This document shows, in pieces, positions 1 to 64,000 of a DNA stretch of 64,000 bases; positions within the stretch are counted from its first letter, which is position 1; each line of letters begins with the position of its first letter. The translations under genes and the position numbers were made by a program. Below the pieces are notes generated by a model. The model saw only the letters and a program-made list of their open reading frames with translations. It was not told where the DNA came from and ran no database searches. The stretch is from a virus, in the IMG/VR virus record IMGVR_UViG_3300050821_001994, positions 3,834 to 67,833 of that record. One strand, 5' to 3'.

Positions 1-1
1 T

Positions 2-955
2 GACCAAGGTGCAATTAACTCGATCCTGAAGATTCTTAGCTTCGGCGTAAATCCGGTTTACCTCCGGGCAAGAGATTCTAACTCCCCGACGCAGATGATC
101 CGCACGAGCATCGGAAAGATTATTTCAGTCGATGGCGAGCCAGAGAAGGCTTATAAATTGCTCGAACAGCCCCGCGTTCCTGCGGACGTTTGGGCGGCGT
201 TGGAGAATTCTGAAGCTAACACTGAATCCACGACGGGTGCAGACCAGACTCTTGTTCAGGGTTCTTCTGCTGGCCCGAGGGCGGGCATCGGTAGAAGTGC
301 TACTGGCGCGGGTGCAATGGCTCAAGCGTCGGCTACGAGGCTCGACGGGCCCCTAGACAATTTTCTCAATCAAGTTTTCGTCCCGTTCCTATATATCCTC
401 GATGAGTTGATTTTCAAGTATGTCTCTGATGCACAAATATCCGACATTTTGGGAGAAGAGTTAGGTAAAGATTATCTCCAAGAAATTGACATGCAGGAGT
501 ACCACGACGGCAAGGTAACCTTCGAGGTTCTTGCCGGGTCCGCGATGTCCGCTCGCCGGACAATGACTCAGGCACTCACTTTGCTCACGCAGTTCATGCA
601 GAACCCCGAGTTCAACGAATACTTGGCTGACATGGGTAAGTACATAGATTGGGAAGTTATCTTCCAAATGTATTTCGAGGCTAGTGAGTGGAAGAACTCG
701 CAAGACGTGATTAAACCTCTGACACCCGAAATGGAAAAGAGACGGGCCGCTAAACTGCAACAGCAGCAACAGGGTCCGATGCAGACGCAAATGGCTTTGA
801 ATAACCAAAAGGCGGATGCCAAGTCCAAATTGGAAGAACAGCGTTCGGCGGATCGTATCAAGAACGATGTTGTGCGGTTCGCTGTTGAACACTCTGTCCG
901 TGACGAAGCAACTGAGGGGCTAGCAGGAAACGCGGGCTTCGGAGACGTTGAATAA
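2..955 (+). CDS. Portal protein, C-terminal part (5' truncated by window)
   Basis: Frame is open from nt 2; helical, Q-rich coiled C-terminus typical of P22-like portals; lies upstream of scaffold and capsid genes. Confidence 0.7.
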   Translation, partial: DQGAINSILKILSFGVNPVYLRARDSNSPTQMIRTSIGKIISVDGEPEKAYKLLEQPRVPADVWAALENSEANTESTTGADQTLVQGSSAGPRAGIGRSATGAGAMAQASATRLDGPLDNFLNQVFVPFLYILDELIFKYVSDAQISDILGEELGKDYLQEIDMQEYHDGKVTFEVLAGSAMSARRTMTQALTLLTQFMQNPEFNEYLADMGKYIDWEVIFQMYFEASEWKNSQDVIKPLTPEMEKRRAAKLQQQQQGPMQTQMALNNQKADAKSKLEEQRSADRIKNDVVRFAVEHSVRDEATEGLAGNAGFGDVE

Positions 956-1791
956 TGGCGGGCGAGCAGAGCGGTAAGGACGGAACCAAAGCCTCCGGTT
1001 TCGTGCATAGCTCGGAAAACCGCGCCCCGCGCCAGTGTGGGAATTGTATCTTCTTTTGTGAATCTGGAAAGTGTAATAACCGTTCAGTTATCGAAGACCC
1101 AGAGGTTCCTAAGAACGCTGACGGAACTGCGAAAGTAGATGCCGACGACTGCTCAGATCACTTCATGTCTCGCGGGAACGCAATTATCTACGCCCTGCGT
1201 CATGGGGAGACGGCCAATAATAAACAGAAGAAATTCCGAGGGTGGATCGACGTTCCGCTGAACGAAACAGGAAAGAGTGAGGCTAAAGAAGCCCGCGAAT
1301 TCTTGGCTGATAAAGGTATCAAACGGGTGTTCGCTTCTGATCTCGGGCGTGCGGGCGAGACTGCTAAATTAGCTCTGCCGAGTATCAAAGCCGAGAAAGA
1401 CCCCTTGATGCGTCCGTGGGATGTGGGCGTGTTCTCGGGCAAAGACCGTGAAGATACGCAAGACGACTTCAACCACTACATTGACAATCCCGATGTACGG
1501 ATTCCGGACGGCGAGAGTCTGAAAGAGTTCGCAACCCGGATGAACAAGGTCTTCAAACGATACGTAAAAGAAGGACAAGAAGACGGGCCGATCCTTCTGG
1601 TGTGGCACTCAAGCAACTGCATTCAGCTTGAGAAACAAGTTGAGGGAGAAGATGAACTCGGACGCCCGGAAGACGTAGACCGCGTATTACCCGGAGGCGT
1701 TATGGCCGTGCTGGACGAGGGCGACGGGAAGTTCAAAGTAGAGATTGTGTTCGGGGATAGTCCAGAGCAGCAAGCAGATTACGGTAGCTAA
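955..1791 (+). CDS. Histidine phosphatase (phosphoglycerate mutase family) with N-terminal Cys-rich domain
   Basis: LRHGET, SDLGRA, PDGES and VWHSS motifs; N-terminus has CGNC..C..C. Confidence 0.85.
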   Translation: MAGEQSGKDGTKASGFVHSSENRAPRQCGNCIFFCESGKCNNRSVIEDPEVPKNADGTAKVDADDCSDHFMSRGNAIIYALRHGETANNKQKKFRGWIDVPLNETGKSEAKEAREFLADKGIKRVFASDLGRAGETAKLALPSIKAEKDPLMRPWDVGVFSGKDREDTQDDFNHYIDNPDVRIPDGESLKEFATRMNKVFKRYVKEGQEDGPILLVWHSSNCIQLEKQVEGEDELGRPEDVDRVLPGGVMAVLDEGDGKFKVEIVFGDSPEQQADYGS

Positions 1792-1797
1792 GACACT

Positions 1798-2109
1798 ATG
1801 GAAAAAGCGGCATTCAAACCTCAAGACACTGAAATACAGCAACTCATGCAGATCGTATCGTTGCCCGGATACCAAGTGCTTCAACGGGTGATGATGGCAG
1901 AAGTAGACGGCTTCCAGATCGACATGATGAACGTTGATCCGACCAAGCCTAACTATGACGTTGAAGTCCGGGCAAAACATAGCATCGCTCTAGCTGCGGG
2001 CATGTTCTACCAGAGATTGCAGGAACGAGTTGCGGGTTACGCCAATCGCCTGAAAGAGAAAGACGGGCCTCCGATTCTTCCAGACCCAACCGAAGAGGTA
2101 TTCGGGTGA
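1798..2109 (+). CDS. Hypothetical protein in head module
   Basis: ORF tightly packed in operon. Confidence 0.6.
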   Translation: MEKAAFKPQDTEIQQLMQIVSLPGYQVLQRVMMAEVDGFQIDMMNVDPTKPNYDVEVRAKHSIALAAGMFYQRLQERVAGYANRLKEKDGPPILPDPTEEVFG

Positions 2110-2299
2110 GTTCGGAAACCGAACAAGAATGGAAAGGCTGGCCTCATTGGATAGAGCAAGAACTAGCTAAGACGCCCGACGACGACGTTCTGCTCGCAAT
2201 GAAGGCGATGATGGAATACCGAATCGAACCGGATTTCTCACTAGACAAAGATCAGATTCGCAGAAAAAGACACTAACTACTAACCCTAGGAAAAGACAA

Positions 2300-3217
2300 A
2301 TGTCAGAAACACCAGTTGTCCAAGAAACTACAGTTACGCCCGAGCCTCCTAAAGAGTTCGTTTTCAAATATCAGCCTGTTGATCCGGCTAACGGACAAGC
2401 CATTGGCGGCGAGCAAGTCGTTAAATACGACGGCACGCCCGAAGACCTCGGGAAGAAAATGGGGGAGAATAATTCCCGCCTGATAGTGTTGAACCGCTCC
2501 TTGAACAAGAAAGTGCGCCTCAGTTCTTCGTTCAAAGACGAGATTCCACCCGAGGCGCAACGTTTTGATCCAAGCAAGTACGAACTGAAGCCCGAACCCT
2601 TGACTGCTGAGGAAAAGATTCAACTCGCGCAGGACATGACCGATCCAGAGAAGATGGATGCTGTAGCCGACAGGCTTGTGCGGGCAAGAATCGGCGATCC
2701 TGAGATTCTACGAACACGGCTAGCTCGTGTCGAGCAGCGTATGGACCGCTCGAACGTTGATGCTGAAGCGCGTGCGTTCCTCCGTCTTCGCCCGGATTAC
2801 TATCCGCTTCAGGCGAACCTAGAAACCTTGGCCGCGTGGATTGAGAAGAACCAACTCGACCCGATCAAGGAAAACTTTGTTCTGGCATACGACACCTTGA
2901 AAGACGTGCTTGAGCCGCGTCCGGCTGCTCCGGTTTCCGTACAGCCTCCTCCGGCCCCCGTCGTTGAGACGCCCGTACAACCTGCGACTCCCGCGACCAT
3001 AAGACCTGTTAGTTCCGGGCTTACCCGCAGCGTAGCGTCAGACAGTGGCCCGGTAGCGAATCCGGGTGACGAGATTGTCTGGGGCAACTTCAAGGGCTAT
3101 GAGGCTCTGGAGCGTATGCCCGGAGATGAATACAAGAAAAAGCTTCTTCACGAAAAGGGATTCAAAGAGAAGGTTCAGGCTTTGGATAACGCTCGTCAGC
3201 AGAAGAGGGCGCAGTAA
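2300..3217 (+). CDS. Probable capsid scaffolding protein
   Basis: AGGA RBS; charged helical protein with P-rich linker; lies between portal and capsid. Confidence 0.6.
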   Translation: MSETPVVQETTVTPEPPKEFVFKYQPVDPANGQAIGGEQVVKYDGTPEDLGKKMGENNSRLIVLNRSLNKKVRLSSSFKDEIPPEAQRFDPSKYELKPEPLTAEEKIQLAQDMTDPEKMDAVADRLVRARIGDPEILRTRLARVEQRMDRSNVDAEARAFLRLRPDYYPLQANLETLAAWIEKNQLDPIKENFVLAYDTLKDVLEPRPAAPVSVQPPPAPVVETPVQPATPATIRPVSSGLTRSVASDSGPVANPGDEIVWGNFKGYEALERMPGDEYKKKLLHEKGFKEKVQALDNARQQKRAQ

Positions 3218-3374
3218 TGGCTTACACAGCTTCTCCCGGCAATATCATGTTGGGTTTGGGAATTTACATTGCCCGTAGTTCCGGCCCCTCCGTATCGGAC
3301 CCTGCGGCATTGTTTACTAATCGCTGGACTGTTGTAGTTCAGTTTGGCCCGTGGATTTGGCGAAAGATGTTCTA

Positions 3375-3788
3375 ATGATTCGCCTGTTCGAAGCCCGAGA
3401 CTTTCAGGATGTCTTTTTCCTGAATGAAATTTGCTATGAAAACCCGTGTACGGAAACCGAACTACGGGAGAAGTTATCTTCGGGCAAGGCTTGGGTTGAA
3501 GAACCTGATCCGGCTGTACAGGCAGTGATAGGCGCAGTGATAATTGTTCCCCACGAGGGAACGAATCTGATTTGGAGTATCACTGTTGCTCCTACGTTCC
3601 GAAAGAGGGGGATCGCTTGGAACCTACTCTCGGAAGCTGAGAACAACTTCCCGGAGCTTTGGCTACACACCGATCCTTCGGGGCCCGCAATCGGCCTGTA
3701 CCTCCGTCGTGGATACAAAGTAGTTCAAGAAGAACCGAACTTTTACGGACCTTCGAGGCCCGGAGTTCTGATGGTGAAAGTAAAATGA
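3375..3788 (+). CDS. GNAT (RimI-like) acetyltransferase
   Basis: VAPTFRKRGIA acetyl-CoA motif, AIGLYLRRGY, NFYG. Confidence 0.85.
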   Translation: MIRLFEARDFQDVFFLNEICYENPCTETELREKLSSGKAWVEEPDPAVQAVIGAVIIVPHEGTNLIWSITVAPTFRKRGIAWNLLSEAENNFPELWLHTDPSGPAIGLYLRRGYKVVQEEPNFYGPSRPGVLMVKVK

Positions 3789-4168
3789 GTTGGACATACG
3801 AGCAGAAGACAGGCAAGTTGAGTCACAACGGAACCTTCGTTGCTACGGGCTATGCCGGGGGAAATTGTGGCCTCAACCCCGAGGGCAAGAATTCTCCTGA
3901 GCACCAATCCGTTCCCAAGATCGGCCCGCTTCCACAAGGCAAGTACAAGTTCGGAACGCCCGTACCGCAATCTCATCTCGGGCCGTTCGCGATTCCTTTG
4001 ATTCCAGACGGCAGCAATCAGATGTTCGGACGCTCGTCATTCTACATGCACGGAGATACAACTCCTCCGGGCAATGCTAGCGAGGGTTGTATCATCATGC
4101 CGCGCAACGTACGTAACCAAGCGTCGGCTTCGCCCGACAACGATTTAGAAGTAGTTTCAGGAGAGTAG
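3785..4168 (+). CDS. Tlde1/DUF2778-like L,D-transpeptidase-fold protein
   Basis: GPLPQGKY, GRSSFYMHGD, ASEGCI (His/Cys catalytic motif); ATG overlaps upstream stop. Confidence 0.8.
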   Translation: MSWTYEQKTGKLSHNGTFVATGYAGGNCGLNPEGKNSPEHQSVPKIGPLPQGKYKFGTPVPQSHLGPFAIPLIPDGSNQMFGRSSFYMHGDTTPPGNASEGCIIMPRNVRNQASASPDNDLEVVSGE

Positions 4169-4292
4169 TCCGGAAACCGTACGCATTTTGAGTACAAACG
4201 TACTCTTTTTGCGTACATCTTGAGGTCGCAAATTGCGACTAGAGCGTGGAACCCGTTGAGGGCTTAAGGGCGGCACGTACAAAAACCGCCCA

Positions 4293-4563
4293 ACAATTTT
4301 AGTAACAAGTTTAAGTTGTGTGGGCGAGCGGCTAAAGCCTGACCCATACCTATAAAGCGGAGAGAGCAAAAAGACGGGGGTATGGCCCGAGTCTCTCGTT
4401 CGCACGAAGGTTCGAAACCTTCCGCAACTTAAAGTTCACGGGCCGAAGAAGGAACTGCATCAATCTTCGGAGCAATCTATCTGTCAAGCCTATTGGATCA
4501 ATTCCGCCCTGCATGGGGATTTACACGCCTCTAGGTAGCCCGTACAATTTTAGTAACAAGTTT
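4293..4563 (+). repeat. 20-nt direct repeat ACAATTTTAGTAACAAGTTT (4293-4312, 4544-4563)
   Basis: Exact duplicate; each copy directly precedes a structured RNA. Confidence 0.9.
4310..4433 (+). ncRNA. tRNA-like RNA with an expanded, pseudoknotted anticodon region
   Basis: Acceptor stem AGTTGTG/CGCAACT, D-arm GGC-GAGCGGCTAAA-GCC, T-arm GAAGG-TTCGAAA-CCTTC; no normal anticodon arm and no CCA. Confidence 0.65.
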
Positions 4564-4713
4564 GAAGCGTGAGCGAGGAATGATCCCCTCCGCGCTGTCT
4601 ATAAAGTAGCCGCTCGAAAGAGAGACGCGGGATGACCAAGACCTTCCCGCCCTGCCCACCGCGAAAGCGACACGGATCATTGGGACAGATAGGCGAGGGC
4701 AATATCACGCTTC
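4564..4713 (+). ncRNA. Unclassified structured RNA
   Basis: Closing stem GAAGCGTGA/TCACGCTTC; AATGATCC/GGATCATT pairing; GAAA tetraloops; no ORF. Confidence 0.55.
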
Positions 4714-4980
4714 TTTACTAACGGAGTCGAAGTCCCGGAAAAAGACGCGGCAACCTCACATTAGCCCGTCAAAGGTCCAGTAACCCGATTGTGAAACGGG
4801 CAGGATCAACTTCTTCAATTTTGACGTAAGGGCCGGATTGCCCGTAACGTCCCCAAACCGTGCGTGAGGGAATATTTCGAGATTCTCTACCTCGAAGCCC
4901 GCAAATCTATCGGATTATAGATTGCCCGCGAGCGCACAAGAGCAGCTTAGGCTGAACTTAGACTTAACAGGTGACTACCT

Positions 4981-7900
4981 ATGGGCTTTAGCCCAGCATC
5001 AAATAACCAGTCAAACCTGCCTCAGTCCACGGTTCGTTACTACGACAAAAAGTTCCGTTTGTAAATCTCGCGGAATTGTAGGCCAAGCTGAAATACCTGA
5101 TTTGGAGAACCTGAAGGCTTAATTTGGGCCTTTAGAGCAGGTAGAAATAAAACTCGGCTATATCGGTGAACCTCTGATTTGTCAACCTGACAATCATTGT
5201 GATATAATCAGACAATACCGAGGAAAGACGTTTTGAAAGAAACCAAATTTGCTTATGTGGCCGGACTCATTGACGCTGACGGAAGTTTTTCAATCAGCCG
5301 ATCCGAATCCAAAGAAGGCTACATTCACTACGACCCTCTGATAAGGATTCGATCCAAACATTTGCCGACCATGCGATGGCTGGTTGACACGTTTGGTGGC
5401 TATCACCGCCCACAAATTTTAGATGGTGAAATCTACTATCAGTGGAAATTTAGTAGCGACACACAAGCTTCGCGGTTTCTGGAGAAGATTATTCCGTATG
5501 TATGGATCAAACAGCAGCAAGGTTTGGTGCTGAAAGAATACTACGGGCTACAAGGCGTTCAAAATAAACCTTTGCGACAGTCCTTGTACGAGAAAATAAT
5601 AACTCTAAACCAGAACGAATCCGTCACGACTAATACGCCGAGATTGCCGTTTTCCGGAAAGATTCTACCCGCGTACCTCGCGGGGGTTTTCGACGGAGAA
5701 GGCAGCGCATACGTTATACGAGTGAAACAAACCTATAGTAGTGGGTTTTACTACAGGGCTTCGATTTCTCTAGGCATGTCTTATAAGCCCCTGATTATGG
5801 AGCTACAAAGACTGTATGGAGGAGCGTGGCGACAACGACCCCCGCATCGCGGGAAGTTGCCGATGTACCAGTGGGACGTACAAGACAACAAGAGCAAAGA
5901 AATCTTCTCGTTGTCCGTACTTCCATATCTGGTAACGAAGCGAGAGCAAGTCAATATTGCACTCAATTTCGCTCGTATGAACGGAAAACCCGATCCCGAA
6001 AAAAGGATCGCAATGTGGAAACGCTGCTGCGCTTTGAACGGCAATATGATAGAGCCTGAACTCGCGGGTGACCGCGAGAGCGCCTCGTTGGTGACAACTA
6101 CGGCCTAAACACTCCTGCAAACCCCCTTCGTCGCGTGCTCCGAGCGTCTCGACCTCCCGATGAAGAGTGGTAACCAGTACAACCTCTACATGTACGTCCC
6201 GCTCGCAGCGAATACTGCTCAGACCACCGAGGGTACTGTGGGCAGCGGCGTCACGGTTAGCGTTCTGAATACTTCGGCTACGATTGGCGAGTACGCAGAC
6301 TATGCTAACTTCTCCAGCCTTTCGCTCGCGACCGCAATCGACAACACTGTTGAGAACGTCGCCCGTGAAATGGCCTACCGTTTGGGCGAGTCATTGTCCG
6401 CTCTGGTCCGTGCAACTGCGGACGGCGCGAACAGCGTTGATAGCTCGGTACTGACGAAGCTCGCTGCTACGTCAACCACCAGCTTCACGACTCTCTCCCT
6501 GACCTACATCCGAAACGCTGTCCAGTCTTTGGCTGGTCGCTCGGTTCGCCCGTTCGATGATGCTAGCAAGAACTTCGCTGGCGTTATCCATTAACAGTAG
6601 GGTGGATATAAAACTTGACTATATCGGTGGATATCTGTTATAATTTGTCAATCTGACAGACAATACCGAGGTAAGGTCCAATGTTCCAAATAAGCAAGAC
6701 AAAGTGCTCGTATCTGGGCGGCTTGGTTGATGGTGAAGGCAATATCTGCATCTGGCGCACCGAAGCCCGTGCGCATGATTATAAAGTTTCAGGAAGAGTT
6801 TATCCTTCGTTTAATCTGAGACTGCATATTGCAAACACCAACGTAACTCTCATGAAATGGTTAGTCTCGAACTTCGGTGGTGTGTACCACATGAAGAAGG
6901 AAGCCACGGATCGGCACGCAGCCGCTTACGAATGGCGGCCTAAAGGCGAGGGAAACACGAAGCGTACTTTGCTCGCAATTTTACCGTACTTGGTAATCAA
7001 GCGAGAACAAGCGATTCTGGCCCTCAAATATATCGAGCTACCGCAGCAGGCTCCCGAAGCCCGTGAAGCGATCTACCAACGCATGAGACAACTAAACCAA
7101 AAAGGACCAAAAACCGTAACGACTAATACGTCAAGCTCTTTGCTACTTCCTGAGATTCCGGAAACCGTATGGGAAGCCCTCAGGGAACATGAAGAGAAGA
7201 TAGAGTCTGAACTCGGCAGTGATGCCGAGAGCGCCCCCGTAGTGATGCGGGGCTCGGGTACGGCTCAATCAGTTGAGCAACAACTTCAGCAAGCAGGACA
7301 GAGAATAGTCAACGCTTTGCTGGACGCCCGTTAAGCCTAAACACAATTACCTTTCGCCCTTGGCGACGTTCTGGCGGACAACTCGAACGACTCTCCCATC
7401 GACATCCTGAAGCGGACCCCGCAGGGTTACGCCCGTCTTGACGAAATCATCTCGACGGACCTGACCGAAGTCATCGAAATCCCGACTTCCGGCGTCAGCT
7501 TCTTCCAGTCAAACCTCGTCACCACGTCCTCGAACTACAATCCGGGAACTGGCGCTGTTACTGGTTTGACCGCTCTGCGTACCTATCAAGCCACAGCTTA
7601 GGTAGCTTTCACGGGCGACCGTGATTGAAAAACAAGGCTAATTCGGTGAACATCCGGTTTCCGGACAATACCGAGCGAAGCCCGCAAGTTATCGCGGGAA
7701 CGTGTAGAGACTATAGACCTTGCTTCCCTCGTGGAAGATGAGATAGTCCGCTCTCATGGGTAACTATGAGAGGTTGGCAGAAATGACCAACCTCAACAAC
7801 GCAAGTTGTTGATAACAAAAGGATTTTCGGTCGCGACGGCATCTTCAGCATAAACCTTGGCGCACAAGGCGACACAGGTTATGGAGATGGCGAATGGCGG

Positions 7901-8251
7901 AACATCCGATGCAACATCGTACAGAATGCCGAGCCTTCGGTCGCTGATCCTAGCGGCTTGATCCCCGGCTGGACTTCCTTAACAAACTAGGGGCACCGTA
8001 CGGATAACGTACGAATGCGAATTTCCTCTGATTAAGCTGAACCCTGAAACGGGAACAGACTGCAAGCAGCGAAAGCGGGCAGCAGTAGAGACTGAGCGAG
8101 GAAATGCCCGGACACGGGCAATGCGACAGTCCGATCTTGTGGGAATCAAACCACAAGCTAACACCTTGATAGAGTCCACTTTACGACGAGCCTCGGGCCC
8201 GATACTACCATTCGTATCCGCGAGATCGACGCAGCGTCGGCAATCAGCTAG
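4981..8251 (+). CDS. Major capsid protein (N4 gp56-like), spliced; exons 4981-5058, 5105-5119, 6118-6591, 7350-7586, 7823-7979, 8169-8251
   Basis: RBS AGGTGA; joined exons total 1044 nt and are open in frame: MGFSPAS..YYDKKFR|ENLKA|QTPFV..AGVIH|PFALGD..LRTY|IFGRDG..GWTS-Y-RVHF..SAIS*; YYD, IHP and IFG motifs fit gp56-like capsids. Confidence 0.88.
5059..5104 (+). other. 46-nt intervening sequence, candidate coreless group I-like mini-intron
   Basis: Contains in-frame TAA and shifts frame; exon UUCCGU pairs GCGGAA with U.G at the junction; UCUC pairs 3' exon GAGA; ends in G. Confidence 0.7.
5120..6117 (+). mobile_element. Group I intron 1 in capsid gene
   Basis: P1 AAGGCU/GGCCUU; P10 UUUG/CAAA; P3 CTCGGC/GCCGAG; P4 TCGGT/ACCGA; GACTA P7 strand; terminal G. 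Confidence 0.9.
5233..6108 (+). CDS. Double-motif LAGLIDADG homing endonuclease (intron 1)
   Basis: YVAGLIDADG and YLAGVFDGEG motifs; TGTGATATAAT promoter-like element upstream. Confidence 0.92.
   Translation: MKETKFAYVAGLIDADGSFSISRSESKEGYIHYDPLIRIRSKHLPTMRWLVDTFGGYHRPQILDGEIYYQWKFSSDTQASRFLEKIIPYVWIKQQQGLVLKEYYGLQGVQNKPLRQSLYEKIITLNQNESVTTNTPRLPFSGKILPAYLAGVFDGEGSAYVIRVKQTYSSGFYYRASISLGMSYKPLIMELQRLYGGAWRQRPPHRGKLPMYQWDVQDNKSKEIFSLSVLPYLVTKREQVNIALNFARMNGKPDPEKRIAMWKRCCALNGNMIEPELAGDRESASLVTTTA
6592..7349 (+). mobile_element. Group I intron 2 in capsid gene
   Basis: P1 AUCCAU/GUGGAU; P3 CTTGAC/GTCAAG; CCGTAACGACTA; same architecture as intron 1; last base is A. Confidence 0.88.
6681..7334 (+). 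CDS. Single-motif LAGLIDADG homing endonuclease (intron 2)
   Basis: YLGGLVDGEG; ILPYLVIKREQA. Confidence 0.9.
   Translation: MFQISKTKCSYLGGLVDGEGNICIWRTEARAHDYKVSGRVYPSFNLRLHIANTNVTLMKWLVSNFGGVYHMKKEATDRHAAAYEWRPKGEGNTKRTLLAILPYLVIKREQAILALKYIELPQQAPEAREAIYQRMRQLNQKGPKTVTTNTSSSLLLPEIPETVWEALREHEEKIESELGSDAESAPVVMRGSGTAQSVEQQLQQAGQRIVNALLDAR
7587..7822 (+). mobile_element. Group I intron 3 (236 nt, no ORF)
   Basis: P3 CAAGG/CCTTG; TCGGT/ACCGA; GTAGAGACTA..GATAGTCC P7; P9 hairpins; terminal G; removal restores TY|IFG. Confidence 0.88.
7980..8168 (+). mobile_element. Group I intron 4 (189 nt, no ORF)
   Basis: P1 UCCU/GGGG; P3 TTTCCTC/GAGGAAA; GTAGAGACTG..GACAGTCC P7; terminal G; removal restores the T|AT codon. 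Confidence 0.88.
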
Positions 8252-8372
8252 TTTGTCCGTTTGACAAACTTTGTGGTATAATCTAATTAGGTAGGGTAAT
8301 TCCTGCCTATTGAATTCGAGAGGGCGGGTGCCTTCATCACTCGCCCCCTTGATTCCCTATGAAGGAGGGAAT

Positions 8373-8960
8373 GTGGTCGAAGTAAAAATAGGAGATGTAT
8401 ACGGGCGCTTAACTGTTGTTGCCCGAGAAGAAAACGACGACAGACAGTTAACGCGGTGGACGTGCCGATGTAGTTGCGATGGCAAGTTGGTAGTCAAACA
8501 CGGCTTTGCTCTCCGAAGAAAAGTTAAGCCGACCAGAAGTTGTGGGTGTCTCCGGGCATACACAGCGATTTTGAACAACCACAAGAAACCGGGTCATCGC
8601 GCAATACATACTCCTGAGTATTGGGCATTCAAGGCGGCGTTCGGTCGCTGCACTAATAAGAACAACAGAAGTTACCCGCACTACGGCGGGCGGGGGATTG
8701 AGTTTCGATTCGCCTGTTTTGAAGATTTTCTTAGAGACGTAGGCTATCGTCCGTCTCCGAAACACTCCCTAGACAGAATTGATAATAACGGGCATTACGA
8801 AGCGGGCAATATGCGGTGGGCTACAAAAGCAGAGCAGGCCAAGAACAGACGCCGCCCTTTTGATCCGGACCGTATACAGGATGATTTGAATAGACTTCTT
8901 GTAGATTATGCTTTGGTGGCTTCAGCACAACTTGTCAACTTGACAAACGCCGTGCAATAG
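8373..8960 (+). CDS. Free-standing HNH-type homing endonuclease
   Basis: YGRLTV..CRCSC, YGGRGI, SLDRIDNNGHYEAGNMRWAT; GAAGGAGG RBS; TGTGGTATAAT promoter upstream. Confidence 0.85.
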   Translation: MVEVKIGDVYGRLTVVAREENDDRQLTRWTCRCSCDGKLVVKHGFALRRKVKPTRSCGCLRAYTAILNNHKKPGHRAIHTPEYWAFKAAFGRCTNKNNRSYPHYGGRGIEFRFACFEDFLRDVGYRPSPKHSLDRIDNNGHYEAGNMRWATKAEQAKNRRRPFDPDRIQDDLNRLLVDYALVASAQLVNLTNAVQ

Positions 8961-8968
8961 TGTAGAGT
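8940..8968 (+). promoter_or_regulatory. sigma70-like promoter for the downstream ncRNA region
   Basis: TTGACA-17 nt-TAGAGT, with the -35 inside palindrome TTGTCAACTTGACAA. Confidence 0.55.
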
Positions 8969-8984
8969 ATTGAATTGATTGGAT

Positions 8985-9342
8985 TTACGGGCGAACCTGC
9001 CCGCGAGTTTCGTTGTGGCGGAATAGACGAGGTAGCCGAAATCCTTGCCCGATAATGATTCTAGATTCACTGGTGGGCGAGTTCTGAGTAAGCTGCGGCT
9101 AGTAGACGCTAGACCTAGACGGGCGGAGACGATGGGGAGCGCAAGCGATTCCATTACCCCGTATTGAGCAGGTCAAGTCCCGAACGGTGCTCATGCAGGG
9201 ACATCCAAGGTGGCAGTCGGAAATCCTTGGCAACGAATAAATGGGCGAGGTTCGAAACTCGCAATGACTGTAAGCCTTCTGGTGGCCCTGTCGAGCTAAA
9301 AACTCGGTAAGTCAGTCTGGCAGCCCGGAACAGACGGGCAAC
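8985..9342 (+). ncRNA. Large structured RNA, possibly GOLLD-like
   Basis: No convincing ORF; TTCGTTG/CAACGAA closing stem; GTGGCGGAA, GTAGACGC and CCAAGG..AAATCCTTGG tRNA-like parts; T-loop GCGAG-GTTCGAAA-CTCGC; terminal GCCCG-GAACAGA-CGGGC. Confidence 0.55.
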
Positions 9343-9349
9343 TTTCCTA

Positions 9350-9553
9350 ATGAACTTCTCCAACTACTTTCGATGGGACATCATCGCAATGTCCGTGGCT
9401 CTCGCGGTGGTGTTCGCGTTTGAGATGGCGGGCGTGTTTGGAAAGCACTACGTTACAATCACAGCGATTGTACGGGCAACGATTCCTATCTGGTTGCGGG
9501 CGATGATCCTTGGCTGGCTCGCGTGGCATTTTATGATCGACCAACCCAAGTAG
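9350..9553 (+). CDS. Small membrane protein
   Basis: Two hydrophobic segments. Confidence 0.55.
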   Translation: MNFSNYFRWDIIAMSVALAVVFAFEMAGVFGKHYVTITAIVRATIPIWLRAMILGWLAWHFMIDQPK

Positions 9554-9565
9554 TACGGTTTCCGT

Positions 9566-9865
9566 ATGACCTTTGACGATTGGGCTGAAAGCCTGAACCT
9601 CCGGGCGAACACCTTCGAATACTTCCCGCCCGCGCCTGATGTTCGAAAGGCTTGGCGGTGTACTGGTCCTTGCGGGCAACTGATGTACGGGCTGGTACGT
9701 ATTAAACACTGGAATTACCCATCAGCGATTGTTCCTGCGGGCTTTTACTTGTCCGAAGATTACCCGAGAGTCTGTAACGTCTGTTGGGAGATGTACAGTT
9801 CGATTTCCGACCGATCCTATTGGGTTGCTGCACGGGCGACCGATAGCAGAAATACAAACGCCTGA
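9566..9865 (+). CDS. Hypothetical Cys-containing protein
   Basis: CTGPC..CNVC. Confidence 0.5.
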   Translation: MTFDDWAESLNLRANTFEYFPPAPDVRKAWRCTGPCGQLMYGLVRIKHWNYPSAIVPAGFYLSEDYPRVCNVCWEMYSSISDRSYWVAARATDSRNTNA

Positions 9866-10411
9866 AGAACGAAGGCGATTATCTTGGCTGAGATCAAAGA
9901 GAACTTCTTCCGGGCGAAGCCCGAACCAGTGACAATACCTTTGATTCAGTGGATGAACGATCCGATCTACCGGGCTCATTTCGGGATGTGGTGCCACCAG
10001 AATTTCGACTCGCTCGTAGATGAATACAAAGCTAACGGGCGTTTCCTTTCCGTACAAGAGATCGACAACAATCCTATCGAGTATTCAGACTTATCTTAAT
10101 AGCGTTTCAGCAATGAACGAAAACAACGCTATCCTTTAATTTCAAGCGACGGGCGACGGGCGGGAGCGCACCATTGGATTATGGCCCAAGCGAAGCTCCG
10201 AACTTGCCCGCTGAGTCATTCTCAGCACACCGCGCCCGCCTGCGGATCAATGAGGCGGAAAGAGTTGTCTTAGCGGGCGACTCTACGCCATTGCGATGTG
10301 AGTCGGCAGACAATATCATCGCGGCCCTCGCAGGATCGCCCAATCCGCTTTCCGTACAACGAGTATACCGCTGCCCGGACGAGGGCTTCTTAATTTCACG
10401 ATAAGGACGCT

Positions 10412-11005
10412 ATGAGCAGATGGTTTGATACGTACCACGAGGATACGGTCGGCAAAGATTCCGCCGCGATGGAAGCGGCAATGGAAGAGTACAGTCTTCG
10501 CCGCCACGAAAATAGCTCTGACCAAAACCGCGAGGAACTTGCCCGTTGGCAAGAAGAGAACTACGAGATGGTCTCGGAGTATCGGTTCCTCGATCCGAAA
10601 GAGTACAAAGATATCAAACCGCGTATCGGGCGAATTATCGGATACGACGAGTTCATAAACATACTTCGGCAGGATTGCGGGCTTACGTGCTTCTATCGGG
10701 AGATGGGGCACCCGCAAAAGCTAGCTCTATGGGTTAAGAAGGATTCCATCAGCCCAAACGCCGAGTGTGCTTGCTGGATTCAAAGACCTTTTATGATTGA
10801 GTACGAAGTACCGTCCTTCGACGCAAAAGACCTTCCTACGGGCACCCGTTTTAGGGGTTGGCGAACTTGTCTCCTTCAGATGCGACTCAAAGAAATGATT
10901 TCCGAAGAACGGATTAACAAAGTTTTTGGGCAAGCAACCGGACCCGCGTCAGCCCGATATTTACGCACAATGAAATCACTCAGAAATAACTACGGACTCG
11001 TATGA
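10412..11005 (+). CDS. Hypothetical protein
   Basis: AAGGA RBS; operon packing. Confidence 0.65.
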   Translation: MSRWFDTYHEDTVGKDSAAMEAAMEEYSLRRHENSSDQNREELARWQEENYEMVSEYRFLDPKEYKDIKPRIGRIIGYDEFINILRQDCGLTCFYREMGHPQKLALWVKKDSISPNAECACWIQRPFMIEYEVPSFDAKDLPTGTRFRGWRTCLLQMRLKEMISEERINKVFGQATGPASARYLRTMKSLRNNYGLV

Positions 11006-11268
11006 ACATCCAGTACCAAACAGCGGACAGCAGGCTCGCGGCATTTTTGCAGGTACGCGGAGTCCCGCTGTTCGGAACCGAAACCCGATATCAAGGCGAA
11101 GAAGATCGCGTGCATCTTCTCTTTGAAGTTGACGACAAACGAATCGCCGAATTGAAACGTGAATTCTTTGAGGGAGCTTCGGCCCCGGCCTTAGAGTTAC
11201 TCAATGCGCATAAGGCCACAATGCACACGATCCGTCAAGCGAGAGAACTCGCCCGCGAGCAACACTAG
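11002..11268 (+). CDS. Hypothetical protein (DUF5659-like)
   Basis: YQTADSRLAAFL pattern; ATGA overlap. Confidence 0.5.
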   Translation: MNIQYQTADSRLAAFLQVRGVPLFGTETRYQGEEDRVHLLFEVDDKRIAELKREFFEGASAPALELLNAHKATMHTIRQARELAREQH

Positions 11269-11335
11269 TCCGGTTTCCGTACGACAACGACCCTCGCCCG
11301 TTAAGACCCTAACCTAGACTCTACAAGGAATACCC

Positions 11336-11959
11336 ATGTCTGACGAACAGAAGACCGTAAAAGAACCTAAGATTAAGAAGACCTCGCAAGAACTGCTGTC
11401 CGCAAATCTCGATGACCTTTCCAACGAAGAGTTGGATCGTCGGGCAGCGGTGATCCGGGCACAAAAAGAAGAAGCCGATCTTCAAGACATCACCGAGCGA
11501 TTGGCTGACCGCAAGAACAAGCGGGACATGCGAAGCAACGAGTTCTACTCTCGCGGTCGTGAGATCAATAAGACCTTCCGCGATCAGGCCGCCGTTCAAT
11601 CGTCTTGCCAGCATAAAAAAGGAGGCCGAGGAAATATCCCCGGTGGATTCCTTCGCGGCAACGATGTGAACTACTCGGTCATCAAGCACACACTCCCGAC
11701 CAACCAGAAAATCGTAATCTGTACTCGCTGCGGGAAGCGATGGCCGCCCGTAAGCCAAGCGGACTTCAACATGAAAACAGCCGAAGGACAAGATGCTTAC
11801 AAAGATGCACGGGCTAAATACCAGTGGGCGCTTGATCTAAACACTGACAACAGCGAATCTAGTTCCATAACTTTTCAGCACACGAGCGAAGACAATAATG
11901 CTACCGCTCAGAAATTTGTGCATGACGTTATGAAGCCTGTTTTCGAAAACAACAGGTAA
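11336..11959 (+). CDS. Hypothetical protein with coiled coil and Zn-binding motif
   Basis: AAGGA RBS; CQHKKG..KH..CTRC. Confidence 0.65.
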   Translation: MSDEQKTVKEPKIKKTSQELLSANLDDLSNEELDRRAAVIRAQKEEADLQDITERLADRKNKRDMRSNEFYSRGREINKTFRDQAAVQSSCQHKKGGRGNIPGGFLRGNDVNYSVIKHTLPTNQKIVICTRCGKRWPPVSQADFNMKTAEGQDAYKDARAKYQWALDLNTDNSESSSITFQHTSEDNNATAQKFVHDVMKPVFENNR

Positions 11960-12014
11960 CCAAGGTAGGTGAAACTCCTAACCGCCGCCAGTTATAGTCT
12001 GGGGCACCTTTTCT

Positions 12015-12446
12015 ATGCCCAACAGCCAAATTTTCCCGCAGTCAACGTACCCCATCACAGGTGACGTGCAATCGACTCCGGGCGACCCCACGGTTCGAGT
12101 TCAGGGTTTCCAAAAGACGCCCGTGAGTTCGACCCCGCCGCAAGACGGACAAGTCTACGTTTACGTTGCGGACATCAACCAGTGGGTTGCGGCTGATCCA
12201 ATTGTTAGCGGGCCTAATGCGCCCGGAACAACACCTACAGCCAATCCTGTTCAGGTTGGTGGGAGCGACGACGGGAATCTTGTCCGTGAATTACGTCTTG
12301 ATAGTTCAGGCACGGTCGTATCCACGAACCTCGAAAAGCTTTTGATGTTACTTATTTCCGAAGTACGGAAAACGAATTTGATCTTAATGGATTTGTCGGG
12401 CAACGACCCGATAGGAGACCAAGATGGCGATTTTGAATCAACTTAG
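12015..12446 (+). CDS. Probable virion protein
   Basis: T/P/G-rich; within structural operon. Confidence 0.5.
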   Translation: MPNSQIFPQSTYPITGDVQSTPGDPTVRVQGFQKTPVSSTPPQDGQVYVYVADINQWVAADPIVSGPNAPGTTPTANPVQVGGSDDGNLVRELRLDSSGTVVSTNLEKLLMLLISEVRKTNLILMDLSGNDPIGDQDGDFEST

Positions 12447-13140
12447 GGTCGGAGATATGGGCCCGTTTATGGACGGGTCGATTGTCGATGCCCGTGGCGG
12501 GCGACTTGGCGAAGGCATCGTTTCAGAGTTAAACGGACGATTCTTCGAGCAAACATACCGTGGAAATATGTACTCCACGGGGATGCAGCTTACGTCGATC
12601 TCCAATGCGACGTTTACGACCGCTGACGCTCTTTCGGGCACGCTTGCGACGGCAGCTACGGCTACTCCGGTTGTGGGTATCTGGAATCCGATGACTTCGA
12701 CTATTAACGCCGCTGTCTTGCAGGCCACTCTTGGCGTCGTGACTACGGCGTTGACCGCTACGGGTTGCGGCGGATTTGTGTGGGCCGTATTTACCGGAAA
12801 CAGCGCAATTACCGTGGCTTCTCAGGCTACGCCCGTTAACAGGAGAACTCTGGCACCAAACGGTTCGCAAGTCAAAGGATTGTCCGGGCTGGCACTGACT
12901 GGATTGGTTGCTACGGGCAACTTCTTGGCCGCGTCTTCTCTTGGTGGGGGCTCTGTCTACAACGTCTCCGAACTCGCTACCGCTGCGGGCTTCCATACTC
13001 AGCAGGTTTCTTACACTGAGAATATTGATGGAAGCATCATCGTTCCTCCGGGCGGAATCTTGGGGCTGTTCTGCTCCACGACGCCCGTAGCACAAAGCGC
13101 AGTTAGTTCGATCACATGGGAAGAAGTCCCAACCCCGTAG
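12424..13140 (+). CDS. Probable virion structural protein
   Basis: A/T/G-rich, beta-type composition. Confidence 0.55.
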   Translation: MAILNQLRVGDMGPFMDGSIVDARGGRLGEGIVSELNGRFFEQTYRGNMYSTGMQLTSISNATFTTADALSGTLATAATATPVVGIWNPMTSTINAAVLQATLGVVTTALTATGCGGFVWAVFTGNSAITVASQATPVNRRTLAPNGSQVKGLSGLALTGLVATGNFLAASSLGGGSVYNVSELATAAGFHTQQVSYTENIDGSIIVPPGGILGLFCSTTPVAQSAVSSITWEEVPTP

Positions 13141-13168
13141 TCAATACGTAATCCGTACAGGAGATTCC

Positions 13169-13441
13169 ATGTTTCAATTTCAAGCATTTCAGACCAACCA
13201 AGTTACGATTACAGGAACCGCGACTCAAATCGTGGCAGCATTTTCATCTCGCTCGGGCATCGTGATTACTAATCTCGGTACTACGGATGTGTACATCGGG
13301 GAGAACGCCAACGTCACGACTTCGACAGGCCATCTTTTGCCCGGAACCAAAGGTGCAAGTCTTAGTTTCTCCGCAACAGGCGCTATCTACGGTATTACGG
13401 GCGGAAGCTCCCAAGCGATCAGCTACCTGCAAACCAATTAA
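13169..13441 (+). CDS. Small virion protein
   Basis: AGGAG RBS; beta-rich, ITNLGTTDVYIG. Confidence 0.6.
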   Translation: MFQFQAFQTNQVTITGTATQIVAAFSSRSGIVITNLGTTDVYIGENANVTTSTGHLLPGTKGASLSFSATGAIYGITGGSSQAISYLQTN

Positions 13442-13450
13442 GGAGTCATC

Positions 13451-14524
13451 ATGCCTAATAAACAATTCTTGATTCCGACTGAGAGTGGGCCGGGTGGTGG
13501 AGGAGCAGGTAGCGGCACGGTTACGTCCGTCGCGATGACGGGCGACGGCACCGTTCTTAACAGTACGGTTACCGGATCGCCCGTAACCACTTCGGGAACT
13601 CTAGCTCCTTCGTTAAAAACCCAGACAGCAAATACCGTTCTTGCTGGCCCGACTTCGGGCGGAGCCGTAGCACCGACTTTCCGATCTTTGGTATCGGGAG
13701 ACTTGCCCGCAGGTACAGGAACAGTTACCAGTGTGACTTTCACGGGTGATGGAACAGTTCTGAGCAGTACACCTAGCGAAGCAGTAACCACGTCTGGAAC
13801 CGTGACGGCGTCTTTGGCGACTGCTGGTGCAAACACCGTTCTCGGCAATGCTACAGGATCGACCGCCGCTCCTTCTTACGGGCAGATCGTTAACGCTCAA
13901 ATTACGAACTCCACAATCGACTTGACCGCTAAAGTTACGGGTGTCCTTCCTGCCGCTAACGGAGGCGTAGCCGTAAGCAATGCTGCGGGGCTCGGCGGAA
14001 TGTTTGTTGGGTTTGACGGCATCTGGGGCGTATACAACAACAGTGTTGGTGTTTGTACGGCGGCCAATATCGTCGATGCTTTTCAATTTGTTCAAAAGTA
14101 CACGCAGACTTTTACCCGAATGGCGATCAGGGTGACCACCACATTTGGTGCATCCTCCCACATTGGCGTTGCTTTATACGATTCTTCCGGTAATCGCATC
14201 ACCAACGCGACCACAGGGGCTTTGGATGGAACGTTAGTTTCAGGTGCCACGCAGGTTGTTACAGTTTCCGCCGTAACTTTGAATCCGGGCATTTATTACG
14301 TCGGGATAAGCACGGACGGGTCTGGGGCGACCACGGGAAGAGTATACGGGGCACTATTTGCGGTTGCGAATTCTGCCGTAACCCAATTCACTAATACCGC
14401 CCGAGGAAACCGATTTGTAACAGGAGCGTCAGCAAGTTCGGGAGGGGTGCCCCCCGCTACGCTTGGCGCTCTTTCATCCAACACAACCACACTCGGAGTC
14501 CCGTTACTTTGGGTCGAGCCATAA
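13451..14524 (+). CDS. Fibre-like virion protein
   Basis: Repeated GTVTSV..GDGTVL..ANTVL units; C-terminus paralogous to 39375-40430. Confidence 0.65.
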   Translation: MPNKQFLIPTESGPGGGGAGSGTVTSVAMTGDGTVLNSTVTGSPVTTSGTLAPSLKTQTANTVLAGPTSGGAVAPTFRSLVSGDLPAGTGTVTSVTFTGDGTVLSSTPSEAVTTSGTVTASLATAGANTVLGNATGSTAAPSYGQIVNAQITNSTIDLTAKVTGVLPAANGGVAVSNAAGLGGMFVGFDGIWGVYNNSVGVCTAANIVDAFQFVQKYTQTFTRMAIRVTTTFGASSHIGVALYDSSGNRITNATTGALDGTLVSGATQVVTVSAVTLNPGIYYVGISTDGSGATTGRVYGALFAVANSAVTQFTNTARGNRFVTGASASSGGVPPATLGALSSNTTTLGVPLLWVEP

Positions 14525-16198
14525 ATGGCGCAAGTAAGTATTTCTCCTGTTCCTTCTCCAACTCCAAACAACTCAACTGTCAACACAGGAGACTCTTTGG
14601 TATCATCTGGCTCGGGAGGCGGGGGAATTGTTCGGCAGGCGGGTATTTTTGTTCGGTATACCGATCCTAGAGGTAACGTAATAACCTCAGTCAATAAAGA
14701 CGGTACGGTTTCTGTTTATGGAATCAACTTCGCTGACGGAAGTTCGCAGACATCCGCTGCTACTACTCAGACTGTACCGACGAACTTTGCCAAAGTCTTT
14801 AATGTAGTTGACTACGGGGCGAAAGTTGACGGTCAGACGGATGATACTGCTGCGGTAGTGGCTGCAATTCAAGCTGCCTACAACGCAGGCGGCGGAACCG
14901 TTCAGTTTCCCACGGGAACTTGCCTGATAGCCGGACAAATAAATATCCCTAACGACGGGGGGACAACATTCGACAATAGCCCTCTTCAGCCGTCCATTAG
15001 GATAACTGGTTCTGCGACTTCTGGAGCGTTGATTCCGGGCGGTGGCGGGCCTGTAGTTCCTTTTGGTTCGGGCCCTGCGTACGGCGGCAGTGTTCTTAAT
15101 CTGACTTACAATTCTCCAACGGCTAAAATATCGACATTCGGATTCGGGCCTCTGGAAATAGACCATCTGACGATGGTGGATACCGGGTTGGATTCGGCGA
15201 CTTTCTTCTTCTCTTCGAACACAACTTGCCACATCCACGATGTTACGTTTCTTGGGACAAAGGTCGGTGCTTCGTCGGTTAATGACGCTATTTGGCTAGG
15301 GAACAACAACGCTACACCTTCCGGATCATTTAACGCGCCTTTTCAGGGATACGGAACAATCATTACCCACTGTTATTTTGAAGGTGTAAAACGGGCTCTA
15401 TTCGGGCAAGCATTCTGCAACAGTGTGATGTTTTCCGAAAACACTATTTGGAGCAGTGGCGGAAATTCGACGGGCGGGGCGATTGAACTAGGCGCATTGT
15501 CCGGAAATGCCGATGCTAACAACATCATACATAACCTGATTGAGACTACGTTTTACAAATACGGCGTTCGCGTAATTCAAGGGCTAAACAACAAAATAAT
15601 TGGTAATGACTGTTGGGACGGCGGAGCAGGAACATTTCAAGCTGCCGTGCGACTTGAACAGAATACCGCCAGTAATTTTGTTATCGGGGGCACGACGCTT
15701 GGTGCTGGACAGCAGCCTTATTTAAGTGACGGCGGCAACGAAAACACGGCCAGCAACGGCAATACGACCTATTTCAGCGTTACCCCGGCATTCCAACCAA
15801 GTTTGATTGGTAGTGCTCTGGGGGTTCAACTAAATGCCACGTCAAGTCTTACTGCCGGACAGGTTGTAAAGATAGACCCTAACAACCCTAACGCCGTAAT
15901 CGTAGCCACAACGTCAGACACGGGTGCGGGCATTCCGATTGGAATAGTAGCTAATAGTCCCTCTGCGGGGCAGATGGCTCAAGTTATATACTTTGGAAAG
16001 GTTCACGCGAACTCTCTTTTCGCCCCCTTGCTCGGAACAGGCACGGCGTCTCTCGGGCAGTTCGTGATTGTAGATACGACTACAAACGGTCGTGTCCAAT
16101 GCACGTCCTCCTACACAGCCGGAACAGTCATCGGAACAGTCATCAACGCACAGGCTTCGGTGGGTAGTCCGGTCGGTGTTCTTTTGGGCTTGCGGTAG
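14525..16198 (+). CDS. Tailspike-like beta-helix protein (pectate lyase 3 / GH28-related)
   Basis: FNVVDYGAKVDGQTDDTAA..GGGTVQFPTG motif; N-rich beta-helix repeats. Confidence 0.8.
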   Translation: MAQVSISPVPSPTPNNSTVNTGDSLVSSGSGGGGIVRQAGIFVRYTDPRGNVITSVNKDGTVSVYGINFADGSSQTSAATTQTVPTNFAKVFNVVDYGAKVDGQTDDTAAVVAAIQAAYNAGGGTVQFPTGTCLIAGQINIPNDGGTTFDNSPLQPSIRITGSATSGALIPGGGGPVVPFGSGPAYGGSVLNLTYNSPTAKISTFGFGPLEIDHLTMVDTGLDSATFFFSSNTTCHIHDVTFLGTKVGASSVNDAIWLGNNNATPSGSFNAPFQGYGTIITHCYFEGVKRALFGQAFCNSVMFSENTIWSSGGNSTGGAIELGALSGNADANNIIHNLIETTFYKYGVRVIQGLNNKIIGNDCWDGGAGTFQAAVRLEQNTASNFVIGGTTLGAGQQPYLSDGGNENTASNGNTTYFSVTPAFQPSLIGSALGVQLNATSSLTAGQVVKIDPNNPNAVIVATTSDTGAGIPIGIVANSPSAGQMAQVIYFGKVHANSLFAPLLGTGTASLGQFVIVDTTTNGRVQCTSSYTAGTVIGTVINAQASVGSPVGVLLGLR

Positions 16199-16387
16199 CC
16201 ACGTCAGCAGCTAGATACAAAGTTTGCAGCAAAGAGTTCTCGTTCGACCCGAAGTAATCACGCAGGGCTTTGGCATCTTCTTTCGACAAGCCCTCAAGGT
16301 ACTTCTTGAAGAACAATGGCATTTGGGTGGGTTTCATTCACTCATCTTAACACAGCACCCCGCCCCTAGTGGGCATGGAGATACACA

Positions 16388-17065
16388 ATGGCTTTTGACA
16401 ACGTATTTGAAGGCAGCCCGCCTTCCGGCGTTCCTAGTGGGCCTGCTTTGGGCGTGGATGTTGTAAGCGGAACTCTGTATGTCTCTCTTCCGAAAAGTGG
16501 CAAATGGGTGCAGGCGAGCAGTGCTTTAATCTCTAACCAAACATTTGCGGGAGAAGCCGGAACGTTAATCCTAGATTCTTCTGCGACACCGCAAAACCTT
16601 CTGTTTATAACGGGAACTAGAGGAACAACTAACCCCCCGGAATACGTTTCTATTTACGCGGGCAACAACATAGTTAACCGAACAAGCACCAATTTCTCGA
16701 TAGTGGTTGATACAACGGATGCCGGGTTTCTAGACATGTATCTCAATGCGGGAAACAATGTCAATATATGTAGCGGCGGGGCAGGTAATATTTGTCTTAC
16801 CGTAGGATCGAGAGTGGCGAGCGGAGACGGCGGCGCGAATAACGGCACTCTGACAAACGGTAACTTGTACGTTGGGTCAAGTGTAGTTGGCGGGGTTCCC
16901 ACAGTTGCTTCTTTGGTGTTGACAGCAACTCTTAGTCCGACCAGCGTCGGTACAGCAGGTAAAACAGGGCAGATCGCTTGGGATGCCAACAAGATTTACG
17001 TATGCACGGCGGGCGGGACTACGGGAAACGCGGTTTGGAAGGGTGTGGCGATTTCCGCTGTCTAA
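16388..17065 (+). CDS. Probable fibre or structural protein
   Basis: G/T/N-rich; C-terminal GQIAWDANKIYVC..W motif. Confidence 0.55.
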   Translation: MAFDNVFEGSPPSGVPSGPALGVDVVSGTLYVSLPKSGKWVQASSALISNQTFAGEAGTLILDSSATPQNLLFITGTRGTTNPPEYVSIYAGNNIVNRTSTNFSIVVDTTDAGFLDMYLNAGNNVNICSGGAGNICLTVGSRVASGDGGANNGTLTNGNLYVGSSVVGGVPTVASLVLTATLSPTSVGTAGKTGQIAWDANKIYVCTAGGTTGNAVWKGVAISAV

Positions 17066-17074
17066 GGACTAACA

Positions 17075-17311
17075 ATGAACGAATTACCGACTCTAACTAC
17101 TGAACAGAAACTAATGATTCGGGAAGCGCAATACGCGGTTACTCGGGCAAACGATATGGTGCGGGCGGCTCAAGACAAAGTTATCCAGATTGTACAAGGG
17201 ATCGCCCGCGACCTCGGAGTGACAGAGCCCGGAGTAATGTTTCAATTCGACACTCTGTCTTTCGAGCGACGTACGGATACCGTACAAGGACGCCCGTACC
17301 CACTAGAATAA
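17075..17311 (+). CDS. Hypothetical protein
   Basis: AAGGA RBS. Confidence 0.55.
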   Translation: MNELPTLTTEQKLMIREAQYAVTRANDMVRAAQDKVIQIVQGIARDLGVTEPGVMFQFDTLSFERRTDTVQGRPYPLE

Positions 17312-17356
17312 TACGCTCGCCCGAATACTTGCCCGCCTCAAAGAAGACTTTCATAA

Positions 17357-17578
17357 ATGAAATTTAATCTCATCGACAAAGTATTAAGCGCGTGTAAGGA
17401 CTATCACGTTCCCGCGTGCCTGCTAGTGTTTTTCACGGGAGTCGTACTTGCTATTTTTCGCAGGCTTGATATGTCCTTTGTAGCCTTTACAGGCGTTGTA
17501 GTTGGCGGGATTACCGGGCACGCTTACAGTGCAGCCGGGAAGCCCGATGCGGATTCCGGACAGGACGATAGTAAATAA
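17357..17578 (+). CDS. Holin-like small membrane protein
   Basis: Two TM segments and a charged C-terminal tail. Confidence 0.45.
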   Translation: MKFNLIDKVLSACKDYHVPACLLVFFTGVVLAIFRRLDMSFVAFTGVVVGGITGHAYSAAGKPDADSGQDDSK

Positions 17579-18117
17579 TGGCGAAAGTTTATTCCAAAGA
17601 ATATCGGGTGCTCGTCGGGAAGAACTCCCGGCTAAGATGCACTTACGGGATTAGTCCCGAAGAATTGGTTAAGTTAATCGAAAAGCAGGGCAATAAATGC
17701 GCCATCTGCCGTGTGGTATTTGGGACTGAAAAGAAGAACAGCCCGCACGTAGATCACGACCATTCTTCGGGTTGGGTTAGAGGGGTGCTGTGTACAGGAT
17801 GTAATACCGGGTTGGGCAATTTCGGGGATGATCCAAACCACCTAACCAACGCCGCTGACTATTTAATTAGCAACGCTCCGCCCACGGAATTCAACATCCA
17901 CGCGGCTCGACAATCAGTGATGATTCATCCTAGCGATCCTCGAAAATACACACCTGAGGAGCGGGAGCGGAGACGGCAACTGATGCTCGGAAATAAGTGG
18001 CGTCAGGGCGTCCCGGCATGGAACAGGGGTAAAGAATGGGATGCGGATACTCGGCAGAAGATGAGTGAATCGGCTATTAGACGTTGGAGTGTAGGAGAGA
18101 AAGCAAATGTCGAATAG
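17578..18117 (+). CDS. Endonuclease VII-domain homing endonuclease with NUMOD3-like tail
   Basis: CAIC..HVDHDHSSGWVRGVLCTGCNTGLG; WNRGK..TRQKMSES. Confidence 0.85.
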   Translation: MAKVYSKEYRVLVGKNSRLRCTYGISPEELVKLIEKQGNKCAICRVVFGTEKKNSPHVDHDHSSGWVRGVLCTGCNTGLGNFGDDPNHLTNAADYLISNAPPTEFNIHAARQSVMIHPSDPRKYTPEERERRRQLMLGNKWRQGVPAWNRGKEWDADTRQKMSESAIRRWSVGEKANVE

Positions 18118-19180
18118 TTCCTACGTGCTTCAGGATGTCGCCGACATAATCTCCACAAACGGGGATACCGCTCCTGCTCTAGCTACGGGCGGGTTCTCGC
18201 AGCAGCCCGTAATCCAGATCGCAAACAAGATCATGGCCGCTATGCTGAACGGCGGAGCCAACGGGCAGCCGATGAACTGGAAATGGAATCGTTTTAACGT
18301 TACTCCATTTCCAACAATTAGCTGGCAGCAGGACTACTTCGTTCCGGGTCTCGTGCAACTGTCTTGGCTGGAATCGGCGTGGGCAATTTGCTTCACGAAT
18401 ACTTCTCAGCCAAAACCTAAGATTCCGCTCGAATGCCACAAGGATTTGCAAGTCACGTATCAACAGTGCGGTTATCCGGGCAAGGTCTGCTGGATTCCCA
18501 ATAGTCAGGCACAAACCGGGACTTGGGGAGCTACCGAACTTCAGACTCCGACCGGACAGAACAATCCGGGCCCCGGCGTTGTGTATACGAACCCGCTGAC
18601 AACTACGACGCAGCCTGCCAACCCGATTACGCAGATCACCGATCCAAACGGAAATCTGTGGGTAGTAACTACGTACGGGACTTGCGGGAACTCGCAGCCC
18701 TCGTGGACTGCTAGCCCAACCTACCCAACTCTCACGAGCCCGAATACAGTTGCTTCGACCATTGCGGATGGTTCTGTAGTTTGGACCGCTATCAATCCTA
18801 ACGGGCAAGCGATTCGGTTGAACCCGATTCCTCCCCAGCAGGGGCAAGTCTGGACGATTAACTGTGTCGGGCAGCTTCGAATCAATCAGTTCACTACGTT
18901 GACTCAGAGCCTCGGAATCTTGCCCGATGACTACTACCAAACGTTTGTAGACGGCTGCCTAGCCGAGTGTTACCGCCGAAACCCGGACCCCAAGATCAGA
19001 GTTCGATTCAAAGATGAGTGGGCTGTGTGGCTCAAGAGTCTTAAAGAGTCATTCGACTTTGCCAATAAAGAGCAGGATAACTTCGGCTTTTACCCCGGAG
19101 AAGGCGTGATGGAAACCGGGGCAGGTTCTATTTGGCTCGGGCCAGCCGCGCCGTATCCGGGATGGCCTTGGTATTATTGA
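18107..19180 (+). CDS. Probable head-tail adaptor protein
   Basis: Position; NWKWNR and LPDDY motifs shared with 20144-21043. Confidence 0.55.
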   Translation: MSNSSYVLQDVADIISTNGDTAPALATGGFSQQPVIQIANKIMAAMLNGGANGQPMNWKWNRFNVTPFPTISWQQDYFVPGLVQLSWLESAWAICFTNTSQPKPKIPLECHKDLQVTYQQCGYPGKVCWIPNSQAQTGTWGATELQTPTGQNNPGPGVVYTNPLTTTTQPANPITQITDPNGNLWVVTTYGTCGNSQPSWTASPTYPTLTSPNTVASTIADGSVVWTAINPNGQAIRLNPIPPQQGQVWTINCVGQLRINQFTTLTQSLGILPDDYYQTFVDGCLAECYRRNPDPKIRVRFKDEWAVWLKSLKESFDFANKEQDNFGFYPGEGVMETGAGSIWLGPAAPYPGWPWYY

Positions 19181-19695
19181 ACGTGCTTCCAAGTAAGGCC
19201 ACGATGAATATCTCCTATCGTGGAATGCTGAACGCCAAACATACGGGCAATAGCGGAGTGCGATGTTCCTTCGGAAAGCAATTGGCGAATCTCTTGAACG
19301 GCTCGTTCATCAAGTTTGGACTGATGGTGGCTTTCGCCTTTAGATGGGTTCCACAATCCATTATCAACCGCGTGGTTGATGTTATGTTTGCTGGAGCACC
19401 ATTCTAAATTCTCAACCCGATTATCGGTCTTTACAGTATTCTTGTGATTTACTTGGGGAAAATTATCTGGGTTCGGGATAAAAGCTTGAGCAACTAAACG
19501 ATGTTCTTTGAACATTCGTCGTTTCCCGTCAAGTTTGTACAGTAGCAATATCCGATACCCATCTTGATCTAAGCCACCCGCCAAAATCTTTCCGGGATAA
19601 GAATGTTTGGATGGTGCGACTCGCTTAACTCGTCCGAGATCAGAAACCTCGTATATTCCTTCGTAACCTGCGATTGGTTTCCACGTCTCCGTCAT
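19174..19695 (-). CDS. NUMOD4-HNH homing endonuclease with C-terminal HTH
   Basis: ETWKPIAGYEGIYEVSDLGRVK; HRLVA..VNHKN..DNRVENLEW. Confidence 0.92.
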   Translation of the reverse strand: MTETWKPIAGYEGIYEVSDLGRVKRVAPSKHSYPGKILAGGLDQDGYRILLLYKLDGKRRMFKEHRLVAQAFIPNPDNFPQVNHKNTVKTDNRVENLEWCSSKHNINHAVDNGLWNPSKGESHHQSKLDERAVQEIRQLLSEGTSHSAIARMFGVQHSTIGDIHRGLTWKHVQ

Positions 19696-20096
19696 CCGAT
19701 CCTCTGTTTCATATTGGCCTCCCACTCGATAGTAAAAATTCGAATGGCTTCGTGGTCTTTAACGCCGTAGTAAGATATTCGGTTTACGGTGGTTTCCCAG
19801 ATGGTTTTGCTTCTCTTTATTTGGACCCAAGAATGAGGACGCCAAACACCATCTTCAAGAGTCAAGGCGTATCCTGTGCAATACGATCTCGTCCACGGTT
19901 TTTGTAGTACCAAATCCAAAGAATTCTGATGGCAGCGACTACGTTCTCCCGGCTTTCTTACAATCTTCGGAGACATGTCTAAGTGCCCTTTTTTCAATAA
20001 GATTTCTACTGTCTCGGGATGATTTGTACCGTTTGTGGTGACAACCCGATGTCCCCCGAAGGACAGTAGCTTTCTTTCCAATTCCGAAATATCCAT
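19692..20096 (-). CDS. Hypothetical protein (antisense insertion)
   Basis: CHQN..GYA..HSW motif; own TTGACA-17-TAATAT promoter at 20134-20106. Confidence 0.65.
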   Translation of the reverse strand: MDISELERKLLSFGGHRVVTTNGTNHPETVEILLKKGHLDMSPKIVRKPGERSRCHQNSLDLVLQKPWTRSYCTGYALTLEDGVWRPHSWVQIKRSKTIWETTVNRISYYGVKDHEAIRIFTIEWEANMKQRIG

Positions 20097-20143
20097 AATC
20101 GACAAATATTACCACAAGTTTGTCAACTTGTCAAAGAGGATAG

Positions 20144-21043
20144 ATGGCGAGCACCAAAAAAATCCTAGATTCGATGGAGTGGGTGAAGAAATTCATCTAC
20201 AATCGCCAGTTTTCTATTGGCGATTTCAAAGAGCCCCTCATCACGTCCGCCAATACTGTTCTTCAGACAATCCTTGGAAAACCGTTTCGCTGGCAATGGA
20301 ACCGTACGGTTTCCGGATTCATCACTACAGCCGGACAGCAGGATTACCTCCTACTTTACTCGTGGCCCGCGTCCACAGCATTGACGGCAGGCACGTTCGT
20401 TATTGACTCGAACGGAAATACTCAGAAGGTTACGACAGGCGGGACTACGGGCAGTTCGATCCCGTCTTTCAACGGCACGTTAAACGGAACTACGACCGAC
20501 AACACCGTTACTTGGACAAATGTCGGTTCAGTTCCCAACGCCTCGGCCTCGTACAACTTTGGCTGGATGGAAAATGCTTCTGTCAAAGACCCGACGACTT
20601 CAAAGTGGGTTCAGATTTCGAACAAAGTTGATCTTGCTCTAGACACCGCGAGCAGCCGACCGGGGAATATTTCGGCAGAACTTATCGGCTCGCTAGGGAT
20701 AGTTTTCAGATTGATGCCCGTTCCCGACAAGGCTTACACCGTCGCAATTACAATGCAGCAGAACGCACAGTTGATTTCGAGTCTCAATCAGACTTGGAGC
20801 CCGCTACCAGATGATCTCGGGTATGTCTATCAGATGGGTCTTTTGTCCTTCGCCTACGAATTTTCTGACGACCCCCGTTGGGCCCCGGCTCGACAGAGAT
20901 TTATTGCCAGTTTGCTCGGGGCTGCTGAAGGATTAACCGCCACTGAAATTGATATTTTTCTGGCTAATTTTAACGCTATCTCGCTGTCTCCAATCGAGCG
21001 GCAGATGACACTTCAACAGGGTGTGAATCACCGCGCAATTTAG
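20144..21043 (+). CDS. Probable head-tail adaptor or tail protein
   Basis: Paralogous motifs with 18107-19180; AGAGGA RBS. Confidence 0.55.
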   Translation: MASTKKILDSMEWVKKFIYNRQFSIGDFKEPLITSANTVLQTILGKPFRWQWNRTVSGFITTAGQQDYLLLYSWPASTALTAGTFVIDSNGNTQKVTTGGTTGSSIPSFNGTLNGTTTDNTVTWTNVGSVPNASASYNFGWMENASVKDPTTSKWVQISNKVDLALDTASSRPGNISAELIGSLGIVFRLMPVPDKAYTVAITMQQNAQLISSLNQTWSPLPDDLGYVYQMGLLSFAYEFSDDPRWAPARQRFIASLLGAAEGLTATEIDIFLANFNAISLSPIERQMTLQQGVNHRAI

Positions 21044-21061
21044 TACGGAAAACGGAGACTG

Positions 21062-24000
21062 ATGGCAGGATCGCTACAATTAGCGGGCGCTCAGGGACAG
21101 AAACCGCCCCGATATGCAAGCCTCTATACTAGCCGCTACTTCAGCGGGCTCGTAACACAGCGGAGTCCTCTCCGGTCTGCGGGCAGTGCGTATGAAGAAC
21201 GATACCTCGGGACTCGCGGGGACGCGCTGATCGACGGGTCGAACTGCGAGATCACGCCCAAGCTCACACTTGCCCGTCGTCCGGGCAATCCTGTTTATAA
21301 CTCGAATACTTTCTCGGCAGTTAATGCTTTCTATTCCTTCCGGGAATTCGGAACGAACTCCGAGCAGATTCGGGTGATGGCGGACACGGCGTCCGTACTT
21401 TACGACGCCACGGCTGGCGGGCAGATTACCGTCTTCAACAAGTCTGCGGGCTCCGGGCAGACATTCATGCAGTCGGTCGGAAACACCTTGTTCTTCGCGA
21501 ACGGTGTTGACCAGAAGAAATGGATTCAAAGCCTGTTCTCACGGACGGCTAGCGGAACTTTGCCCGTAATCGGAAACAGCACCACTCTTACATCGGCTTC
21601 GACTCCGTTCATCAGCACGTACCTGATCGACTCGAACGGCAATCTTCAGGAGTTGCTCGCGACCAAGCAGACGACGGTCACGAACGTAGCGTATGTCAGT
21701 TCGACAAACACGCTTACGCTGACTGTTGGCTCGACGGCGGGTATCACTGCTAACGAGCTTCTCATCATCTGGGATGCGGCCACCGCTACTTGGCTCAACG
21801 GAGTTACGCTTTCCGTACTGACAGCCACGGGTGTGACTGTTACCGCGAAGCTAGTAGACGCCACTCACGCCGACTACACTTCGGCTGCCGAAACCGCGAC
21901 TATAACTTTAGCCTCGGGCGGCACTCCCGTCACGGGCGGAAGTGTACCTACTTGGAACACAACTGTACCCTCTTCTAGCAACAACTTCCAAGGCGGAATC
22001 ACAGTTGACGGAACTGCTGAGTGGATCAATCGCGGAAACCCCGTAAAAAATTGGGGGATTGTGGCCGGAAGTTCGGCACCCACGGTTTCAGTCGGAACTT
22101 CCGCCATTGCGTGGAAGTCGAACACTTTTTTCTCGCTTACGAGCGCCTTAATTGATACGCAGTTCGGCGGGCAGACAAATATCTGGCAGGTAACCGTTGC
22201 CGGAAAGTCCGGACTTTCAAATCCCTTCACGAGCAATCCGACTTCTGGAACCACGACCGTCACAGACGGTACGGTAACTTGGAAGTGCGTTGCCAGCACG
22301 AACTCCGGGGACGCTGCTTGGGCCGCACATACTTCCTACTCTAACGGGCATCTGATTGTCCAGCCCGCAGGCCCGTCGTCCGTAAAGTCTCTGTTCCAGC
22401 TTCAATACTCGACTTCTAACCCGACGATCTTGCTCTCGGGCGGGGCCTACGTCACGGCCACGATTTATCCGCACAATCATTCGTTTGCCGGACAATGCGA
22501 TCTGTTCTTCGGTAGCTTACCCGGATCGCTCGCAACTGATAACGCAGGAAACAGCATCCTATACAATGCTTCGGGCGATGTTGTTAGTGCTTTGGTTCAG
22601 TCTATTCTGAACGGTGCCGGGGAAACCACGGGCACCCGTACCCCCTTTCCGTCGTTCATCACGCAGTACAACATGACGGTGGTCTTTACCTTGACCATCC
22701 CTGCGGCGGGACAGTACACGTTTAACATAACGCACGATGACGGGATGTACTTCGGTATTAGCACGGGGTTGTCGAGCAGCGCGATTCCGGTTTATGTCAG
22801 TGGGCCGAAAGTAAATCTCACGGGCGTGCAGGCGACGAGCACGGCGGTCAACGGCTATACGGTTTACGGAGGAAACAACGTCTCCGGTCTGAATGCCGAT
22901 AACTATACGGTCAACTTCCCGTCCGCCGACACGTACATATTCGAAATTGATTATTGCCAGTGGGAGTCTGAGAGTCAGCTTGTATTCAAGGTTAACGGGC
23001 AGACTCCCGTTCCGGGTACGCCCGAGACGGGCGCGTCTGCCCCTCTGTTCCCGGCTTTCTCCACATCCTTTGCTCCTAACTACGCGAGTGTCAAGGAATC
23101 GGCCAATCAATACCAGTGGAACAACCTAGGTCCGATCACAGATGCGGTATGGGCTTCGGGCGTGAGCTACACGCTTCCGAATACCACGATCACCGATCCG
23201 AACAACAACACTGAAGCACCGTTCCGGGCAGGAACTTCGAGCACGACTGTTCCTGCGTTTGCTACAGGCATCAACCAGCTTACCAACGATAACCCGAATC
23301 TTGTCTGGATCAACAAAGGTCCGGCGACGGCTCCTCCGGTTGGGACCGTAAGCGCCTTTAACGGCGGGTACAACTACTGTGTTGCTCTGATGAACTCGGC
23401 GACTGACACAGTTTCGAATGCCTCTTCGTTAACGACGGGGACGGGCGGATTTACAGGAGTTACCGGAAATTTTGTAGGTGCTTCCGGAATCACCATTACC
23501 GGGGGTTTACCGCCAACCGCGAGTATTGATCCTCAGTCGGATTTCGTAGCCGTTTTCCGGACTACGGACGGCGGAGCTACACCATTTCTCATTCCCGGAG
23601 CAACTAACTTCCTGATTGGGACAATACCCTTGCCTGCGTATTTGGCAAATGGGTACTTTGATACTACTCCTGATGACGGGCTGAACAACCTAATCGAAGC
23701 ACCAATTGCGGGGGAGAATACTCCTCCGGGCCTCGGAGCGCAGAACCTTACTTTCCATCTTAGCCGTATCTGGTTCTCAATTGGGAACGTTGTATTTTGG
23801 ACCTCAGGGCCCGACACACCCATCGGCAACGGTGTGGAAGGTGTACTGCCGATAAATACCCAGACCTTCCCGTCGCTCGTGAAACGATTGGTCCCCACTA
23901 CGGTAGGAATCTTTGTATTCACGGTTTCGGATATCTACGTTATCGTCGGGCAAGGGACCACAACCAGCCCCCTTCAGCCCGCGTATCCATACGCTACTGG

Positions 24001-24781
24001 CCTTGGTCTTCTGAGCTACAACGCGCTGGACATTTTTGGCTCGTCCATTGGGTTCTTTGCCACGGACAAGACTTTTAACGTACTGGACATTTCATCCGGG
24101 CCTTCGGAAGTCGGGTTCAATATTGGTGATAAACTACAGACTAGCCAGTGGAACCCTTCGAACGTCTATGTTACTTGGCACTCCTCCGGCGAGGACAAGG
24201 CATGGTTCTTGTCTGACGGTTCCACAGGCTGGTACAGAGTTGGAGTAACTCCTAGTCCCGAACAGGGTGTCACGATCTCGCCCTTCGCGACCGTTGTGGG
24301 TGGCTGCAAAGCAGTCACGTCGATAGAGACCTCGCCCGGAACCCATCAACTACTCGTCGGGCCTACGACTTCGGGATCGATACTTGCCCGTAGTTTAACG
24401 ACTTTCACAGACAATACTTCTTCCTATACGTGGTTTGCCACAGTCGGGAGCCACGTTCTCGCAAATCCCGGCCAGCTTGCGCTAGTGGCGTTCTTGACTA
24501 CGGATAGCGTTGCTGTAGGCACGCCTCTTTCGATGAGTGTGATTTTAGACGAGGCGGTTCCGTATTACACAGGGTCATTCGAGCCGATCAACGAATACGT
24601 AGAAGACCCGCCCACTATAAAGCCAAGCACAAGCACGTATGCACAGCGGTTCTATTTGAATCTCACGCAAGAGCCCGCTGTCTGTCGTCACATGCAATAT
24701 AGGATTGATTTCCCGGCAGAAGCGGCAAAGAACGAAGTGATCGCGGCGACAATTTTTGGGGCTATTCTGGTGGAACAGTAA
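21062..24781 (+). CDS. Tail nozzle/hub-like protein with PA14-like insertion
   Basis: 1239 aa, beta-rich; N-terminal NCEITPKLTLARRPG; YTFNITHDDG..FEIDYCQ resembles PA14. Confidence 0.6.
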   Translation: MAGSLQLAGAQGQKPPRYASLYTSRYFSGLVTQRSPLRSAGSAYEERYLGTRGDALIDGSNCEITPKLTLARRPGNPVYNSNTFSAVNAFYSFREFGTNSEQIRVMADTASVLYDATAGGQITVFNKSAGSGQTFMQSVGNTLFFANGVDQKKWIQSLFSRTASGTLPVIGNSTTLTSASTPFISTYLIDSNGNLQELLATKQTTVTNVAYVSSTNTLTLTVGSTAGITANELLIIWDAATATWLNGVTLSVLTATGVTVTAKLVDATHADYTSAAETATITLASGGTPVTGGSVPTWNTTVPSSSNNFQGGITVDGTAEWINRGNPVKNWGIVAGSSAPTVSVGTSAIAWKSNTFFSLTSALIDTQFGGQTNIWQVTVAGKSGLSNPFTSNPTSGTTTVTDGTVTWKCVASTNSGDAAWAAHTSYSNGHLIVQPAGPSSVKSLFQLQYSTSNPTILLSGGAYVTATIYPHNHSFAGQCDLFFGSLPGSLATDNAGNSILYNASGDVVSALVQSILNGAGETTGTRTPFPSFITQYNMTVVFTLTIPAAGQYTFNITHDDGMYFGISTGLSSSAIPVYVSGPKVNLTGVQATSTAVNGYTVYGGNNVSGLNADNYTVNFPSADTYIFEIDYCQWESESQLVFKVNGQTPVPGTPETGASAPLFPAFSTSFAPNYASVKESANQYQWNNLGPITDAVWASGVSYTLPNTTITDPNNNTEAPFRAGTSSTTVPAFATGINQLTNDNPNLVWINKGPATAPPVGTVSAFNGGYNYCVALMNSATDTVSNASSLTTGTGGFTGVTGNFVGASGITITGGLPPTASIDPQSDFVAVFRTTDGGATPFLIPGATNFLIGTIPLPAYLANGYFDTTPDDGLNNLIEAPIAGENTPPGLGAQNLTFHLSRIWFSIGNVVFWTSGPDTPIGNGVEGVLPINTQTFPSLVKRLVPTTVGIFVFTVSDIYVIVGQGTTTSPLQPAYPYATGLGLLSYNALDIFGSSIGFFATDKTFNVLDISSGPSEVGFNIGDKLQTSQWNPSNVYVTWHSSGEDKAWFLSDGSTGWYRVGVTPSPEQGVTISPFATVVGGCKAVTSIETSPGTHQLLVGPTTSGSILARSLTTFTDNTSSYTWFATVGSHVLANPGQLALVAFLTTDSVAVGTPLSMSVILDEAVPYYTGSFEPINEYVEDPPTIKPSTSTYAQRFYLNLTQEPAVCRHMQYRIDFPAEAAKNEVIAATIFGAILVEQ

Positions 24782-24782
24782 G

Positions 24783-25472
24783 ATGCCGACTATAGCGGAG
24801 AGCACTGGAACTGATATTTCGGGCTACACCTATACCCTTCCGGGCCCGCCTGCGACTCAGTTTCAAGACCAGCCGCTGCTGCCAACGCGAGATTCGAAAC
24901 TACGGTTCACGCCTCCGTATCTTCCGGGCATCTTCCCTTCGTCTGATGCTTTGCTCGGATACCATCTTGGTGGAATGATGCCGCAGTATCGGATTCCTGT
25001 TCCTCCTCAAGCTACGGCGCAGGGAGCCAGCACTTCGACCGCAACAGCAATCGTTACTACATCGTCATCCAGTAGCACGAACAATCCGGCCAAGGCTCAG
25101 ACCGCTTCTCTGACAACTCTGACATTGAATCCGGGCGATCAGTTTACGGGCGTCCTGACAATGGCTAAGGCATTCGTAGTCTTGACCGTGACGGTGAATG
25201 TTCCGGCACGGGTAAGGCTCTACAGTACGGTTTCCGCACAGACTGCGGACCTTACCCGTCCGTTTACCCAAGGGCCCGGATACGGCACAGAACAAGGCAT
25301 CATCGGGGACATCGTGCTAGATACCGCACCCGCGATCTGGCAGGCGGTCAACATGGTTGGGGCGAACGGCGACAGTCCTCAGAGCGCAACCATATATTGT
25401 ACCGTTGACAATATCAGTAATGCCAGCGAAACCGTCACAGCGTCAGTAGTTTACGTTCCAGTTCAAAGTTAG
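24783..25472 (+). CDS. Probable virion protein
   Basis: T/S-rich; follows the nozzle-like gene. Confidence 0.55.
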   Translation: MPTIAESTGTDISGYTYTLPGPPATQFQDQPLLPTRDSKLRFTPPYLPGIFPSSDALLGYHLGGMMPQYRIPVPPQATAQGASTSTATAIVTTSSSSSTNNPAKAQTASLTTLTLNPGDQFTGVLTMAKAFVVLTVTVNVPARVRLYSTVSAQTADLTRPFTQGPGYGTEQGIIGDIVLDTAPAIWQAVNMVGANGDSPQSATIYCTVDNISNASETVTASVVYVPVQS

Positions 25473-25483
25473 GATTTGTCAAT

Positions 25484-25858
25484 ATGACACTAAGGCCCTT
25501 AAATCCCGAAGACCGTCCACTAGTTGAATCGTGGATAGCGGCGGAAGCCCATCACCAGAGTAATACTTTTGAGTTCTATCAAGAAGTGGGGACTAAATCT
25601 GTGATGTGTGTGGATGAGGGCGGAGAGGTTTTCGTTCTGAAGTTTACACCGTGTCTTCGGACGGATATAGACTTTTCTTCCACAGCGGGGCCAGCCCGGA
25701 TAGGGAAGGTTCTGGCCGAGGTAATCAACGAAATGACAGACACGGCGAAGAAGCAAGGGTTCAAAGAATTTGTGTTCGATTCTACAAGCCCGAAGCTGAT
25801 TGCGTTCTGCGAACGACTCGGGTTTCAGAAAACGGACGATTACCGAAAGGTGCTATAA
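25484..25858 (+). CDS. Hypothetical GNAT-fold-like protein
   Basis: LRPL at start and FCERLGF near end; position before ejection genes. Confidence 0.45.
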   Translation: MTLRPLNPEDRPLVESWIAAEAHHQSNTFEFYQEVGTKSVMCVDEGGEVFVLKFTPCLRTDIDFSSTAGPARIGKVLAEVINEMTDTAKKQGFKEFVFDSTSPKLIAFCERLGFQKTDDYRKVL

Positions 25859-26917
25859 ATGTGCGGTGCGAGTAGCGATCAAAAACAAATCGCGCAGGAA
25901 CAGAAGCAGAACTTCCAGCAGATGTCGGCCCAATCAGCGGCAGTTTTTGGGGCGGGTTCTCAAATTTTCAATGATTTAAGTTCTTCTTTTGAACCCGTAC
26001 TGGCTGCCGGACCAGATCAGGCGGGCTACTCTGCTCCGGAATTGGCGGCTCTGAAATCAGCGGCGATCTCGAACACCGGAACTGCCTACCGAAATGCCGC
26101 TGCTGCTACGGGCGAACGCATTGCTGCCTCGGGCGGGGGCAACGCGATCCTGCCTTCCGGTCAAAGTGATGCCCTGCAAGCACAAGTTGCGGAAGCAGGC
26201 GCGGCTCAGACTGCGGGCGAGTTAGGAAATATCAACATTCAGAATGCCGAACTTGGCCGCCAGAATTGGATGAACGCCGCTGGTGTGCTTTCTGGCGCTA
26301 CGAACGTATTCAATCCAGCCACGGGAGCGGGCAACGCTGCTACTGGCTCGGGAAGTGCGGCTATGACTAGCGCAAATGACGTACAAACGGCTAATAGGGC
26401 ACTTACTGGTGATATAATGGGAGTTGTGCAAGCCGGGGCGGGAGTAGCTGGCGACATTATGTGCCCCGCCAAAGGCTCCCCGTATCTAATGGCCGATGGG
26501 TCAGAAAAGCCCGTCGAGTTACTCGAAGTCGGAGAACTGATCCAAGGCATCGACGGCGAGCCGCAGATTATCGAGGAAATTCAGTCCGCGATTACGCCCA
26601 TCCTTCGAGTAGAAACTGAAGACGGGCATGTTGCTCGGAACTCCAGAGTCCACGCCTATGCTTTGCCTGCTGGTGGGTTTACTGTAGCTATGCACTCGCT
26701 CGGAAAGACCATTCTTACGGAAACCGGACGAAGCAAAGTTGTCAGAGTTCAGTGGGCAGGCGAAGATTGGGTATTCAACGTTATTACCAACGGTTCCCAT
26801 ACCTATCGGGCGAGCGGAGTTTGGGCCCTCGGGGTCGGGGAAGCAGAGCGTCAAGTCAGTATGTCGAAATGGAATGAAATTGGTGACGGGCTAGCACTCG
26901 CGCAAGGGAGTAAATAG
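25859..26917 (+). CDS. Probable DNA ejection protein with C-terminal Hint domain
   Basis: A/G/Q-rich N-terminus; CPAKGSPYLMADGSEKPVELLEVGELI..VFNVITNGSHTYRASGV. Confidence 0.75.
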   Translation: MCGASSDQKQIAQEQKQNFQQMSAQSAAVFGAGSQIFNDLSSSFEPVLAAGPDQAGYSAPELAALKSAAISNTGTAYRNAAAATGERIAASGGGNAILPSGQSDALQAQVAEAGAAQTAGELGNINIQNAELGRQNWMNAAGVLSGATNVFNPATGAGNAATGSGSAAMTSANDVQTANRALTGDIMGVVQAGAGVAGDIMCPAKGSPYLMADGSEKPVELLEVGELIQGIDGEPQIIEEIQSAITPILRVETEDGHVARNSRVHAYALPAGGFTVAMHSLGKTILTETGRSKVVRVQWAGEDWVFNVITNGSHTYRASGVWALGVGEAERQVSMSKWNEIGDGLALAQGSK

Positions 26918-26921
26918 TAGC

Positions 26922-27452
26922 TTACATTCCGGATATTCTCCGCACCCAACCACGCGGGTTTCTACTATAGTTCCGAGAAGAACGGTATTGATTGCTTAAT
27001 CTATAATTTTTCTGTGCTTTTAACCACCCAACTCGGTATCTCCCGTTCGGGTATTTATTGTGGCAACTTCCACATAATTTCTTCCCGCTCCACACATAGC
27101 GTCCTTTAGAACATCTTCTGTGGGAGTGACGGCGGCACGCTATAAAGGTTGTTTCCCACTTTTTAGCCCGCCGTTCTCTGGATTCCACAGAACGAGAATA
27201 ATTGTTGGAACACTTTGAGCATCCTTTGGTTCTGCTTCCGTGTAGCCAAGAAGAAATCTTTATTGGTTTGTCGTGCTCTAAGCAAAGTCTTTTTTCAGGC
27301 GGGGGAACGGCAACTATTTTATTTCTTCTTTGAATTCTTTCTTTTTGACACTCTGAGCAAGATTGATTCCTATGCCCCGCAAGCCACAGACTAGGAGCTA
27401 TAGGTCTGCGATGTTTCTTACAAAGCCTTTTGCTCGGCGGCGGAATCTTCAC
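26922..27452 (-). CDS. Basic Cys/His-repeat protein (antisense insertion)
   Basis: Three CxxH..CxxC units; own promoter at 27487-27459. Confidence 0.6.
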   Translation of the reverse strand: MKIPPPSKRLCKKHRRPIAPSLWLAGHRNQSCSECQKERIQRRNKIVAVPPPEKRLCLEHDKPIKISSWLHGSRTKGCSKCSNNYSRSVESRERRAKKWETTFIACRRHSHRRCSKGRYVWSGKKLCGSCHNKYPNGRYRVGWLKAQKNYRLSNQYRSSRNYSRNPRGWVRRISGM

Positions 27453-27488
27453 AGGTAAATGGTATAATTAAGGATTGAATTTGTCAAT

Positions 27489-29732
27489 ATGACAGACGAA
27501 ACACAAAACGACCCGTTGCCCGTAGGCGAAGGCCAGAACGGAACAGCCAGTCCGGAATCCGTACAACCCCCCGTCCCGACTGCTCCGCCTCAAGTTCCTA
27601 CGCAGCCACAGCCTCCAGCAGACCCGCTTGCCAACCACCCCGCCGTCCAGCAGGCGGGGCTTGTCCGCAAGATTGGCGAAACGATTGCGGGCGGGCCGCG
27701 CATCAAGACCACGATCAATCCTATGACGGGCGAGGTTACCCGAGAAAAACAGCCTCTCAGTACAAAGGACATCATTACCGGGGCCCTCGCAAACATCCTC
27801 GGCGGAATAAGTCAGGTAGCAGGCGGGGCTTTAGCTGGTCATCAAGGCCGCCCGGTTCCTCCTCCGCAGCCCCTTCCCACCCAAGTTGCCGCACAGCAAC
27901 AGGCACAGCAATCTAACGAGGATTTTGAGCGAGTTCAGAATCAGAAAGTCCGTCAGGCAAAGGTTATGAATGCCAACCTTGAAGCCATGCGGACTGCGTA
28001 CGCTTTGGGGAAAGAAAACGACGACGCGAAAGATTCAGTAGTTCAGAACCACGCGGGCGACCTTGAGAACTGGCAGAAAGCCGGGGCAGTCGAATCCTCG
28101 AATGTCCCGTCTGATGAGATTCTGAAGAAGGGCTTTGACAAGACTAAGTATGTAGCTATTCCGGACGGAAAAGTACCTGTATTCAACAAAGACGGAACTC
28201 GGGCGACCGACGAGAACGGCGTGCCACTAAGCCAACTTACCTACTCGGTAGTTGACGGAACGACTCAGGCCCCGTTGTCTCAAGACAAGTACGATCAGCT
28301 TGCCAAGTACGGACTGATGTCTGCAAGGCAGGGATTCAAGTTGCCCGAAGGAGCTAGCATCTCTTCTGCTCAGCTTGCGCTGATGAATCATAAGCTAGAC
28401 CTGATTAACCAGACTCAGCGGGAGCTAGACGAGGTTCACACTGCCGTGGGCGGGGAGAAGGTAGACCTCGCGGCTCAGATCAAGAAGAATCCGCAACTCT
28501 TGTCGGCGATTGAAAAATTCCACAACGACGCAAGCAGTACGGAACCGGACAATCAAGTCGCTAATATTTCGGGCAAGTATCCGCAGGCAGCGGGTTTGAT
28601 GCGCGAATTGTTCGGAAACGAGAACCTTGAGAAGTTTAAGGAAAACAGACTCGCCCGGACCAAAGCGGAGGCTACGTCTCAAGAAGAAGCAGCACGGCTC
28701 AAAGCTAAGGCGGCGACTCCCGAAGGACAAGCCGATCTTCAAGAAAAGAATCTTAGAATCCAGAAGTTGCAGAAAGACTTGGCGGATAAAGGCGGCATTG
28801 ACATGTCCAAGGTCCAGACGAATGTTCTGGACGGCGTGACCCCGGTGCCCGATCCGCATTATCGGGTGAATCAAGACGTTCTGTCCACTCTGAACGCCCA
28901 AGACCCCGGCATGGCGGCGAGCGTCAAGGCTATCGGCGAAGCCCGTGAGTTGATGACCCCGCAAGCGCAGCGTACCAAAGATGGGCAAGCAATTATGAAG
29001 TACGTGAACCTCGCCTATCCGGATTACAACGCGGCGAAAGTTGACTCCTACTTCAAGGGTCGTCAGACCGGAACCTCGGGCACGCTCGGGAACAAGGTCA
29101 ACTCGTTTGCTACCGCTATGGATCACTTGCAGCGGTACTACGATAACATTAACGCCGTCTCTACCGTTCCGGGCGTCAACACGATTGCTTCGATTCTTGG
29201 AAACGAGAAGGCCAAGGGTTTCGAGACCGACAAGCACGCTCTGGCTTCAGAAATTGCCAGTGCATACAAAGGCGGCGGAGTTCCTAGCGAGAAGGAAATC
29301 GAAAAGTGGACTGACTCTTTGGGCGGCATCACTCCGGCGCAAGCTAAGAATGGTGCTATTGAAACAGCAAAGTTGCTGCACGGTAAGTTCTCGGAATACG
29401 CGAATCAATTCCGGAACATGATTCCGGGCGGGCTCCGTGATGACAACTTCCAGTTAATGTCCGATAAGGCGGCTAAAGCCTACGAGCACGTTACTGGAAT
29501 AAAGATCGGAAGCACGCAGCCGCTAACTCAGGGCCAGAATCTCCCGCAAGGTGGAAATCCGCAAACCGGACAGCCCCAACAGAACAAGCAATCTGTACTT
29601 CAGTCCATCACCATGCCCGGAGGCGGGCACCCGATGGATGTGAAGTACGGCCCGAACGGATCAATGATTGTCTGGAGCGGTAAAGCGGGTGATCCGTGGG
29701 TGAATCCTGCTACCGGGCAGCCTGTTCAGTAG
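27489..29732 (+). CDS. Probable internal virion / ejection protein
   Basis: 747 aa, helical, Q/A/K-rich; position. Confidence 0.55.
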   Translation: MTDETQNDPLPVGEGQNGTASPESVQPPVPTAPPQVPTQPQPPADPLANHPAVQQAGLVRKIGETIAGGPRIKTTINPMTGEVTREKQPLSTKDIITGALANILGGISQVAGGALAGHQGRPVPPPQPLPTQVAAQQQAQQSNEDFERVQNQKVRQAKVMNANLEAMRTAYALGKENDDAKDSVVQNHAGDLENWQKAGAVESSNVPSDEILKKGFDKTKYVAIPDGKVPVFNKDGTRATDENGVPLSQLTYSVVDGTTQAPLSQDKYDQLAKYGLMSARQGFKLPEGASISSAQLALMNHKLDLINQTQRELDEVHTAVGGEKVDLAAQIKKNPQLLSAIEKFHNDASSTEPDNQVANISGKYPQAAGLMRELFGNENLEKFKENRLARTKAEATSQEEAARLKAKAATPEGQADLQEKNLRIQKLQKDLADKGGIDMSKVQTNVLDGVTPVPDPHYRVNQDVLSTLNAQDPGMAASVKAIGEARELMTPQAQRTKDGQAIMKYVNLAYPDYNAAKVDSYFKGRQTGTSGTLGNKVNSFATAMDHLQRYYDNINAVSTVPGVNTIASILGNEKAKGFETDKHALASEIASAYKGGGVPSEKEIEKWTDSLGGITPAQAKNGAIETAKLLHGKFSEYANQFRNMIPGGLRDDNFQLMSDKAAKAYEHVTGIKIGSTQPLTQGQNLPQGGNPQTGQPQQNKQSVLQSITMPGGGHPMDVKYGPNGSMIVWSGKAGDPWVNPATGQPVQ

Positions 29733-29940
29733 CCCGTCCTAAAGTATTGCCAAAAGTTTCCATCGACATTTTCTTTCCCGAAGCACTTCGGATACGGGCG
29801 TAGATGTTCATATCGTAAAGTTTCCCGTTCAACTTAATCAATTCCTTTGCCCCTCGCTTTATTTTGCGGCAATAGCAATTGGTTGATTTCATAATCAAGT
29901 TCGCCAAATCATACGGATGAATGCTTCTTACTTTAGTCAT
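29710..29940 (-). CDS. Small hypothetical protein (antisense insertion)
   Basis: TTGACA-17-TACTAT promoter (29989-29961) and AAGGAG RBS before ATG. Confidence 0.55.
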   Translation of the reverse strand: MTKVRSIHPYDLANLIMKSTNCYCRKIKRGAKELIKLNGKLYDMNIYARIRSASGKKMSMETFGNTLGRATEQAAR

Positions 29941-29990
29941 CGTTGTTGCTCCTTGAGTACATAGTAATATAAAACACATAATTTGTCAAT

Positions 29991-32093
29991 ATGGCACAAC
30001 CTCTTGAAATCCCGATGCCTGTAAGCAGTGGTGCAATCGACCAGCCTTCGGCCCCTCAGTCCGGAGTTCCTTCCGGGCCTCCGCCCGTTCCTGCCGGATT
30101 CTCGGACGCTCCGCCTGTTCCTGCGGGCTTCTCAGACACTAGTCCGTCTTCCGGACAAGAGAATCCGCTTCAGTCCGTCATGGATGAAGGCAAGCCCACG
30201 GGCGCGGAGCAATTTGTCTCGAACGCCGGAGAAAACTTCCTGAAAAGCGCGGAGGGAACTCTAGCGGGGGCGGGAAACATTGGAAATAAATTAACGGGTG
30301 GACTGCTTGAGAAAGCAGGCAACAAGATCGGGGATGTTCTCGGGCTTCCGAAAGAAAACTCCAACTCCCCCCACGTTGACCCTTATAAAGCTACGGGACA
30401 AGAAGCAGATAAAGGAGTCGGCGGTACGGCGGAAAAGATTATCGGCTACGGTGGGGAAAACCTTGTCGAGTTTATGCTAGGAGACGAAGCCCTGAAAGGG
30501 ATGTCTCTGGCAGAAAAGATGAAGAACATATCGGGCGCGGTTGCTATTTTTGAGAAGTCCCCCGTCCTGATGAAAGCCGTACAAACGGGAACCAACATTA
30601 TAAAAGCGGTCGGAGAGTTAGGAGTAGCAGATAAAGAGGCTATTCAAAAATCCCCTATCCTTGCCCGCTTGGTTTCTTTGGGAATGGACGCTGCCCGCGA
30701 AGGAACGGTAGCGGGTGCCCAAGAAACAGCTAAAACAGGCGATGTTAAGAAGGGTGCCGAAACAGGGGCAATACAAGCGGTAACTTCCGGAGTCCTAGGA
30801 GGAGCTTTTAAGGCGCTCGGACGTGCGGGCGAGAAAGCTGGAGAAGCGGGAAAGGCTGTTCAGGAAGCGTCCTCTCAAGCTGCGGCTGCTCCTAGCAAGG
30901 TTGAGGCGGGCGAGAAAGTTGCTAGCAAGATTCAAGATGCTGAGCAAACGATGCACTCGGACTTCGAGACCGGAATCCAAAACCTGAAAGGCAAACTCGG
31001 AGACGCCAAGATTCCGTACAAGGGTAGCCCGCTACAACAGTCGGCTGCTGACGCTATGGAAGGACGGGCAGATGTTCCGTCGAAGAAAACTACGGCGCTC
31101 GGAAACGAGTTCAAGGACTTGGCGGGAGGCTCGGAGCAAACCAAGAAGTTGCTGTTCGGATTGACTGACCCCGGTAAAGAAGGCGACCTGACGATTGACG
31201 AACTGATTCAGAGACGCCAGCAACTAGGCGAGAAGATCGGGCAAATGACTAAGGGTGCGACTAGCTCGGCGGATCGGGCGGACGTACAGGTGTACCAGAA
31301 ACTCCGGGACGGGATCGACCAGACAATTGATTCGCTCGCGAAGAACTCTGGCTCGCCCGAAGCATCACAAGATTACAAAGCCCTTCGAGATGCGTACAAG
31401 ACCAAGGTAGGCTTGTTCAAAGAGCCTGTGATCCGGGCGTTGAGCGATCCCGGAGTTGACAAGGCTACGAGCCTCGATAACGCGGCCAAGTATCTTCTTT
31501 CGGGCGGGAAGGTTCTCGATAAAGTCGGGACGCTCGAACAGGTGATCGGTTCTGACGGGCTGAAGGACTTCGGAAAACACATCGTTCAGAACGTGATGGC
31601 CGATGCTGCTCCGGAAGGTGGGCAAGTAAATCCGATCAAGTTCGCGAAGGAGTGGAAGAAGATCGAGGCTCTGCCGCCCGAGGTCAAGACCAAGTTGTTT
31701 GATATGTCCGGTGCGGCGGATGGGCTGGATAAACTATCAAAAGACCTGAAGTCGGCGGCCAATTACCATAGACTTGTCCGAGCAGGAATCCTCAGCGCGG
31801 CAGGCGGCGGGTTAACTCACGGATGGGGCGCGATCCTCGGCTTGCTCGGAGAAGCGAATCTCGGCAAGGCTACGGAGTTACTCGACAAGGTGGCGAATAG
31901 CCCGAAAATGTGGTCCGCTTTCCGTACAGCGGGCTCGACGGCAGAAAAGGTTGCTGCAAGCCCGACGGCCCGTAGAGCAGCCACCGCTGTTAAGTACGGT
32001 ACGGGCAGTGCGTTGAATAACGTGCTTCAGGGGGCTAACGATTCCTTGAGCAGCCCGATACAAGAAGACGAAGGGGTATACACCAATCAATGA
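29991..32093 (+). CDS. Probable internal virion / ejection protein
   Basis: 700 aa, A/G/K-rich and helical. Confidence 0.55.
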   Translation: MAQPLEIPMPVSSGAIDQPSAPQSGVPSGPPPVPAGFSDAPPVPAGFSDTSPSSGQENPLQSVMDEGKPTGAEQFVSNAGENFLKSAEGTLAGAGNIGNKLTGGLLEKAGNKIGDVLGLPKENSNSPHVDPYKATGQEADKGVGGTAEKIIGYGGENLVEFMLGDEALKGMSLAEKMKNISGAVAIFEKSPVLMKAVQTGTNIIKAVGELGVADKEAIQKSPILARLVSLGMDAAREGTVAGAQETAKTGDVKKGAETGAIQAVTSGVLGGAFKALGRAGEKAGEAGKAVQEASSQAAAAPSKVEAGEKVASKIQDAEQTMHSDFETGIQNLKGKLGDAKIPYKGSPLQQSAADAMEGRADVPSKKTTALGNEFKDLAGGSEQTKKLLFGLTDPGKEGDLTIDELIQRRQQLGEKIGQMTKGATSSADRADVQVYQKLRDGIDQTIDSLAKNSGSPEASQDYKALRDAYKTKVGLFKEPVIRALSDPGVDKATSLDNAAKYLLSGGKVLDKVGTLEQVIGSDGLKDFGKHIVQNVMADAAPEGGQVNPIKFAKEWKKIEALPPEVKTKLFDMSGAADGLDKLSKDLKSAANYHRLVRAGILSAAGGGLTHGWGAILGLLGEANLGKATELLDKVANSPKMWSAFRTAGSTAEKVAASPTARRAATAVKYGTGSALNNVLQGANDSLSSPIQEDEGVYTNQ

Positions 32094-32383
32094 CCTACTC
32101 ACACAAAAGCGGAGCTAACGTAGCCACCAAGCCGCTCGACATGAACTCGGAGCACGACACGGTAAAAAGCCGTCTTACGGGCCACGACCACGAGATTATG
32201 TTCGGACCTTTGCCCGCAGCGGCGGACCCGAGCATGGGCGGTCAGGTGCCCGCGAATCCATTTGCGAGCCGAGCACAAGCTGGCTACATGCACCTTCATC
32301 CGGACGTTTTGGGAAAGACCGCACTCGCAGAGTGGGATCGCGAAACCAAAGGCAAAAATCTACCTAAGCACGTTAAGAAATAA
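32090..32383 (+). CDS. Hypothetical protein
   Basis: ATGA overlap; PFASRAQ..EWDRETKGKNLPKHVKK. Confidence 0.6.
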   Translation: MTYSHKSGANVATKPLDMNSEHDTVKSRLTGHDHEIMFGPLPAAADPSMGGQVPANPFASRAQAGYMHLHPDVLGKTALAEWDRETKGKNLPKHVKK

Positions 32384-32400
32384 TAGGACACTTTTTCTCA

Positions 32401-32808
32401 ATGGCATCTCGCGCAGAGGAATACGTAAAGTCCCATCTTATCCATACAGCTTGGAAGTATGGGCAGCATTACGGGGGAACGCCCGCAATGATGGCAATTC
32501 TTCACGTCCTTAAAGCAAGACAGCGGGCCGGATGGGGGACATATCTACACATTCTGGATACCGTGGATAAGTGGCACGCAGCCCCACCTAAAACCACCAC
32601 CCACGCAGACATTTGGGACAGGCGCTTTTTGAGTTTGTGGAATGAAATCGACGGGATTTGCGACGATACGAGGCGCGACCCAGTGAATGGTGCGCTCTAT
32701 TGGGGGGACACCACGGATATTCAATCAGACTGGTTCATGGAGCACGTTTGCCTTAATCCGGAAAAGATTCGTTGTGCCGACATGGGATCGTTGACCTTTT
32801 GGCGCTGA
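32401..32808 (+). CDS. Degenerate SleB/Hydrolase_2-like protein
   Basis: AMMAILHVLKAR..DPVNGALYW..GSLTFW; the catalytic Glu is not obvious. Confidence 0.45.
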   Translation: MASRAEEYVKSHLIHTAWKYGQHYGGTPAMMAILHVLKARQRAGWGTYLHILDTVDKWHAAPPKTTTHADIWDRRFLSLWNEIDGICDDTRRDPVNGALYWGDTTDIQSDWFMEHVCLNPEKIRCADMGSLTFWR

Positions 32809-33482
32809 TGCTTCTTTGACCGTTCGACTCCTTGTTCCGCGTTAGTCATCCATTTGCAGTTTTCAGGGCAGTAGTTTCCGATATCCCCGAACCGACCGAG
32901 CGACAAACCTTTTGGTTTTTCTTCCATGTCTCGCAAAAAGTTTGTATACCCTTCGGGGTTTTTAGAGTGCCATCTGTCGCACACGGAGATTCCAGCCGCC
33001 CCGTATGTTTTATAGTCTTGGTTATTGGGGTTGTTGCACCTATTGTTCATGGATTTCCATGACACATAGGTCGGGGTTTTCCGCATGTTTTTGGTGAACC
33101 CTTTGGTGCTGAAACACCCGCAATTAGAGTTTCTCTTGTCTCGTATACAAGGAACGAGACATTGTGTACTGCGCTTAATTGTGTTTCCGCAATCACATTG
33201 ACAAAGCCACACAAATCGCCCGTTGCATCGTTCTGCGGTCGCGGCTATCACGACGAGTTTCCCAATTCGGGTTCCTACCAAGTTCCGGCTCTTTTTAGTC
33301 TTCTTGTTGAGGCAACCGCAACTCTGTACGTTTCCGGATTTAAGATTAGCTCCTCGAACAGATTTTGTATTACCGCAAGAACATTGGCAGAACCAAAAGG
33401 GTCTGCCGCCGTCCGGTCTGGGATCGCGCCCTTTGACCGTCAGTTTTCCGAATGTTTTGCCCGTCAAATCTATTAGGTCCAT
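32721..33482 (-). CDS. HNH-type homing endonuclease (antisense)
   Basis: DLTGKTFGKLTV..CQCSCG repeats; SWKSMNNRC; GNYCPENCKW. Confidence 0.85.
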   Translation of the reverse strand: MDLIDLTGKTFGKLTVKGRDPRPDGGRPFWFCQCSCGNTKSVRGANLKSGNVQSCGCLNKKTKKSRNLVGTRIGKLVVIAATAERCNGRFVWLCQCDCGNTIKRSTQCLVPCIRDKRNSNCGCFSTKGFTKNMRKTPTYVSWKSMNNRCNNPNNQDYKTYGAAGISVCDRWHSKNPEGYTNFLRDMEEKPKGLSLGRFGDIGNYCPENCKWMTNAEQGVERSKKHQRQKVNDPMSAQRIFSGLRQTCSMNQSD

Positions 33483-33557
33483 AGCATGAAGTATAGCAAG
33501 TAATTTGTCATTTGTCAAGTTGACAAAACCCGCCCGAATTCAAATCAAGGATTAACA

Positions 33558-36500
33558 ATGAAGTCTCTTATCAAACTGATGATGGTAGTGTGCCTGTGTG
33601 GAGTTGTTTACGGGCAGCGTGATGGTGTTCCGACTTTCATTCCCGCCGACACTTACGAAGTTGATACAATCAATTTGCTGACTTTAGCTCCCGTATTCAA
33701 CATTCCAATTCTGTCCAAGAACGAATTTCTTCCTTTTGGGTATGTAGAGACTTCTAGTCAAGGATGTTCAGTGACCGGGAGCCCATCGGTTCTCGTATGC
33801 GGCAGCCCTAATGGGGCGGTTTTTAACGGATATTCTTCTGGTCTTTTGGGAACATATGTCGTAGTGACGGGCGGTACGCAAAACGGCACTTGCCCCTACT
33901 ACTCCGGATGGTACGTTGTTAGCGGCGATGGCTTGGATTACCATCCCGTAGCTTCTACATACAGCCTTTATAAATGCAGCGGCCCGTCAAGTTTTACCGC
34001 CACTACTATTGATGGATCAGGATACACGCTGTCTGTGCACATGACCTCCGGTGTTGTGTCGGGCACCGTTACCTCTTCTTCCGGACGAAATGTGTCGGTG
34101 TCTTCCTTTACGCCTTCCGTTCCCTCGGGGGGACAGTCGTCTTCATCTTTAAGCGAGAGCGATTCTTTTGGTAACTCTCAAAGCAGTTCAGCCGGGGTGT
34201 ATACCGACTCTCTGGGAGTCCAAACTCTTACCGCCACAAATAGCGGATTAAACCAGATATTCACACAGTGGACCGATACGCAGGGAAACCCGCAGCAAAT
34301 TACATGGACTCTCGTAACATCTCAGCTATCCATAAATTTGACCGGAGAAACATGCGCTAGTAATTGGTATAGTCGAGCTTTTTACCCGCTAACTTCTATA
34401 GGCTATCCTGACGGAACCTCCGTTGGAAATATTACATACGAACCGGGCTCCGGAGGCTCAGGTACAACTACCGGGAGAATTCAATCTTTCACGCTCCGAA
34501 CAGGCGGGGTGATTTCTTATGCCTACAATACGCCGTGCAATAGTGCGGGCACGACTAACTCGTTGACTAGAACTACCCCCGATGGTTCTACTGCCTACAC
34601 AAAAGCAGTTGTGGTTCAAAACGGTTCCGAAATCACATACTCTACAACTGTTCTCGATCCGGGAAAAAACAAAACTGTTTATTACTTTCCCGTGGTATCT
34701 GGAACGAGCTACGCCCCTGTTGTTAGTGAGATAGACAGATACCAAAATACGGGCACGGTATCGTCCCCCGTGTACACTCTTCTTTCTAAAGATGTCGTGT
34801 GCTATAACGGAGTCCAGACAAATTGCAGGGACACCGACCCGCTATACCCCATCACGCAAAGAGATACATACCACACAATCGGTGCGATGTCTACCAGTTC
34901 TCGGGTGAGCGAGACTTTTGATTCGTATGGAAATCGTGCCACCGTCGCCAACTACGATTTCGGCGCATCGAGTTTCACCACAAAGACAACAACTACATAC
35001 GGATCAAGTTGCGGGCCCAACGCAAACATAAACGATTTGCCGTGTGACGTGCTGACCACCGATGGCGCACACAACCTTTCCGAAACGAAGTACACATATA
35101 ATTCAAACGGAGCACCTCTCTCTAGTTCTCGATTGACGGGATCAACGTGGCTTACAACGAACTACACTCCAAACGCCACGGGAACCATAGGAATTGTTCA
35201 AGAACCTAACGGACAAACCATCAACATTGGATGGGACGCTACGGGCACCAACGGCGGCTGTAACGGAATGTTGCCCACATGGACTTCCACAGTTCTAAGC
35301 GGCGTGACACTAAAAACCTCACAGACTTGGGATTGCAATACTGGTTTACCGTTAGTTAGTACCGACGTAAACGGAAACTCACCGCTTCCTAATCTGTACG
35401 ACTCAATGCTTCGCACGTCGCAGGTGACTGATAATCTTCAAGCGTATCAGCTTTCTATGCTCTATACGAGTAACACGGTTTCTATAGTTCCGTCATTTGG
35501 AACAACCAGCATGAAGTTTTTTGACGGCCTAGGGCGAGACGTTGTTTCTCAGCACAGGCAGACTCCGAGTTCTTCGAACTACGATACCGTGTCGTCGTCC
35601 TATGCGTTTTCTGGCCCAAATGCACAGGTCATTTCAAGTTCTCCGTGTACTCAAACGTGGGATACCTCCTGCACAACTAATTTCACCACTAGCGTAGTCA
35701 ATCCTCTCGGGCTTCCGATATCCACTACCGATCCGCTCGGCGGGACTCTGACGTACGTCTACAACAAGAACGATGCTTCGGTTACGGTCGGCCCCGCACC
35801 TTCCGGAGAACATGTAAAAACCATCCAAACCGAAGTAGACGGTCTCGGCAGAACCAAATCTGTCTGCACTTTGCAGACGAGTGGCGGCACGGCTTGTGGT
35901 CAGGCGATGGGCGGCTCTGGAATTCTCGATACTTACTCCTACTCGTTCGGGGCCGGAACAGCAACTACGTCAGTGACTCGTGGAACTCAGACCCACACGA
36001 CTACCGTGGATGCTTTGGGCCGACCTATTTCAGTCACTACGCCCGAGTCCGGAACCACAACATATTACTATGACTCCGTTACTACCTCGGCATGTGGAAC
36101 CGTAACTTCGGCAGGAACGCTATTAGAAATTAAAGACAATATAGGCAATTACTCCTGCTTCCTTCCAGACGGGGACGGGCGATACACATCAGTCGGAACC
36201 AACATCGCCAGCACTTCTCCATGCAAACGTTTCGCCTATGACAACGTGAACGGATTTTATGGGCAGGGATCTCCGACAGGGTACGTCGGAAATAATTTAG
36301 TGGGCCGCGTGGTAGAGGCGGAAACAGACGATTGCACTTGGCCGACTTCACCTGCGCACATGTTGACTGATGAATGGTTCAGCTACGACGCAGACGGGCG
36401 AATGACAGATATGTGGGAATCTACGCCGCATTCCGGAGGATACTACCACACATCTGTTGCCTACAACCCTAACGGCACGATCAATGCGCTCAACGGCATT

Positions 36501-38327
36501 CCCGGCTACGACGCGTACACCTCCGGAGTTGACGGCGAGGGTCGCCCGAGTACCGCCTCGCAGGGCACAACTACTATTATCAACGGGGTTACCTACGACG
36601 CGGGCAGCCGTCCGCTTTCCGTACTCGTTGGAACTTCTGGCGACAGCGATACTTTTACGTATGACGCCGTTGAGAAAATGAAGACCTACACGTTTTCCGT
36701 AAACGGCAAATCTGATGCCGGAGTATTGACTTGGGACCAAGACGGAACGCTGGGAACTCTCGCAATTACCGACACATTCAACACCGGAGGGTCACAGACC
36801 TGCAATTTCGCCTACGATGACGTTGCCCGTTTAACCGATGATAATTGTGGATCGACCCTGTGGCACCAAACGTACAGTTACGATCAATACGACAATCTCA
36901 CGAAGACCGGAAATCCCGGTACTTCTTGGAATCCCGGCTATAACACAGCAAACAACGAAATGGTGGGAAGTTCGTATGACGCCGATGGGCATCTCCTCTA
37001 CGATGGCGTGAACACCTACTCGTGGGACGCCTACGGGAAACTATCAAGCGCACGTTTAGGCAATGGAACTCCGGTATGTGGACAGAGCGGTTCATACTGC
37101 GTTACCTATGATGCTTTTGGTCGGATCGTTGAGGCCTCTAGCGGCAGCAGCACGTATGAATACCTATTCAGCCCTGTCGGGCGTGTAGCTACAACGAGCG
37201 GCGCAACCAATGTCTTCGAGTCTTTTTTACCTCTACCGGGAGGGCCATCTTTGAAGATGACCGGACCCAATGGTAGCGGAACAAAAGTAATTATTCACAA
37301 AGATTGGCTCGGTTCTGGACGGTTAGGGACAAACTTTGGATCGAGAAATATGGCGTGGGATGCTGCACGCACTCCATACGGAGAAGCCTACGCTACTTCG
37401 GGAACTGTAAAACAGGATTTCACGGGCGATCTGCAAGACATCATGCCGGGATTGTTCGACACACCAAATCGGGAATTGGCAACCAACGCTTCTCGGTGGC
37501 TGTCTCCTGACCCGGCTGGTGCGAGTTGGAATGCGTATTCGTATCCTACAAATCCTAATATTTCAACAGACCCGACAGGACTCTACGCCGGGGGTGTGGG
37601 GGCCGGGTTCCACTCTTGTCCGGCATATGGGGCTTGCGGCGATCTTACCGCTTTTGATGAACCGTACTCCCAAGCTTTAACTATAACTATACCTAGTAGC
37701 CCTATGAGCGACATCATAGACTTCTTTATCGGGCAGGATAACAATAGCCCATCTGGAGCGCAAGCTACGGGAGCCTTGTCCGGAGAAGAACAATTTTCTC
37801 TGCTGCCCCGAGGAACCGATGCTCTAGGTATGATAGGTGACTTTCAGTGGCCCAATAGAGATTCCAACGCGCAGTTTCAATATGCAGGAGACGTAGCTGG
37901 AACTCTCGGTCTTCACGGCCCGCTATCCAACGGAGAGGATTGGTGGCAACGAATATCCGATACGATGTCGGCTGTTGCGTTGCTCGGAAATGGCAGAAAC
38001 GTTGAGCCCCGATTGATGCCTGTGCTGGAAAAGAATCCTTTCAGCATTAACGAAACCATAGACTTGATTGACCGTCTAAGTTCAGAAAACGGTGGCCTGA
38101 CGGGTAACGGCGAACCCCTACCCTCGCAAGGGTCGGATGTGGAATTCTGGGATAAAGCTAGATACAGAGGCTCGCACGCAGATTCGTGGCAGTCGAAATG
38201 GGTTTCCTACGGAAACGAGGCTCCTACAACTTCGGCTTTCTATACTGGTTCGTTTAAGCCGGGGTATGCACCGTTGGATTCTAGCGTAATCCAACACCTT
38301 ATAAATCTAGTGATTGGTTTGCAGTAG
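33558..38327 (+). CDS. RHS/YD-repeat protein with signal peptide and C-terminal tip
   Basis: Many YD/DxxGR repeats; RWLSPDPAG..NAYSY..DPTGL core end; hydrophobic N-terminus. Confidence 0.9.
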   Translation: MKSLIKLMMVVCLCGVVYGQRDGVPTFIPADTYEVDTINLLTLAPVFNIPILSKNEFLPFGYVETSSQGCSVTGSPSVLVCGSPNGAVFNGYSSGLLGTYVVVTGGTQNGTCPYYSGWYVVSGDGLDYHPVASTYSLYKCSGPSSFTATTIDGSGYTLSVHMTSGVVSGTVTSSSGRNVSVSSFTPSVPSGGQSSSSLSESDSFGNSQSSSAGVYTDSLGVQTLTATNSGLNQIFTQWTDTQGNPQQITWTLVTSQLSINLTGETCASNWYSRAFYPLTSIGYPDGTSVGNITYEPGSGGSGTTTGRIQSFTLRTGGVISYAYNTPCNSAGTTNSLTRTTPDGSTAYTKAVVVQNGSEITYSTTVLDPGKNKTVYYFPVVSGTSYAPVVSEIDRYQNTGTVSSPVYTLLSKDVVCYNGVQTNCRDTDPLYPITQRDTYHTIGAMSTSSRVSETFDSYGNRATVANYDFGASSFTTKTTTTYGSSCGPNANINDLPCDVLTTDGAHNLSETKYTYNSNGAPLSSSRLTGSTWLTTNYTPNATGTIGIVQEPNGQTINIGWDATGTNGGCNGMLPTWTSTVLSGVTLKTSQTWDCNTGLPLVSTDVNGNSPLPNLYDSMLRTSQVTDNLQAYQLSMLYTSNTVSIVPSFGTTSMKFFDGLGRDVVSQHRQTPSSSNYDTVSSSYAFSGPNAQVISSSPCTQTWDTSCTTNFTTSVVNPLGLPISTTDPLGGTLTYVYNKNDASVTVGPAPSGEHVKTIQTEVDGLGRTKSVCTLQTSGGTACGQAMGGSGILDTYSYSFGAGTATTSVTRGTQTHTTTVDALGRPISVTTPESGTTTYYYDSVTTSACGTVTSAGTLLEIKDNIGNYSCFLPDGDGRYTSVGTNIASTSPCKRFAYDNVNGFYGQGSPTGYVGNNLVGRVVEAETDDCTWPTSPAHMLTDEWFSYDADGRMTDMWESTPHSGGYYHTSVAYNPNGTINALNGIPGYDAYTSGVDGEGRPSTASQGTTTIINGVTYDAGSRPLSVLVGTSGDSDTFTYDAVEKMKTYTFSVNGKSDAGVLTWDQDGTLGTLAITDTFNTGGSQTCNFAYDDVARLTDDNCGSTLWHQTYSYDQYDNLTKTGNPGTSWNPGYNTANNEMVGSSYDADGHLLYDGVNTYSWDAYGKLSSARLGNGTPVCGQSGSYCVTYDAFGRIVEASSGSSTYEYLFSPVGRVATTSGATNVFESFLPLPGGPSLKMTGPNGSGTKVIIHKDWLGSGRLGTNFGSRNMAWDAARTPYGEAYATSGTVKQDFTGDLQDIMPGLFDTPNRELATNASRWLSPDPAGASWNAYSYPTNPNISTDPTGLYAGGVGAGFHSCPAYGACGDLTAFDEPYSQALTITIPSSPMSDIIDFFIGQDNNSPSGAQATGALSGEEQFSLLPRGTDALGMIGDFQWPNRDSNAQFQYAGDVAGTLGLHGPLSNGEDWWQRISDTMSAVALLGNGRNVEPRLMPVLEKNPFSINETIDLIDRLSSENGGLTGNGEPLPSQGSDVEFWDKARYRGSHADSWQSKWVSYGNEAPTTSAFYTGSFKPGYAPLDSSVIQHLINLVIGLQ

Positions 38328-38498
38328 CTTTTCTATATACGAACAGGCCGGACATTCCAAATTGGAATGGTCGTGGTCGTGTGTCACGCCCGGAGGAAGA
38401 GAATCTATATTGGGGGGCTCATGTGGATGAGGCTTCTCGGCGTAGCGTGGGCCGAGAACCTTCAGTTCTTCTTCCGTCAACGGTGGCAATGTTCTCAT
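38307..38498 (-). CDS. Small hypothetical protein
   Basis: HDH..CPAC; downstream of the HNH gene on the same strand. Confidence 0.4.
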   Translation of the reverse strand: MRTLPPLTEEELKVLGPRYAEKPHPHEPPNIDSLPPGVTHDHDHSNLECPACSYIEKLLQTNH

Positions 38499-38528
38499 TC
38501 CAATATTCTAACAAAGTGAAGGAAAATG

Positions 38529-39338
38529 TCAACTCCGAACTTGCAGGTTAAAAACGGCGGATTCGGGGAGAACGAACAGGCCGCGCCTAATCGCTTCTTG
38601 GCGTATCTCTTCGTCTGAGAACTTCGTAATGATCTTTCTTGGGCGCTGGTTATCACTCTGCTCCTTGGCCGTCGCCCATCGCACGTTTCCGGGCTCATAG
38701 TTGCCGTTATTGTTAATCCGGTCAAAAGTCCGGTCGGGTGGTTTCGGGCCTATTTCGTTTTCTACGTCTGTACGGAAAACAATAAAGGAATCCCGCCACT
38801 TTTTGCACATTACGATACCGCGACCGCCGTAATTTTCGTAGCTAATTTGATTGCCGTTTGTGGTGCGAGTTTTGATCCCATACCAAGTGGAGTAAAGAGG
38901 GTGCTTAGACCACCCCCGATGCTTGCCACAGTTTTTTATCGCTCCTGACCGAACTCGACTAATAACGCATAGCCGTTCATTACCACACTCGCATCGAAAC
39001 CACCAGCGAGACACAAGCTCCATCCGCTTCCCGTGTTTAAGCCAAATCGACTCCCCACGACGGATTGCGGTCAGATTATGGAAACGACGCCCTGTATAAT
39101 CCTTGTACTTTCCGAGATTGATTAGTCTTTTATTTTCTATTGCCAAGCATCCGCAGCTTTTCGTAACACCGCCAACAATCTGCCCACGGGCTACTAAACA
39201 CTCGTTTCCGCAAGAACAGAGACACCGCCATTGACGGACTTTTTCTTTTCGGCTGCCACGAAGTATAGTACCTCCCACTCCCAAAACTGTAAGCCTACCG
39301 AATATGCTTCCGGTTAGGTCTTTCCGTATAGTACCCAT
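38529..39338 (-). CDS. HNH-type homing endonuclease (antisense)
   Basis: DLTGSIFGRLTV, YGGRGI, FDRINNNGNYEPGNVRWAT. Confidence 0.88.
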   Translation of the reverse strand: MGTIRKDLTGSIFGRLTVLGVGGTILRGSRKEKVRQWRCLCSCGNECLVARGQIVGGVTKSCGCLAIENKRLINLGKYKDYTGRRFHNLTAIRRGESIWLKHGKRMELVSRWWFRCECGNERLCVISRVRSGAIKNCGKHRGWSKHPLYSTWYGIKTRTTNGNQISYENYGGRGIVMCKKWRDSFIVFRTDVENEIGPKPPDRTFDRINNNGNYEPGNVRWATAKEQSDNQRPRKIITKFSDEEIRQEAIRRGLFVLPESAVFNLQVRS

Positions 39339-39374
39339 TAGATCAGTATAGATTATTACGAGGAATTTGTCAAA

Positions 39375-40430
39375 GTGGCAACTCCAAATTTACAACTCGA
39401 AGGTGGCAATTTTCAGAATGCTTCTGGAGCCGTAATCGCTGGCGGAAAATTGTTGCTAACAATTTCGCACGACGAAAGTTATGCCAGCGGCCCCTCACAA
39501 ATAGTTGGCGGGCAGAAATTTACTGTAACACTCGACAACAACGGAAACATTCCGGTTAGTCCGGCCTTCAAAGTGTACGATAATGCGGACCTCCTACCTA
39601 GCGGGAGCTTTTATATTGTCCGCTTGTTCGATTCTACCGGGGCAGAAGTTTGGGCCAGCCCGCAATACTGGACATTGCTAGCAAGCCCGAATCCTATAGA
39701 CGTGGGAACGATTGTGCCTACGAACCCACCGGGCTCTGGGCTTAACTCGGGCGGGGCGACTCTACTTCTACAAACCAACGAAGTAAATAACGGTAGCCAG
39801 TCTCTTCTCGATCTGCACGCAGGAACCAACATAACGCTAACGGACAATGGTTCTGGCCGTGTGACGATTGCCTCTACGGGTGGTCCGACATTCAACACTA
39901 CAGGACAGGGGTACTTCTTCGGGCCGGGAATCTTTGAACCAATCTCTGTCGTCACTCGCACCACAGGCGCGAGTTGGGTGGCGGCTCCTAATACGGTTTA
40001 CGTAATTCAGTTCACTATGCACGTTAGCTTCCAAGTAAGTAAGGTTTCGATCAACGTCATTGGGAATGCAATCGGGAAACACGCGGGCTTCGGAATCTAT
40101 TCGGCGGACGGGAACACGAAGTATGTGGATTCAGGAGCGATGAGCGTCGGGAGTATAGCTATTGTCACGTCCTCGATTTCGCCCGTTACACTCTCGCCCG
40201 GAACATATTTTTGGGCACAGACATCGGACGGATCAACCGCACAAATCAATATTTCTACGTCGGCTGGCACGAACGATGTGGCACTGATGAACGCCAACGC
40301 ATCCTTCCCGCGATATGCTTTGGCCGCTAACGCCTCGGCTGCCGGAGTCTTGCCCGCTACGTTAGGGGCCTTGACTGCTGCGTCCGGAGTAACCCTTTTC
40401 GATACCGCCTTAGTGATGATGGAGCCGTAA
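39375..40430 (+). CDS. Fibre-like virion protein
   Basis: C-terminus similar to 13451-14524 (VTLSPGTY, GVLPATLGAL..EP). Confidence 0.6.
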   Translation: MATPNLQLEGGNFQNASGAVIAGGKLLLTISHDESYASGPSQIVGGQKFTVTLDNNGNIPVSPAFKVYDNADLLPSGSFYIVRLFDSTGAEVWASPQYWTLLASPNPIDVGTIVPTNPPGSGLNSGGATLLLQTNEVNNGSQSLLDLHAGTNITLTDNGSGRVTIASTGGPTFNTTGQGYFFGPGIFEPISVVTRTTGASWVAAPNTVYVIQFTMHVSFQVSKVSINVIGNAIGKHAGFGIYSADGNTKYVDSGAMSVGSIAIVTSSISPVTLSPGTYFWAQTSDGSTAQINISTSAGTNDVALMNANASFPRYALAANASAAGVLPATLGALTAASGVTLFDTALVMMEP

Positions 40431-40726
40431 TGCAACCCACCTTCTTAACCATACTAAAACAATACCTCGATACTCTCCAATGGCCTGTGATTGCTATCAT
40501 GGGAATCACAGGTGCTTGGAAAGCACGAGGTATTTGGCAAGATTATTGTTTGCGGGCAGACCGCGCCGAAGCCCGTGATATCAAGACAGCAGAGACTATC
40601 GAGCTTCTGGCTACCAACCATATACCACACTTGCAGATGGCTATAGAGACAAACACAGCGGCAGTCAAGGAAATGCAGGGTGATATCAAACTGGCTATTG
40701 CGACTCGCCCGCATCACGGGGATTAG
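40430..40726 (+). CDS. Membrane protein, holin-like
   Basis: One TM segment plus coiled coil with NHIPH. Confidence 0.45.
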   Translation: MQPTFLTILKQYLDTLQWPVIAIMGITGAWKARGIWQDYCLRADRAEARDIKTAETIELLATNHIPHLQMAIETNTAAVKEMQGDIKLAIATRPHHGD

Positions 40727-40908
40727 TACGGTATATCGCACTCGGGCAGCGGCTCATCATCGTCACAACTCATAACGGTTGCGGATACTGAATCAAAATT
40801 GGGATAGTTGGCTACTTCTTGCGTAGCCTTATCTCGGGCTTCCTGTTCGTTTTCAGCATCGACCGTGACGCAGGTTTCTGCTTCGACAAGAACGAAATAG
40901 CTTTTCAT
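40723..40908 (-). CDS. Small hypothetical protein
   Basis: GGAGGA RBS; VDAENEQEARDKA. Confidence 0.55.
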   Translation of the reverse strand: MKSYFVLVEAETCVTVDAENEQEARDKATQEVANYPNFDSVSATVMSCDDDEPLPECDIPY

Positions 40909-41429
40909 TTAGTCCTCCAAGATCGTATCAACTTTCCTATTTGCATCCATTCCTCGTAGGTAAAATGGTCGTTCTTTGAGTAATTGCACCGTCTACAAGC
41001 AATTACTATATTTTCCAATTCGTAGGGCTTGCTGTTATCTTTTCTGTCCAAATTTGTTGCGGTTCCACCTTGCCCTTTTATTCTGTATTCAGGCCAGAAA
41101 ATATCCTCGCCGCAATAATGGCATTCTTTTGTCTTGGTGAATTCGACAAACTGTTCGTAGGTGATAAGAACAGGGTAACGAGCCCGTTGAACCAGAGAAT
41201 TATAATTAGATTCAAAAGGTCTTTTGCGGCGGTAGGGACGCGGGCCTTTGTGTCCACACATCCTACAACGCTTGCTTCTATGATACAGGGCTTGGGATAA
41301 ACATTTGAACTTGCGCCCACAATTGCACCGAACATTCCAATACAACCGACCTCTTTCATACCCCGCACGGCTCAACACCAATCTAGCACCGAACCTCTGC
41401 CCAGATAAATCAGGAGTTCTTCTTGGCAT
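40905..41429 (-). CDS. HNH endonuclease
   Basis: CHYCG..LDRKDNSKPYELENIVIACRRCN. Confidence 0.85.
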   Translation of the reverse strand: MPRRTPDLSGQRFGARLVLSRAGYERGRLYWNVRCNCGRKFKCLSQALYHRSKRCRMCGHKGPRPYRRKRPFESNYNSLVQRARYPVLITYEQFVEFTKTKECHYCGEDIFWPEYRIKGQGGTATNLDRKDNSKPYELENIVIACRRCNYSKNDHFTYEEWMQIGKLIRSWRTK

Positions 41430-41898
41430 CCTCTTCTATTTCTTTCTGAAGGAGAGCAAGACTTCGCCACACAGCCTTCGCCATGTGACGAAGCCCGTCT
41501 TTATCCCGAGTCCCTCGGGCCATGAAGTGCCTCATCATGGTATCTGCTTCGTCTTTTGACTTATCCCGATCCCAATGTACGGGCTGGCCGGGATTGTGCT
41601 GTTCGTTTCCCGTATAGGATACGAGCGAAACTTCGGCTACGGCGTCCGGGAAGTAGTCAAGGAAGCCCGTGGCAATTGGATACTTCTTTCTTTCCTTTGG
41701 ATCATCGGGCAAGATTGATACCCGGCTAGGTGCTCCCCCAATTCCCACCATCTGATGCCCACGCATTCCCCGCCTTACTTCCTGCGAGTTAACTTCCCTA
41801 ACTTCTAGAGCCTTCTTTGCATCTTCTGCGGTTTCAAAACCGTTCCCACCCGACGTAGCGGCAAACTCAACAATCTTGTCTTCGATCACGTAAAACAT
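41410..41898 (-). CDS. dATP/dGTP diphosphohydrolase-domain protein (DUF5664-like)
   Basis: DYFPDAVAEVS..GNEQHNPG..W..RH..HMAKAVWR. Confidence 0.7.
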   Translation of the reverse strand: MFYVIEDKIVEFAATSGGNGFETAEDAKKALEVREVNSQEVRRGMRGHQMVGIGGAPSRVSILPDDPKERKKYPIATGFLDYFPDAVAEVSLVSYTGNEQHNPGQPVHWDRDKSKDEADTMMRHFMARGTRDKDGLRHMAKAVWRSLALLQKEIEEDAKKNS

Positions 41899-41904
41899 TT
41901 ATCC

Positions 41905-42309
41905 TCACACTAGAACTGCTTTAGTTAAGGTTGACTTGAGGTCTTCCCACGTAGAGAAGACATTGACTTCGGGCAAGTAATGGAAGATGTTCTCCTTTGG
42001 GCCGCATACGATCAGAGTCTTTCCGAGGCCCATAGCGAATCCAGACTCGTGCATACGCCCGCCCCGACAGAACGGGATTAGAGGGTCTTGGGTGAAGAGA
42101 ATCACTGCATCTGCCGCTATGATCTCGTTTAGGTCTTTCCGGGCGTGAGTCCTAAGATAATCGTCCGTTACATCGTGCAGTTTAGCGTTGCCCGCCATTT
42201 CCTCGTACGGCCAAGTAGATGTGACCTTGATTCCAAGGTTCTCTAGCTCCTGAGACTTCTCCGCTATTTCTCCCTTCCTTGAAAACCCCGCTGCTAAGTA
42301 AACCTTCAA
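41905..42309 (-). CDS. Nucleoside 2-deoxyribosyltransferase-like protein
   Basis: KVYLAA..DLNEIIAADAVI..GRMHESGFAMGLGK. Confidence 0.8.
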   Translation of the reverse strand: MKVYLAAGFSRKGEIAEKSQELENLGIKVTSTWPYEEMAGNAKLHDVTDDYLRTHARKDLNEIIAADAVILFTQDPLIPFCRGGRMHESGFAMGLGKTLIVCGPKENIFHYLPEVNVFSTWEDLKSTLTKAVLV

Positions 42310-42310
42310 A

Positions 42311-42616
42311 TTAGTCCCTCACATGTTCTACAGGCTCGTCGGACGTGGGCTTATTCCACTTTCGGGCCTTGTTTATTGCTAGCTTTTCCTCGCACACTTT
42401 CATAAGCACATCCAAACTCATTCCGGCTCGGCGGGCAGCGTCGAACACCAAGAACTGACAGTCCGCGATCTCAACCCAATCGCAACTGTCTTGAGCCTCT
42501 CTAGCTTCCTTCTCCAAATGCTTTAGTGCCCCTAGTGGACCTCGTTCGGAATCCGTACCGAAAGTCGCCTGCGACCACTCAGATTGACCGTTCCAAAACT
42601 TCTGCACTACGCTCAT
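42311..42616 (-). CDS. DUF550 (MazG-like dATP/dGTP pyrophosphohydrolase)
   Basis: WSQATFG..GPLGALKHLEKEARE..EIADC..KLAINKARKW. Confidence 0.85.
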   Translation of the reverse strand: MSVVQKFWNGQSEWSQATFGTDSERGPLGALKHLEKEAREAQDSCDWVEIADCQFLVFDAARRAGMSLDVLMKVCEEKLAINKARKWNKPTSDEPVEHVRD

Positions 42617-42773
42617 TCCGCTCCTTTCGGCACTGCCGGAAGCCCGTACTGATGTTCCTTCTCTCGGGCAATCATCAAATCTCGAAACTTCTCTGCTCGC
42701 CCGTCTCCCGAGCGATCTCCTGTACCGACATTTCGTGCCTCGTTACCCACACTTACAACCTCCGGATAATTGG

Positions 42774-43109
42774 TCATAGGGTTTCTGTTTCGGGCGTTCG
42801 GACTTCGTAGATATAGTGCCCGCCTCTTCTTGATTGAACCCAACAGAACATTTGAAACATCCTGTTGCCTTCCATCGCCGATATAAGCGATTCGTTCCCG
42901 CTCCACCCACCCGTAGATATTTCGTACCGTCTTACGGGCAAGCCTAAATCGTTTAGAGTGTCCGATTGTGTCCAGCCCCAATCTGGCATCCACCACGCCG
43001 CCCGAACGTAATCCATTAGCCCGAGCCAATCGTTACCCCACTCCCGAATAACTTTCTCCGTCTCTTCGGCGGGATACCCATAACAATCCATTAGCGGGCT
43101 TGGATTCAC
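42774..43109 (-). CDS. Hypothetical phage protein
   Basis: [20 protein letters not shown]. Confidence 0.6.
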
Positions 43110-44068
43110 TTCAACTTCTCCTGAATCTCTTTGGCGATAGCCGGGTTATCTTTCAGGTAGGCGATAGCGTTATCCCTACCTTGCCCGATACGATCTCCGC
43201 TCGCGAGCGAGTACCAGCTACCGCTCTTGACGATAAAACCAGCCGCTTCTCCGAGATCAATCAAGTCCGCTTCCCGTACAATTCCCTGCCCGTACATCAG
43301 GTCTACTTCCGCCTCACGGAAGGGGGGCCCCACCTTGTTTTTTACGCATTTGATTCGTGTACGAGCGCCTGTAACTGTTTCACCATCTTTGATCGCGGAG
43401 ATACGTCTGATGTCTAGCCTCACGCTCGCAGAGAACTTCAGAGCCTTCCCTCCGGGCGTAGTCTCCGGGTTTCCGAACATTACTCCGAGCTTCTGACGAA
43501 TCTGGTTGATGAATATCAGGCAAGTATTAGACTTATGGACAATGCCCGTTAACTTCCTGAGAGCCTGCCCCATCATCCTTGGCTGGAGACCCATGAACTG
43601 GTCCCCCATTTCTCCGTCGAGTTCCGCCTTGGGGACGAGGGCCGCTACTGAATCCACGACTACAACATCAACAGCGTTCGAGCGAACTAAAGCATCCGTG
43701 ATCTCTAGAGCCTGCTCTCCGTAGTCAGGCTGACTGACGAGCAAGTTATCAACATCGACTCCGAGCTTCTTTGCGTAGGCCGTATCGAGCGCGTGCTCGG
43801 CATCGACAAACGCCGCCATCCCTCCGGCCTTCTGAGCCTCTGCGATTACTTGCAGAGAGAGGGTGGTCTTTCCTCCGCTTTCCGGACCATAGATTTCTAC
43901 AACTCGCCCGCGAGGAAGCCCGCCAACTCCGAGCGCCAGATCGAGCTTCGGGCTGCCCGTACTGATTACCTTGACGGGCACGATTTCATTACCGCCTAAA
44001 CGGGTGATCGAGCCCTTGCCAAACTGCTTCTCGATTTTGGCTACGGCAGTGTCTAGCTCTTTGCTCAT
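43106..44068 (-). CDS. recA: RecA recombinase
   Basis: [48 protein letters not shown]. Confidence 0.97.
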
Positions 44069-45738
44069 GCCCGCCACTTTCCATTCTTAACCGTTACAAT
44101 CGACCGCTGGCCGTTGGGGTATTGAACTACGTGGCTATGGCTCCAAGAACTCGGACCTTGGGTGTACGTCCAGTCAGGAGTCAACTTCGTGGAGGTTCCT
44201 GCAACATACAACCCGTGATAGATTCCGCAAGAGTGAGTATGAGCAGTAGTTGCTTTCACACCCATCTTACTGAGGTTATCGGGCGATCCGAAACGACCGT
44301 TGGGCCCGAGATTGCCGTGCATTCCGCACTCGACTTCTCCTACCATGTAGGATTCGTCGGGCAACAAGAACTTGATAGCTCCGGAAGCCAGTCCGGTTTC
44401 CGTAACTAACGCCCGGTCCATCAGGTTTACATTCTTAGGAAGCTTCCCCGCCCGAAGCTCGGCGTACATGAATTTCTGCAAGCTAAGGAACAACTCAGCA
44501 TTGGCCGGGTCAAAGCGGTAGTCATAGTTCAACAGCCAAGATTCGATCCACGCCCCGTCGTGATTGGAATCGGGAACAACTGTCTTGCACCACGGGCGAA
44601 GGTACTTCTCCAGCATTGCCCGCGTCTGCCGAAGCTCCTCATCGACCCGATGCAGCCCACGCAGCCAAGTATGAAACCGCTTGTGCGGTTCCGTCTTGCC
44701 TTGCAGGTGACGGTTGGTAGAAGCACCTTCCATAACATCGTGTATAAACTGATGCTTGGGCTTCAAGGTATCCAGCATGTTAAGGGAGGCTTCAACGACC
44801 GTCGTCTCCGCCATTGTTGCGTGCAAGTCTCCCCAAGTGATTGCCTGAACCGACTCGCCAGTCCTAACCTTCCCATCTTCCGCTACAACATCCAAATCCT
44901 GAATAATCCGGCCATTCTTACGGGCAGCAACTTGTCTGACCCACCAGTTGCCTTCACTATCAACTTCGACCAAGAGGAAGGAATAGCGGTGATGATGCTC
45001 TGCTTTCTGACCCGCCTTCTTCTGGATGTAGTTCAACTGCGTAGCCGCACCCGTCGTATACAGCATTTTGGCGGGCTTGTTCGAAGGCATAGCGACAGAA
45101 CGCATTTCAACTTTTGTGTGGGGGAAGATAACGCTTGAACTGCCTTTGTGTGATTCCAGTCCGGATAACGGATTCTGCTCGGTAGGCAGAATGTTCATTT
45201 CTCCGCACCACGTAAGGTTCGGAGCTAGCAGGACAGTGCTGTCCTTGATGTAGGGCTGGATTCGTTCGTCAAACCACAACTCGAACTCGTACGGCTTCTT
45301 CGTGCCCCGCTTTACCGCGAGCTTCCCGAAGCGATTCTGATTGTAGGAGAAGGTTCCAACAAATATTTCTGCATCGTAATGCTCGGCCACCGCCTTGAGA
45401 TTCTCCCAGAAGGCGTCATGTGCGTACGTATTGTTCTGCGCCGACGTTAGAACGTATCGCTTAATCTTGCCCGGAGCCGGAAGGGGTAGCTTCTCTTCCT
45501 TGGACCTAAGTTGCCCGCCAGCCAACGGCTTACCAACTCCAGCTTTGCGCTGAGTTGGGGTCAGTTTATCCGTAATGACTTCGAGCAGAGCATCGTGGGT
45601 AGGAAAGAACTTAGCCCGCTGCTTGTCTGTATACTGAGATTTCGACCGTAGATAATCGCGAGTAAGAGGCCCTTGCAACGACAGAGCAACTTCTAGAGCA
45701 TCAGAAACAATATCGTTTTTGGTCACTGAGTTGGACAT
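44065..45738 (-). CDS. Large metallophosphoesterase-like protein
   Basis: WGDLH, HD, SNHD, MHG and AHTH motifs in calcineurin-like order. Confidence 0.65.
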
Positions 45739-45790
45739 GATTTCCCTTTCAAAATACTAGCAATAATGGGAGAGTTTGTCAACTTGACAA

Positions 45791-46501
45791 CTAGACATGC
45801 AGTACCAGATATGCGCCGAGCGCAATTCCCGCCCCTACGCCCGTAAAGAAAGTCTTGATCTTGCTCTTGCGGGCTTTGGCTTTGATCTCGTTAACTTGCG
45901 CCACACAAGCTTTCTGGCCGTCTGTGATCTCGACTTTCAGCCCTGATACTTGCCCGTTCAATCCTGACACAACTCCGTTCAACCCCGTGATCTGAGAATC
46001 CTTGTTAGAGATAACTGTCTGCTGATCTTTGACGTTCTGTTCGAGTGCGGGCAAGGATTCGAGCTTCTGAACCGTCTGTAACTCTACGGGCGGGCTAACT
46101 ACGAATCCGTTTACCGTACTATCGACACCCGCAGATACACCCAATAACACCTGATGGCGTAACGCCAATTCAGGTAGTGCCAATCCTGCATCTGTCTTCT
46201 GCTGAGTCTGGACGGCTTGATTACGGGCGGCGATGCCCGAGACTAACGTCTGATTCTGCCGGGTCAAGGTATCGAGCATTGCCTGATACTGTTGCTCGCG
46301 GGCGTCCTGCTGCTTCTGGAGTTCAGAATTCTTAGCAACCTGATCTTCGAGCACCTTCTGAGCTACCGCGTTCTTTGCGAGCGCCGTATCGTATGAGCGG
46401 TTGATCCACAGGCGGGCTGTATATCCAATCACGGCCAAGACAAAAATCACGGCCAAGATTCTTTCGTGCTCGCGAAACCATTTCAAATAAGTATCTAGCA
46501 T
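45791..46501 (-). CDS. Membrane-anchored coiled-coil protein (spanin-like)
   Basis: N- and C-terminal TM segments flanking a long coiled coil. Confidence 0.45.
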   Translation of the reverse strand: MLDTYLKWFREHERILAVIFVLAVIGYTARLWINRSYDTALAKNAVAQKVLEDQVAKNSELQKQQDAREQQYQAMLDTLTRQNQTLVSGIAARNQAVQTQQKTDAGLALPELALRHQVLLGVSAGVDSTVNGFVVSPPVELQTVQKLESLPALEQNVKDQQTVISNKDSQITGLNGVVSGLNGQVSGLKVEITDGQKACVAQVNEIKAKARKSKIKTFFTGVGAGIALGAYLVLHV

Positions 46502-46875
46502 TATTTCTCCTTCGGGGGCCCGTAAACCATGCGCTTCTTGTACTGAGCCTTACCGATCAATCCGAACCGTTCTTCTCCGAGCGCCTGAGTTGCCGGGGGA
46601 TTATCGTGGTAGTCCGCGAGAGCCCGTAAGACTTCAGATACGTTATCCGGATAGACACTTTCGATCAGACCGTAAGCCCGGTTCAGACGCCACTCTAAAA
46701 TTCCGCGAATCTTGCCTGAAGCGTGGTGGTGGTCTGTTCCTTCGCGCTTGCCGAGCAATACCTGATAGACCTTGTGATTCTTCTGGAACTCTCGGATACT
46801 GGAGTGCTCCTCGGGCGTCAGACGGAACAGAACTTTTAACCGTCTTGCCCGAGCCTTGGCGTTATAAACTACTGT
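46501..46875 (-). CDS. Endonuclease VII-like protein
   Basis: TDHHHASGKIRGILEWRLNRAYG; Zn-binding Cys residues absent. Confidence 0.6.
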   Translation of the reverse strand, partial: TVVYNAKARARRLKVLFRLTPEEHSSIREFQKNHKVYQVLLGKREGTDHHHASGKIRGILEWRLNRAYGLIESVYPDNVSEVLRALADYHDNPPATQALGEERFGLIGKAQYKKRMVYGPPKEK

Positions 46876-47494
46876 CATACCAAGCCCCAAGTATTGCCCA
46901 CGCGCAGCCCGTTAAGAATCCGTATAGAAGACACTGCGGGAACGGGGTGAACAACCCGAAAACAGTTCCGAACACAAGCGATCCGGCTAAACTCACGATC
47001 TTCCCGGTCTTCACTGCTTCCTCGCGGGCAACTTGATAGGGATCTGTAGCTGTGCGAGCACCGCCTTATACAACTCCAACTGCCGGACTAGATCACGGTT
47101 TTCGTCCGCCAAGGCTTGGCCGATAGCCTTCAACTGCTCGTTGTGAGTCCGGGCGGCGTGGTAGTTAACATTCAAGCGATCAAATTCTTTCTTGCTTGCC
47201 CAGAACATCAGTTCATCCTTTCGGGCTTCAAGATAGACTCGATCAAGCCCGCTAATTGGTGCATGTGCTCCTCGTTCAACACGGCGTTTACGGGCCTCTG
47301 AAGCACGTTATTGAGAGTGAGTTTCATGTACGTCAGTTCGGTTTCCGCACGGGCGACCTCACGCTGAGAGTCAATCGCCCGTTGAGTTAATTCGAGGTTA
47401 TTATCCCCGAGAATCTTGAAAGCCTTACGAAGCCCGTAGATATAGACAACGGACACAGTTAATAGAACGGCCAAGATTACAAGCAGGATAGGCA

Positions 47495-47932
47495 TCAGAA
47501 GTTTCCCGGAGCAACTTGGAATACCCGCAGTCCACGGGATCGGTACATATCAACTACCTGCTGCCGATCTTCGAACACGCCCGCGATATCCTTGCCGAAG
47601 ATACTAATGATGCTGTCTAGAAGTTCGGACTTAACAACATTGTCTTCCCGGTGATCCCCGGCTTTCCGCATGAACATCTCCCCCACGGGGATATGGTATT
47701 TATCCATCCACTCGTCTGTTAGTCTGCGGATATCTTCTGAGCGCCCGGTAGAATAGACTATTTCGTGGCCTTCTGCGCTCAAAGATTGGGCAACCTTAAC
47801 GACCTCTGGAATGGGGGAATCGTCCGCGCAATCAGAAAAGAAGCCCGTCCAATCTTTAGGCGTCTTCTGAATGTGGTGCAGACGGTGGGTCAGGTCTGCG
47901 AGAGTCCCGTCAATATCGAAGATATAAATCAT
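47495..47932 (-). CDS. HAD phosphatase (PseT C-terminal-like)
   Basis: FDIDGTLAD, STGR, VK, FEDRQQVVDM. Confidence 0.9.
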   Translation of the reverse strand: MIYIFDIDGTLADLTHRLHHIQKTPKDWTGFFSDCADDSPIPEVVKVAQSLSAEGHEIVYSTGRSEDIRRLTDEWMDKYHIPVGEMFMRKAGDHREDNVVKSELLDSIISIFGKDIAGVFEDRQQVVDMYRSRGLRVFQVAPGNF

Positions 47933-47934
47933 AC

Positions 47935-48126
47935 CTATCCTTTCGGTGCAGGCGACGACCAACCGCCTTGCCCGCGAACCATACGGGCTGGAGTTGCAAT
48001 AATGTTTTCCGTATCAGACCCGCACTTCTCACACGACAAACGGTTATACACTTTCGAGATCGGGCGAATGGCTTCCTGCTCGTGCTTGCACTTCTTGTTG
48101 CGACAGCGGTAGAGGTAAAGTGGCAC
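47935..48126 (-). CDS. FmdB-like zinc-ribbon protein
   Basis: MPLYLYRC..C..CEKCG..GQGGW. Confidence 0.7.
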   Translation of the reverse strand: MPLYLYRCRNKKCKHEQEAIRPISKVYNRLSCEKCGSDTENIIATPARMVRGQGGWSSPAPKG

Positions 48127-49073
48127 CGGGCAATCTCCTAGAACAAGAAATCAAACGGGGTGTTAGGAATCTTCTTAAAGAACACAACTTGCAATCGCCC
48201 GTTATCGTCCGCTTGAAGCCCTGTTTCGTACCCGAGTTTGGCTGCTGTTTGGACGTGAGCGTAAAGTTCGGAAACTTTGGCTACAGGTGTTTGTCCGGCT
48301 GTTGCATCGACGGGGTTGATTTCGTAGTGATACGGGCGAGCGACCACGCGGTTTGTAACCTCATCCGCGTAGGCTTTGCCTATCTTCTTCAGCTTGGCTA
48401 CTTCCTCTTGCAGTGACTTCAGTGTTTTCTTCATAATTCTCCTTATGCTCCATGTACATCATCAGGATCAGCACAACCGTCTGCTTGAGATTCTGCAATC
48501 TGAGTAGCAGCTTCTACAGTTACGGGCGGCTGTACGGTTTCCGGATTACGGGGACTAGGCGCGAGATAGGCATACATCAGATAATCTCGCAGACAAGTAG
48601 GTGAGCAGAACGGTCTCGGATACTGCGCGTTGGACGGGCTTCTTTCTGGCAGTATCAGGGACATAAAATTATCCCCGGCTTCTGGGAACGGGTCTTGATC
48701 GTTGAACGTAAATGACACGGGTTTATCTTGCCTGTGACGACTAGCGCAACGCGGAGACTCGCAACTGATAGTTACTTCTTTGACGATCCGGTCGTTCTCA
48801 GACAATACGAGCGACTGGCCGTTGGCTTGACGAACTATGACTTGAGCAGTAGGCATTAGGATTCCTGAATGTTGATAGTTACGGTTACGGGCGACCCTAT
48901 CTTGAACACGCCCGGTAATTCCAGATGGCTCAGAGAGGCGAGATAGTCGTTGTCCGGCATTTCTACTTCTAAGGAGGTCTTCATTTCCTCCGTCATTTTC
49001 TGAGTTACATCTTTGGGAAACTTATACCGGATGTTGTTGCCCGATACCCGACCTTTGAAAACAAATTCAGCCA

Positions 49074-49463
49074 TTACTCCTCCAAATCAAACGGTTTACT
49101 GAACTGCAACTTCCGGTCTGCGTGCCCGATATCATCGTGGCACTTCTGGCAAATACCCACGCCGTTCTCTAGACTTACTTCTCCCCCTCCTATTGCTTTA
49201 CCCTTGGGGGCTTGTTCGTGCATGTGCATGCGGGCGTACAGCGGGCCATTCTCAGTTATCCGTTTCCCGCACCACTCACACTGCCCGTTACAGCGTTGCC
49301 AGATTTGAAATCGAACCTCAGCAATTGCGTCACGCTTGGGGCAGGTAAAGAGCAGACTCGCGCCCATTGCCCGCTTCCAATCTTCCCCGTGAGTTGATCG
49401 GAAGATACGGATTACTCTCCCTTCGGGAGACCGCTCGACCCACACGGTATTACGGGCGTTCAC
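49074..49463 (-). CDS. HNH endonuclease-like protein
   Basis: CEWCG..HMHE..GG..ENGVGICQKCH. Confidence 0.7.
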   Translation of the reverse strand: MNARNTVWVERSPEGRVIRIFRSTHGEDWKRAMGASLLFTCPKRDAIAEVRFQIWQRCNGQCEWCGKRITENGPLYARMHMHEQAPKGKAIGGGEVSLENGVGICQKCHDDIGHADRKLQFSKPFDLEE

Positions 49464-50160
49464 TTCGTAAGCTGTCGAGCGTAGGACGCCCGTTAACTTC
49501 CTTCGGGTTTAGAACATGGCCCCAAGTTGAGAGGAACTCCTGAACCATCCTCTGCATGACGATCTTGCGGGTCATCCACTCGCTTGTATTCTCGGGCAGC
49601 GGCTCGGCCTGTTCCGCCGCCCGTAAACCTCGTTCAATTTCTTCCCGTTCTTCTTCCGTACAGAAGAATCCACCGAGATCAAACCATTTGCCTTTCTCTG
49701 GCTTCTCATGTCGGGCTACGGCTACTTCTGCTCGAAACTGTTCAGTGTCAACCTTCGGGTCCAGAGCCTTTTCGAGCAACTCCTTAGCAGACTTTCCCGT
49801 TCTCTTTACGTACATTGCTAAAGGCATGGCCTTTGAAATTCCGATCTCGACTAACTTCTCTTTCGAGATTTCAGGCAGCAGATGATGAGCTACGGCCTTC
49901 GCTCCGTAAAGTTGAGTCCTAGATTTGCCAAACCTAGGCTCGCACCATTCACGCATATAAGCATCAAAAGTTCGGAATTTACGAACCGTCCATGCTTTAG
50001 AATTCTCTACATCATCAAGAGCAAGCCCGATCTCTACATACGTTTTCTGGAGGGACTCTCGCCCGTCCCTCGCGGTATCAAGCAGCCCGTCAACCCTTGC
50101 GAGCAACCTTCGGGAGACCGACTCATCAGTTTTCGGGAGAAGTTCTTGTACGGGAGTCAC
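49450..50160 (-). CDS. Hypothetical protein
   Basis: 236 aa ORF in operon. Confidence 0.6.
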   Translation of the reverse strand: MTPVQELLPKTDESVSRRLLARVDGLLDTARDGRESLQKTYVEIGLALDDVENSKAWTVRKFRTFDAYMREWCEPRFGKSRTQLYGAKAVAHHLLPEISKEKLVEIGISKAMPLAMYVKRTGKSAKELLEKALDPKVDTEQFRAEVAVARHEKPEKGKWFDLGGFFCTEEEREEIERGLRAAEQAEPLPENTSEWMTRKIVMQRMVQEFLSTWGHVLNPKEVNGRPTLDSLRSERP

Positions 50161-50327
50161 TTCGAAACCTCGTTCAATTCCTTGAGCAACTGCGCATAAC
50201 GAGAGTCAAAAGGCATAAACATCATCTTTTCGGCTAGGAAATCTACGAGTTGTTGGAGGCCCGGAAAGCCCTCCAACCTCGCCCGTATCTCAGAAACTTT
50301 GATTGGTTCGGGCATTCGGTTTCCGTA

Positions 50328-50699
50328 TTACAGTTGAACCCCGTCGAGCGAGATACCAGCGTTAGCCGTCATTACAGCTTCACGAACCTTGAGGATAGCA
50401 GTTAGCCTATCCTGCCCGTAAGGAACGTTCTGGAGAATAACCTTGGCGAAATACTTGCCTGCTTCCCGAATGGCTTGGAACTTCGGGAGCGTCGTCAAAG
50501 TAGGCGAGTGGTACGTAAAAATGTGGTCAATAACGGCTTCGGGCGACATCGCGGGAACCGGGGAATATGCCTGCTGAGCAGCTTGCCCGTAACAGTCCTG
50601 CGGGGCGTATGTCTTCTCAGCATACAAATTGGGGTCTTCGTTTTTCAGATTCAATGGACTTCTCCTGAGAGTTTGGATCACTTCAAAAGCACAACTCAT
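50328..50699 (-). CDS. Acb2/Tad1-like helical hairpin protein (putative signal sponge)
   Basis: FTYHSP..IREAG..QDRLTAILKVREAVMTANAGI. Confidence 0.65.
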   Translation of the reverse strand: MSCAFEVIQTLRRSPLNLKNEDPNLYAEKTYAPQDCYGQAAQQAYSPVPAMSPEAVIDHIFTYHSPTLTTLPKFQAIREAGKYFAKVILQNVPYGQDRLTAILKVREAVMTANAGISLDGVQL

Positions 50700-50938
50700 A
50701 ATCTATCGGATTTCCAAATCTTTGTCAAGTTGACAATGTTTCGAGCGATACTCGGGCGAGATTCCGATCAAGTGTAGAATAATCTCTGCGGCATCAAATA
50801 CGGCTTTCCGGCGCTGTACGTTTGCCGGACAAGGGTCTTTGTACTTCTCAAGCTCGATATACAGCTTCATTTCTATGTACAGGTGGTGTAAAGCCCGATG
50901 CAACTTGTATTGCCCGTAAACCCTTCTCCACCAAGCCC

Positions 50939-52822
50939 TCATTGCCCGCCTCCAAACAGATTAGGTTCTTCAACCGACGCTACCTCACTAAACGTGCTAA
51001 TTCCGCCAAGGAACAGCAGGCGGGTGAAACTCTTGCCCGGACCTTTCTCACGCACCTTCTGGAGACGCAGGTCCGTCAAAGGATCGTATTCGTTTGTCCC
51101 GTACTCCGCGTCATCCCCGGTATGCTTGACTTCTTCCCGGTGGATGTTGAACACGAAGGAGGAGTCGTTCTGTACAGCTTTCGAGCCATCAAGATCGGAC
51201 ACATGGTTAACCTTGCGCTTGTGGTTTTGGTCGGCCTTTCGGGACTGGTGGAGATTTATCCACTTTAGTCCGTAGGCCCCCGCCATATTAGTTATGCGCT
51301 GCATGGCGTTTGCCTGCGCTTTGATAGGATCATGCTCGTTCCGGCAAAGGAAGCCTAAGTTGTCGAGCACAGCGACTGTACCTCCGAAGCGGCGGACGGC
51401 AGCCTCCATCAAGTCCAGAACCTCGGTGATGTTTGTGAAAGAGGTATTCCGGCCAATGTAATACTTCAAGTCTGGGGGCAGCATCTTGCCCGCTATGTGG
51501 TAGTCTTCTTCGGTCAAAGTGAGGCGGTCTTTTCGAAGCAGATGAGAAGCCAAGATAGTGTTGATCTGCTCTTGGTTCATCTCAGCCTGATAGTTGATAA
51601 CCGTCTCGTTGTGCTTCAGAGCCGCGTGAAGAGTCCATTGGAAAGCAAGAGTGGTCTTTCCCATGCCCGAGTCCGTTGAGTAAATCGTAGTGACGGTTCC
51701 GGGCGTGATGATAGCCATGTCATCTACAGACTTCCACGGAGCCCGCAAACGGTACGGATTGTCTGCCGAGCTACTTTGACTCGCTGTTAGAAGGCTCTGA
51801 CGAACGTCATAGACACCCTCCATCGGTTTGCTGCGAGCGACCTCTACGAGCTTCTGAATCTCCGTACGGAATGCGGATACGTCGCCCGAACACTTCTTCA
51901 GAAAATACTCATTAGCATCTTTGCACCCATCCGGCCATCGGAGCCAAAACGTGCGTTCTTTCATATCAACAAATAAGCGAGACATGGCCTTCTTGCCCGC
52001 GTCATCGTTATCGCCCGCGAGGACTACGTATTCGGCGGACAACAATAAATCCTTGTCTGCGGGTGTCAGTTGATACGTAGCATTCGGAAGACTGACGGCC
52101 CGGAAACCCGCTTGCTCCAGAACACAAGCATCTAGCTCTCCTTCAACAAGGAACGCAGGTTCGAGAAAGTCAATAGTCTCTCGATTAAACAGGACCGTAG
52201 ACATTCCGGGCTGCTTACAAAAGGACTTAGACACGATGCTTCGGTATTTAATACTTGTAACATTTCCATCACCGAAGGTTGGGAAAGTGATCCAACCGCT
52301 AGCCGATACTTTAGCTCCAGATTCTCCGGCGAGTTTACCAACATCACTTCGAAAACCGATTCTAAGACGTTTAGCCGTTGGTGCATCAATTCCTCTGCTT
52401 TTAAGGAAAGTGAGGGCAGCGGGCGAATTCTGTAGCGCGGACTCGAAGGCTTTGTACGACTCTTCCGGGTAAGTTTTGACACTAGCTTTCTCCTGAGATA
52501 CGGGCTTGAATACGGTTTCCACACGGGCTCGGTCTCCCGCCCACGCACTACAGAACTCTCGGACAATATGAACGGCTTGTTTGAAGTCAACTCCATCGGC
52601 CTTTTGCACACAGTCGATCACGCTGCCCGACACGTTACAGGCCATACAGTGATGAATCCACGTACCCTCGTGTTGGTAGACATCCAAACTAGGGTTCTTG
52701 TCTGAATGCCAGATACACGGGCCCCTCCATCGCCGCCCGTCCTGCTTGAGCGATAGCCGGGTACGGTAGAGATCGAGTACGCGGGGATGTTGTTTTAACT
52801 CTTGGAGGCTATTTTCTGACAA
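50939..52822 (-). CDS. Primase-helicase (CHC2 zinc finger + TOPRIM + SF4 helicase)
   Basis: CIWH..CMAC; EGELD; GDNDDAG; KDANE; SGMGKTT; GAGGAG RBS before TTG at 52822. Confidence 0.9.
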   Translation of the reverse strand: MSENSLQELKQHPRVLDLYRTRLSLKQDGRRWRGPCIWHSDKNPSLDVYQHEGTWIHHCMACNVSGSVIDCVQKADGVDFKQAVHIVREFCSAWAGDRARVETVFKPVSQEKASVKTYPEESYKAFESALQNSPAALTFLKSRGIDAPTAKRLRIGFRSDVGKLAGESGAKVSASGWITFPTFGDGNVTSIKYRSIVSKSFCKQPGMSTVLFNRETIDFLEPAFLVEGELDACVLEQAGFRAVSLPNATYQLTPADKDLLLSAEYVVLAGDNDDAGKKAMSRLFVDMKERTFWLRWPDGCKDANEYFLKKCSGDVSAFRTEIQKLVEVARSKPMEGVYDVRQSLLTASQSSSADNPYRLRAPWKSVDDMAIITPGTVTTIYSTDSGMGKTTLAFQWTLHAALKHNETVINYQAEMNQEQINTILASHLLRKDRLTLTEEDYHIAGKMLPPDLKYYIGRNTSFTNITEVLDLMEAAVRRFGGTVAVLDNLGFLCRNEHDPIKAQANAMQRITNMAGAYGLKWINLHQSRKADQNHKRKVNHVSDLDGSKAVQNDSSFVFNIHREEVKHTGDDAEYGTNEYDPLTDLRLQKVREKGPGKSFTRLLFLGGISTFSEVASVEEPNLFGGGQ

Positions 52823-53603
52823 GCAGTGACTCCTCGGGCGACTAGATAACCGATCAAATGTTCGGGAGTTGACCCGCGTTGTTCCGGAATAACAAACTCG
52901 TAAACGAAAGTATCTTCTATTTTTTCTGCCTTGGTAATAATCACAGTATCGCCCGCGTGCTGGTTCCAAGGATGCTCGACAATTCGTACCAAATCCCCGA
53001 CTTCGTATTTCATTGCCCGCCTCTTTTCCGTACCATCAACCAGACAATCAGCACAGTGTTTACGGGCGACAGTAGCCCGCTAATCCACATAAACCAAAGC
53101 TCCGGGTGAGTCCAGTGCCCGTTATGAATCACGGGCAGGAATGTCCCATTTCATCGTGAAGATACTCGCCACACTTCGGACAATGATCTATGTCTACGGG
53201 CTTCGACCACAGTTTATGGGTATGCCGTTCCCACGTATGCAGCCCGTTCGTTTTCCGTATAGTCGCCCGCAAAGCTTCCTCCACGATCTTTACGCACTCG
53301 TCAGTGGCTTCTTGTACGGTCAGAGATACCATTCCGTACCCTCCTGCCCTTTTCTGCATCCTATCGGCTATTTTCCAGCGGTCTATTGCGTTCATTTCCG
53401 CTTCCAGTCCTGCCCATTAGCCAAGGTAGCCTTCTCGGGCATACATTTCACGCATCGACTCCCCAGCCCGCCCCACTCCAGAACGACCCGCTTGCCCGTT
53501 ATCTTCTTTCCGCATTTACCGCATACATCTTGCCTAGCTCGCGCCATGCTTCAAATACTCCCTTAACGCACGATAAACTCAACAGGATTGAAAGGAACCA
53601 TGC

Positions 53604-54038
53604 CTAAGATTTACTACCGTCCCGGATAGGGCACCAAGTTGGGCCGAACCTTATAGAGTCTAGCCAATCCAAGAACACATCCAATGGGTAGTCTGACTTT
53701 GCCATATTACAAAACCCACAAGATAGCGCTATGTTGGATTCGTCGTCAGGCCCACCAACAGAAATGGGGATAATGTGATCTAAATGTATTGATGCTCCGT
53801 TGAACTTATTTCCGCAGTACCAACAAAGCCAACCGAATCTACGAGATAGAGAAAATTGAAGTGTACGTCTTTCCGTAGCAGTTCGAGACACACGTACGGT
53901 TTTATTTGGATTGGGTGTAAATGCCACTTGGGAGTCCTTAAGGTGGGAAGATAGGCGAGGGAATTCAGTGCCTATTACATTAGATGCTACTACCCACCGA
54001 AAGGATGCATGATTTGTCATTTCGACAATCTTTTCCAT
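53604..54038 (-). CDS. HNH endonuclease
   Basis: CWYCG..LDHIIPISVGG..NIALSCGFCNMAK. Confidence 0.88.
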   Translation of the reverse strand: MEKIVEMTNHASFRWVVASNVIGTEFPRLSSHLKDSQVAFTPNPNKTVRVSRTATERRTLQFSLSRRFGWLCWYCGNKFNGASIHLDHIIPISVGGPDDESNIALSCGFCNMAKSDYPLDVFLDWLDSIRFGPTWCPIRDGSKS

Positions 54039-54352
54039 ATCCGCAGTCCGTTTTCCGTATGCCAGAGGACTTTCTTACATAGGGGGCAGGCAAGCATGTT
54101 AGTTTTCCCGTGTATAGTTTTGCCCGTCGTCACAGGCGAAAGTTGTAGTCGGTGGAATAAAGGTAACCCCAACCTTCCCATTGCTCAGTACCGTAGTGGC
54201 ACTCCCGCCCTGAGTATGAGCTACGGGCTTGCAGTGGTGAATGGCGGAGAAGGACTCCCAAGCCATCTCCTCTTGATAAGCCGCGTACCCAACTAGCCCG
54301 ATAATAGCTACGATGAACACGACTATGATCCAAGGTCTGTCTAAAAACCAAT

Positions 54353-54997
54353 TCATAATCCATCCCCCAAAGTGTCTTCTACGAGGTCCGCGAGGTCTGA
54401 CTCTTCCTTCATCCGGGCAGCCAATTCTTCAGCGGCCTTTTTCTGTTCAGCTTCCGTACTCGCCCGTAGCAACTCTTGGGTACGAACTTCTTTCTCTCGT
54501 CTACGGGCTTGGACTGCTAGTAACTGCTCGGCAGCTTCCGTAAACGTCTTAGCTGCCTGCCGAACAGAGAAGTCATCGTTCTCAATGTTTCCCCAGAACT
54601 CTTGGAAGGCTGATTTGATGTCTGCGGGCGAGTGTTCAGCCATCAGACGCCCGACAGCCGCTTGCTGCTCGCGATTGAACAGTACCCGGTTGTCTGAGAT
54701 CGCGGCCAACTCGTTCAACAGGGCATACAGGTCTCCCTTGGGCTTGAGTTGAATAACCCCCGTACAGATTCCGGGAGCCACTTTCAAAAACTCGGAGACT
54801 GGCTTCTGAATCTGATCTCCCTTTCGGGTTTCCGCCCACTCTTCAAAAGCCTCGTGAACCCTGCGCTCCCCAAATACCTCGGCCAACTGTTTCAGGTTGT
54901 CCCACGTTTCCTGCCATCGGTCGGGTTCGGGCTGACACCCGAGATTTAACAGGCAAGACTTGACGACCTTCTTCTTGATAGACATTACTAGTTCCAC
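54353..54997 (-). CDS. Hypothetical protein, possibly replication-associated
   Basis: Coupled to the upstream DUF1376-like gene. Confidence 0.5.
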   Translation of the reverse strand: MELVMSIKKKVVKSCLLNLGCQPEPDRWQETWDNLKQLAEVFGERRVHEAFEEWAETRKGDQIQKPVSEFLKVAPGICTGVIQLKPKGDLYALLNELAAISDNRVLFNREQQAAVGRLMAEHSPADIKSAFQEFWGNIENDDFSVRQAAKTFTEAAEQLLAVQARRREKEVRTQELLRASTEAEQKKAAEELAARMKEESDLADLVEDTLGDGL

Positions 54998-55500
54998 CTA
55001 TCCGCGAATTGATCGAGCGAGAGCGAGGGGGTTGATTCCTCTGTCTCTACTTCACTCTGGCTCTGACTATTACTCTCTCTCTTACTCTTACTAGTTAACT
55101 CTTCGTTGACGACGGGCTGACTTCCGTTGAACGTGCGTTTAACGGACGCTGACTTGCGGCCTAATTCGGCCATTTTCTCCCGTTTGTCTAGCAGCTTGCC
55201 CCAGTCCTCCACCACCCTTTTGTTACCTATCAGTCCGTTTTCCGTAGTTTCGAAGCGGGCGAGCACGGGACCACTATTTGCCCGCCATTGCTCCAGAGAT
55301 TCACATCCGGCCAAAACCCACAGAATGGCTTCTTCTTTCGGAAGATACGGGCGTGTGCTGTGAAAGAACGACGCCTGCAAAAGAGTTCGGTACATCCATC
55401 TCTGAACAGGAGTCATCCCCCGGACATACACATCCGATAGAAACTCTTCTTCGTTCCAAGGCTGGTATCCGGGCTTCTGCTTATACACTAGGGCCTCCAC
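54988..55500 (-). CDS. DUF1376/YdaU-like replication protein
   Basis: FLSD..MTPVQRWMYRTLL..NKRV..GRKS. Confidence 0.55.
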   Translation of the reverse strand: MEALVYKQKPGYQPWNEEEFLSDVYVRGMTPVQRWMYRTLLQASFFHSTRPYLPKEEAILWVLAGCESLEQWRANSGPVLARFETTENGLIGNKRVVEDWGKLLDKREKMAELGRKSASVKRTFNGSQPVVNEELTSKSKRESNSQSQSEVETEESTPSLSLDQFADRWN

Positions 55501-55961
55501 CGGACAGCGTTCTTGGCCTTAGACCACTCTTCCTTAGTTAGCTTGTCATCGTCTCCGAACGATATGGGATCGAACTTCACAGACGATTCTTCATCAATCC
55601 CAAACATGAAGTTTGCGGGCACTAGCGGGCTCGAACCAAGAAGCACCACCAGAAACCCACCCACGAAACATCCGGAAATTTTCTTAACTGTGGCAGAGTC
55701 TTGCTTCCATTGATCTAACGAAAGATAGGGCTTTACTTCTGAAAGAATGAATCCCGGATCGGACTCTAAATCATTAGCAGCTAGAGTGATTTGGAAATCA
55801 GGTCTCCACGCTACGAGATTTACAAGGGGCTCGTAATCGTAGCTGATGTTACGAATATCAAAGAAGCACGCCCAAGAAGCCTCCAGTTCCGAGCGGAAGT
55901 CAACACCGTTGTAGGTTGTGGGGCGGGATTTGATGGAGTGTTTGAATACATTGTTCATCAT
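55488..55961 (-). CDS. PD-(D/E)xK nuclease-like protein
   Basis: FRSELEASWA..YDYEP..PDF..EVKP. Confidence 0.7.
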   Translation of the reverse strand: MMNNVFKHSIKSRPTTYNGVDFRSELEASWACFFDIRNISYDYEPLVNLVAWRPDFQITLAANDLESDPGFILSEVKPYLSLDQWKQDSATVKKISGCFVGGFLVVLLGSSPLVPANFMFGIDEESSVKFDPISFGDDDKLTKEEWSKAKNAVRWRP

Positions 55962-56791
55962 AGCTCCGCTAGAGAATCTTCCTTTTCCGGTTTAACAACC
56001 CGTCTCAAATGCTTGAACCTATCGTAGATGGTAAAAATACAGCCGAACGTATGCCAGTCAAGATCGAACTCTTCAGGCTTGTATCTACGAGCTTCAAAAT
56101 CCCCGCCCTCTTTATCCATCCGTAAACCGTATCGGACCTTCGGAAGAAGCCCGTGCATCTCTTCGTAAATCTTTGCGTACGGAGTCATTTGTACCGGGCA
56201 TTCAGGCCACAGAGCCTTCGTGGATTTGTAGTCCACAATCGAAAACTCATCATCTACATAGCCAATCCAGTCCGGACGCCCGCACACCCCTGTTTCGAGT
56301 GAGTAGAGAGGCTCCTCTACAGCTACAGGCACCATCTTGTGCTTGCTGAAGAAATCGAGAGCGTTCTCTATGCAATTCCGAGGCTGTCTTTCTTCGGGCT
56401 TGGGAGGAATATCCGTTTTGCGTATGACCGCCCGCCAGTAGTCCCTGATCCAGTCATGCGCCGAGGTTCCAATATCGGCGGCTTCCTCGCGCTTGGTTTC
56501 AGCCCAAGTTCTTGCCCGTTCAATAATCTTGAAAACATCCTGTACTGAAAACGAATCCTGCTCGACAAGTTTACGGATGTTCTCTTCAATGTAATCACAT
56601 GTGATTCTGATAGCCCACGGTTTGATTGCAGGCTTATTAAGCACATTGAGAATAGTGGTTACGTTGGAAGCGTGAGTAGGCTTCCCTCCGTCCACAGACA
56701 CTCGGTAGCGATGAGAGGAATCCCGGTAAAGGAGTTTTACTCGCCCGTTATAGAGATCAAATGATTCTTCGGGCTGGACTATCTTAGCCAC
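55958..56791 (-). CDS. PD-(D/E)xK exonuclease
   Basis: NVTTIL, GTSAH, GRPD..VDYKS..Q..Y. Confidence 0.8.
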   Translation of the reverse strand: MAKIVQPEESFDLYNGRVKLLYRDSSHRYRVSVDGGKPTHASNVTTILNVLNKPAIKPWAIRITCDYIEENIRKLVEQDSFSVQDVFKIIERARTWAETKREEAADIGTSAHDWIRDYWRAVIRKTDIPPKPEERQPRNCIENALDFFSKHKMVPVAVEEPLYSLETGVCGRPDWIGYVDDEFSIVDYKSTKALWPECPVQMTPYAKIYEEMHGLLPKVRYGLRMDKEGGDFEARRYKPEEFDLDWHTFGCIFTIYDRFKHLRRVVKPEKEDSLAEL

Positions 56792-57947
56792 GGCTGCCGC
56801 CTACCACGCCCCAGAACACGAAGGCCGCGAAGAACACCCCTATTCCGACCCCGATTGCCCCGTAGTAAGGAAGCCAAACAGCGGATATCAGCCCGGACGC
56901 TAATCCCGGAAGGAACGACAGCAGAAGAACACCTTGTACTTCTTGGTCAGTAGTCATTGTTGCTATTCCTCTATAGTTGTTGATAAGTACCGACGTTTCG
57001 TAACTAACGTGCTCGAAAATAAATCAGACACACCAAGCCCGTAATAGCCACGAGCAATTGCAGCACGGCACACACAGTACGGATTGTGGACTTGCGGGCG
57101 TCGGTCATCAGTCGTTAGCGAAACATCCACCAGTTCTAACCCACAGTTTTACGTCGTCCCACAAACCGCAGGTTGTAGTTCCATCGTCATTGCGAGTCAA
57201 TGCCGGACACGGGCCTCGCCAATTTTCGGCTTTAGGAGCCCAAGGATCGTGTCCCGGTCTAAACTTAGCCATAGCAATATGGCAGAGTTCTCGCTCGCAG
57301 CAGACGCCGCAGCGATTACACGCCTGTCCATAAGCAGGCTTCTGGAGAATGACTAGACTCATTTGATCTCGTAAGACATACACTTGTTATCTAGCTGGAC
57401 GCCCGTAAGATGGACGTTCTTGTAGTCGGGCTCCCCGTCCTTCAGAGGAGCAACAGCCTTGACGTTCTCAGACAAGATCACGCAATTCTTGCCCGACCAG
57501 ACAGCGAACGCCTCTTTCTCTCGGGCACCCGCTGCTGTACAGAAAACGAATAGACACATAAGCCCGTACTTCATTTCGCAGCCGCCACAGAGTAGTGAAC
57601 AATTTCATACACGCCCGGACCAACGGCAAACGACTGAGTAAAGAACCGTCCTCCGAGATAGGACATACCGAACACGCCCGCAAAGGCGGGTAGCTCGGAA
57701 TCCCAATGTTCGTGTGAACGTGGGTTTCGACAGGCAATAACCAACGCGGCAGCCGCGCCCGCCTGAGATAACCAGAACGTCTTTGACTTGAAGAACTGCT
57801 TGTTAGTTCTTAGGGGAGGGTCTTGCCAAGACTTCCGGAACGTGAAGAAGCTCGCGGGCTTCGGTTGAGGCTCAGGAGCATCGGGGAGGGCTTGCCCGTA
57901 AACCATCGGGCAAAGCAACGTAGCGAAAGTGAGTAGTAGGGTTTTCA

Positions 57948-58322
57948 TTAGAAAATGTCCGGCTCCTCTACAGGCTGTTGCTGACGGGCTGCGGGCTTAT
58001 GAGACGGCTCTCCATCCGCTTTCCGGACATCAATCGTGTTAGCTACGATATCTGTAGAGGTCTTCTGCTGACCCTGCCACTCGTAGTTGCGGCTCGTGAG
58101 ACGCCCGTACATTGTGAACTTGGTTCCGGGTGCGAGTTGCGCGATAGCTTCCGCTAGATCGTTCCAAGCAGTGACCTTGAATACGAACGGGTCTTTAGCA
58201 GACTTGCCGTATCCGTTGGGCACGGTCATTTCGAAGTTAGCGAGGGCTGCGCCCTTCGCGGTGTACTTTACGACGGGCTCGCCCGCTAAAGCACCTTCAA
58301 TAACTACCAGAGTTGATGACAT
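57948..58322 (-). CDS. ssb: Single-stranded DNA-binding protein
   Basis: OB-fold pattern (PVVKYT, VTAW, GRLTSRNY); acidic aromatic tail EEPDIF. Confidence 0.85.
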   Translation of the reverse strand: MSSTLVVIEGALAGEPVVKYTAKGAALANFEMTVPNGYGKSAKDPFVFKVTAWNDLAEAIAQLAPGTKFTMYGRLTSRNYEWQGQQKTSTDIVANTIDVRKADGEPSHKPAARQQQPVEEPDIF

Positions 58323-59021
58323 CAGTTTTGCTCCTTGGGAGATATAAAGAACGAGAATGGCTTTACGGGCAGGAGGGCATCAAACTTCTCTATGAAATCG
58401 GATACCTTTTTGGGAAGCCTGATAAGGGTTGCCGGGGCAGGACAGTAACTATCACACCCGACCCAAAGGGATTTATTATTCGTGGCCCTCTTTAACGCCA
58501 AAGCTACGGGGCAGTTATTAGCTATCCCTATTTTCCCGGTCTTAAGAAACTTTTTCGCCTTCTCGATATCCTTTTCGGTAACTTCAATCTTGATTTTCAT
58601 GGATTCACCTTCTTTACGGCTTCTAACGTGTGGCAAGCGAGAACACTAGGGGGAGGGGATTCGACACGCGCCACTTCAACTGCCCGTGAATACACGATAA
58701 CAATTTCATCTTCGCTTGTCAAGTTGACAAACATCTCGGTGGCTTTAGGCCCGCAGAAAAGCAGGGATTCCGAGTACAGCAACGGTGCGTATGCGGGCTT
58801 CCACGTCAGAACCGTCCATTGCTTGCCCGAAATACGGATTACATCGAGACCCGCAACTGTTCCCATCTGGTACGTACGTGGATTCGTGTAGTGGAAGATA
58901 TCAGGCACGGGCTTTGAAGGTTGTTTGGGAGCAGCGTGCCCGCGAATCTCCGTCCAAAACAAAATGAGCAGGGTCACGATAATGACCACTGCCCATCGGA
59001 AGAGGTTGCCGAGATAGCGCA

Positions 59022-59597
59022 TTAGACCTTCAGATTCCGGCGAACGACGCCCGCCAGCCCGACCAATCCAGTGCCTAGCAAAGTCAGCGATCCGGGCTCC
59101 GGAACTGCTGCACTCCCGTTGTTAATGTTCCCGTTTCCAAGGCTTCCGTAAGACCATTGCCCGTTTACCGGACTACCGTTGAGGCGCTCAGTGAACACGC
59201 CCGTGTACGGGACATAAGACCACTGTCCGGTTTTCGAACTGTAGGAATAGTCGTAGCCCGAGAACAGCGCCTTGAATACGTCAGTATTTGAGTTGAAAAC
59301 CCCGTTGTACAGGCTTCCGTATAGCTCGGTATACTGCGTTCCACTCTTGTTAGTGAAGTAATCGTACGCCCATCCGGACATGCTTCCCTTACTCCCGTAG
59401 GCGTAGAACTCCATCTCGTTCCAGTTGTGATTCGAGCCCGTACCGTAGCTGTAACCGTACAGATAGTTGTAGGAGCCCGAAGTGTAGGTGTAGGCTTCGC
59501 TGCCATAGTTGGAATTCCACGACACCGAATTGATAGAGTTTGCGAATGCGGGCAACGATGCCAGCATCAGAACGAAGATTAGCTTGAGTGTTTTCAT
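59022..59597 (-). CDS. PEP-CTERM sorting-domain protein
   Basis: Signal peptide; VPEPGSLTLLGTGLVGLAGVVRR. Confidence 0.92.
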   Translation of the reverse strand: MKTLKLIFVLMLASLPAFANSINSVSWNSNYGSEAYTYTSGSYNYLYGYSYGTGSNHNWNEMEFYAYGSKGSMSGWAYDYFTNKSGTQYTELYGSLYNGVFNSNTDVFKALFSGYDYSYSSKTGQWSYVPYTGVFTERLNGSPVNGQWSYGSLGNGNINNGSAAVPEPGSLTLLGTGLVGLAGVVRRNLKV

Positions 59598-59822
59598 GTT
59601 CTCCCTAGAATTTGTAAGTCTTTTCGTTTGAGCGTTTCAGGTTATCACCCGCAAGGTAAACAGATTTTCCCGTTACCTCGGAGCCCGCAGTAAAAGCCCA
59701 ACAATCGTCTTCTTTTCCTTTTACCACGATTTCTATTACGATTTCTCGGGTTTCCTGATCTATCCAAGTGCTTACCTCTCGGATGACCTTTCCTCTAAGT
59801 TTCGGGTGAACGATTTTCTTAG

Positions 59823-60857
59823 TCATTGTGTTAGCAACTCCTTCAACTTCCCGTTTTTCTCAGCAGCCTCTAACTCATCAAACATTCGGTTCATTTGAAC
59901 GAAAGGGATATCTTGAGTTGTAGTTACCTTGCCTGCCCGCAACAGATACGGGCCTATTCCTTCAAACCCTTTCGCCTTCAGAGCCTTCGCCCGTTCAACA
60001 AAGACCTTACGTTCGGCTTCAGTTGCTAGACGGTTGTCTTCGGGCTTCGGTTGTAGGTTCTCGGGCAAGTCGTTATCCGTGATCGGATTCTCCGGAGTTA
60101 CCGTGTTGTTCCCGAAGTTGAACGAGGTAGCTTTGTTTTCGGGCTTGGGTTCAAATTGCCCACTCCACGGAAGATGATGATCTTCGGGTTCGGCTTTCTT
60201 CTTAGCCGCTGGCTTAGCTGCGGGCTTTGGCTTCTGTACGGAAACCGGAGTCGGGTCAGGCTTGCTCGGCTGCGCTGCCGCCTGCCCGTTATTCAGCGCA
60301 CTAGTTTTCTCCGGCATAACCTTGGTGAATGATCCGCCCGCTTGCTTCTCAAACTTCTCTGACTCCTCTTCCTCGGGCCCGTGCAAATCTCCCTTGTGCC
60401 AGAGGTCCAAAGCCGCGCCAAAACGCATAGCGGCGTTTCGCAGGGCGTCTCCGATGCGTTCTTTCATGGCATCGCCGCCCGTCTTACCTTGAGCATCCCC
60501 GTACCCCAAGCGGGTGACGCCCGCAACGGTCAACTTGATCCACATTCCGCCGTTTGCATCCAGAAACGGAGTTCCATCCGCAGCAAAAGACAAAGGTTCC
60601 CAAGACCACTGAGGATCAGCCTCCAGCAAGCGATCTGTGATAGCGGCGTGCCCGACATAACTCAGTTGCACGGACGGGAGTTTATGAAACCCTCCGCAGT
60701 CCCGGCACCGACCGGGCTGGTTATCCTTCTTCGTGGACTTGCACATCTTGGAAATCTGGTGGGGCTCGAAGGGCTTACGCATCAACTTCAAAGCGGAATC
60801 TTTGGCAGGTAGCACGACCGATATGTTGCCCGTTATATTTGAATTTACTTCTGACAT
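59823..60857 (-). CDS. Rad52/Sak-like ssDNA annealing protein
   Basis: LSYVGHAAITDRL..WSWE..KERIGDALRNAAMRFG..LDLW. Confidence 0.7.
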   Translation of the reverse strand: MSEVNSNITGNISVVLPAKDSALKLMRKPFEPHQISKMCKSTKKDNQPGRCRDCGGFHKLPSVQLSYVGHAAITDRLLEADPQWSWEPLSFAADGTPFLDANGGMWIKLTVAGVTRLGYGDAQGKTGGDAMKERIGDALRNAAMRFGAALDLWHKGDLHGPEEEESEKFEKQAGGSFTKVMPEKTSALNNGQAAAQPSKPDPTPVSVQKPKPAAKPAAKKKAEPEDHHLPWSGQFEPKPENKATSFNFGNNTVTPENPITDNDLPENLQPKPEDNRLATEAERKVFVERAKALKAKGFEGIGPYLLRAGKVTTTQDIPFVQMNRMFDELEAAEKNGKLKELLTQ

Positions 60858-61357
60858 TGTTTCCTCGCGTTCTTGTTAAGCCCGAAGTCTGCCCGTTTCT
60901 CTCCTCGGGCGATCTTGGGCAGGCAACTCTGAACTCCAAGTTGAGTCAGCAAAGTTGTTGGTCTCTCGATATCGTATTGGGTAGTTTTAGCCACGGGCTA
61001 CTCTCCTACAGTGATTGTGATCTTGGTTCCTGCGGGCAAGATGCGGACTTTGAAATTGGGCCAGTCGGCGGAGAAACTATCCCAAGTGCTACGAGGCTTA
61101 GTCAAAGAGGCCAGCCCACTATACGTCCTAATAATGCCGTGCCCGAGATACTCGTTGAATTCATTGCTTCCAGATTGAACTACGATCCCGATATCTCCAA
61201 TCTCCATCAAGGAAGCGGATATAGGCTCTTTTACTCCTGATACTTCGACGGTGTGCATAGAAACTCCTCAAGGTAATCGGGCGAAGCGGCGATCATACGC
61301 AAACCGGACGCCCGTAATACAGACTACCGAACACAGGGTAGTTTGTCAAGTTGACAA

Positions 61358-63397
61358 TTAGTCTTTACGATACACGAGAGACTCATAGCCTTCAGCGTCC
61401 AAGATCAAATCTGAGGCCCACGACGGGGCCTTAATCATCGCCGCTCGTAGATCATCCAGCGCAAGCTTCGAGTCCTTATCAACCTCACAAATGATCTCGT
61501 CGTGCGTCGTCCCGACAATGGGGAGGCCGAGCCTGTCTGCCCCAACCATACCGTGTAACAACAGATCGCGGGAGAAAGCCTGACACATATTTTCAACCCA
61601 TTTCCCGCCATATATCTTGATACGTCCGACAACCTTCTTCGCTTGCAGGCGACCCTCGTAGGTGATGCCATCCTTCTTGAACTTCTCATCCTTCTCGATC
61701 AGCGGGCGAATATAGTGCAACCCGCGCCCCGAAGGGAGGGTCAGCCGAAGCAGCTTGGTTCCGAAACACTGGAAGGTGAAATCGTTGTATACGACGGGCT
61801 GATGAGTCTTCATTGCTTCTAGAGCAGCCGCTTCGATCTCTGCCCACGCTTCTGTGACCTCCCAATACTTTGCCCGGAATTTAGCAATTGATTCGTGGGC
61901 CAGATCGTGGTCAAGTTCAATTTGTAGCGAGCGTGCGTAGCCCATCAGCCCCGAATACACGATGTCTCCATTTTCATCCGTGTATTCTTCGCCCCCAGAC
62001 AATTGATAACCACCCCCGAGGACTCCGGGCTTCGCATCCTGCCTCTGCTGTTTTGTGACTTCCTCGTATGCCACGCCAAACAAATCAACGGCAAAGTCTT
62101 TGTACGGGTCTCGACCAGTCCGGAAAACGGAGTTTATGCTCTCGCATTTAGTGATCCAGCCAAGCCCGCGAAACTCGACCGCATTCAGATCGCAGACCAG
62201 CAGTTTCTTGCCCGGACTAGCCTTAATCGTTGACCGGAGCGTGCTTGTAACCACGTCCATTGGGCTAGAGAACTCCATCGACACGCCCGTATAATCCCGG
62301 TTTTTGAGCAGGCTGATTGCTAGGTCTAGATTCTTAGCTACTTCTTTCGTCGGGCGAGGAAGGTTCTGCATCTGCACGTTCTTAACTTCCCCACCCCCGC
62401 CCGACCATCGGCCCGTCCTAGGAGCGCCCATGTACAGAAATTGATGCCTTAATCGCCCGTCCTCAGATACACAGTCAAGAATGCGTTGGAGCTTGGAGTC
62501 GGAAGTCTTGGACGATTGCTTTCGGATGGTAAGAACTTCCTTAGCTGCGGGAGTTAGGTCACACTCGCCCGCGAGAGCCCTATTGACAAAGGGCTTACCT
62601 ATGCCCGAGAAGTCATAGCCTTGAGTTGCGAGCCACTTGAGCATCTGCGGGCCGCTGTTAGTGTTCTCTACGCCTGTGAGTTCCTTGATCCGGGCGTTCA
62701 AATCCTTCTTGATCTGTCCGGCAACCGTACTGCTCCCTCGGACAAGATCGAGGTCCATTGGAAGCCCGCGAGCATTGATAACCTGATCCAGACACCAGCC
62801 CCGATGCTCCATTTCGGGCAACGGAAACGATTGCATCTTGCAGAACAAAGCACGCTCGGCCTCAACGTCCCGTTTGCAGTATTCACAGAAGCGTTCCCAA
62901 TCATCAGGATCAGAGTCGGGTCCATGAAACCAAGCATCCATGTGCCCGAACAATGGAGTTTCTTTGGCCGCGACCCCCGGCTCACAGAATTTCTTGATGA
63001 GCCTATCTCCATCCTTGATCTTGGCCTCGTCTTCCGAGAGACCAAATATCTTGCCTACGGTGGAGAGGTCACCCGTGACAGACAAATGCCGAGCCCAAAT
63101 CAGAACATCCACCCACTGCTCGTAAGGAATGTCCATCTGGTGTAGGTACTTGAATGCCCCGTGTTCAAACGGCGCGTTGTAGGCGATTTTCCGGACGTGT
63201 GGGTCTGTTAGAGCGTCCTTGAGTTCGGAGCAGAACTGCCCGTCGATATGGGCTTGCCAGAGACTTGCGGGGGAGCTATCAACCGCCCATCCGAGAAGCA
63301 TAGATCGGGTGGATGAATGCCGGAGGTAGTTGTCCAAGCCCCTGTCTGGAAGTGAGATTTCACTTCTGGATTCGAAGTCAACGAAAAGGTTAGTCAT
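61358..63397 (-). CDS. DNA polymerase family A (3'-5' exonuclease + polymerase)
   Basis: DFESRS, YCKRDV, TGRWS, QNLPR, DLNAVEFR, RQDAK..LGGGY, THDE. Confidence 0.95.
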   Translation of the reverse strand: MTNLFVDFESRSEISLPDRGLDNYLRHSSTRSMLLGWAVDSSPASLWQAHIDGQFCSELKDALTDPHVRKIAYNAPFEHGAFKYLHQMDIPYEQWVDVLIWARHLSVTGDLSTVGKIFGLSEDEAKIKDGDRLIKKFCEPGVAAKETPLFGHMDAWFHGPDSDPDDWERFCEYCKRDVEAERALFCKMQSFPLPEMEHRGWCLDQVINARGLPMDLDLVRGSSTVAGQIKKDLNARIKELTGVENTNSGPQMLKWLATQGYDFSGIGKPFVNRALAGECDLTPAAKEVLTIRKQSSKTSDSKLQRILDCVSEDGRLRHQFLYMGAPRTGRWSGGGGEVKNVQMQNLPRPTKEVAKNLDLAISLLKNRDYTGVSMEFSSPMDVVTSTLRSTIKASPGKKLLVCDLNAVEFRGLGWITKCESINSVFRTGRDPYKDFAVDLFGVAYEEVTKQQRQDAKPGVLGGGYQLSGGEEYTDENGDIVYSGLMGYARSLQIELDHDLAHESIAKFRAKYWEVTEAWAEIEAAALEAMKTHQPVVYNDFTFQCFGTKLLRLTLPSGRGLHYIRPLIEKDEKFKKDGITYEGRLQAKKVVGRIKIYGGKWVENMCQAFSRDLLLHGMVGADRLGLPIVGTTHDEIICEVDKDSKLALDDLRAAMIKAPSWASDLILDAEGYESLVYRKD

Positions 63398-63605
63398 TCG
63401 CCCGTGGCTTCACAACTCCATGAAAACAAACCCTTAACGGGCACTTCATCACGAAATTAAGATCATCCGAGCCCGCGTCCCGAGGGTACGAGACAAATCT
63501 GAAGTTATGGACCGGGCAGGTTTCTGACGACTGTTTGACCGGAAGTGTTTCCGGCACGATTTCACAACCTAACGCGGATGCTAGCTGTTCCATTGTTTCG
63601 GACAT

Positions 63606-63836
63606 TTACTTTTCACCTTTCTCTTTTGGAGTTAGAGGCTTAACGAACTTCTCGTTGCATCGGTCGCCGTTAACAAATAGATAACCAAACGGAGTGGATT
63701 TGCATTCCGGCCACAAGAAGTACGAAACAATTCGTTGATACTGTTCTGCTTTGCGCTGTTTCTTGTAGTACGGGCAGGATATGCGAACTACTTCACCTGC
63801 TTTGAATTTGGGTGTCTTAGATTTCAGGGTTGGCAT
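63606..63836 (-). CDS. Hypothetical protein
   Basis: GAAGGAGG RBS before ATG at 63836. Confidence 0.5.
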   Translation of the reverse strand: MPTLKSKTPKFKAGEVVRISCPYYKKQRKAEQYQRIVSYFLWPECKSTPFGYLFVNGDRCNEKFVKPLTPKEKGEK

Positions 63837-64000
63837 TTCTCCTCCTTCACAATTTCGATCAGATACCTTCGGGCTTCCGAACATCGATGCCTTGAGCACA
63901 TAACGAGCGGAGGTACGGAAAACGAACTGCCCGAAGCCCGTACCAGCTTCCCAGATCGCCCGCAAGCAAGCCTCTGTCTAGACTCACGCTTACGGACAAG

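What the first reader, a model, noticed from the sequence alone, without database searches (positions are those of the whole stretch)
5059..5143. 46-nt coreless mini-intron in the capsid gene, possibly spliced by the neighbouring ribozyme
Seen: the capsid frame YYDKKFR is broken by 46 nt that include a TAA and shift the frame, then resumes as ENLKA. The insert has the substrate features of a group I intron. Exon UUCCGU pairs GCGGAA (5070-5075) with a U.G pair at the junction (P1). UCUC (5066-5069) pairs the 3' exon GAGA (P10). The last base is G. It is far too short to contain P3-P9. Its 3' part UACCUG(A)UUUG (5094-5104) is complementary to UAGA(G)CAGGUA (5133-5143), an extra segment between P1 and P3 of intron 1 that the similar intron 2 lacks. 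Known: group I cores can act on P1 substrates supplied separately. Inference: this is a non-autonomous satellite intron docked onto intron 1, so one core serves two sets of splice sites in an essential gene.
Basis: partly seen in the sequence, partly recalled or inferred. Interest (0 to 1): 0.95.

Follow-up and report, generated by a model that had tools for sequence, protein, structure and literature searches.

The report
Coreless mini-intron in phage capsid gene
A 46-base leftover of a self-splicing intron interrupts a phage's capsid gene, has lost all of its own catalytic parts, and is still cut out exactly from the RNA, most likely by borrowing the catalytic core of a full-size intron next to it.

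Summary
Bases 5059-5104 interrupt the capsid frame between KKFR and ENLKA, which are contiguous in all 78 related capsid loci that cover the site.

The insert keeps only group I substrate parts: a P1 hairpin with U.G at the splice site, an adjoining P10 guide and a final G.

Contigs from two soil metatranscriptomes carry the predicted junction TTCCGT|GAGAAC...GCT|CAAACC, while a DNA run is colinear. So the insert is spliced at the RNA level, and ribosomal bypass is refuted.

Full-size group I introns of 231 and 582 nt sit at the same site in relatives and share its 5' end. The mini is therefore a deletion derivative.

I found 21 distinct mini-introns of 34-94 nt at 9 sites of this capsid family. 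Compensatory changes occur in P1 and P10. Every assessable gene with a mini also holds full-size introns.

One RNA contig joins the last G of intron 1 (6117) to the first mini-intron base (5059). This suggests intron 1's core can use the mini's 5' splice site.

The borrowed-core mechanism is likely but not proven.

The closest precedent is the 56-81 nt degenerate group I introns of fungal rDNA. The look-up of earlier scan notes covered this window only.

The parts
4981..5058 (+). Capsid exon 1 (aa 1-26, ...STVRYYDKKFR). Its last 8 nt, 5051-5058, form the exon strand of P1.
   Evidence: tblastn against the intron-less Tunturi_3 major head protein P0001. An RNA contig ends this exon at 5058.
5059..5104 (+). 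46-nt coreless group I mini-intron. It starts UUGUAAA (in-frame UAA at 5062-5064) and ends ...GAUUUG.
   Evidence: Absent from mature RNA contigs in X2 and X3, present in the DNA contig of X1. Absent in all 78 related loci that cover the site.
5066..5069 (+). P10 part of the internal guide (UCUC), pairing with the first 4 nt of the micro-exon (GAGA, 5105-5108).
   Evidence: P10 covaries with the exon in relatives (L202 against L204).
5070..5077 (+). P1 part of the internal guide (GCGGAAUU), pairing with AGUUCCGU. G5070 lies opposite the splice-site U5058.
5104..5104 (+). Terminal G of the mini-intron (omega-G position).
   Evidence: The RNA junction lies directly after it.
5105..5119 (+). 15-nt micro-exon GAGAACCTGAAGGCT (ENLKA).
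   Evidence: These 15 letters lie between 5058 and 6118 in the X2 RNA contig (table 5c) and in X3 loose ends.
5094..5104 (+). Mini-intron 3' segment UACCUGAUUUG, candidate partner of 5133-5143.
   Evidence: Pairing read in sequence and present in the MFE fold. Significance is weak.
5133..5143 (+). Part of the 13-nt extra segment after intron 1's guide (UAGAGCAGGUA), candidate partner of 5094-5104.
5120..6117 (+). Intron 1 (998 nt). Guide UUUG+GGCCUU at 5123-5132, LAGLIDADG ORF at 5233-6108, last base G6117. This is the candidate helper core.
   Evidence: RNA joint 5119|6118 and head-to-tail joint 6117->5059. Pfam PF00961, E 3.4e-09.
6118..6591 (+). Capsid exon 3.
6592..7349 (+). Intron 2 (758 nt) with a LAGLIDADG ORF at 6681-7334. 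Its last base is A.
   Evidence: RNA joint 6591->7350 in X2 and X3. Pfam PF00961, E 2.1e-05.
7350..7586 (+). Capsid exon 4.
7587..7822 (+). Intron 3 (236 nt, no ORF).
   Evidence: Rfam RF00028, 43.8 bits, E 6.3e-09, below the gathering score of 50. RNA joint 7586->7823.
7823..7979 (+). Capsid exon 5.
7980..8168 (+). Intron 4 (189 nt), a member of the 'family X' group I introns.
   Evidence: RNA joint 7979->8169. Aligned in A1. nhmmer E 3.6e-33.
8169..8251 (+). Capsid exon 6, including the stop at 8249-8251.
   Evidence: The joined exons give a 347-aa open frame, 282 of 343 residues identical to P0001.

Best explanation
Bases 5059-5104 are a degenerate group I intron that has lost its whole catalytic core (P3-P9). 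It keeps only the parts that define splice sites:
- a P1 hairpin presenting the 5' splice site (U5058.G5070);
- a directly adjoining P10 guide for the next exon;
- a terminal G (5104).

Shown: it is transcribed within the capsid pre-mRNA and removed exactly at the RNA level. This joins CGU|GAG and keeps the 15-nt micro-exon. It descends from a full-size intron that still occupies the same site in related phages.

Inferred: 46 nt cannot build a guanosine-binding site, so a co-resident full-size group I intron performs the two transesterifications. Here that is chiefly intron 1, which begins 15 nt downstream.
1. The mini's P1/P10 helix docks into that core in place of the core's own P1.
2. A guanosine attacks 5058|5059.
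3. G5104 takes the G site, and exon 1 attacks 5104|5105.

The element is one of a family of at least 21 such mini-introns (34-94 nt) at 9 sites of this capsid gene family. They behave like non-autonomous satellites of the full-size introns.
For: 1. RNA splicing.
- X2 metatranscriptome contig of 1244 nt, depth 11.4, 0 differences. It reads 4900-5058, then GAGAACCTGAAGGCT, then 6118-6591, 7350-7586 and 7823-7979.
- X3, from another study, has a loose end after 5058 reading GAGAACCTGAAGGCTCAAACCCCCTTCGTC.
- The DNA run X1 is colinear over 4900-6162.

2. Homologues. KKFRENLKAQTPF is contiguous in Tunturi_3. None of the 78 IMG/VR loci that cover the site has an insert there (80 fetched).

3. Guide. 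P1 is 8 bp with U.G, P10 is 4 bp, and the last base is G. 576 of 200,000 shuffles reach this.

4. Same-site relatives.
- Of 12 pattern hits, 8 loci carry minis of 43, 48 or 51 nt at CGT|..G|GAGAAC.
- These lengths are not all multiples of 3, all carry stops, and all keep the guide and the final G.
- L205 (231 nt) and L208 (582 nt) carry full-size introns at this site with the same 5' end (18 of 18 nt against L201) and a ..AAAUUUG 3' end.
- L205's intron fits a family alignment in which 31 of 37 pairs show compensatory changes.

5. Family. There are minis at 9 sites, all with P1 (U.G), an adjoining P10 and a final G.
- Compensatory changes: P1 bp 7 (L007/L011; L035/L225) and P10 bp 7 (L202/L204) and bp 6 (L035/L227).

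6. Co-occurrence.
- 19 of 19 assessable mini-bearing loci also hold an insert of at least 150 nt in the capsid gene. A 20th locus is truncated.
- A second set gives 18 of 18; 4 of those are contigs already counted.
- In the unbiased 80 loci the split is 10 of 10 against 13 of 70, Fisher p 6.9e-07.
- The nearest full-size intron lies 15-85 exon nt away, upstream or downstream.

7. Core use. X2 contig of 221 nt, depth 4.18, joins 6009-6117 directly to 5059-5170. This is the joint expected of a full-length circle made when intron 1's last G attacks the mini's 5' splice site.
- The circularisation pathway of group I introns is described in the abstract of PMC6274462, which I saw only as a search listing.

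8. No other core-like sequence lies nearby. There are no core motifs in 4170-4980, and the family X profile hits only introns 4 and 3.
Against: - No experiment or computation here shows that a core is required.
- X3 holds a contig laid up to 5119 that continues with exon 3. That means intron 1 removed with the mini still present. Strict dependence on intron 1 in cis is therefore either not obligatory, or these molecules are dead ends.
- The 6117->5059 joint rests on one contig in one run. These are assembled contigs, not raw reads.
- The docking helix is not statistically convincing (0.118, 0.014 post hoc, 0.995).
- Across 23 mini-neighbour pairs, only 1 tail pairs better than 95% of shuffles. 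No general tethering helix was found.
- The co-occurrence is confounded by descent: minis arise from full-size introns in intron-rich lineages. L201-L243 were also fetched with patterns that select interrupted genes.
- A 67-nt fungal degenerate intron is reported to self-splice in vitro when about 300 nt of flanking exon is present (PMC3160393; abstract, Background and Discussion read). Autonomy of very small introns has therefore been claimed before.
Confidence: 0.62

Rival explanations
1. The mini-intron is an autonomous minimal ribozyme. Together with flanking exon or intron RNA used only as a scaffold, it catalyses its own two transesterifications, as reported for the 67-nt PaSSU intron of Phialophora.
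For: - PMC3160393 (abstract, Background and Discussion read) reports 56-81 nt introns with P1, P7 and P10. It reports in vitro splicing of the 67-nt one only when about 300 nt of exon was included.
- X3 holds RNA with intron 1 gone and the mini retained, so the mini may not need intron 1 in cis.
- Tail hairpins of the roughly 72-nt minis covary (GUCAG/CUGAC in L225 against GCCAG/CUGGC in L238). The tails are therefore structured.
Against: - At 34-51 nt these are smaller than any intron claimed to be active.
- I saw no P7-like helix in the window's 27-nt tail. In the minimum-energy fold the tail pairs with downstream intron 1 sequence.
- No mini was found in a gene without full-size introns (0 of 19 and 0 of 18 assessable loci).
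- The 6117->5059 joint shows a foreign omega-G at the mini's 5' splice site.
Confidence: 0.15
2. A protein-dependent route removes the insert. Either a phage or host factor, such as an intron-encoded LAGLIDADG protein acting as a maturase, supports a non-canonical RNA catalyst, or an endonuclease plus RNA ligase cuts and rejoins at the hairpin.
For: - Introns 1 and 2 encode LAGLIDADG proteins.
- Lichen degenerate group I introns are said to need an unidentified dedicated machinery (PMC8527467; passages read).
Against: - Compensatory changes keep both P1 and P10 complementary to the two exons.
- The U.G pair and the final G are kept in all validated minis. These features are needed for group I chemistry, not for a cut-and-ligate route.
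- I did not search this genome for an RNA ligase or a splicing endonuclease.
Confidence: 0.08
3. The insert stays in the mRNA, and ribosomes bypass it (T4 gene 60-type hop). Take-off would be at UUG 5059-5061 before UAA, with landing at UUG 5102-5104, giving KKFR-L-ENLKA.
For: - Matched UUG codons, with a stop directly after the take-off codon.
- Cognate take-off and landing codons can also be found in L202 (CGU/CGA) and L204 (UUU/UUU) (read by eye).
Against: - Mature RNA contigs in two runs lack exactly 5059-5104.
- L201 has no matched codons.
- A hop would add 1 to 17 residues inside a motif that is invariant in relatives.
- P10 and the terminal G would have no role.
Confidence: 0.01
4. The 'spliced' contigs come from an intron-less DNA twin of this phage that contaminates the RNA libraries, not from splicing.
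For: RNA libraries can hold DNA, as the tool itself warns.
Against: - The contig is identical to the window over all exons.
- The closest other capsid coding sequences fetched are at most 82% identical.
- The same libraries hold intron contigs, a partly spliced form and the head-to-tail joint.
- The DNA run shows no joints.
Confidence: 0.03

Closest known systems
Small degenerate group I introns of fungal nuclear SSU rDNA (Phialophora PaSSU 67 nt; Arthonia, Porpidia; 56-81 nt). Source: PMC3160393; abstract, Background and Discussion read.
   Same: - Drastically shortened derivatives of group I introns that keep P1 and P10 and lose most of the core.
- Still removed from an essential RNA.
- Thought to need surrounding RNA for activity.
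   Different: - The phage minis are smaller (34-51 nt for most, 46 nt here).
- They lie in a protein-coding phage gene and recur at 9 sites.
- I saw no P7 in the window's copy.
- They end in G, whereas PaSSU ends in U.
- They always sit beside full-size introns, and an RNA joint links a neighbour's omega-G to the mini's 5' splice site.
Degenerate, non-self-splicing group I introns of lichen rDNA. Source: PMC8527467; passages read.
   Same: Introns that have lost catalytic sequences yet are removed in vivo, which implies outside help.
   Different: - They are about 200-300 nt with a partial core.
- The helper is unknown and presumed to be cellular machinery.
- They are eukaryotic nuclear rRNA introns.
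Group I ribozymes acting on an external guide-substrate helix (template-directed ligation by Tetrahymena and sunY ribozymes, Doudna and Szostak 1989). Recalled, not read here.
   Same: A core without its own P1 joins RNAs that are aligned on a separate guide, with G as the leaving group. This is the geometry the mini's P1/P10 plus terminal G would offer.
   Different: That system is engineered and works in vitro. Here the arrangement is natural and lies in an essential gene.
Full-length circle pathway of group I introns. Source: PMC6274462; abstract seen in a search listing only.
   Same: The omega-G attacks the 5' splice site and gives a head-to-tail joint, as in the 6117->5059 contig.
   Different: Here the 5' splice site belongs to a different, coreless intron. 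The circle would therefore contain mini, micro-exon and intron 1 together.
T4 gene 60 translational bypass of a 50-nt coding gap. Recalled.
   Same: A short untranslatable insert in a phage gene with matched flanking codons and a stop after the first.
   Different: The gap here is removed from the RNA, so ribosomes need not hop.
Euglena plastid group III and mini-group II introns, and the idea that spliceosomal introns use a trans-acting core. Recalled.
   Same: Degenerate introns that keep the splice-site elements and rely on catalysis supplied from elsewhere.
   Different: They belong to a different intron class with different chemistry (a branch-point adenosine rather than guanosine).

Membership tests
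Group I intron | P1 helix between the end of the 5' exon and an internal guide, with U.G at the splice site | tested here: met
   AGUUCCGU (5051-5058) pairs with GCGGAAUU (5070-5077), with U5058.G5070. P1 bp 7 covaries in relatives.
Group I intron | P10 pairing of the guide with the 3' exon, directly next to P1 | tested here: met
   UCUC (5066-5069) pairs with GAGA (5105-5108). P10 covaries between L202 and L204 and between L035 and L227.
Group I intron | Terminal guanosine (omega-G) | tested here: met
   G5104. All 14 validated minis, and those, end in G.
Group I intron | Conserved catalytic core P3-P9 with a G-binding site in P7 | tested here: not met
   Only 27 nt follow the guide. The related full-size family needs about 180-240 nt for P3-P9.1 (alignment A1, 37 pairs). 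There is no Rfam match over 5040-6140 even at E 10.
Group I intron | Exact excision with exon ligation in RNA | tested here: met
   The 5058|5105 junction is present in contigs of runs X2 and X3.
Group I intron | Self-splicing with addition of an exogenous guanosine | not testable with these tools
   This needs in vitro splicing, or raw small-RNA reads showing the added 5' G.
Degenerate small group I introns (fungal rDNA, PaSSU type) | [quoted passage not shown] | tested here: inconclusive
   P1 and P10 are present. No P7 is evident. In the MFE fold the tail pairs with downstream intron 1 sequence, but with weak support.
Degenerate small group I introns (fungal rDNA, PaSSU type) | Located in fungal nuclear SSU rDNA and monophyletic with the IC1 introns there | tested here: not met
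   It lies in a phage capsid gene. It derives from phage intron 'family X'.
Programmed translational bypass (T4 gene 60 type) | Matched take-off and landing codons, with a stop after take-off | tested here: met
   UUG 5059-5061, UAA 5062-5064 and UUG 5102-5104.
Programmed translational bypass (T4 gene 60 type) | The gap is kept in the translated mRNA | tested here: not met
   The mature RNA contigs lack 5059-5104.
Helper-dependent (non-autonomous) intron, proposed class | Found only together with autonomous introns that could supply the core | tested here: met
   19 of 19 and 18 of 18 assessable loci. Fisher p 6.9e-07 in the unbiased set of 80. The result is confounded by shared descent.
Helper-dependent (non-autonomous) intron, proposed class | The helper's core acts on the satellite's splice sites | tested here: inconclusive
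   One RNA contig joins G6117 of intron 1 to base 5059. There is no functional test.

The most novel reading that the evidence does not exclude
Phage capsid genes harbour a natural class of non-autonomous 'satellite' group I introns. These are 34-94 nt relics that keep only the guide (P1/P10) and a terminal G. They persist at many sites of an essential gene because the ribozyme core of a co-resident full-size intron splices them, in cis or in trans. This would be a group I counterpart of the step from self-splicing introns to introns served by a shared catalytic machine. The relic may also keep the homing-endonuclease target site disrupted at minimal cost.
Probability: 0.55. Interest if true: 0.95.

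Novelty: new variant of a known kind. Interest (0 to 1): 0.9.

Why it matters
Group I introns are textbook self-contained ribozymes. A 46-nt relic with no core that is still spliced accurately in nature would show three things if the borrowed-core reading holds:
- Splice-site definition and catalysis can be separated in natural group I systems.
- One core can serve several sets of splice sites.
- Intron decay can stop at a stable, parasitic 'satellite' stage.

The system is small, and the hypothesis can be tested directly with a single transcript.

It also matters for annotation. Gene callers split or truncate such capsid genes, and Rfam's group I model reports none of the five interruptions of this gene at its gathering score. 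Interrupted phage genes are therefore probably under-counted.

Tried and rejected
- Ribosomal bypass. I raised it from the matched UUG codons and the stop. I rejected it because RNA contigs lack the 46 nt and because L201 has no matched codons.
- +1 frameshift giving a 15-aa insert. The ENLKA frame is open back to 4922. I rejected it for the same RNA reason, and because KKFRENLK is contiguous in relatives.
- A single intron 5059-6117 that drops ENLKA. Rejected because the RNA keeps the 15 letters.
- Other copies of the 46 nt. There are none in the 67,833-bp genome or in the 81 loci held at that point. An exact 23-nt search of viral contigs found 0.
None was in a capsid context, so the pattern was uninformative.
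- A general docking helix between mini tails and neighbouring introns. 23 pairs were tested and only 1 beat 95% of shuffles.
- Global alignment of the minis to the full-size introns. Only the first 18-22 nt and the last 3-5 nt align reliably; the middle does not.
- Stronger conservation of the mini than of its flanks (L201 against L210). The mini differs at 1 of 51 nt, and the adjacent 45+85 exon nt differ at 5 of 130. That difference is not significant, so I make no claim.
- Near-identical intron-less contigs that might be cDNA of other mini-bearing phages. None was found; the best identities are 80-93%.
- A free-standing core upstream at 4170-4980. No core motifs and no profile hit.
- L072 (66 nt at aa 338.7) and L216 (90 nt at aa 39.3) were rejected as minis, because they lack P1/P10.
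- L209 (Q in place of E after FR, no insert) and L212 (no capsid context, no insert found) also matched the pattern.
- Literature. Searches found no report of coreless or helper-dependent group I introns in phages. The Tunturi virus paper PMC11924767 has 0 mentions of 'intron'. Subscription journals are not covered.
Full report
**What is in the sequence**

The capsid gene starts at ATG 4981 and reads MGFSPASNNQSNLPQSTVRYYDKKFR up to CGT 5056-5058. It then runs into TTG TAA. The frame that encodes ENLKA begins at GAG 5105 and is shifted by +1.

The closest named relative is the intron-less major head protein of Tunturiibacter phage Tunturi_3 (PP885686.1). It is 84% identical over exon 3 and reads ...KFYDKKFRENLKAQTPFVAC.

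tblastn with that protein, followed by the RNA data, gives six exons:
- 4981-5058
- 5105-5119
- 6118-6591
- 7350-7586
- 7823-7979
- 8169-8251

Joined, they make a 347-codon open frame, with 282 of 343 residues identical to the Tunturi_3 protein. The 46 nt at 5059-5104 are thus an insertion exactly between the codons for R26 and E27.

**Is it more than chance**

The insert contains UCUC-GCGGAAUU at 5066-5077. This is complementary to the ligated exons AGUUCCGU|GAGA, with G opposite the splice-site U. It ends in G.

Only 576 of 200,000 shuffles of the 46 nt give a P1 of at least 6 bp with an adjoining P10 of at least 4 bp. Introns 1 and 2 show the same guide layout (UUUG-GGCCUU and AGG-GUGGAU).

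**RNA evidence**

One search of public runs found a DNA run (X1) and two soil metatranscriptomes from different studies (X2, X3) that hold this stretch. The findings below come from laying these runs on the window.

X1 contigs are colinear with the window: 4900-6162 with 0 differences.

X2 holds a 1244-nt contig, depth 11.4, with no differences from the window. It runs:
- 4900-5058
- then the 15 letters GAGAACCTGAAGGCT
- then 6118-6591, 7350-7586 and 7823-7979

X3 has a contig ending at 5058 that continues GAGAACCTGAAGGCTCAAACCCCCTTCGTC. It also has joints 6591->7350, 7586->7823 and 7979->8169.

The mini-intron and all four full-size introns are removed exactly. These are assembled contigs, not raw reads, so they show presence and not amounts.

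Two further RNA species matter.

- X3 holds a contig laid up to 5119 that continues with the start of exon 3. It also holds a contig that begins exactly at the micro-exon. This is the pattern expected if the assembly graph branches there. Some molecules have therefore lost intron 1 but keep the mini.
- X2 holds a 221-nt contig, depth 4.18, that joins 6009-6117 directly to 5059-5170.

The second is a head-to-tail joint of the block [mini + micro-exon + intron 1]. The last G of intron 1 is ligated to the first base of the mini-intron.

Group I introns are known to make full-length circles when the omega-G attacks the 5' splice site (PMC6274462, abstract seen in a search listing). Here the 5' splice site attacked is the mini's. 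This is the only direct hint I have that intron 1's active site can hold the mini's P1.

**Origin**

None of the 78 IMG/VR capsid loci that cover the site has an insert there (80 fetched; L006 and L052 begin downstream).

A degenerate pattern for the end of exon 1, followed by any base other than G, gave 4 viral and 8 metagenome hits.
- 8 loci carry minis at the same CGT|...G|GAGAAC site, in lengths of 51, 48 and 43 nt. Several are the same contig held in two collections. With the window this makes 5 distinct sequences.
- L205 and L208 carry full-size introns of 231 and 582 nt at this site.
- L209 has a Q for E substitution and no insert.
- L212 shows no capsid context, and no insert was found there.

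The full-size introns share the minis' 5' end (18 of 18 nt between L208 and L201) and a similar 3' end..AAAUUUG.

L205's intron aligns with 13 other small introns, including the window's intron 4. The consensus has P3-P9.1, and 31 of 37 pairs show compensatory changes. It is therefore a genuine group I ribozyme, even though Rfam does not score it.

The mini is thus a deletion derivative that kept the first 20 nt or so, some middle remnant and the 3' end.

**A family of mini-introns**

Spliced alignment of all capsid loci showed short inserts at other known intron sites. Two more pattern scans added further cases. The figures are amino-acid positions in the Tunturi_3 protein.

| Site | Mini lengths (nt) |
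|---|---|
| aa 19.7 | 70 |
| aa 22 | 45, 49 (two variants), 71, 72, 73 |
| aa 26 | 43, 46, 48, 51 (two variants) |
| aa 53.7 | 47 (two variants) |
| aa 300 | 51 |
| aa 301.7 | 34, 35 |
| aa 307 | 45 |
| aa 313.3 | 37, 94 |
| aa 327 | 45 |

By my count from those outputs this is 21 distinct sequences at 9 sites.

Each has a P1 of 6-9 bp with U.G, an adjoining P10 of 4-9 bp, and a final G. For L201 and L210 the register that restores KKFRENLK has one G-G mismatch at the start of P10. The best-scoring register, shifted by one base, would create a stop.

The guides track synonymous exon changes:
- P1 bp 7 is C-G in L007 and U-A in L011.
- P1 bp 7 is C-G in L035 and U-A in L225.
- P10 bp 7 is C-G in L202 and U-A in L204.
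- P10 bp 6 is G-C in L035 and A-U in L227.

These compensatory changes show selection on pairing with both exons, which is what group I splice-site choice requires.

**Association with full-size introns**

Of 92 loci examined:
- 20 have a validated mini. 19 of these also have at least one insert of 150 nt or more in the capsid gene. The 20th, L207, is truncated soon after the mini.
- 14 have full-size introns only.
- 57 have no insert.
- 1 (L017) gave only spurious calls.

In the 80 loci fetched without regard to introns the split is 10 of 10 against 13 of 70, Fisher p 6.9e-07.

In the second set, 18 of 18 mini-bearing loci hold full-size introns; 4 of these are contigs already counted.

The nearest full-size intron lies 15-85 exon nt away, either downstream or upstream. 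In L205 the positions are swapped: the full-size intron is at aa 26 and the mini at aa 53.7.

This fits dependence on a helper. It is confounded by descent, because minis arise where introns are common.

**The docking helix**

The pairing 5094-5104/5133-5143 exists and is part of the predicted minimum-energy fold. The 13-nt segment that carries its 3' strand is missing from intron 2 and from L023's intron at the same site.

If it forms, it would act like a P2 stem linking the mini's P1 to intron 1's core. That would suit the composite circle.

Its statistical support is weak, however. The other aa-26 minis have no intron at that site. Across 23 mini-neighbour pairs there is no general excess of complementarity. 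I treat it as a reasonable local adaptation that remains untested.

**Mechanism and rivals**

- Shown: RNA-level excision at group I-type boundaries, descent from a group I intron, and loss of the core.
- Inferred: catalysis by a borrowed core, with intron 1 as the leading candidate. Any co-resident intron, in cis or as free excised RNA, remains possible.

The rivals are:
- Autonomous minimal ribozyme activity. The precedent is the 67-nt fungal PaSSU intron, which needs about 300 nt of exon (PMC3160393).
- A protein-dependent route.
- Ribosomal bypass, which is refuted as the main route.
- A contaminating intron-less DNA twin. This is unlikely, because the exons are identical to the window while the nearest other coding sequences fetched are at most 82% identical.

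**What is known, and novelty**

Very small degenerate group I introns are known from fungal rDNA (PMC3160393). Catalytically impaired ones that need unknown machinery are known from lichens (PMC8527467).

My searches found no report of such elements in phages or bacteria, or of a natural group I core serving a second, coreless intron. The library omits most subscription journals.

I therefore class this as a new variant of a known kind. A categorically new mechanism, the helper-dependent satellite intron, is the boldest reading still allowed.

**Earlier notes of this scan**

The look-up covered this window only. It showed notes on:
- the six-exon structure;
- the bypass alternative;
- intron 2 ending in A;
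- an idea that the mini supplies a guide for intron 3.

I had reached the first three independently and tested them. The last I only checked by eye.

Noticed in passing
window 7340-7350: Intron 2 ends in A (..CACAAUUA|CCU), not G. RNA joints 6591->7350 in both metatranscriptomes fix this boundary with no ambiguity. Its guide AGG pairs with exon CCU. Related introns at the same site (L035, L058), and L023's intron at the intron 1 site, also appear to end in A (read by eye).
   Followed up: partly
window 4170-4980: About 800 nt upstream of the capsid gene has no convincing ORF. The only Rfam match is a weak skipping-rope hit at 4564-4658 (18.7 bits, E 1.2). The X2 mRNA contig begins near 4842. 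There are no group I core motifs here.
   Followed up: no
window 7581-7610 and 5073-5082: Intron 3's local P1 places U opposite the splice-site U (ACCUAU/UUAGGU). The mini-intron's GGAAUU-GUAGG is complementary to the ligated exons CCUAU|AUUUUC in 10 of 11 positions. Intron 3 is spliced in RNA.
   Followed up: no
L225 (73-nt mini at aa 22); L022 (70-nt mini at aa 19.7): The roughly 70-nt minis contain sigma-70-like promoter motifs: TTGACA, 17 nt, TATACT in L225, and TTGACA, 17 nt, TAATAT in L022. These are perhaps relics of homing-endonuclease promoters. The tail hairpin of the 72-73-nt minis covaries (GUCAG/CUGAC against GCCAG/CUGGC in L238).
   Followed up: no
window 4981-8251: Rfam RF00028 reports nothing at its gathering score for a gene with four spliced full-size introns. 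Only intron 3 reaches 43.8 bits. Intron 1 and the L205 intron get no hit even at E 10. Two intron families are visible: 'X' (..CUGAUUGACUUGGAAGCUGAAAUGG..GAUAGUC..CAGAAAUGA..) and 'Y' (CUAUAUCGG..ACAAUACCGAGG, with LAGLIDADG ORFs).
   Followed up: partly
window 5233-6108 and 6681-7334: The LAGLIDADG ORFs of introns 1 and 2 (Pfam PF00961) run almost to the 3' ends of their introns. They therefore overlap the P7 3'-strand and P9 region (GATAGAGCCTG at 6048, GATAGAGTCTG at 7199).
   Followed up: no
window 8310-8960: A 216-aa ORF directly after the capsid gene has no Pfam match at E 0.01.
   Followed up: no
related loci L002-L243: Intron sites cluster in the most conserved capsid segments: aa 19-31, 52-54, 89-109, 182-218, 264-268 and 292-339. 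Single genes carry up to five or more interruptions.
   Followed up: partly

What the first reader, a model, noticed from the sequence alone, without database searches (positions are those of the whole stretch)
4981..8251. Major capsid gene cut into six exons, including a 15-nt micro-exon
Seen: five intervening sequences make up about two thirds of the locus, and the joined exons give an open 347-codon frame. Known: well-studied phage group I introns lie mostly in DNA-metabolism genes, usually one to three per gene. Inference: capsid output depends on five splicing events. Because the micro-exon is 15 nt, joining 5058 directly to 6118 would give an in-frame isoform lacking ENLKA.
Basis: partly seen in the sequence, partly recalled or inferred. 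Interest (0 to 1): 0.8.

Follow-up and report, generated by a model that had tools for sequence, protein, structure and literature searches.

The report
Capsid gene with core-less mini-intron
A soil phage's only capsid gene is cut into six pieces by four self-splicing introns and a 46-base leftover intron with no catalytic part, and soil RNA shows all five removed exactly, so the leftover most likely borrows its neighbour's ribozyme.

Summary
Confirmed. Window 4981-8251 (+) holds a major capsid gene in six exons (78, 15, 474, 237, 157, 83 nt; 347 codons). The joined product is 338/347 identical, without gaps, to an intronless relative. That relative's protein models as an HK97 fold, and the best PDB match is the phage N4 capsid.

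Contigs from two soil metatranscriptome runs carry the joined exons, including the 15-nt micro-exon. A DNA run is colinear with the window.

Four intervening sequences are group I introns, two of them with LAGLIDADG genes. The fifth (5059-5104, 46 nt) has no ribozyme core. It keeps only an 8-bp P1 with U.G at the splice site, an adjacent 4-bp P10 and a terminal G. A relative has a full intron with the same guide at the same site.

Nine further mini-introns in relatives show the same signature. Each lies about 15-81 nt upstream of a full intron.

One RNA contig joins intron 1's last G (6117) to the mini-intron's first base (5059). This fits intron 1's core acting on the mini-intron's splice site.

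Ribosomal bypass is excluded as the route to the observed mRNA. This scan had already noted such mini-introns on other genomes. My literature searches found none described in phages.

The parts
4981..5058 (+). Exon 1 (26 codons, start ATG 4981); its last 8 nt (5051-5058) form the exon strand of the mini-intron's P1
   Evidence: tblastn of the Tunturi_3 capsid protein, residues 1-26; RNA contig X2 record 8 ends this block at 5058
5059..5104 (+). Core-less 46-nt mini-intron. The guide is at 5066-5077: 5066-5069 pair with the next exon 5105-5108 (P10, 4 bp), and 5070-5077 pair with 5051-5058 (P1, 8 bp, U5058.G5070). The terminal G is 5104. It carries an in-frame TAA at 5062-5064, and its length is not a multiple of 3.
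   Evidence: Sequence; P1 hairpin in the MFE fold; 5 of 5000 shuffles reach P1+P10; removed exactly in RNA; full intron with the same guide at the same site in L154
5105..5119 (+). Exon 2, the 15-nt micro-exon (ENLKA); its last 6 nt are the exon strand of intron 1's P1
   Evidence: All intronless homologues read ...KKFR-ENLKA-QTPF...; these 15 letters stand between 5058 and 6118 in RNA contigs of X2 and X3
5120..6117 (+). Intron 1, group I (family A), 998 nt. P1 5114-5119/5127-5132; P10 6118-6121/5123-5126; P3 5153-5158/5637-5642; P7 5' strand within 5626-5633; J8/7-P7' 6048-6056; P9 6061-6067/6072-6078; terminal G 6117. It is the proposed helper ribozyme.
   Evidence: motif coordinates; shares core motifs with intron 3, which Rfam scores as group I; circle junction 6117>5059 and RNA cover of its body
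5233..6108 (+). Double-motif LAGLIDADG homing endonuclease ORF (291 aa) inside intron 1; it reads through P7, P3', J8/7-P7' and P9
   Evidence: Pfam PF00961 E 3.4e-09 and PF14528 E 8.6e-07; coordinates
6118..6591 (+). Exon 3 (158 codons)
6592..7349 (+). Intron 2, group I (family A), 758 nt. P1 6585-6591/6602-6608; P3 6614-6619/7130-7135; P7 5' strand within 7119-7126; J8/7-P7' 7199-7207; P9 7212-7218/7223-7229. It ends in A (7349), not G.
   Evidence: weak Rfam match 7030-7229 (18.4 bits); joint 6591>7350 in X2 and X3 with no positional ambiguity
6681..7334 (+). Single-motif LAGLIDADG ORF (217 aa) inside intron 2
   Evidence: Pfam PF00961 E 2.1e-05
7350..7586 (+). Exon 4 (79 codons)
7587..7822 (+). 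Intron 3, group I (family A, no ORF), 236 nt; the local helix leaves the splice-site U opposite a U
   Evidence: Rfam RF00028 at 7583-7770, 43.8 bits (gathering score 50), E 4.6e-09; joint 7586>7823 in X2 and X3
7823..7979 (+). Exon 5 (157 nt)
7980..8168 (+). Intron 4, group I (family B, no ORF), 189 nt
   Evidence: Aligned with 9 related ORF-less introns; RNAalifold gives P3-P6, P8, P9 and P9.1, and 31 of 39 pairs show compensatory changes; P7 carries its own compensatory pair; joint 7979>8169 in X2 and X3
8169..8251 (+). Exon 6 (83 nt including stop TAG)

Best explanation
The locus is the single major capsid (HK97-fold) gene of a soil phage related to the Tunturiibacter (Acidobacteriota) phage Tunturi_3. 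Four genuine group I introns interrupt it, two of them carrying LAGLIDADG homing endonuclease genes. It also contains a 46-nt remnant of a fifth group I intron that has lost its whole catalytic core. The remnant keeps only what defines splice sites in group I chemistry. These are a P1 hairpin that pairs the end of exon 1 with an internal guide (U.G at the cleavage site), a directly adjacent P10 pairing with the start of the micro-exon, and a terminal G.

Shown: all five sequences are removed from the RNA exactly at the predicted sites.

Inferred: the mini-intron is removed by the two group I transesterifications, catalysed by a borrowed ribozyme core. The most likely donor is intron 1, which starts 15 nt downstream. 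In this model one core serves two sets of P1/P10/terminal G in the same transcript. The mini-intron must be processed while intron 1 is still present.

A side reaction joins intron 1's terminal G to the mini-intron's first nucleotide. This gives a circle of mini-intron plus micro-exon plus intron 1.
For: (1) Splicing in RNA. An X2 contig of 1244 nt carries E1, the 15 micro-exon letters, E3, E4 and E5 (table 8); the joint 7979>8169 into E6 is also listed for X2 in table 5. X3 repeats three of the joints and the E1-E2-E3 join. DNA run X1 has no such joint. Contigs of both RNA runs join across introns 2 to 4.

(2) The contigs come from this phage. All 6 X2 contigs and 8 of 10 X3 contigs are 99% or more alike to the window. 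The nearest intronless relative is only 80% identical in coding DNA.

(3) Group I signature of the 46-nt insert. The exon ends in U paired to G, P1 is 8 bp, the adjacent P10 is 4 bp and the insert ends in G. Only 5 of 5000 dinucleotide shuffles do as well.

(4) Origin. L154 has a full 582-nt family B intron at exactly this codon boundary, with the same 8-nt guide and a similar start and end.

(5) Recurrence. There are 10 distinct mini-introns of 34-70 nt, counting the window's and those in L002, L007 group, L016, L161, L022 group, L035, L047, L060 and L158. All 10 have U.G at the splice site, a P1 of 6-8 bp, an adjacent P10 of 4-8 bp and a terminal G. The shuffle test covered 8 of them, and 0-69 of 5000 shuffles matched each. 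L027 and L060 have full introns at the sites of the L035 and L002 minis.

(6) Position. All 10 lie roughly 15-81 nt upstream of a complete group I intron. None of the 113 single-HSP loci (46 of 80 and 67 of 80) can hold a stop-bearing or frame-shifting insert.

(7) One RNA-only X2 contig (221 nt) reads 6009-6117 followed directly by 5059-5170. This is the junction expected if intron 1's terminal G attacks the mini-intron's 5' splice site. That is the full-length circularisation route described for group I introns (PMC3679873, passages read).

(8) Feasibility. Engineered group I ribozymes excise internal segments defined by P1, P10 and a G from other RNAs (abstracts of PMC2532722 and PMC4094466).
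Against: No experiment or read-level data show which core acts in the productive reaction. The circle junction is a by-product and comes from one contig in one run. It proves joint use of site 5059 and G6117, not that intron 1 catalyses E1-E2 ligation.

The two RNA runs are from 2018 soil studies that may belong to one campaign. They are contigs, not reads, so intermediates and rare isoforms are invisible.

The closeness to a downstream intron could partly reflect clustering of intron insertion sites in this gene.

I found no conserved pairing that would place the mini-intron's terminal G in the neighbour's G-binding site. A tail-to-exon helix was significant in only 3 of 10 minis and not in the window.

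Rfam's group I model scores only intron 3, below its gathering score, and gives a weak hit in intron 2. It misses family B entirely. Group I status of introns 1, 2 and 4 therefore rests on shared motifs and covariation.

Intron 1's P7 has an A.C mismatch.

Fungal 56-81-nt group I remnants are reported to splice on their own (PMC3160393).
Confidence: 0.62

Rival explanations
1. The mini-intron is removed by group I chemistry, but the core comes from any of the other introns (2, 3, 4) or from excised, free intron RNA acting in trans, not specifically from the adjacent intron 1.
For: Four cores are made from the same transcript. Engineered ribozymes work in trans (abstracts of PMC2532722 and PMC4094466). 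The mini-intron derives from a family B intron, and the only family B core in this gene is intron 4, not intron 1.
Against: All 10 mini-introns lie about 15-81 nt upstream of a full intron. A freely diffusing helper would not require this. The junction 6117>5059 links intron 1's own terminal G to the mini-intron's 5' splice site within an RNA that still has mini-intron, micro-exon and intron 1 contiguous.
Confidence: 0.2
2. The 46-nt element is a minimal autonomous ribozyme, like the 56-81-nt 'degenerate' group I introns of fungal SSU rDNA, which have P1, P7 and P10 and of which PaSSU is reported to splice in vitro.
For: PMC3160393 (abstract and background read) reports such small introns and cites in vitro splicing of the 67-nt PaSSU.
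Against: The parts of the 10 minis outside the guide are unrelated remnants of different intron regions and share no P7-like hairpin. The fold of 5040-5125 shows only P1 and a pairing with the micro-exon, and its overall z-score is -0.45. An autonomous element would not need to lie beside a full intron, yet all 10 do.
Confidence: 0.06
3. The insert is removed by proteins, an endonuclease plus an RNA ligase as in tRNA or HAC1-type splicing, and the group I-like pairings are merely inherited remnants.
For: The Tunturi phage paper mentions a phage-encoded tRNA splicing ligase in Tunturi 5 (passage). No such gene was looked for in this window.
Against: Remnant pairings would decay. Instead P1 and P10 are kept at different sites with different sequences in all 10 minis, always with U.G and a terminal G. 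No bulge-helix-bulge or similar motif is evident.
Confidence: 0.04
4. The insert is not spliced. Ribosomes hop from TTG 5059-5061 (followed by TAA) to TTG 5102-5104, as in T4 gene 60, or they shift frame.
For: The layout has matched take-off and landing codons with a stop and a hairpin. The T4 gene 60 gap is itself thought to be a degenerate group I intron (PMC5009743, passage).
Against: RNA contigs of two runs lack the 46 nt exactly. The hop would add a Leu that no homologue has.
Confidence: 0.02
5. The 'spliced' RNA contigs come from an intron-free strain with identical exons, not from splicing.
For: 46 of 80 and 67 of 80 related loci are intronless, so intron-free alleles are common in this clade.
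Against: Intronless relatives in hand differ by about 20% in coding DNA, whereas the contigs are 99% or more alike. DNA run X1 has no joined form. The same RNA runs hold intron 1 RNA and the circle junction, so the intron-bearing phage is transcribed there.
Confidence: 0.03

Closest known systems
[quoted passage not shown]
   Same: Several group I introns sit in one phage gene, with a very short exon between two of them. Cross-talk between neighbouring introns (exon skipping, cooperative formation of one ribozyme) is discussed.
   Different: In those cases both neighbours are complete ribozymes. Here the upstream partner has no core at all, and the observed mRNA includes the micro-exon rather than skipping it.
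Small 'degenerate' group I introns (56-81 nt) of fungal nuclear SSU rDNA, e.g. Phialophora PaSSU 67 nt (PMC3160393)
   Same: They are tens of nucleotides long and retain P1 and P10 and little else. They are thought to arise by internal deletion of a full intron.
   Different: They occur in eukaryotic rRNA genes, form one monophyletic lineage at one site, and are said to keep a P7 and to splice by themselves. The phage minis arose repeatedly at different sites, have no common P7, and always lie just upstream of a full intron.
Phage T4 gene 60 50-nt coding gap
   Same: [quoted passage not shown] It has matched codons at both ends and a hairpin at the start.
   Different: The T4 gap stays in the mRNA and is bypassed by the ribosome. 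Here the insert is absent from the RNA.
Engineered trans-excision-splicing ribozymes and 'spliceozymes' (PMC2532722, PMC4094466; abstracts read)
   Same: A group I core removes an internal segment that has no ribozyme of its own. The segment is defined by P1, P10 and a G.
   Different: Those are laboratory constructs with the guide in the ribozyme. Here the system is natural, and the guide lies in the segment that is removed.
Group III introns of Euglena plastids
   Same: They are drastically shortened derivatives of a self-splicing intron class (group II). They keep the splice-site elements and are presumed to depend on trans-acting help.
   Different: They belong to a different intron class, use different chemistry and occur in a different host.

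Membership tests
Group I intron (introns 1-4) | P1 helix pairing the end of the 5' exon with an internal guide, with U.G at the cleavage site | tested here: met
   Met for introns 1 and 2: P1 of 9 and 7 contiguous pairs from a U.G, plus P10 of 4 and 3. Intron 4 is weaker: P1 of 5 pairs with U-A, or 4 pairs with U.G, and P10 of 1 in either case. Not met in canonical form for intron 3, where the local helix leaves the splice-site U opposite a U.
Group I intron (introns 1-4) | Conserved core P3-P9 with the P3/P7 pseudoknot and G-binding P7 | tested here: met
   Intron 3 matches Rfam RF00028 over the full model, 43.8 bits, E 4.6e-09, below the gathering score of 50. Introns 1 and 2 share its P3, P4, P7, J8/7 and P9 motifs at the listed coordinates. 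For intron 4, alignment with 9 relatives gives P3-P6, P8, P9 and P9.1, with compensatory changes in 31 of 39 pairs, and P7 has a compensatory pair. Rfam at gathering score finds nothing in the window and misses family B in 5 relatives.
Group I intron (introns 1-4) | Terminal G (omega-G) | tested here: met
   Introns 1, 3 and 4 end in G. Intron 2 ends in A, confirmed by joint 6591>7350 in two RNA runs. A documented exception exists in hexacoral ND5-717 (PMC6545197, passage).
Group I intron (introns 1-4) | Exact excision and exon ligation in RNA | tested here: met
   All joints are present in X2. Three are repeated in X3, together with the E1-E2-E3 loose end. None is present in DNA run X1.
Group I intron (introns 1-4) | Self-splicing in vitro with guanosine | not testable with these tools
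   This needs transcription and splicing assays.
Group I intron (46-nt mini-intron 5059-5104) | P1 with U.G, adjacent P10 and terminal G | tested here: met
   P1 is 8 bp (5051-5058/5070-5077), P10 is 4 bp (5105-5108/5066-5069) and the terminal G is 5104. Only 5 of 5000 shuffles do as well.
Group I intron (46-nt mini-intron 5059-5104) | Own catalytic core (P3-P9, G-binding site) | tested here: not met
   Only 27 nt follow the guide. The fold shows no further helix within the insert, and there is no Rfam match. It is therefore a derivative of a group I intron, not a self-contained member.
HK97-fold major capsid protein (phage N4 capsid-like) | HK97 fold and end-to-end homology with capsid proteins | tested here: met
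   PHROG 1357 'major head protein', E 1.7e-16. AlphaFold model of the 97%-identical intronless L003 protein: pLDDT 84.4, pTM 0.80. Foldseek top hits are phage capsids: N4 9e99_A E 1.2e-12 TM 0.60, GP4 8h89_C TM 0.70. No Pfam family matches. The window's own joined protein was not folded.
LAGLIDADG homing endonuclease (intron ORFs) | LAGLIDADG motif or motifs and a profile match | tested here: met
   PF00961 above its cutoff for both ORFs: 37.9 and 25.8 bits against a cutoff of 23.1. PHROGs label the same families 'HNH endonuclease', which I take to be a naming inconsistency. Endonuclease activity was not tested.
Programmed translational bypass (T4 gene 60 type) | The coding gap is retained in the mature mRNA | tested here: not met
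   The 46 nt are absent from the RNA contigs of two runs.

The most novel reading that the evidence does not exclude
Phage group I introns have non-autonomous derivatives. These are 34-70-nt 'guide-only' introns that have lost the ribozyme and survive in an essential gene because the core of the next intron downstream splices them as a second substrate. One ribozyme would then serve two introns, with an obligatory order of removal. The window's mini-intron may in turn lend a guide sequence to intron 3, whose own P1 is defective. The introns of this gene would then form an interdependent splicing network rather than five independent elements.
Probability: 0.5. Interest if true: 0.9.

Novelty: new variant of a known kind. 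Interest (0 to 1): 0.8.

Why it matters
Group I introns are treated as self-contained: each carries its own ribozyme. Here a natural intron has only the splice-site guide, yet it is removed exactly from the mRNA of an essential gene.

If a neighbour's core does the work, this is a natural counterpart of engineered trans-excision ribozymes. It would also be the group I equivalent of non-autonomous mobile elements.

Three further consequences follow:
- It explains how a frame-breaking, stop-containing insert can persist in a phage's only capsid gene.
- Gene callers and intron finders will mis-annotate such genes. The protein library holds many fragment 'proteins' of this capsid family, and Rfam misses most of these introns.
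- It offers a compact test system for how a group I core selects among competing P1/P10 sets, and for splicing order, exon skipping and circle formation.

The RNA evidence here, both the exact removal and the junction of the neighbour's terminal G to the mini-intron's first base, moves the idea from sequence inference towards observation.

Tried and rejected
Ribosomal bypass or +1 frameshift for the 46-nt gap was my first idea (note). I rejected it because the RNA lacks the gap and homologues have no extra residue.

I considered that the mini-introns keep the 3' strand of P7 and swap it into the neighbour's core. I dropped this. The L002 tail aligns with the P3/J3/4 region of a full intron. 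The window's tail holds a P5 motif. The tails are therefore varied remnants.

A helix between the mini-intron tail and the downstream exon, as described for fungal small introns, was significant in 3 of 10 minis (L002 29/2000, L060 13/2000, L158 51/2000). It was not significant in the other 7, including the window at 1312/2000. This is inconclusive.

A hairpin between 5079-5084 and 5116-5121 would mask intron 1's 5' splice site until the mini-intron is gone. It appears in the MFE fold, but the fold's z-score is only -0.45, so it is only a possibility.

Rfam results:
- Gathering threshold on the whole window: 0 hits.
- Five relatives (59 kb) at E <= 0.01: 0 hits.

A motif scan for further introns in the window found nothing convincing outside 4981-8251. 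No tRNAs were found.

A pattern search for exon end plus guide in viral contigs gave 53 stretches. None encodes a capsid relative, so they are chance matches.

Loci not evaluated further after the spliced alignment:
- L061, which is non-homologous after position 1572.
- L017, whose apparent gaps lie inside an intron at the contig end.
- L076, which gave a low-score alignment.

Mini-intron and exon boundaries in relatives come from my own alignment and may be off by 1-2 nt.

No contig shows the isoform without ENLKA. Contigs cannot show absence.

RNA cover, which the tool says belongs in this section only. The bodies of introns 2 and 3 (bins 6610-7279 and 7682-7815) and the 3' flank (8352-8600) have no cover in either RNA run, while DNA run X1 covers them. 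Intron 1's body is covered in both RNA runs. These figures are contig-level depths and do not measure abundance.

Literature searches:
- 'group I intron' + 'mini-intron': 5 papers, none relevant.
- 'group I intron' + 'micro-exon': 6 papers, mitochondrial cases with full introns, seen as a listing only.
- A five-term search on core-lacking introns spliced by a neighbour: 15 papers, 12 listed, none describing this.
- 'degenerate group I intron': 3 papers.
- The Tunturi phage paper has 0 occurrences of 'intron'.

I found no description of core-less group I introns beside full introns in phages. Subscription journals and supplements were not searchable.

Full report
WHAT IS THERE. The + strand from 4981 to 8251 contains pieces of one protein gene separated by stop-rich sequence. 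A tblastn search of exon 3 against annotated phages gave one hit. It was the uninterrupted 'major head protein' gp6 of Tunturiibacter phage Tunturi_3 (PP885686.1, an Acidobacteriota phage), 84% identical. Mapping that protein back on the window gave five blocks. The five residues between blocks 1 and 2 (ENLKA) are encoded at 5105-5119.

The exact exons are 4981-5058, 5105-5119, 6118-6591, 7350-7586, 7823-7979 and 8169-8251. They total 1044 nt, or 347 codons plus stop. Intervening sequence makes up 2227 of 3271 nt, which is 68%. The joined product is 338/347 identical, with no gap, to the intronless gene of IMG/VR locus L003. It is 282/347 identical to Tunturi_3 gp6. The window's record is a 67.8-kb viral contig estimated 74% complete, and this is its only capsid locus.

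WHAT THE PROTEIN IS. No Pfam family matches. PHROG 1357 'major head protein' matches at E 1.7e-16. An AlphaFold model of the L003 protein, built with a 39-sequence alignment, has pLDDT 84.4 and pTM 0.80. Foldseek against the PDB returns only HK97-fold capsid proteins at the top. The first is the phage N4 capsid (9e99_A, E 1.2e-12).

RNA EVIDENCE. An index search found one DNA run (X1, 95% of sampled words) and two soil metatranscriptome runs (X2 56%, X3 41%) that hold the stretch. I laid them on 4600-8600.

- X2 has a 1244-nt contig that reads 4842-5058, then the 15 micro-exon letters, then 6118-6591, 7350-7586 and 7823-7979. The joint 7979>8169 is also listed for X2.
- X3 has a 543-nt contig joining 7350-7586, 7823-7979 and 8169-8273. 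It also has a loose end at 5058 that continues with the micro-exon and exon 3.
- X1 shows none of these joints, and its contigs follow the window.
- All 6 X2 contigs and 8 of 10 X3 contigs are at least 99% like the window. The nearest intronless relative shares only 80% of coding nucleotides. The joined RNA is therefore this phage's own.

All five intervening sequences, including the 46-nt one, are removed at the RNA level at exactly the predicted positions. This excludes ribosomal bypass or frameshifting as the route to the observed mRNA.

THE FOUR LARGE INTRONS. Rfam at its gathering score finds nothing. At relaxed threshold, intron 3 matches the full group I model (43.8 bits, E 4.6e-09, gathering score 50). 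The 3' part of intron 2 matches weakly.

Introns 1, 2 and 3 form one family (A). They share P3, P4, P7, J8/7 and P9 segments at the coordinates listed under parts. Introns 1 and 2 have strong guides, with P1 of 9 and 7 pairs starting at a U.G and P10 of 4 and 3 pairs.

Intron 4 belongs to a second family (B). Aligned with nine ORF-less relatives, it gives the canonical order P3[P4-P5-P6]-P7-P3'-P8-P7'-P9. Compensatory changes occur in 31 of 39 predicted pairs, and intron 4 has a compensatory pair in P7. Rfam does not detect family B.

Introns 1 and 2 carry LAGLIDADG endonuclease ORFs. These ORFs run through P7, P3', J8/7 and P9.

THE 46-NT INSERT. At 46 nt it is far too short for a group I core. 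It holds an in-frame TAA and shifts the frame. Even so, it obeys the group I splice-site rules:
- Exon 1 ends in U5058, which pairs with G5070 at the end of an 8-bp helix (5051-5058 with 5070-5077). This helix is also the dominant hairpin in the energy fold.
- The four bases just 5' of that guide (5066-5069) pair with the first four bases of the micro-exon, forming P10.
- The insert ends in G5104.
- Only 5 of 5000 dinucleotide shuffles of the insert do as well.

A metagenome relative, L154, has a complete 582-nt family B intron at exactly the same codon boundary. It has the same 8-nt guide, a similar first few bases and the same last bases. The window's insert also retains a family B P5 motif. 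The insert is therefore an internally deleted group I intron.

THE SAME THING IN RELATIVES. I examined 80 IMG/VR loci and 80 metagenome loci. Of these, 46 and 67 respectively are single uninterrupted matches. I aligned the rest with a spliced aligner of my own.

There are ten distinct mini-introns of 34-70 nt: the window's, and those in L002, L007/L008/L011 (also L149/L155), L016, L161, L022/L026, L035, L047, L060 and L158. All ten have an exon-final U paired to G, a P1 of 6-8 bp, a directly adjacent P10 of 4-8 bp and a terminal G. I ran shuffle tests on eight of them, and 0 to 69 of 5000 shuffles matched each.

Of those eight, seven have an in-frame stop and the other (L016) shifts the frame. 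I did not check this for L161 and L158.

They occupy at least eight different sites. For two more of them a relative carries a full intron at the same site. L027 and others match the L035 site, and L060 matches the L002 site.

Every one lies roughly 15-81 nt upstream of a complete group I intron. None was found in a gene without one.

HOW IT PROBABLY WORKS. Shown: exact removal, the guide/terminal-G signature, descent from a full intron, and recurrence next to full introns. Inferred: the chemistry is that of group I introns, and the core is borrowed.

One further observation points to intron 1. In X2, a 221-nt RNA-only contig reads 6009-6117 followed directly by 5059-5170. That joins intron 1's terminal G to the first base of the mini-intron, in a molecule where mini-intron, micro-exon and intron 1 are still contiguous. 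This is the product expected from the full-length circularisation route of group I introns. In that route the 3' splice site is hydrolysed and the terminal G then attacks the 5' splice site (PMC3679873, passages). The difference here is that the 5' splice site attacked belongs to the mini-intron. Both ends fall exactly on predicted splice sites, which a chance chimera would not do.

This implies that the mini-intron's P1 can dock in intron 1's active site. The productive route would then be as follows:
- The core binds P1 of the mini-intron.
- The first transesterification occurs at 5058/5059.
- P10 and G5104 define the second, which joins exon 1 to the micro-exon.
- The same core then uses its own P1 and P10 to join the micro-exon to exon 3.

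If intron 1 left first, the helper would be gone from the transcript. The order therefore matters. A possible masking helix (5079-5084 with 5116-5121) appears in the fold, but it is not statistically supported.

Engineered ribozymes show that group I cores can excise core-less segments defined by P1, P10 and a G (PMC2532722 and PMC4094466, abstracts).

WHAT SPEAKS AGAINST THIS OR IS OPEN.
- The circle contig is a single contig in one run and is a side product.
- The RNA runs are contigs, may belong to one sampling campaign, and cannot show intermediates, rates or rare isoforms.
- Closeness to a downstream intron might partly reflect clustering of insertion sites.
- I found no conserved element that would place the mini-intron's terminal G in the neighbour's G site.
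- Fungal 56-81-nt group I remnants are reported to splice alone (PMC3160393), so autonomy cannot be ruled out by sequence alone.

COMPARISON WITH WHAT IS KNOWN. Multi-intron phage genes and capsid-gene introns are known (listing; Twort orf142 in PMC10136302). Short exons between tandem group I introns are known (Twort 23 nt, Coxiella 34 nt). The T4 gene 60 gap is a comparable remnant, but it is bypassed by the ribosome (PMC5009743).

My searches found no published description of core-less group I introns beside full introns in phages.

Within this scan the arrangement has been noted before on other genomes. One of those notes reported RNA showing clean removal. None that I found mentions a junction between the neighbour's terminal G and the mini-intron.

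I therefore rate it a new variant of a known kind.

Noticed in passing
window 7340-7350 (3' end of intron 2); also L035, L058, L023, L068: Intron 2 ends in A, not the near-universal terminal G. The joint 6591>7350 is seen in both RNA runs with no positional ambiguity. Related introns at the same and nearby sites in L035, L058, L023 and L068 also end in A. Its P7 still has the usual G-C pair at the G-binding position. A documented precedent is the hexacoral ND5-717 intron (PMC6545197, passage).
   Followed up: partly
window 7580-7610 and 5066-5082: Intron 3's local guide leaves the splice-site U opposite a U and offers no P10, yet the intron is spliced exactly. The mini-intron holds a stretch that could pair with the end of exon 4 (5 bp, with U.G at G5078). 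After a 1-nt spacer it could also pair with the start of exon 5 (5 bp). 59 of 5000 shuffles do as well, and four junctions were tested. The statistics are borderline and it is untested.
   Followed up: partly
window 5233-6108 and 6681-7334: Both LAGLIDADG ORFs run through the ribozyme core elements (P7 5' strand, P3', J8/7-P7', P9) and end 9-15 nt before the 3' splice site. The same bases therefore serve as both protein code and catalytic RNA.
   Followed up: partly
window 5059-6117: Intron 1 RNA is present in both metatranscriptome runs (contigs 5148-5668 and 5188-5807). Introns 2 to 4 are not covered. Together with the circle junction, this suggests a stable, perhaps circular, intron 1 RNA that also carries the endonuclease ORF. 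These are contig-level data only.
   Followed up: no
window 6053-6056 with 5628-5631: Intron 1's P7 has an A.C mismatch next to the G-binding pair, where intron 2 has A-U. It is unexplained, and the intron is nevertheless spliced.
   Followed up: no
window 4182-4980: About 800 nt without a convincing ORF lie upstream of the capsid gene. RNA contigs begin at 4842 (X2) and 4844 (X3), and a separate X2 contig covers 4618-4779. The capsid mRNA may therefore start near 4842.
   Followed up: no
protein library and relatives L002-L161: Many library 'proteins' of 60-250 aa match only parts of this capsid protein at 60-95% identity. This is what gene callers would produce from intron-split genes, so interrupted capsid genes appear widespread in this soil phage clade. 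In the loci fetched here, 46 of 80 (IMG/VR) and 67 of 80 (metagenome) are uninterrupted.
   Followed up: partly
L002, L007, L047, L060, L022 (family B introns): Rfam RF00028 gives no match at E <= 0.01 to any family B intron in 59 kb of relatives, although covariation supports a canonical group I core. Standard model scans will therefore miss this intron family.
   Followed up: yes
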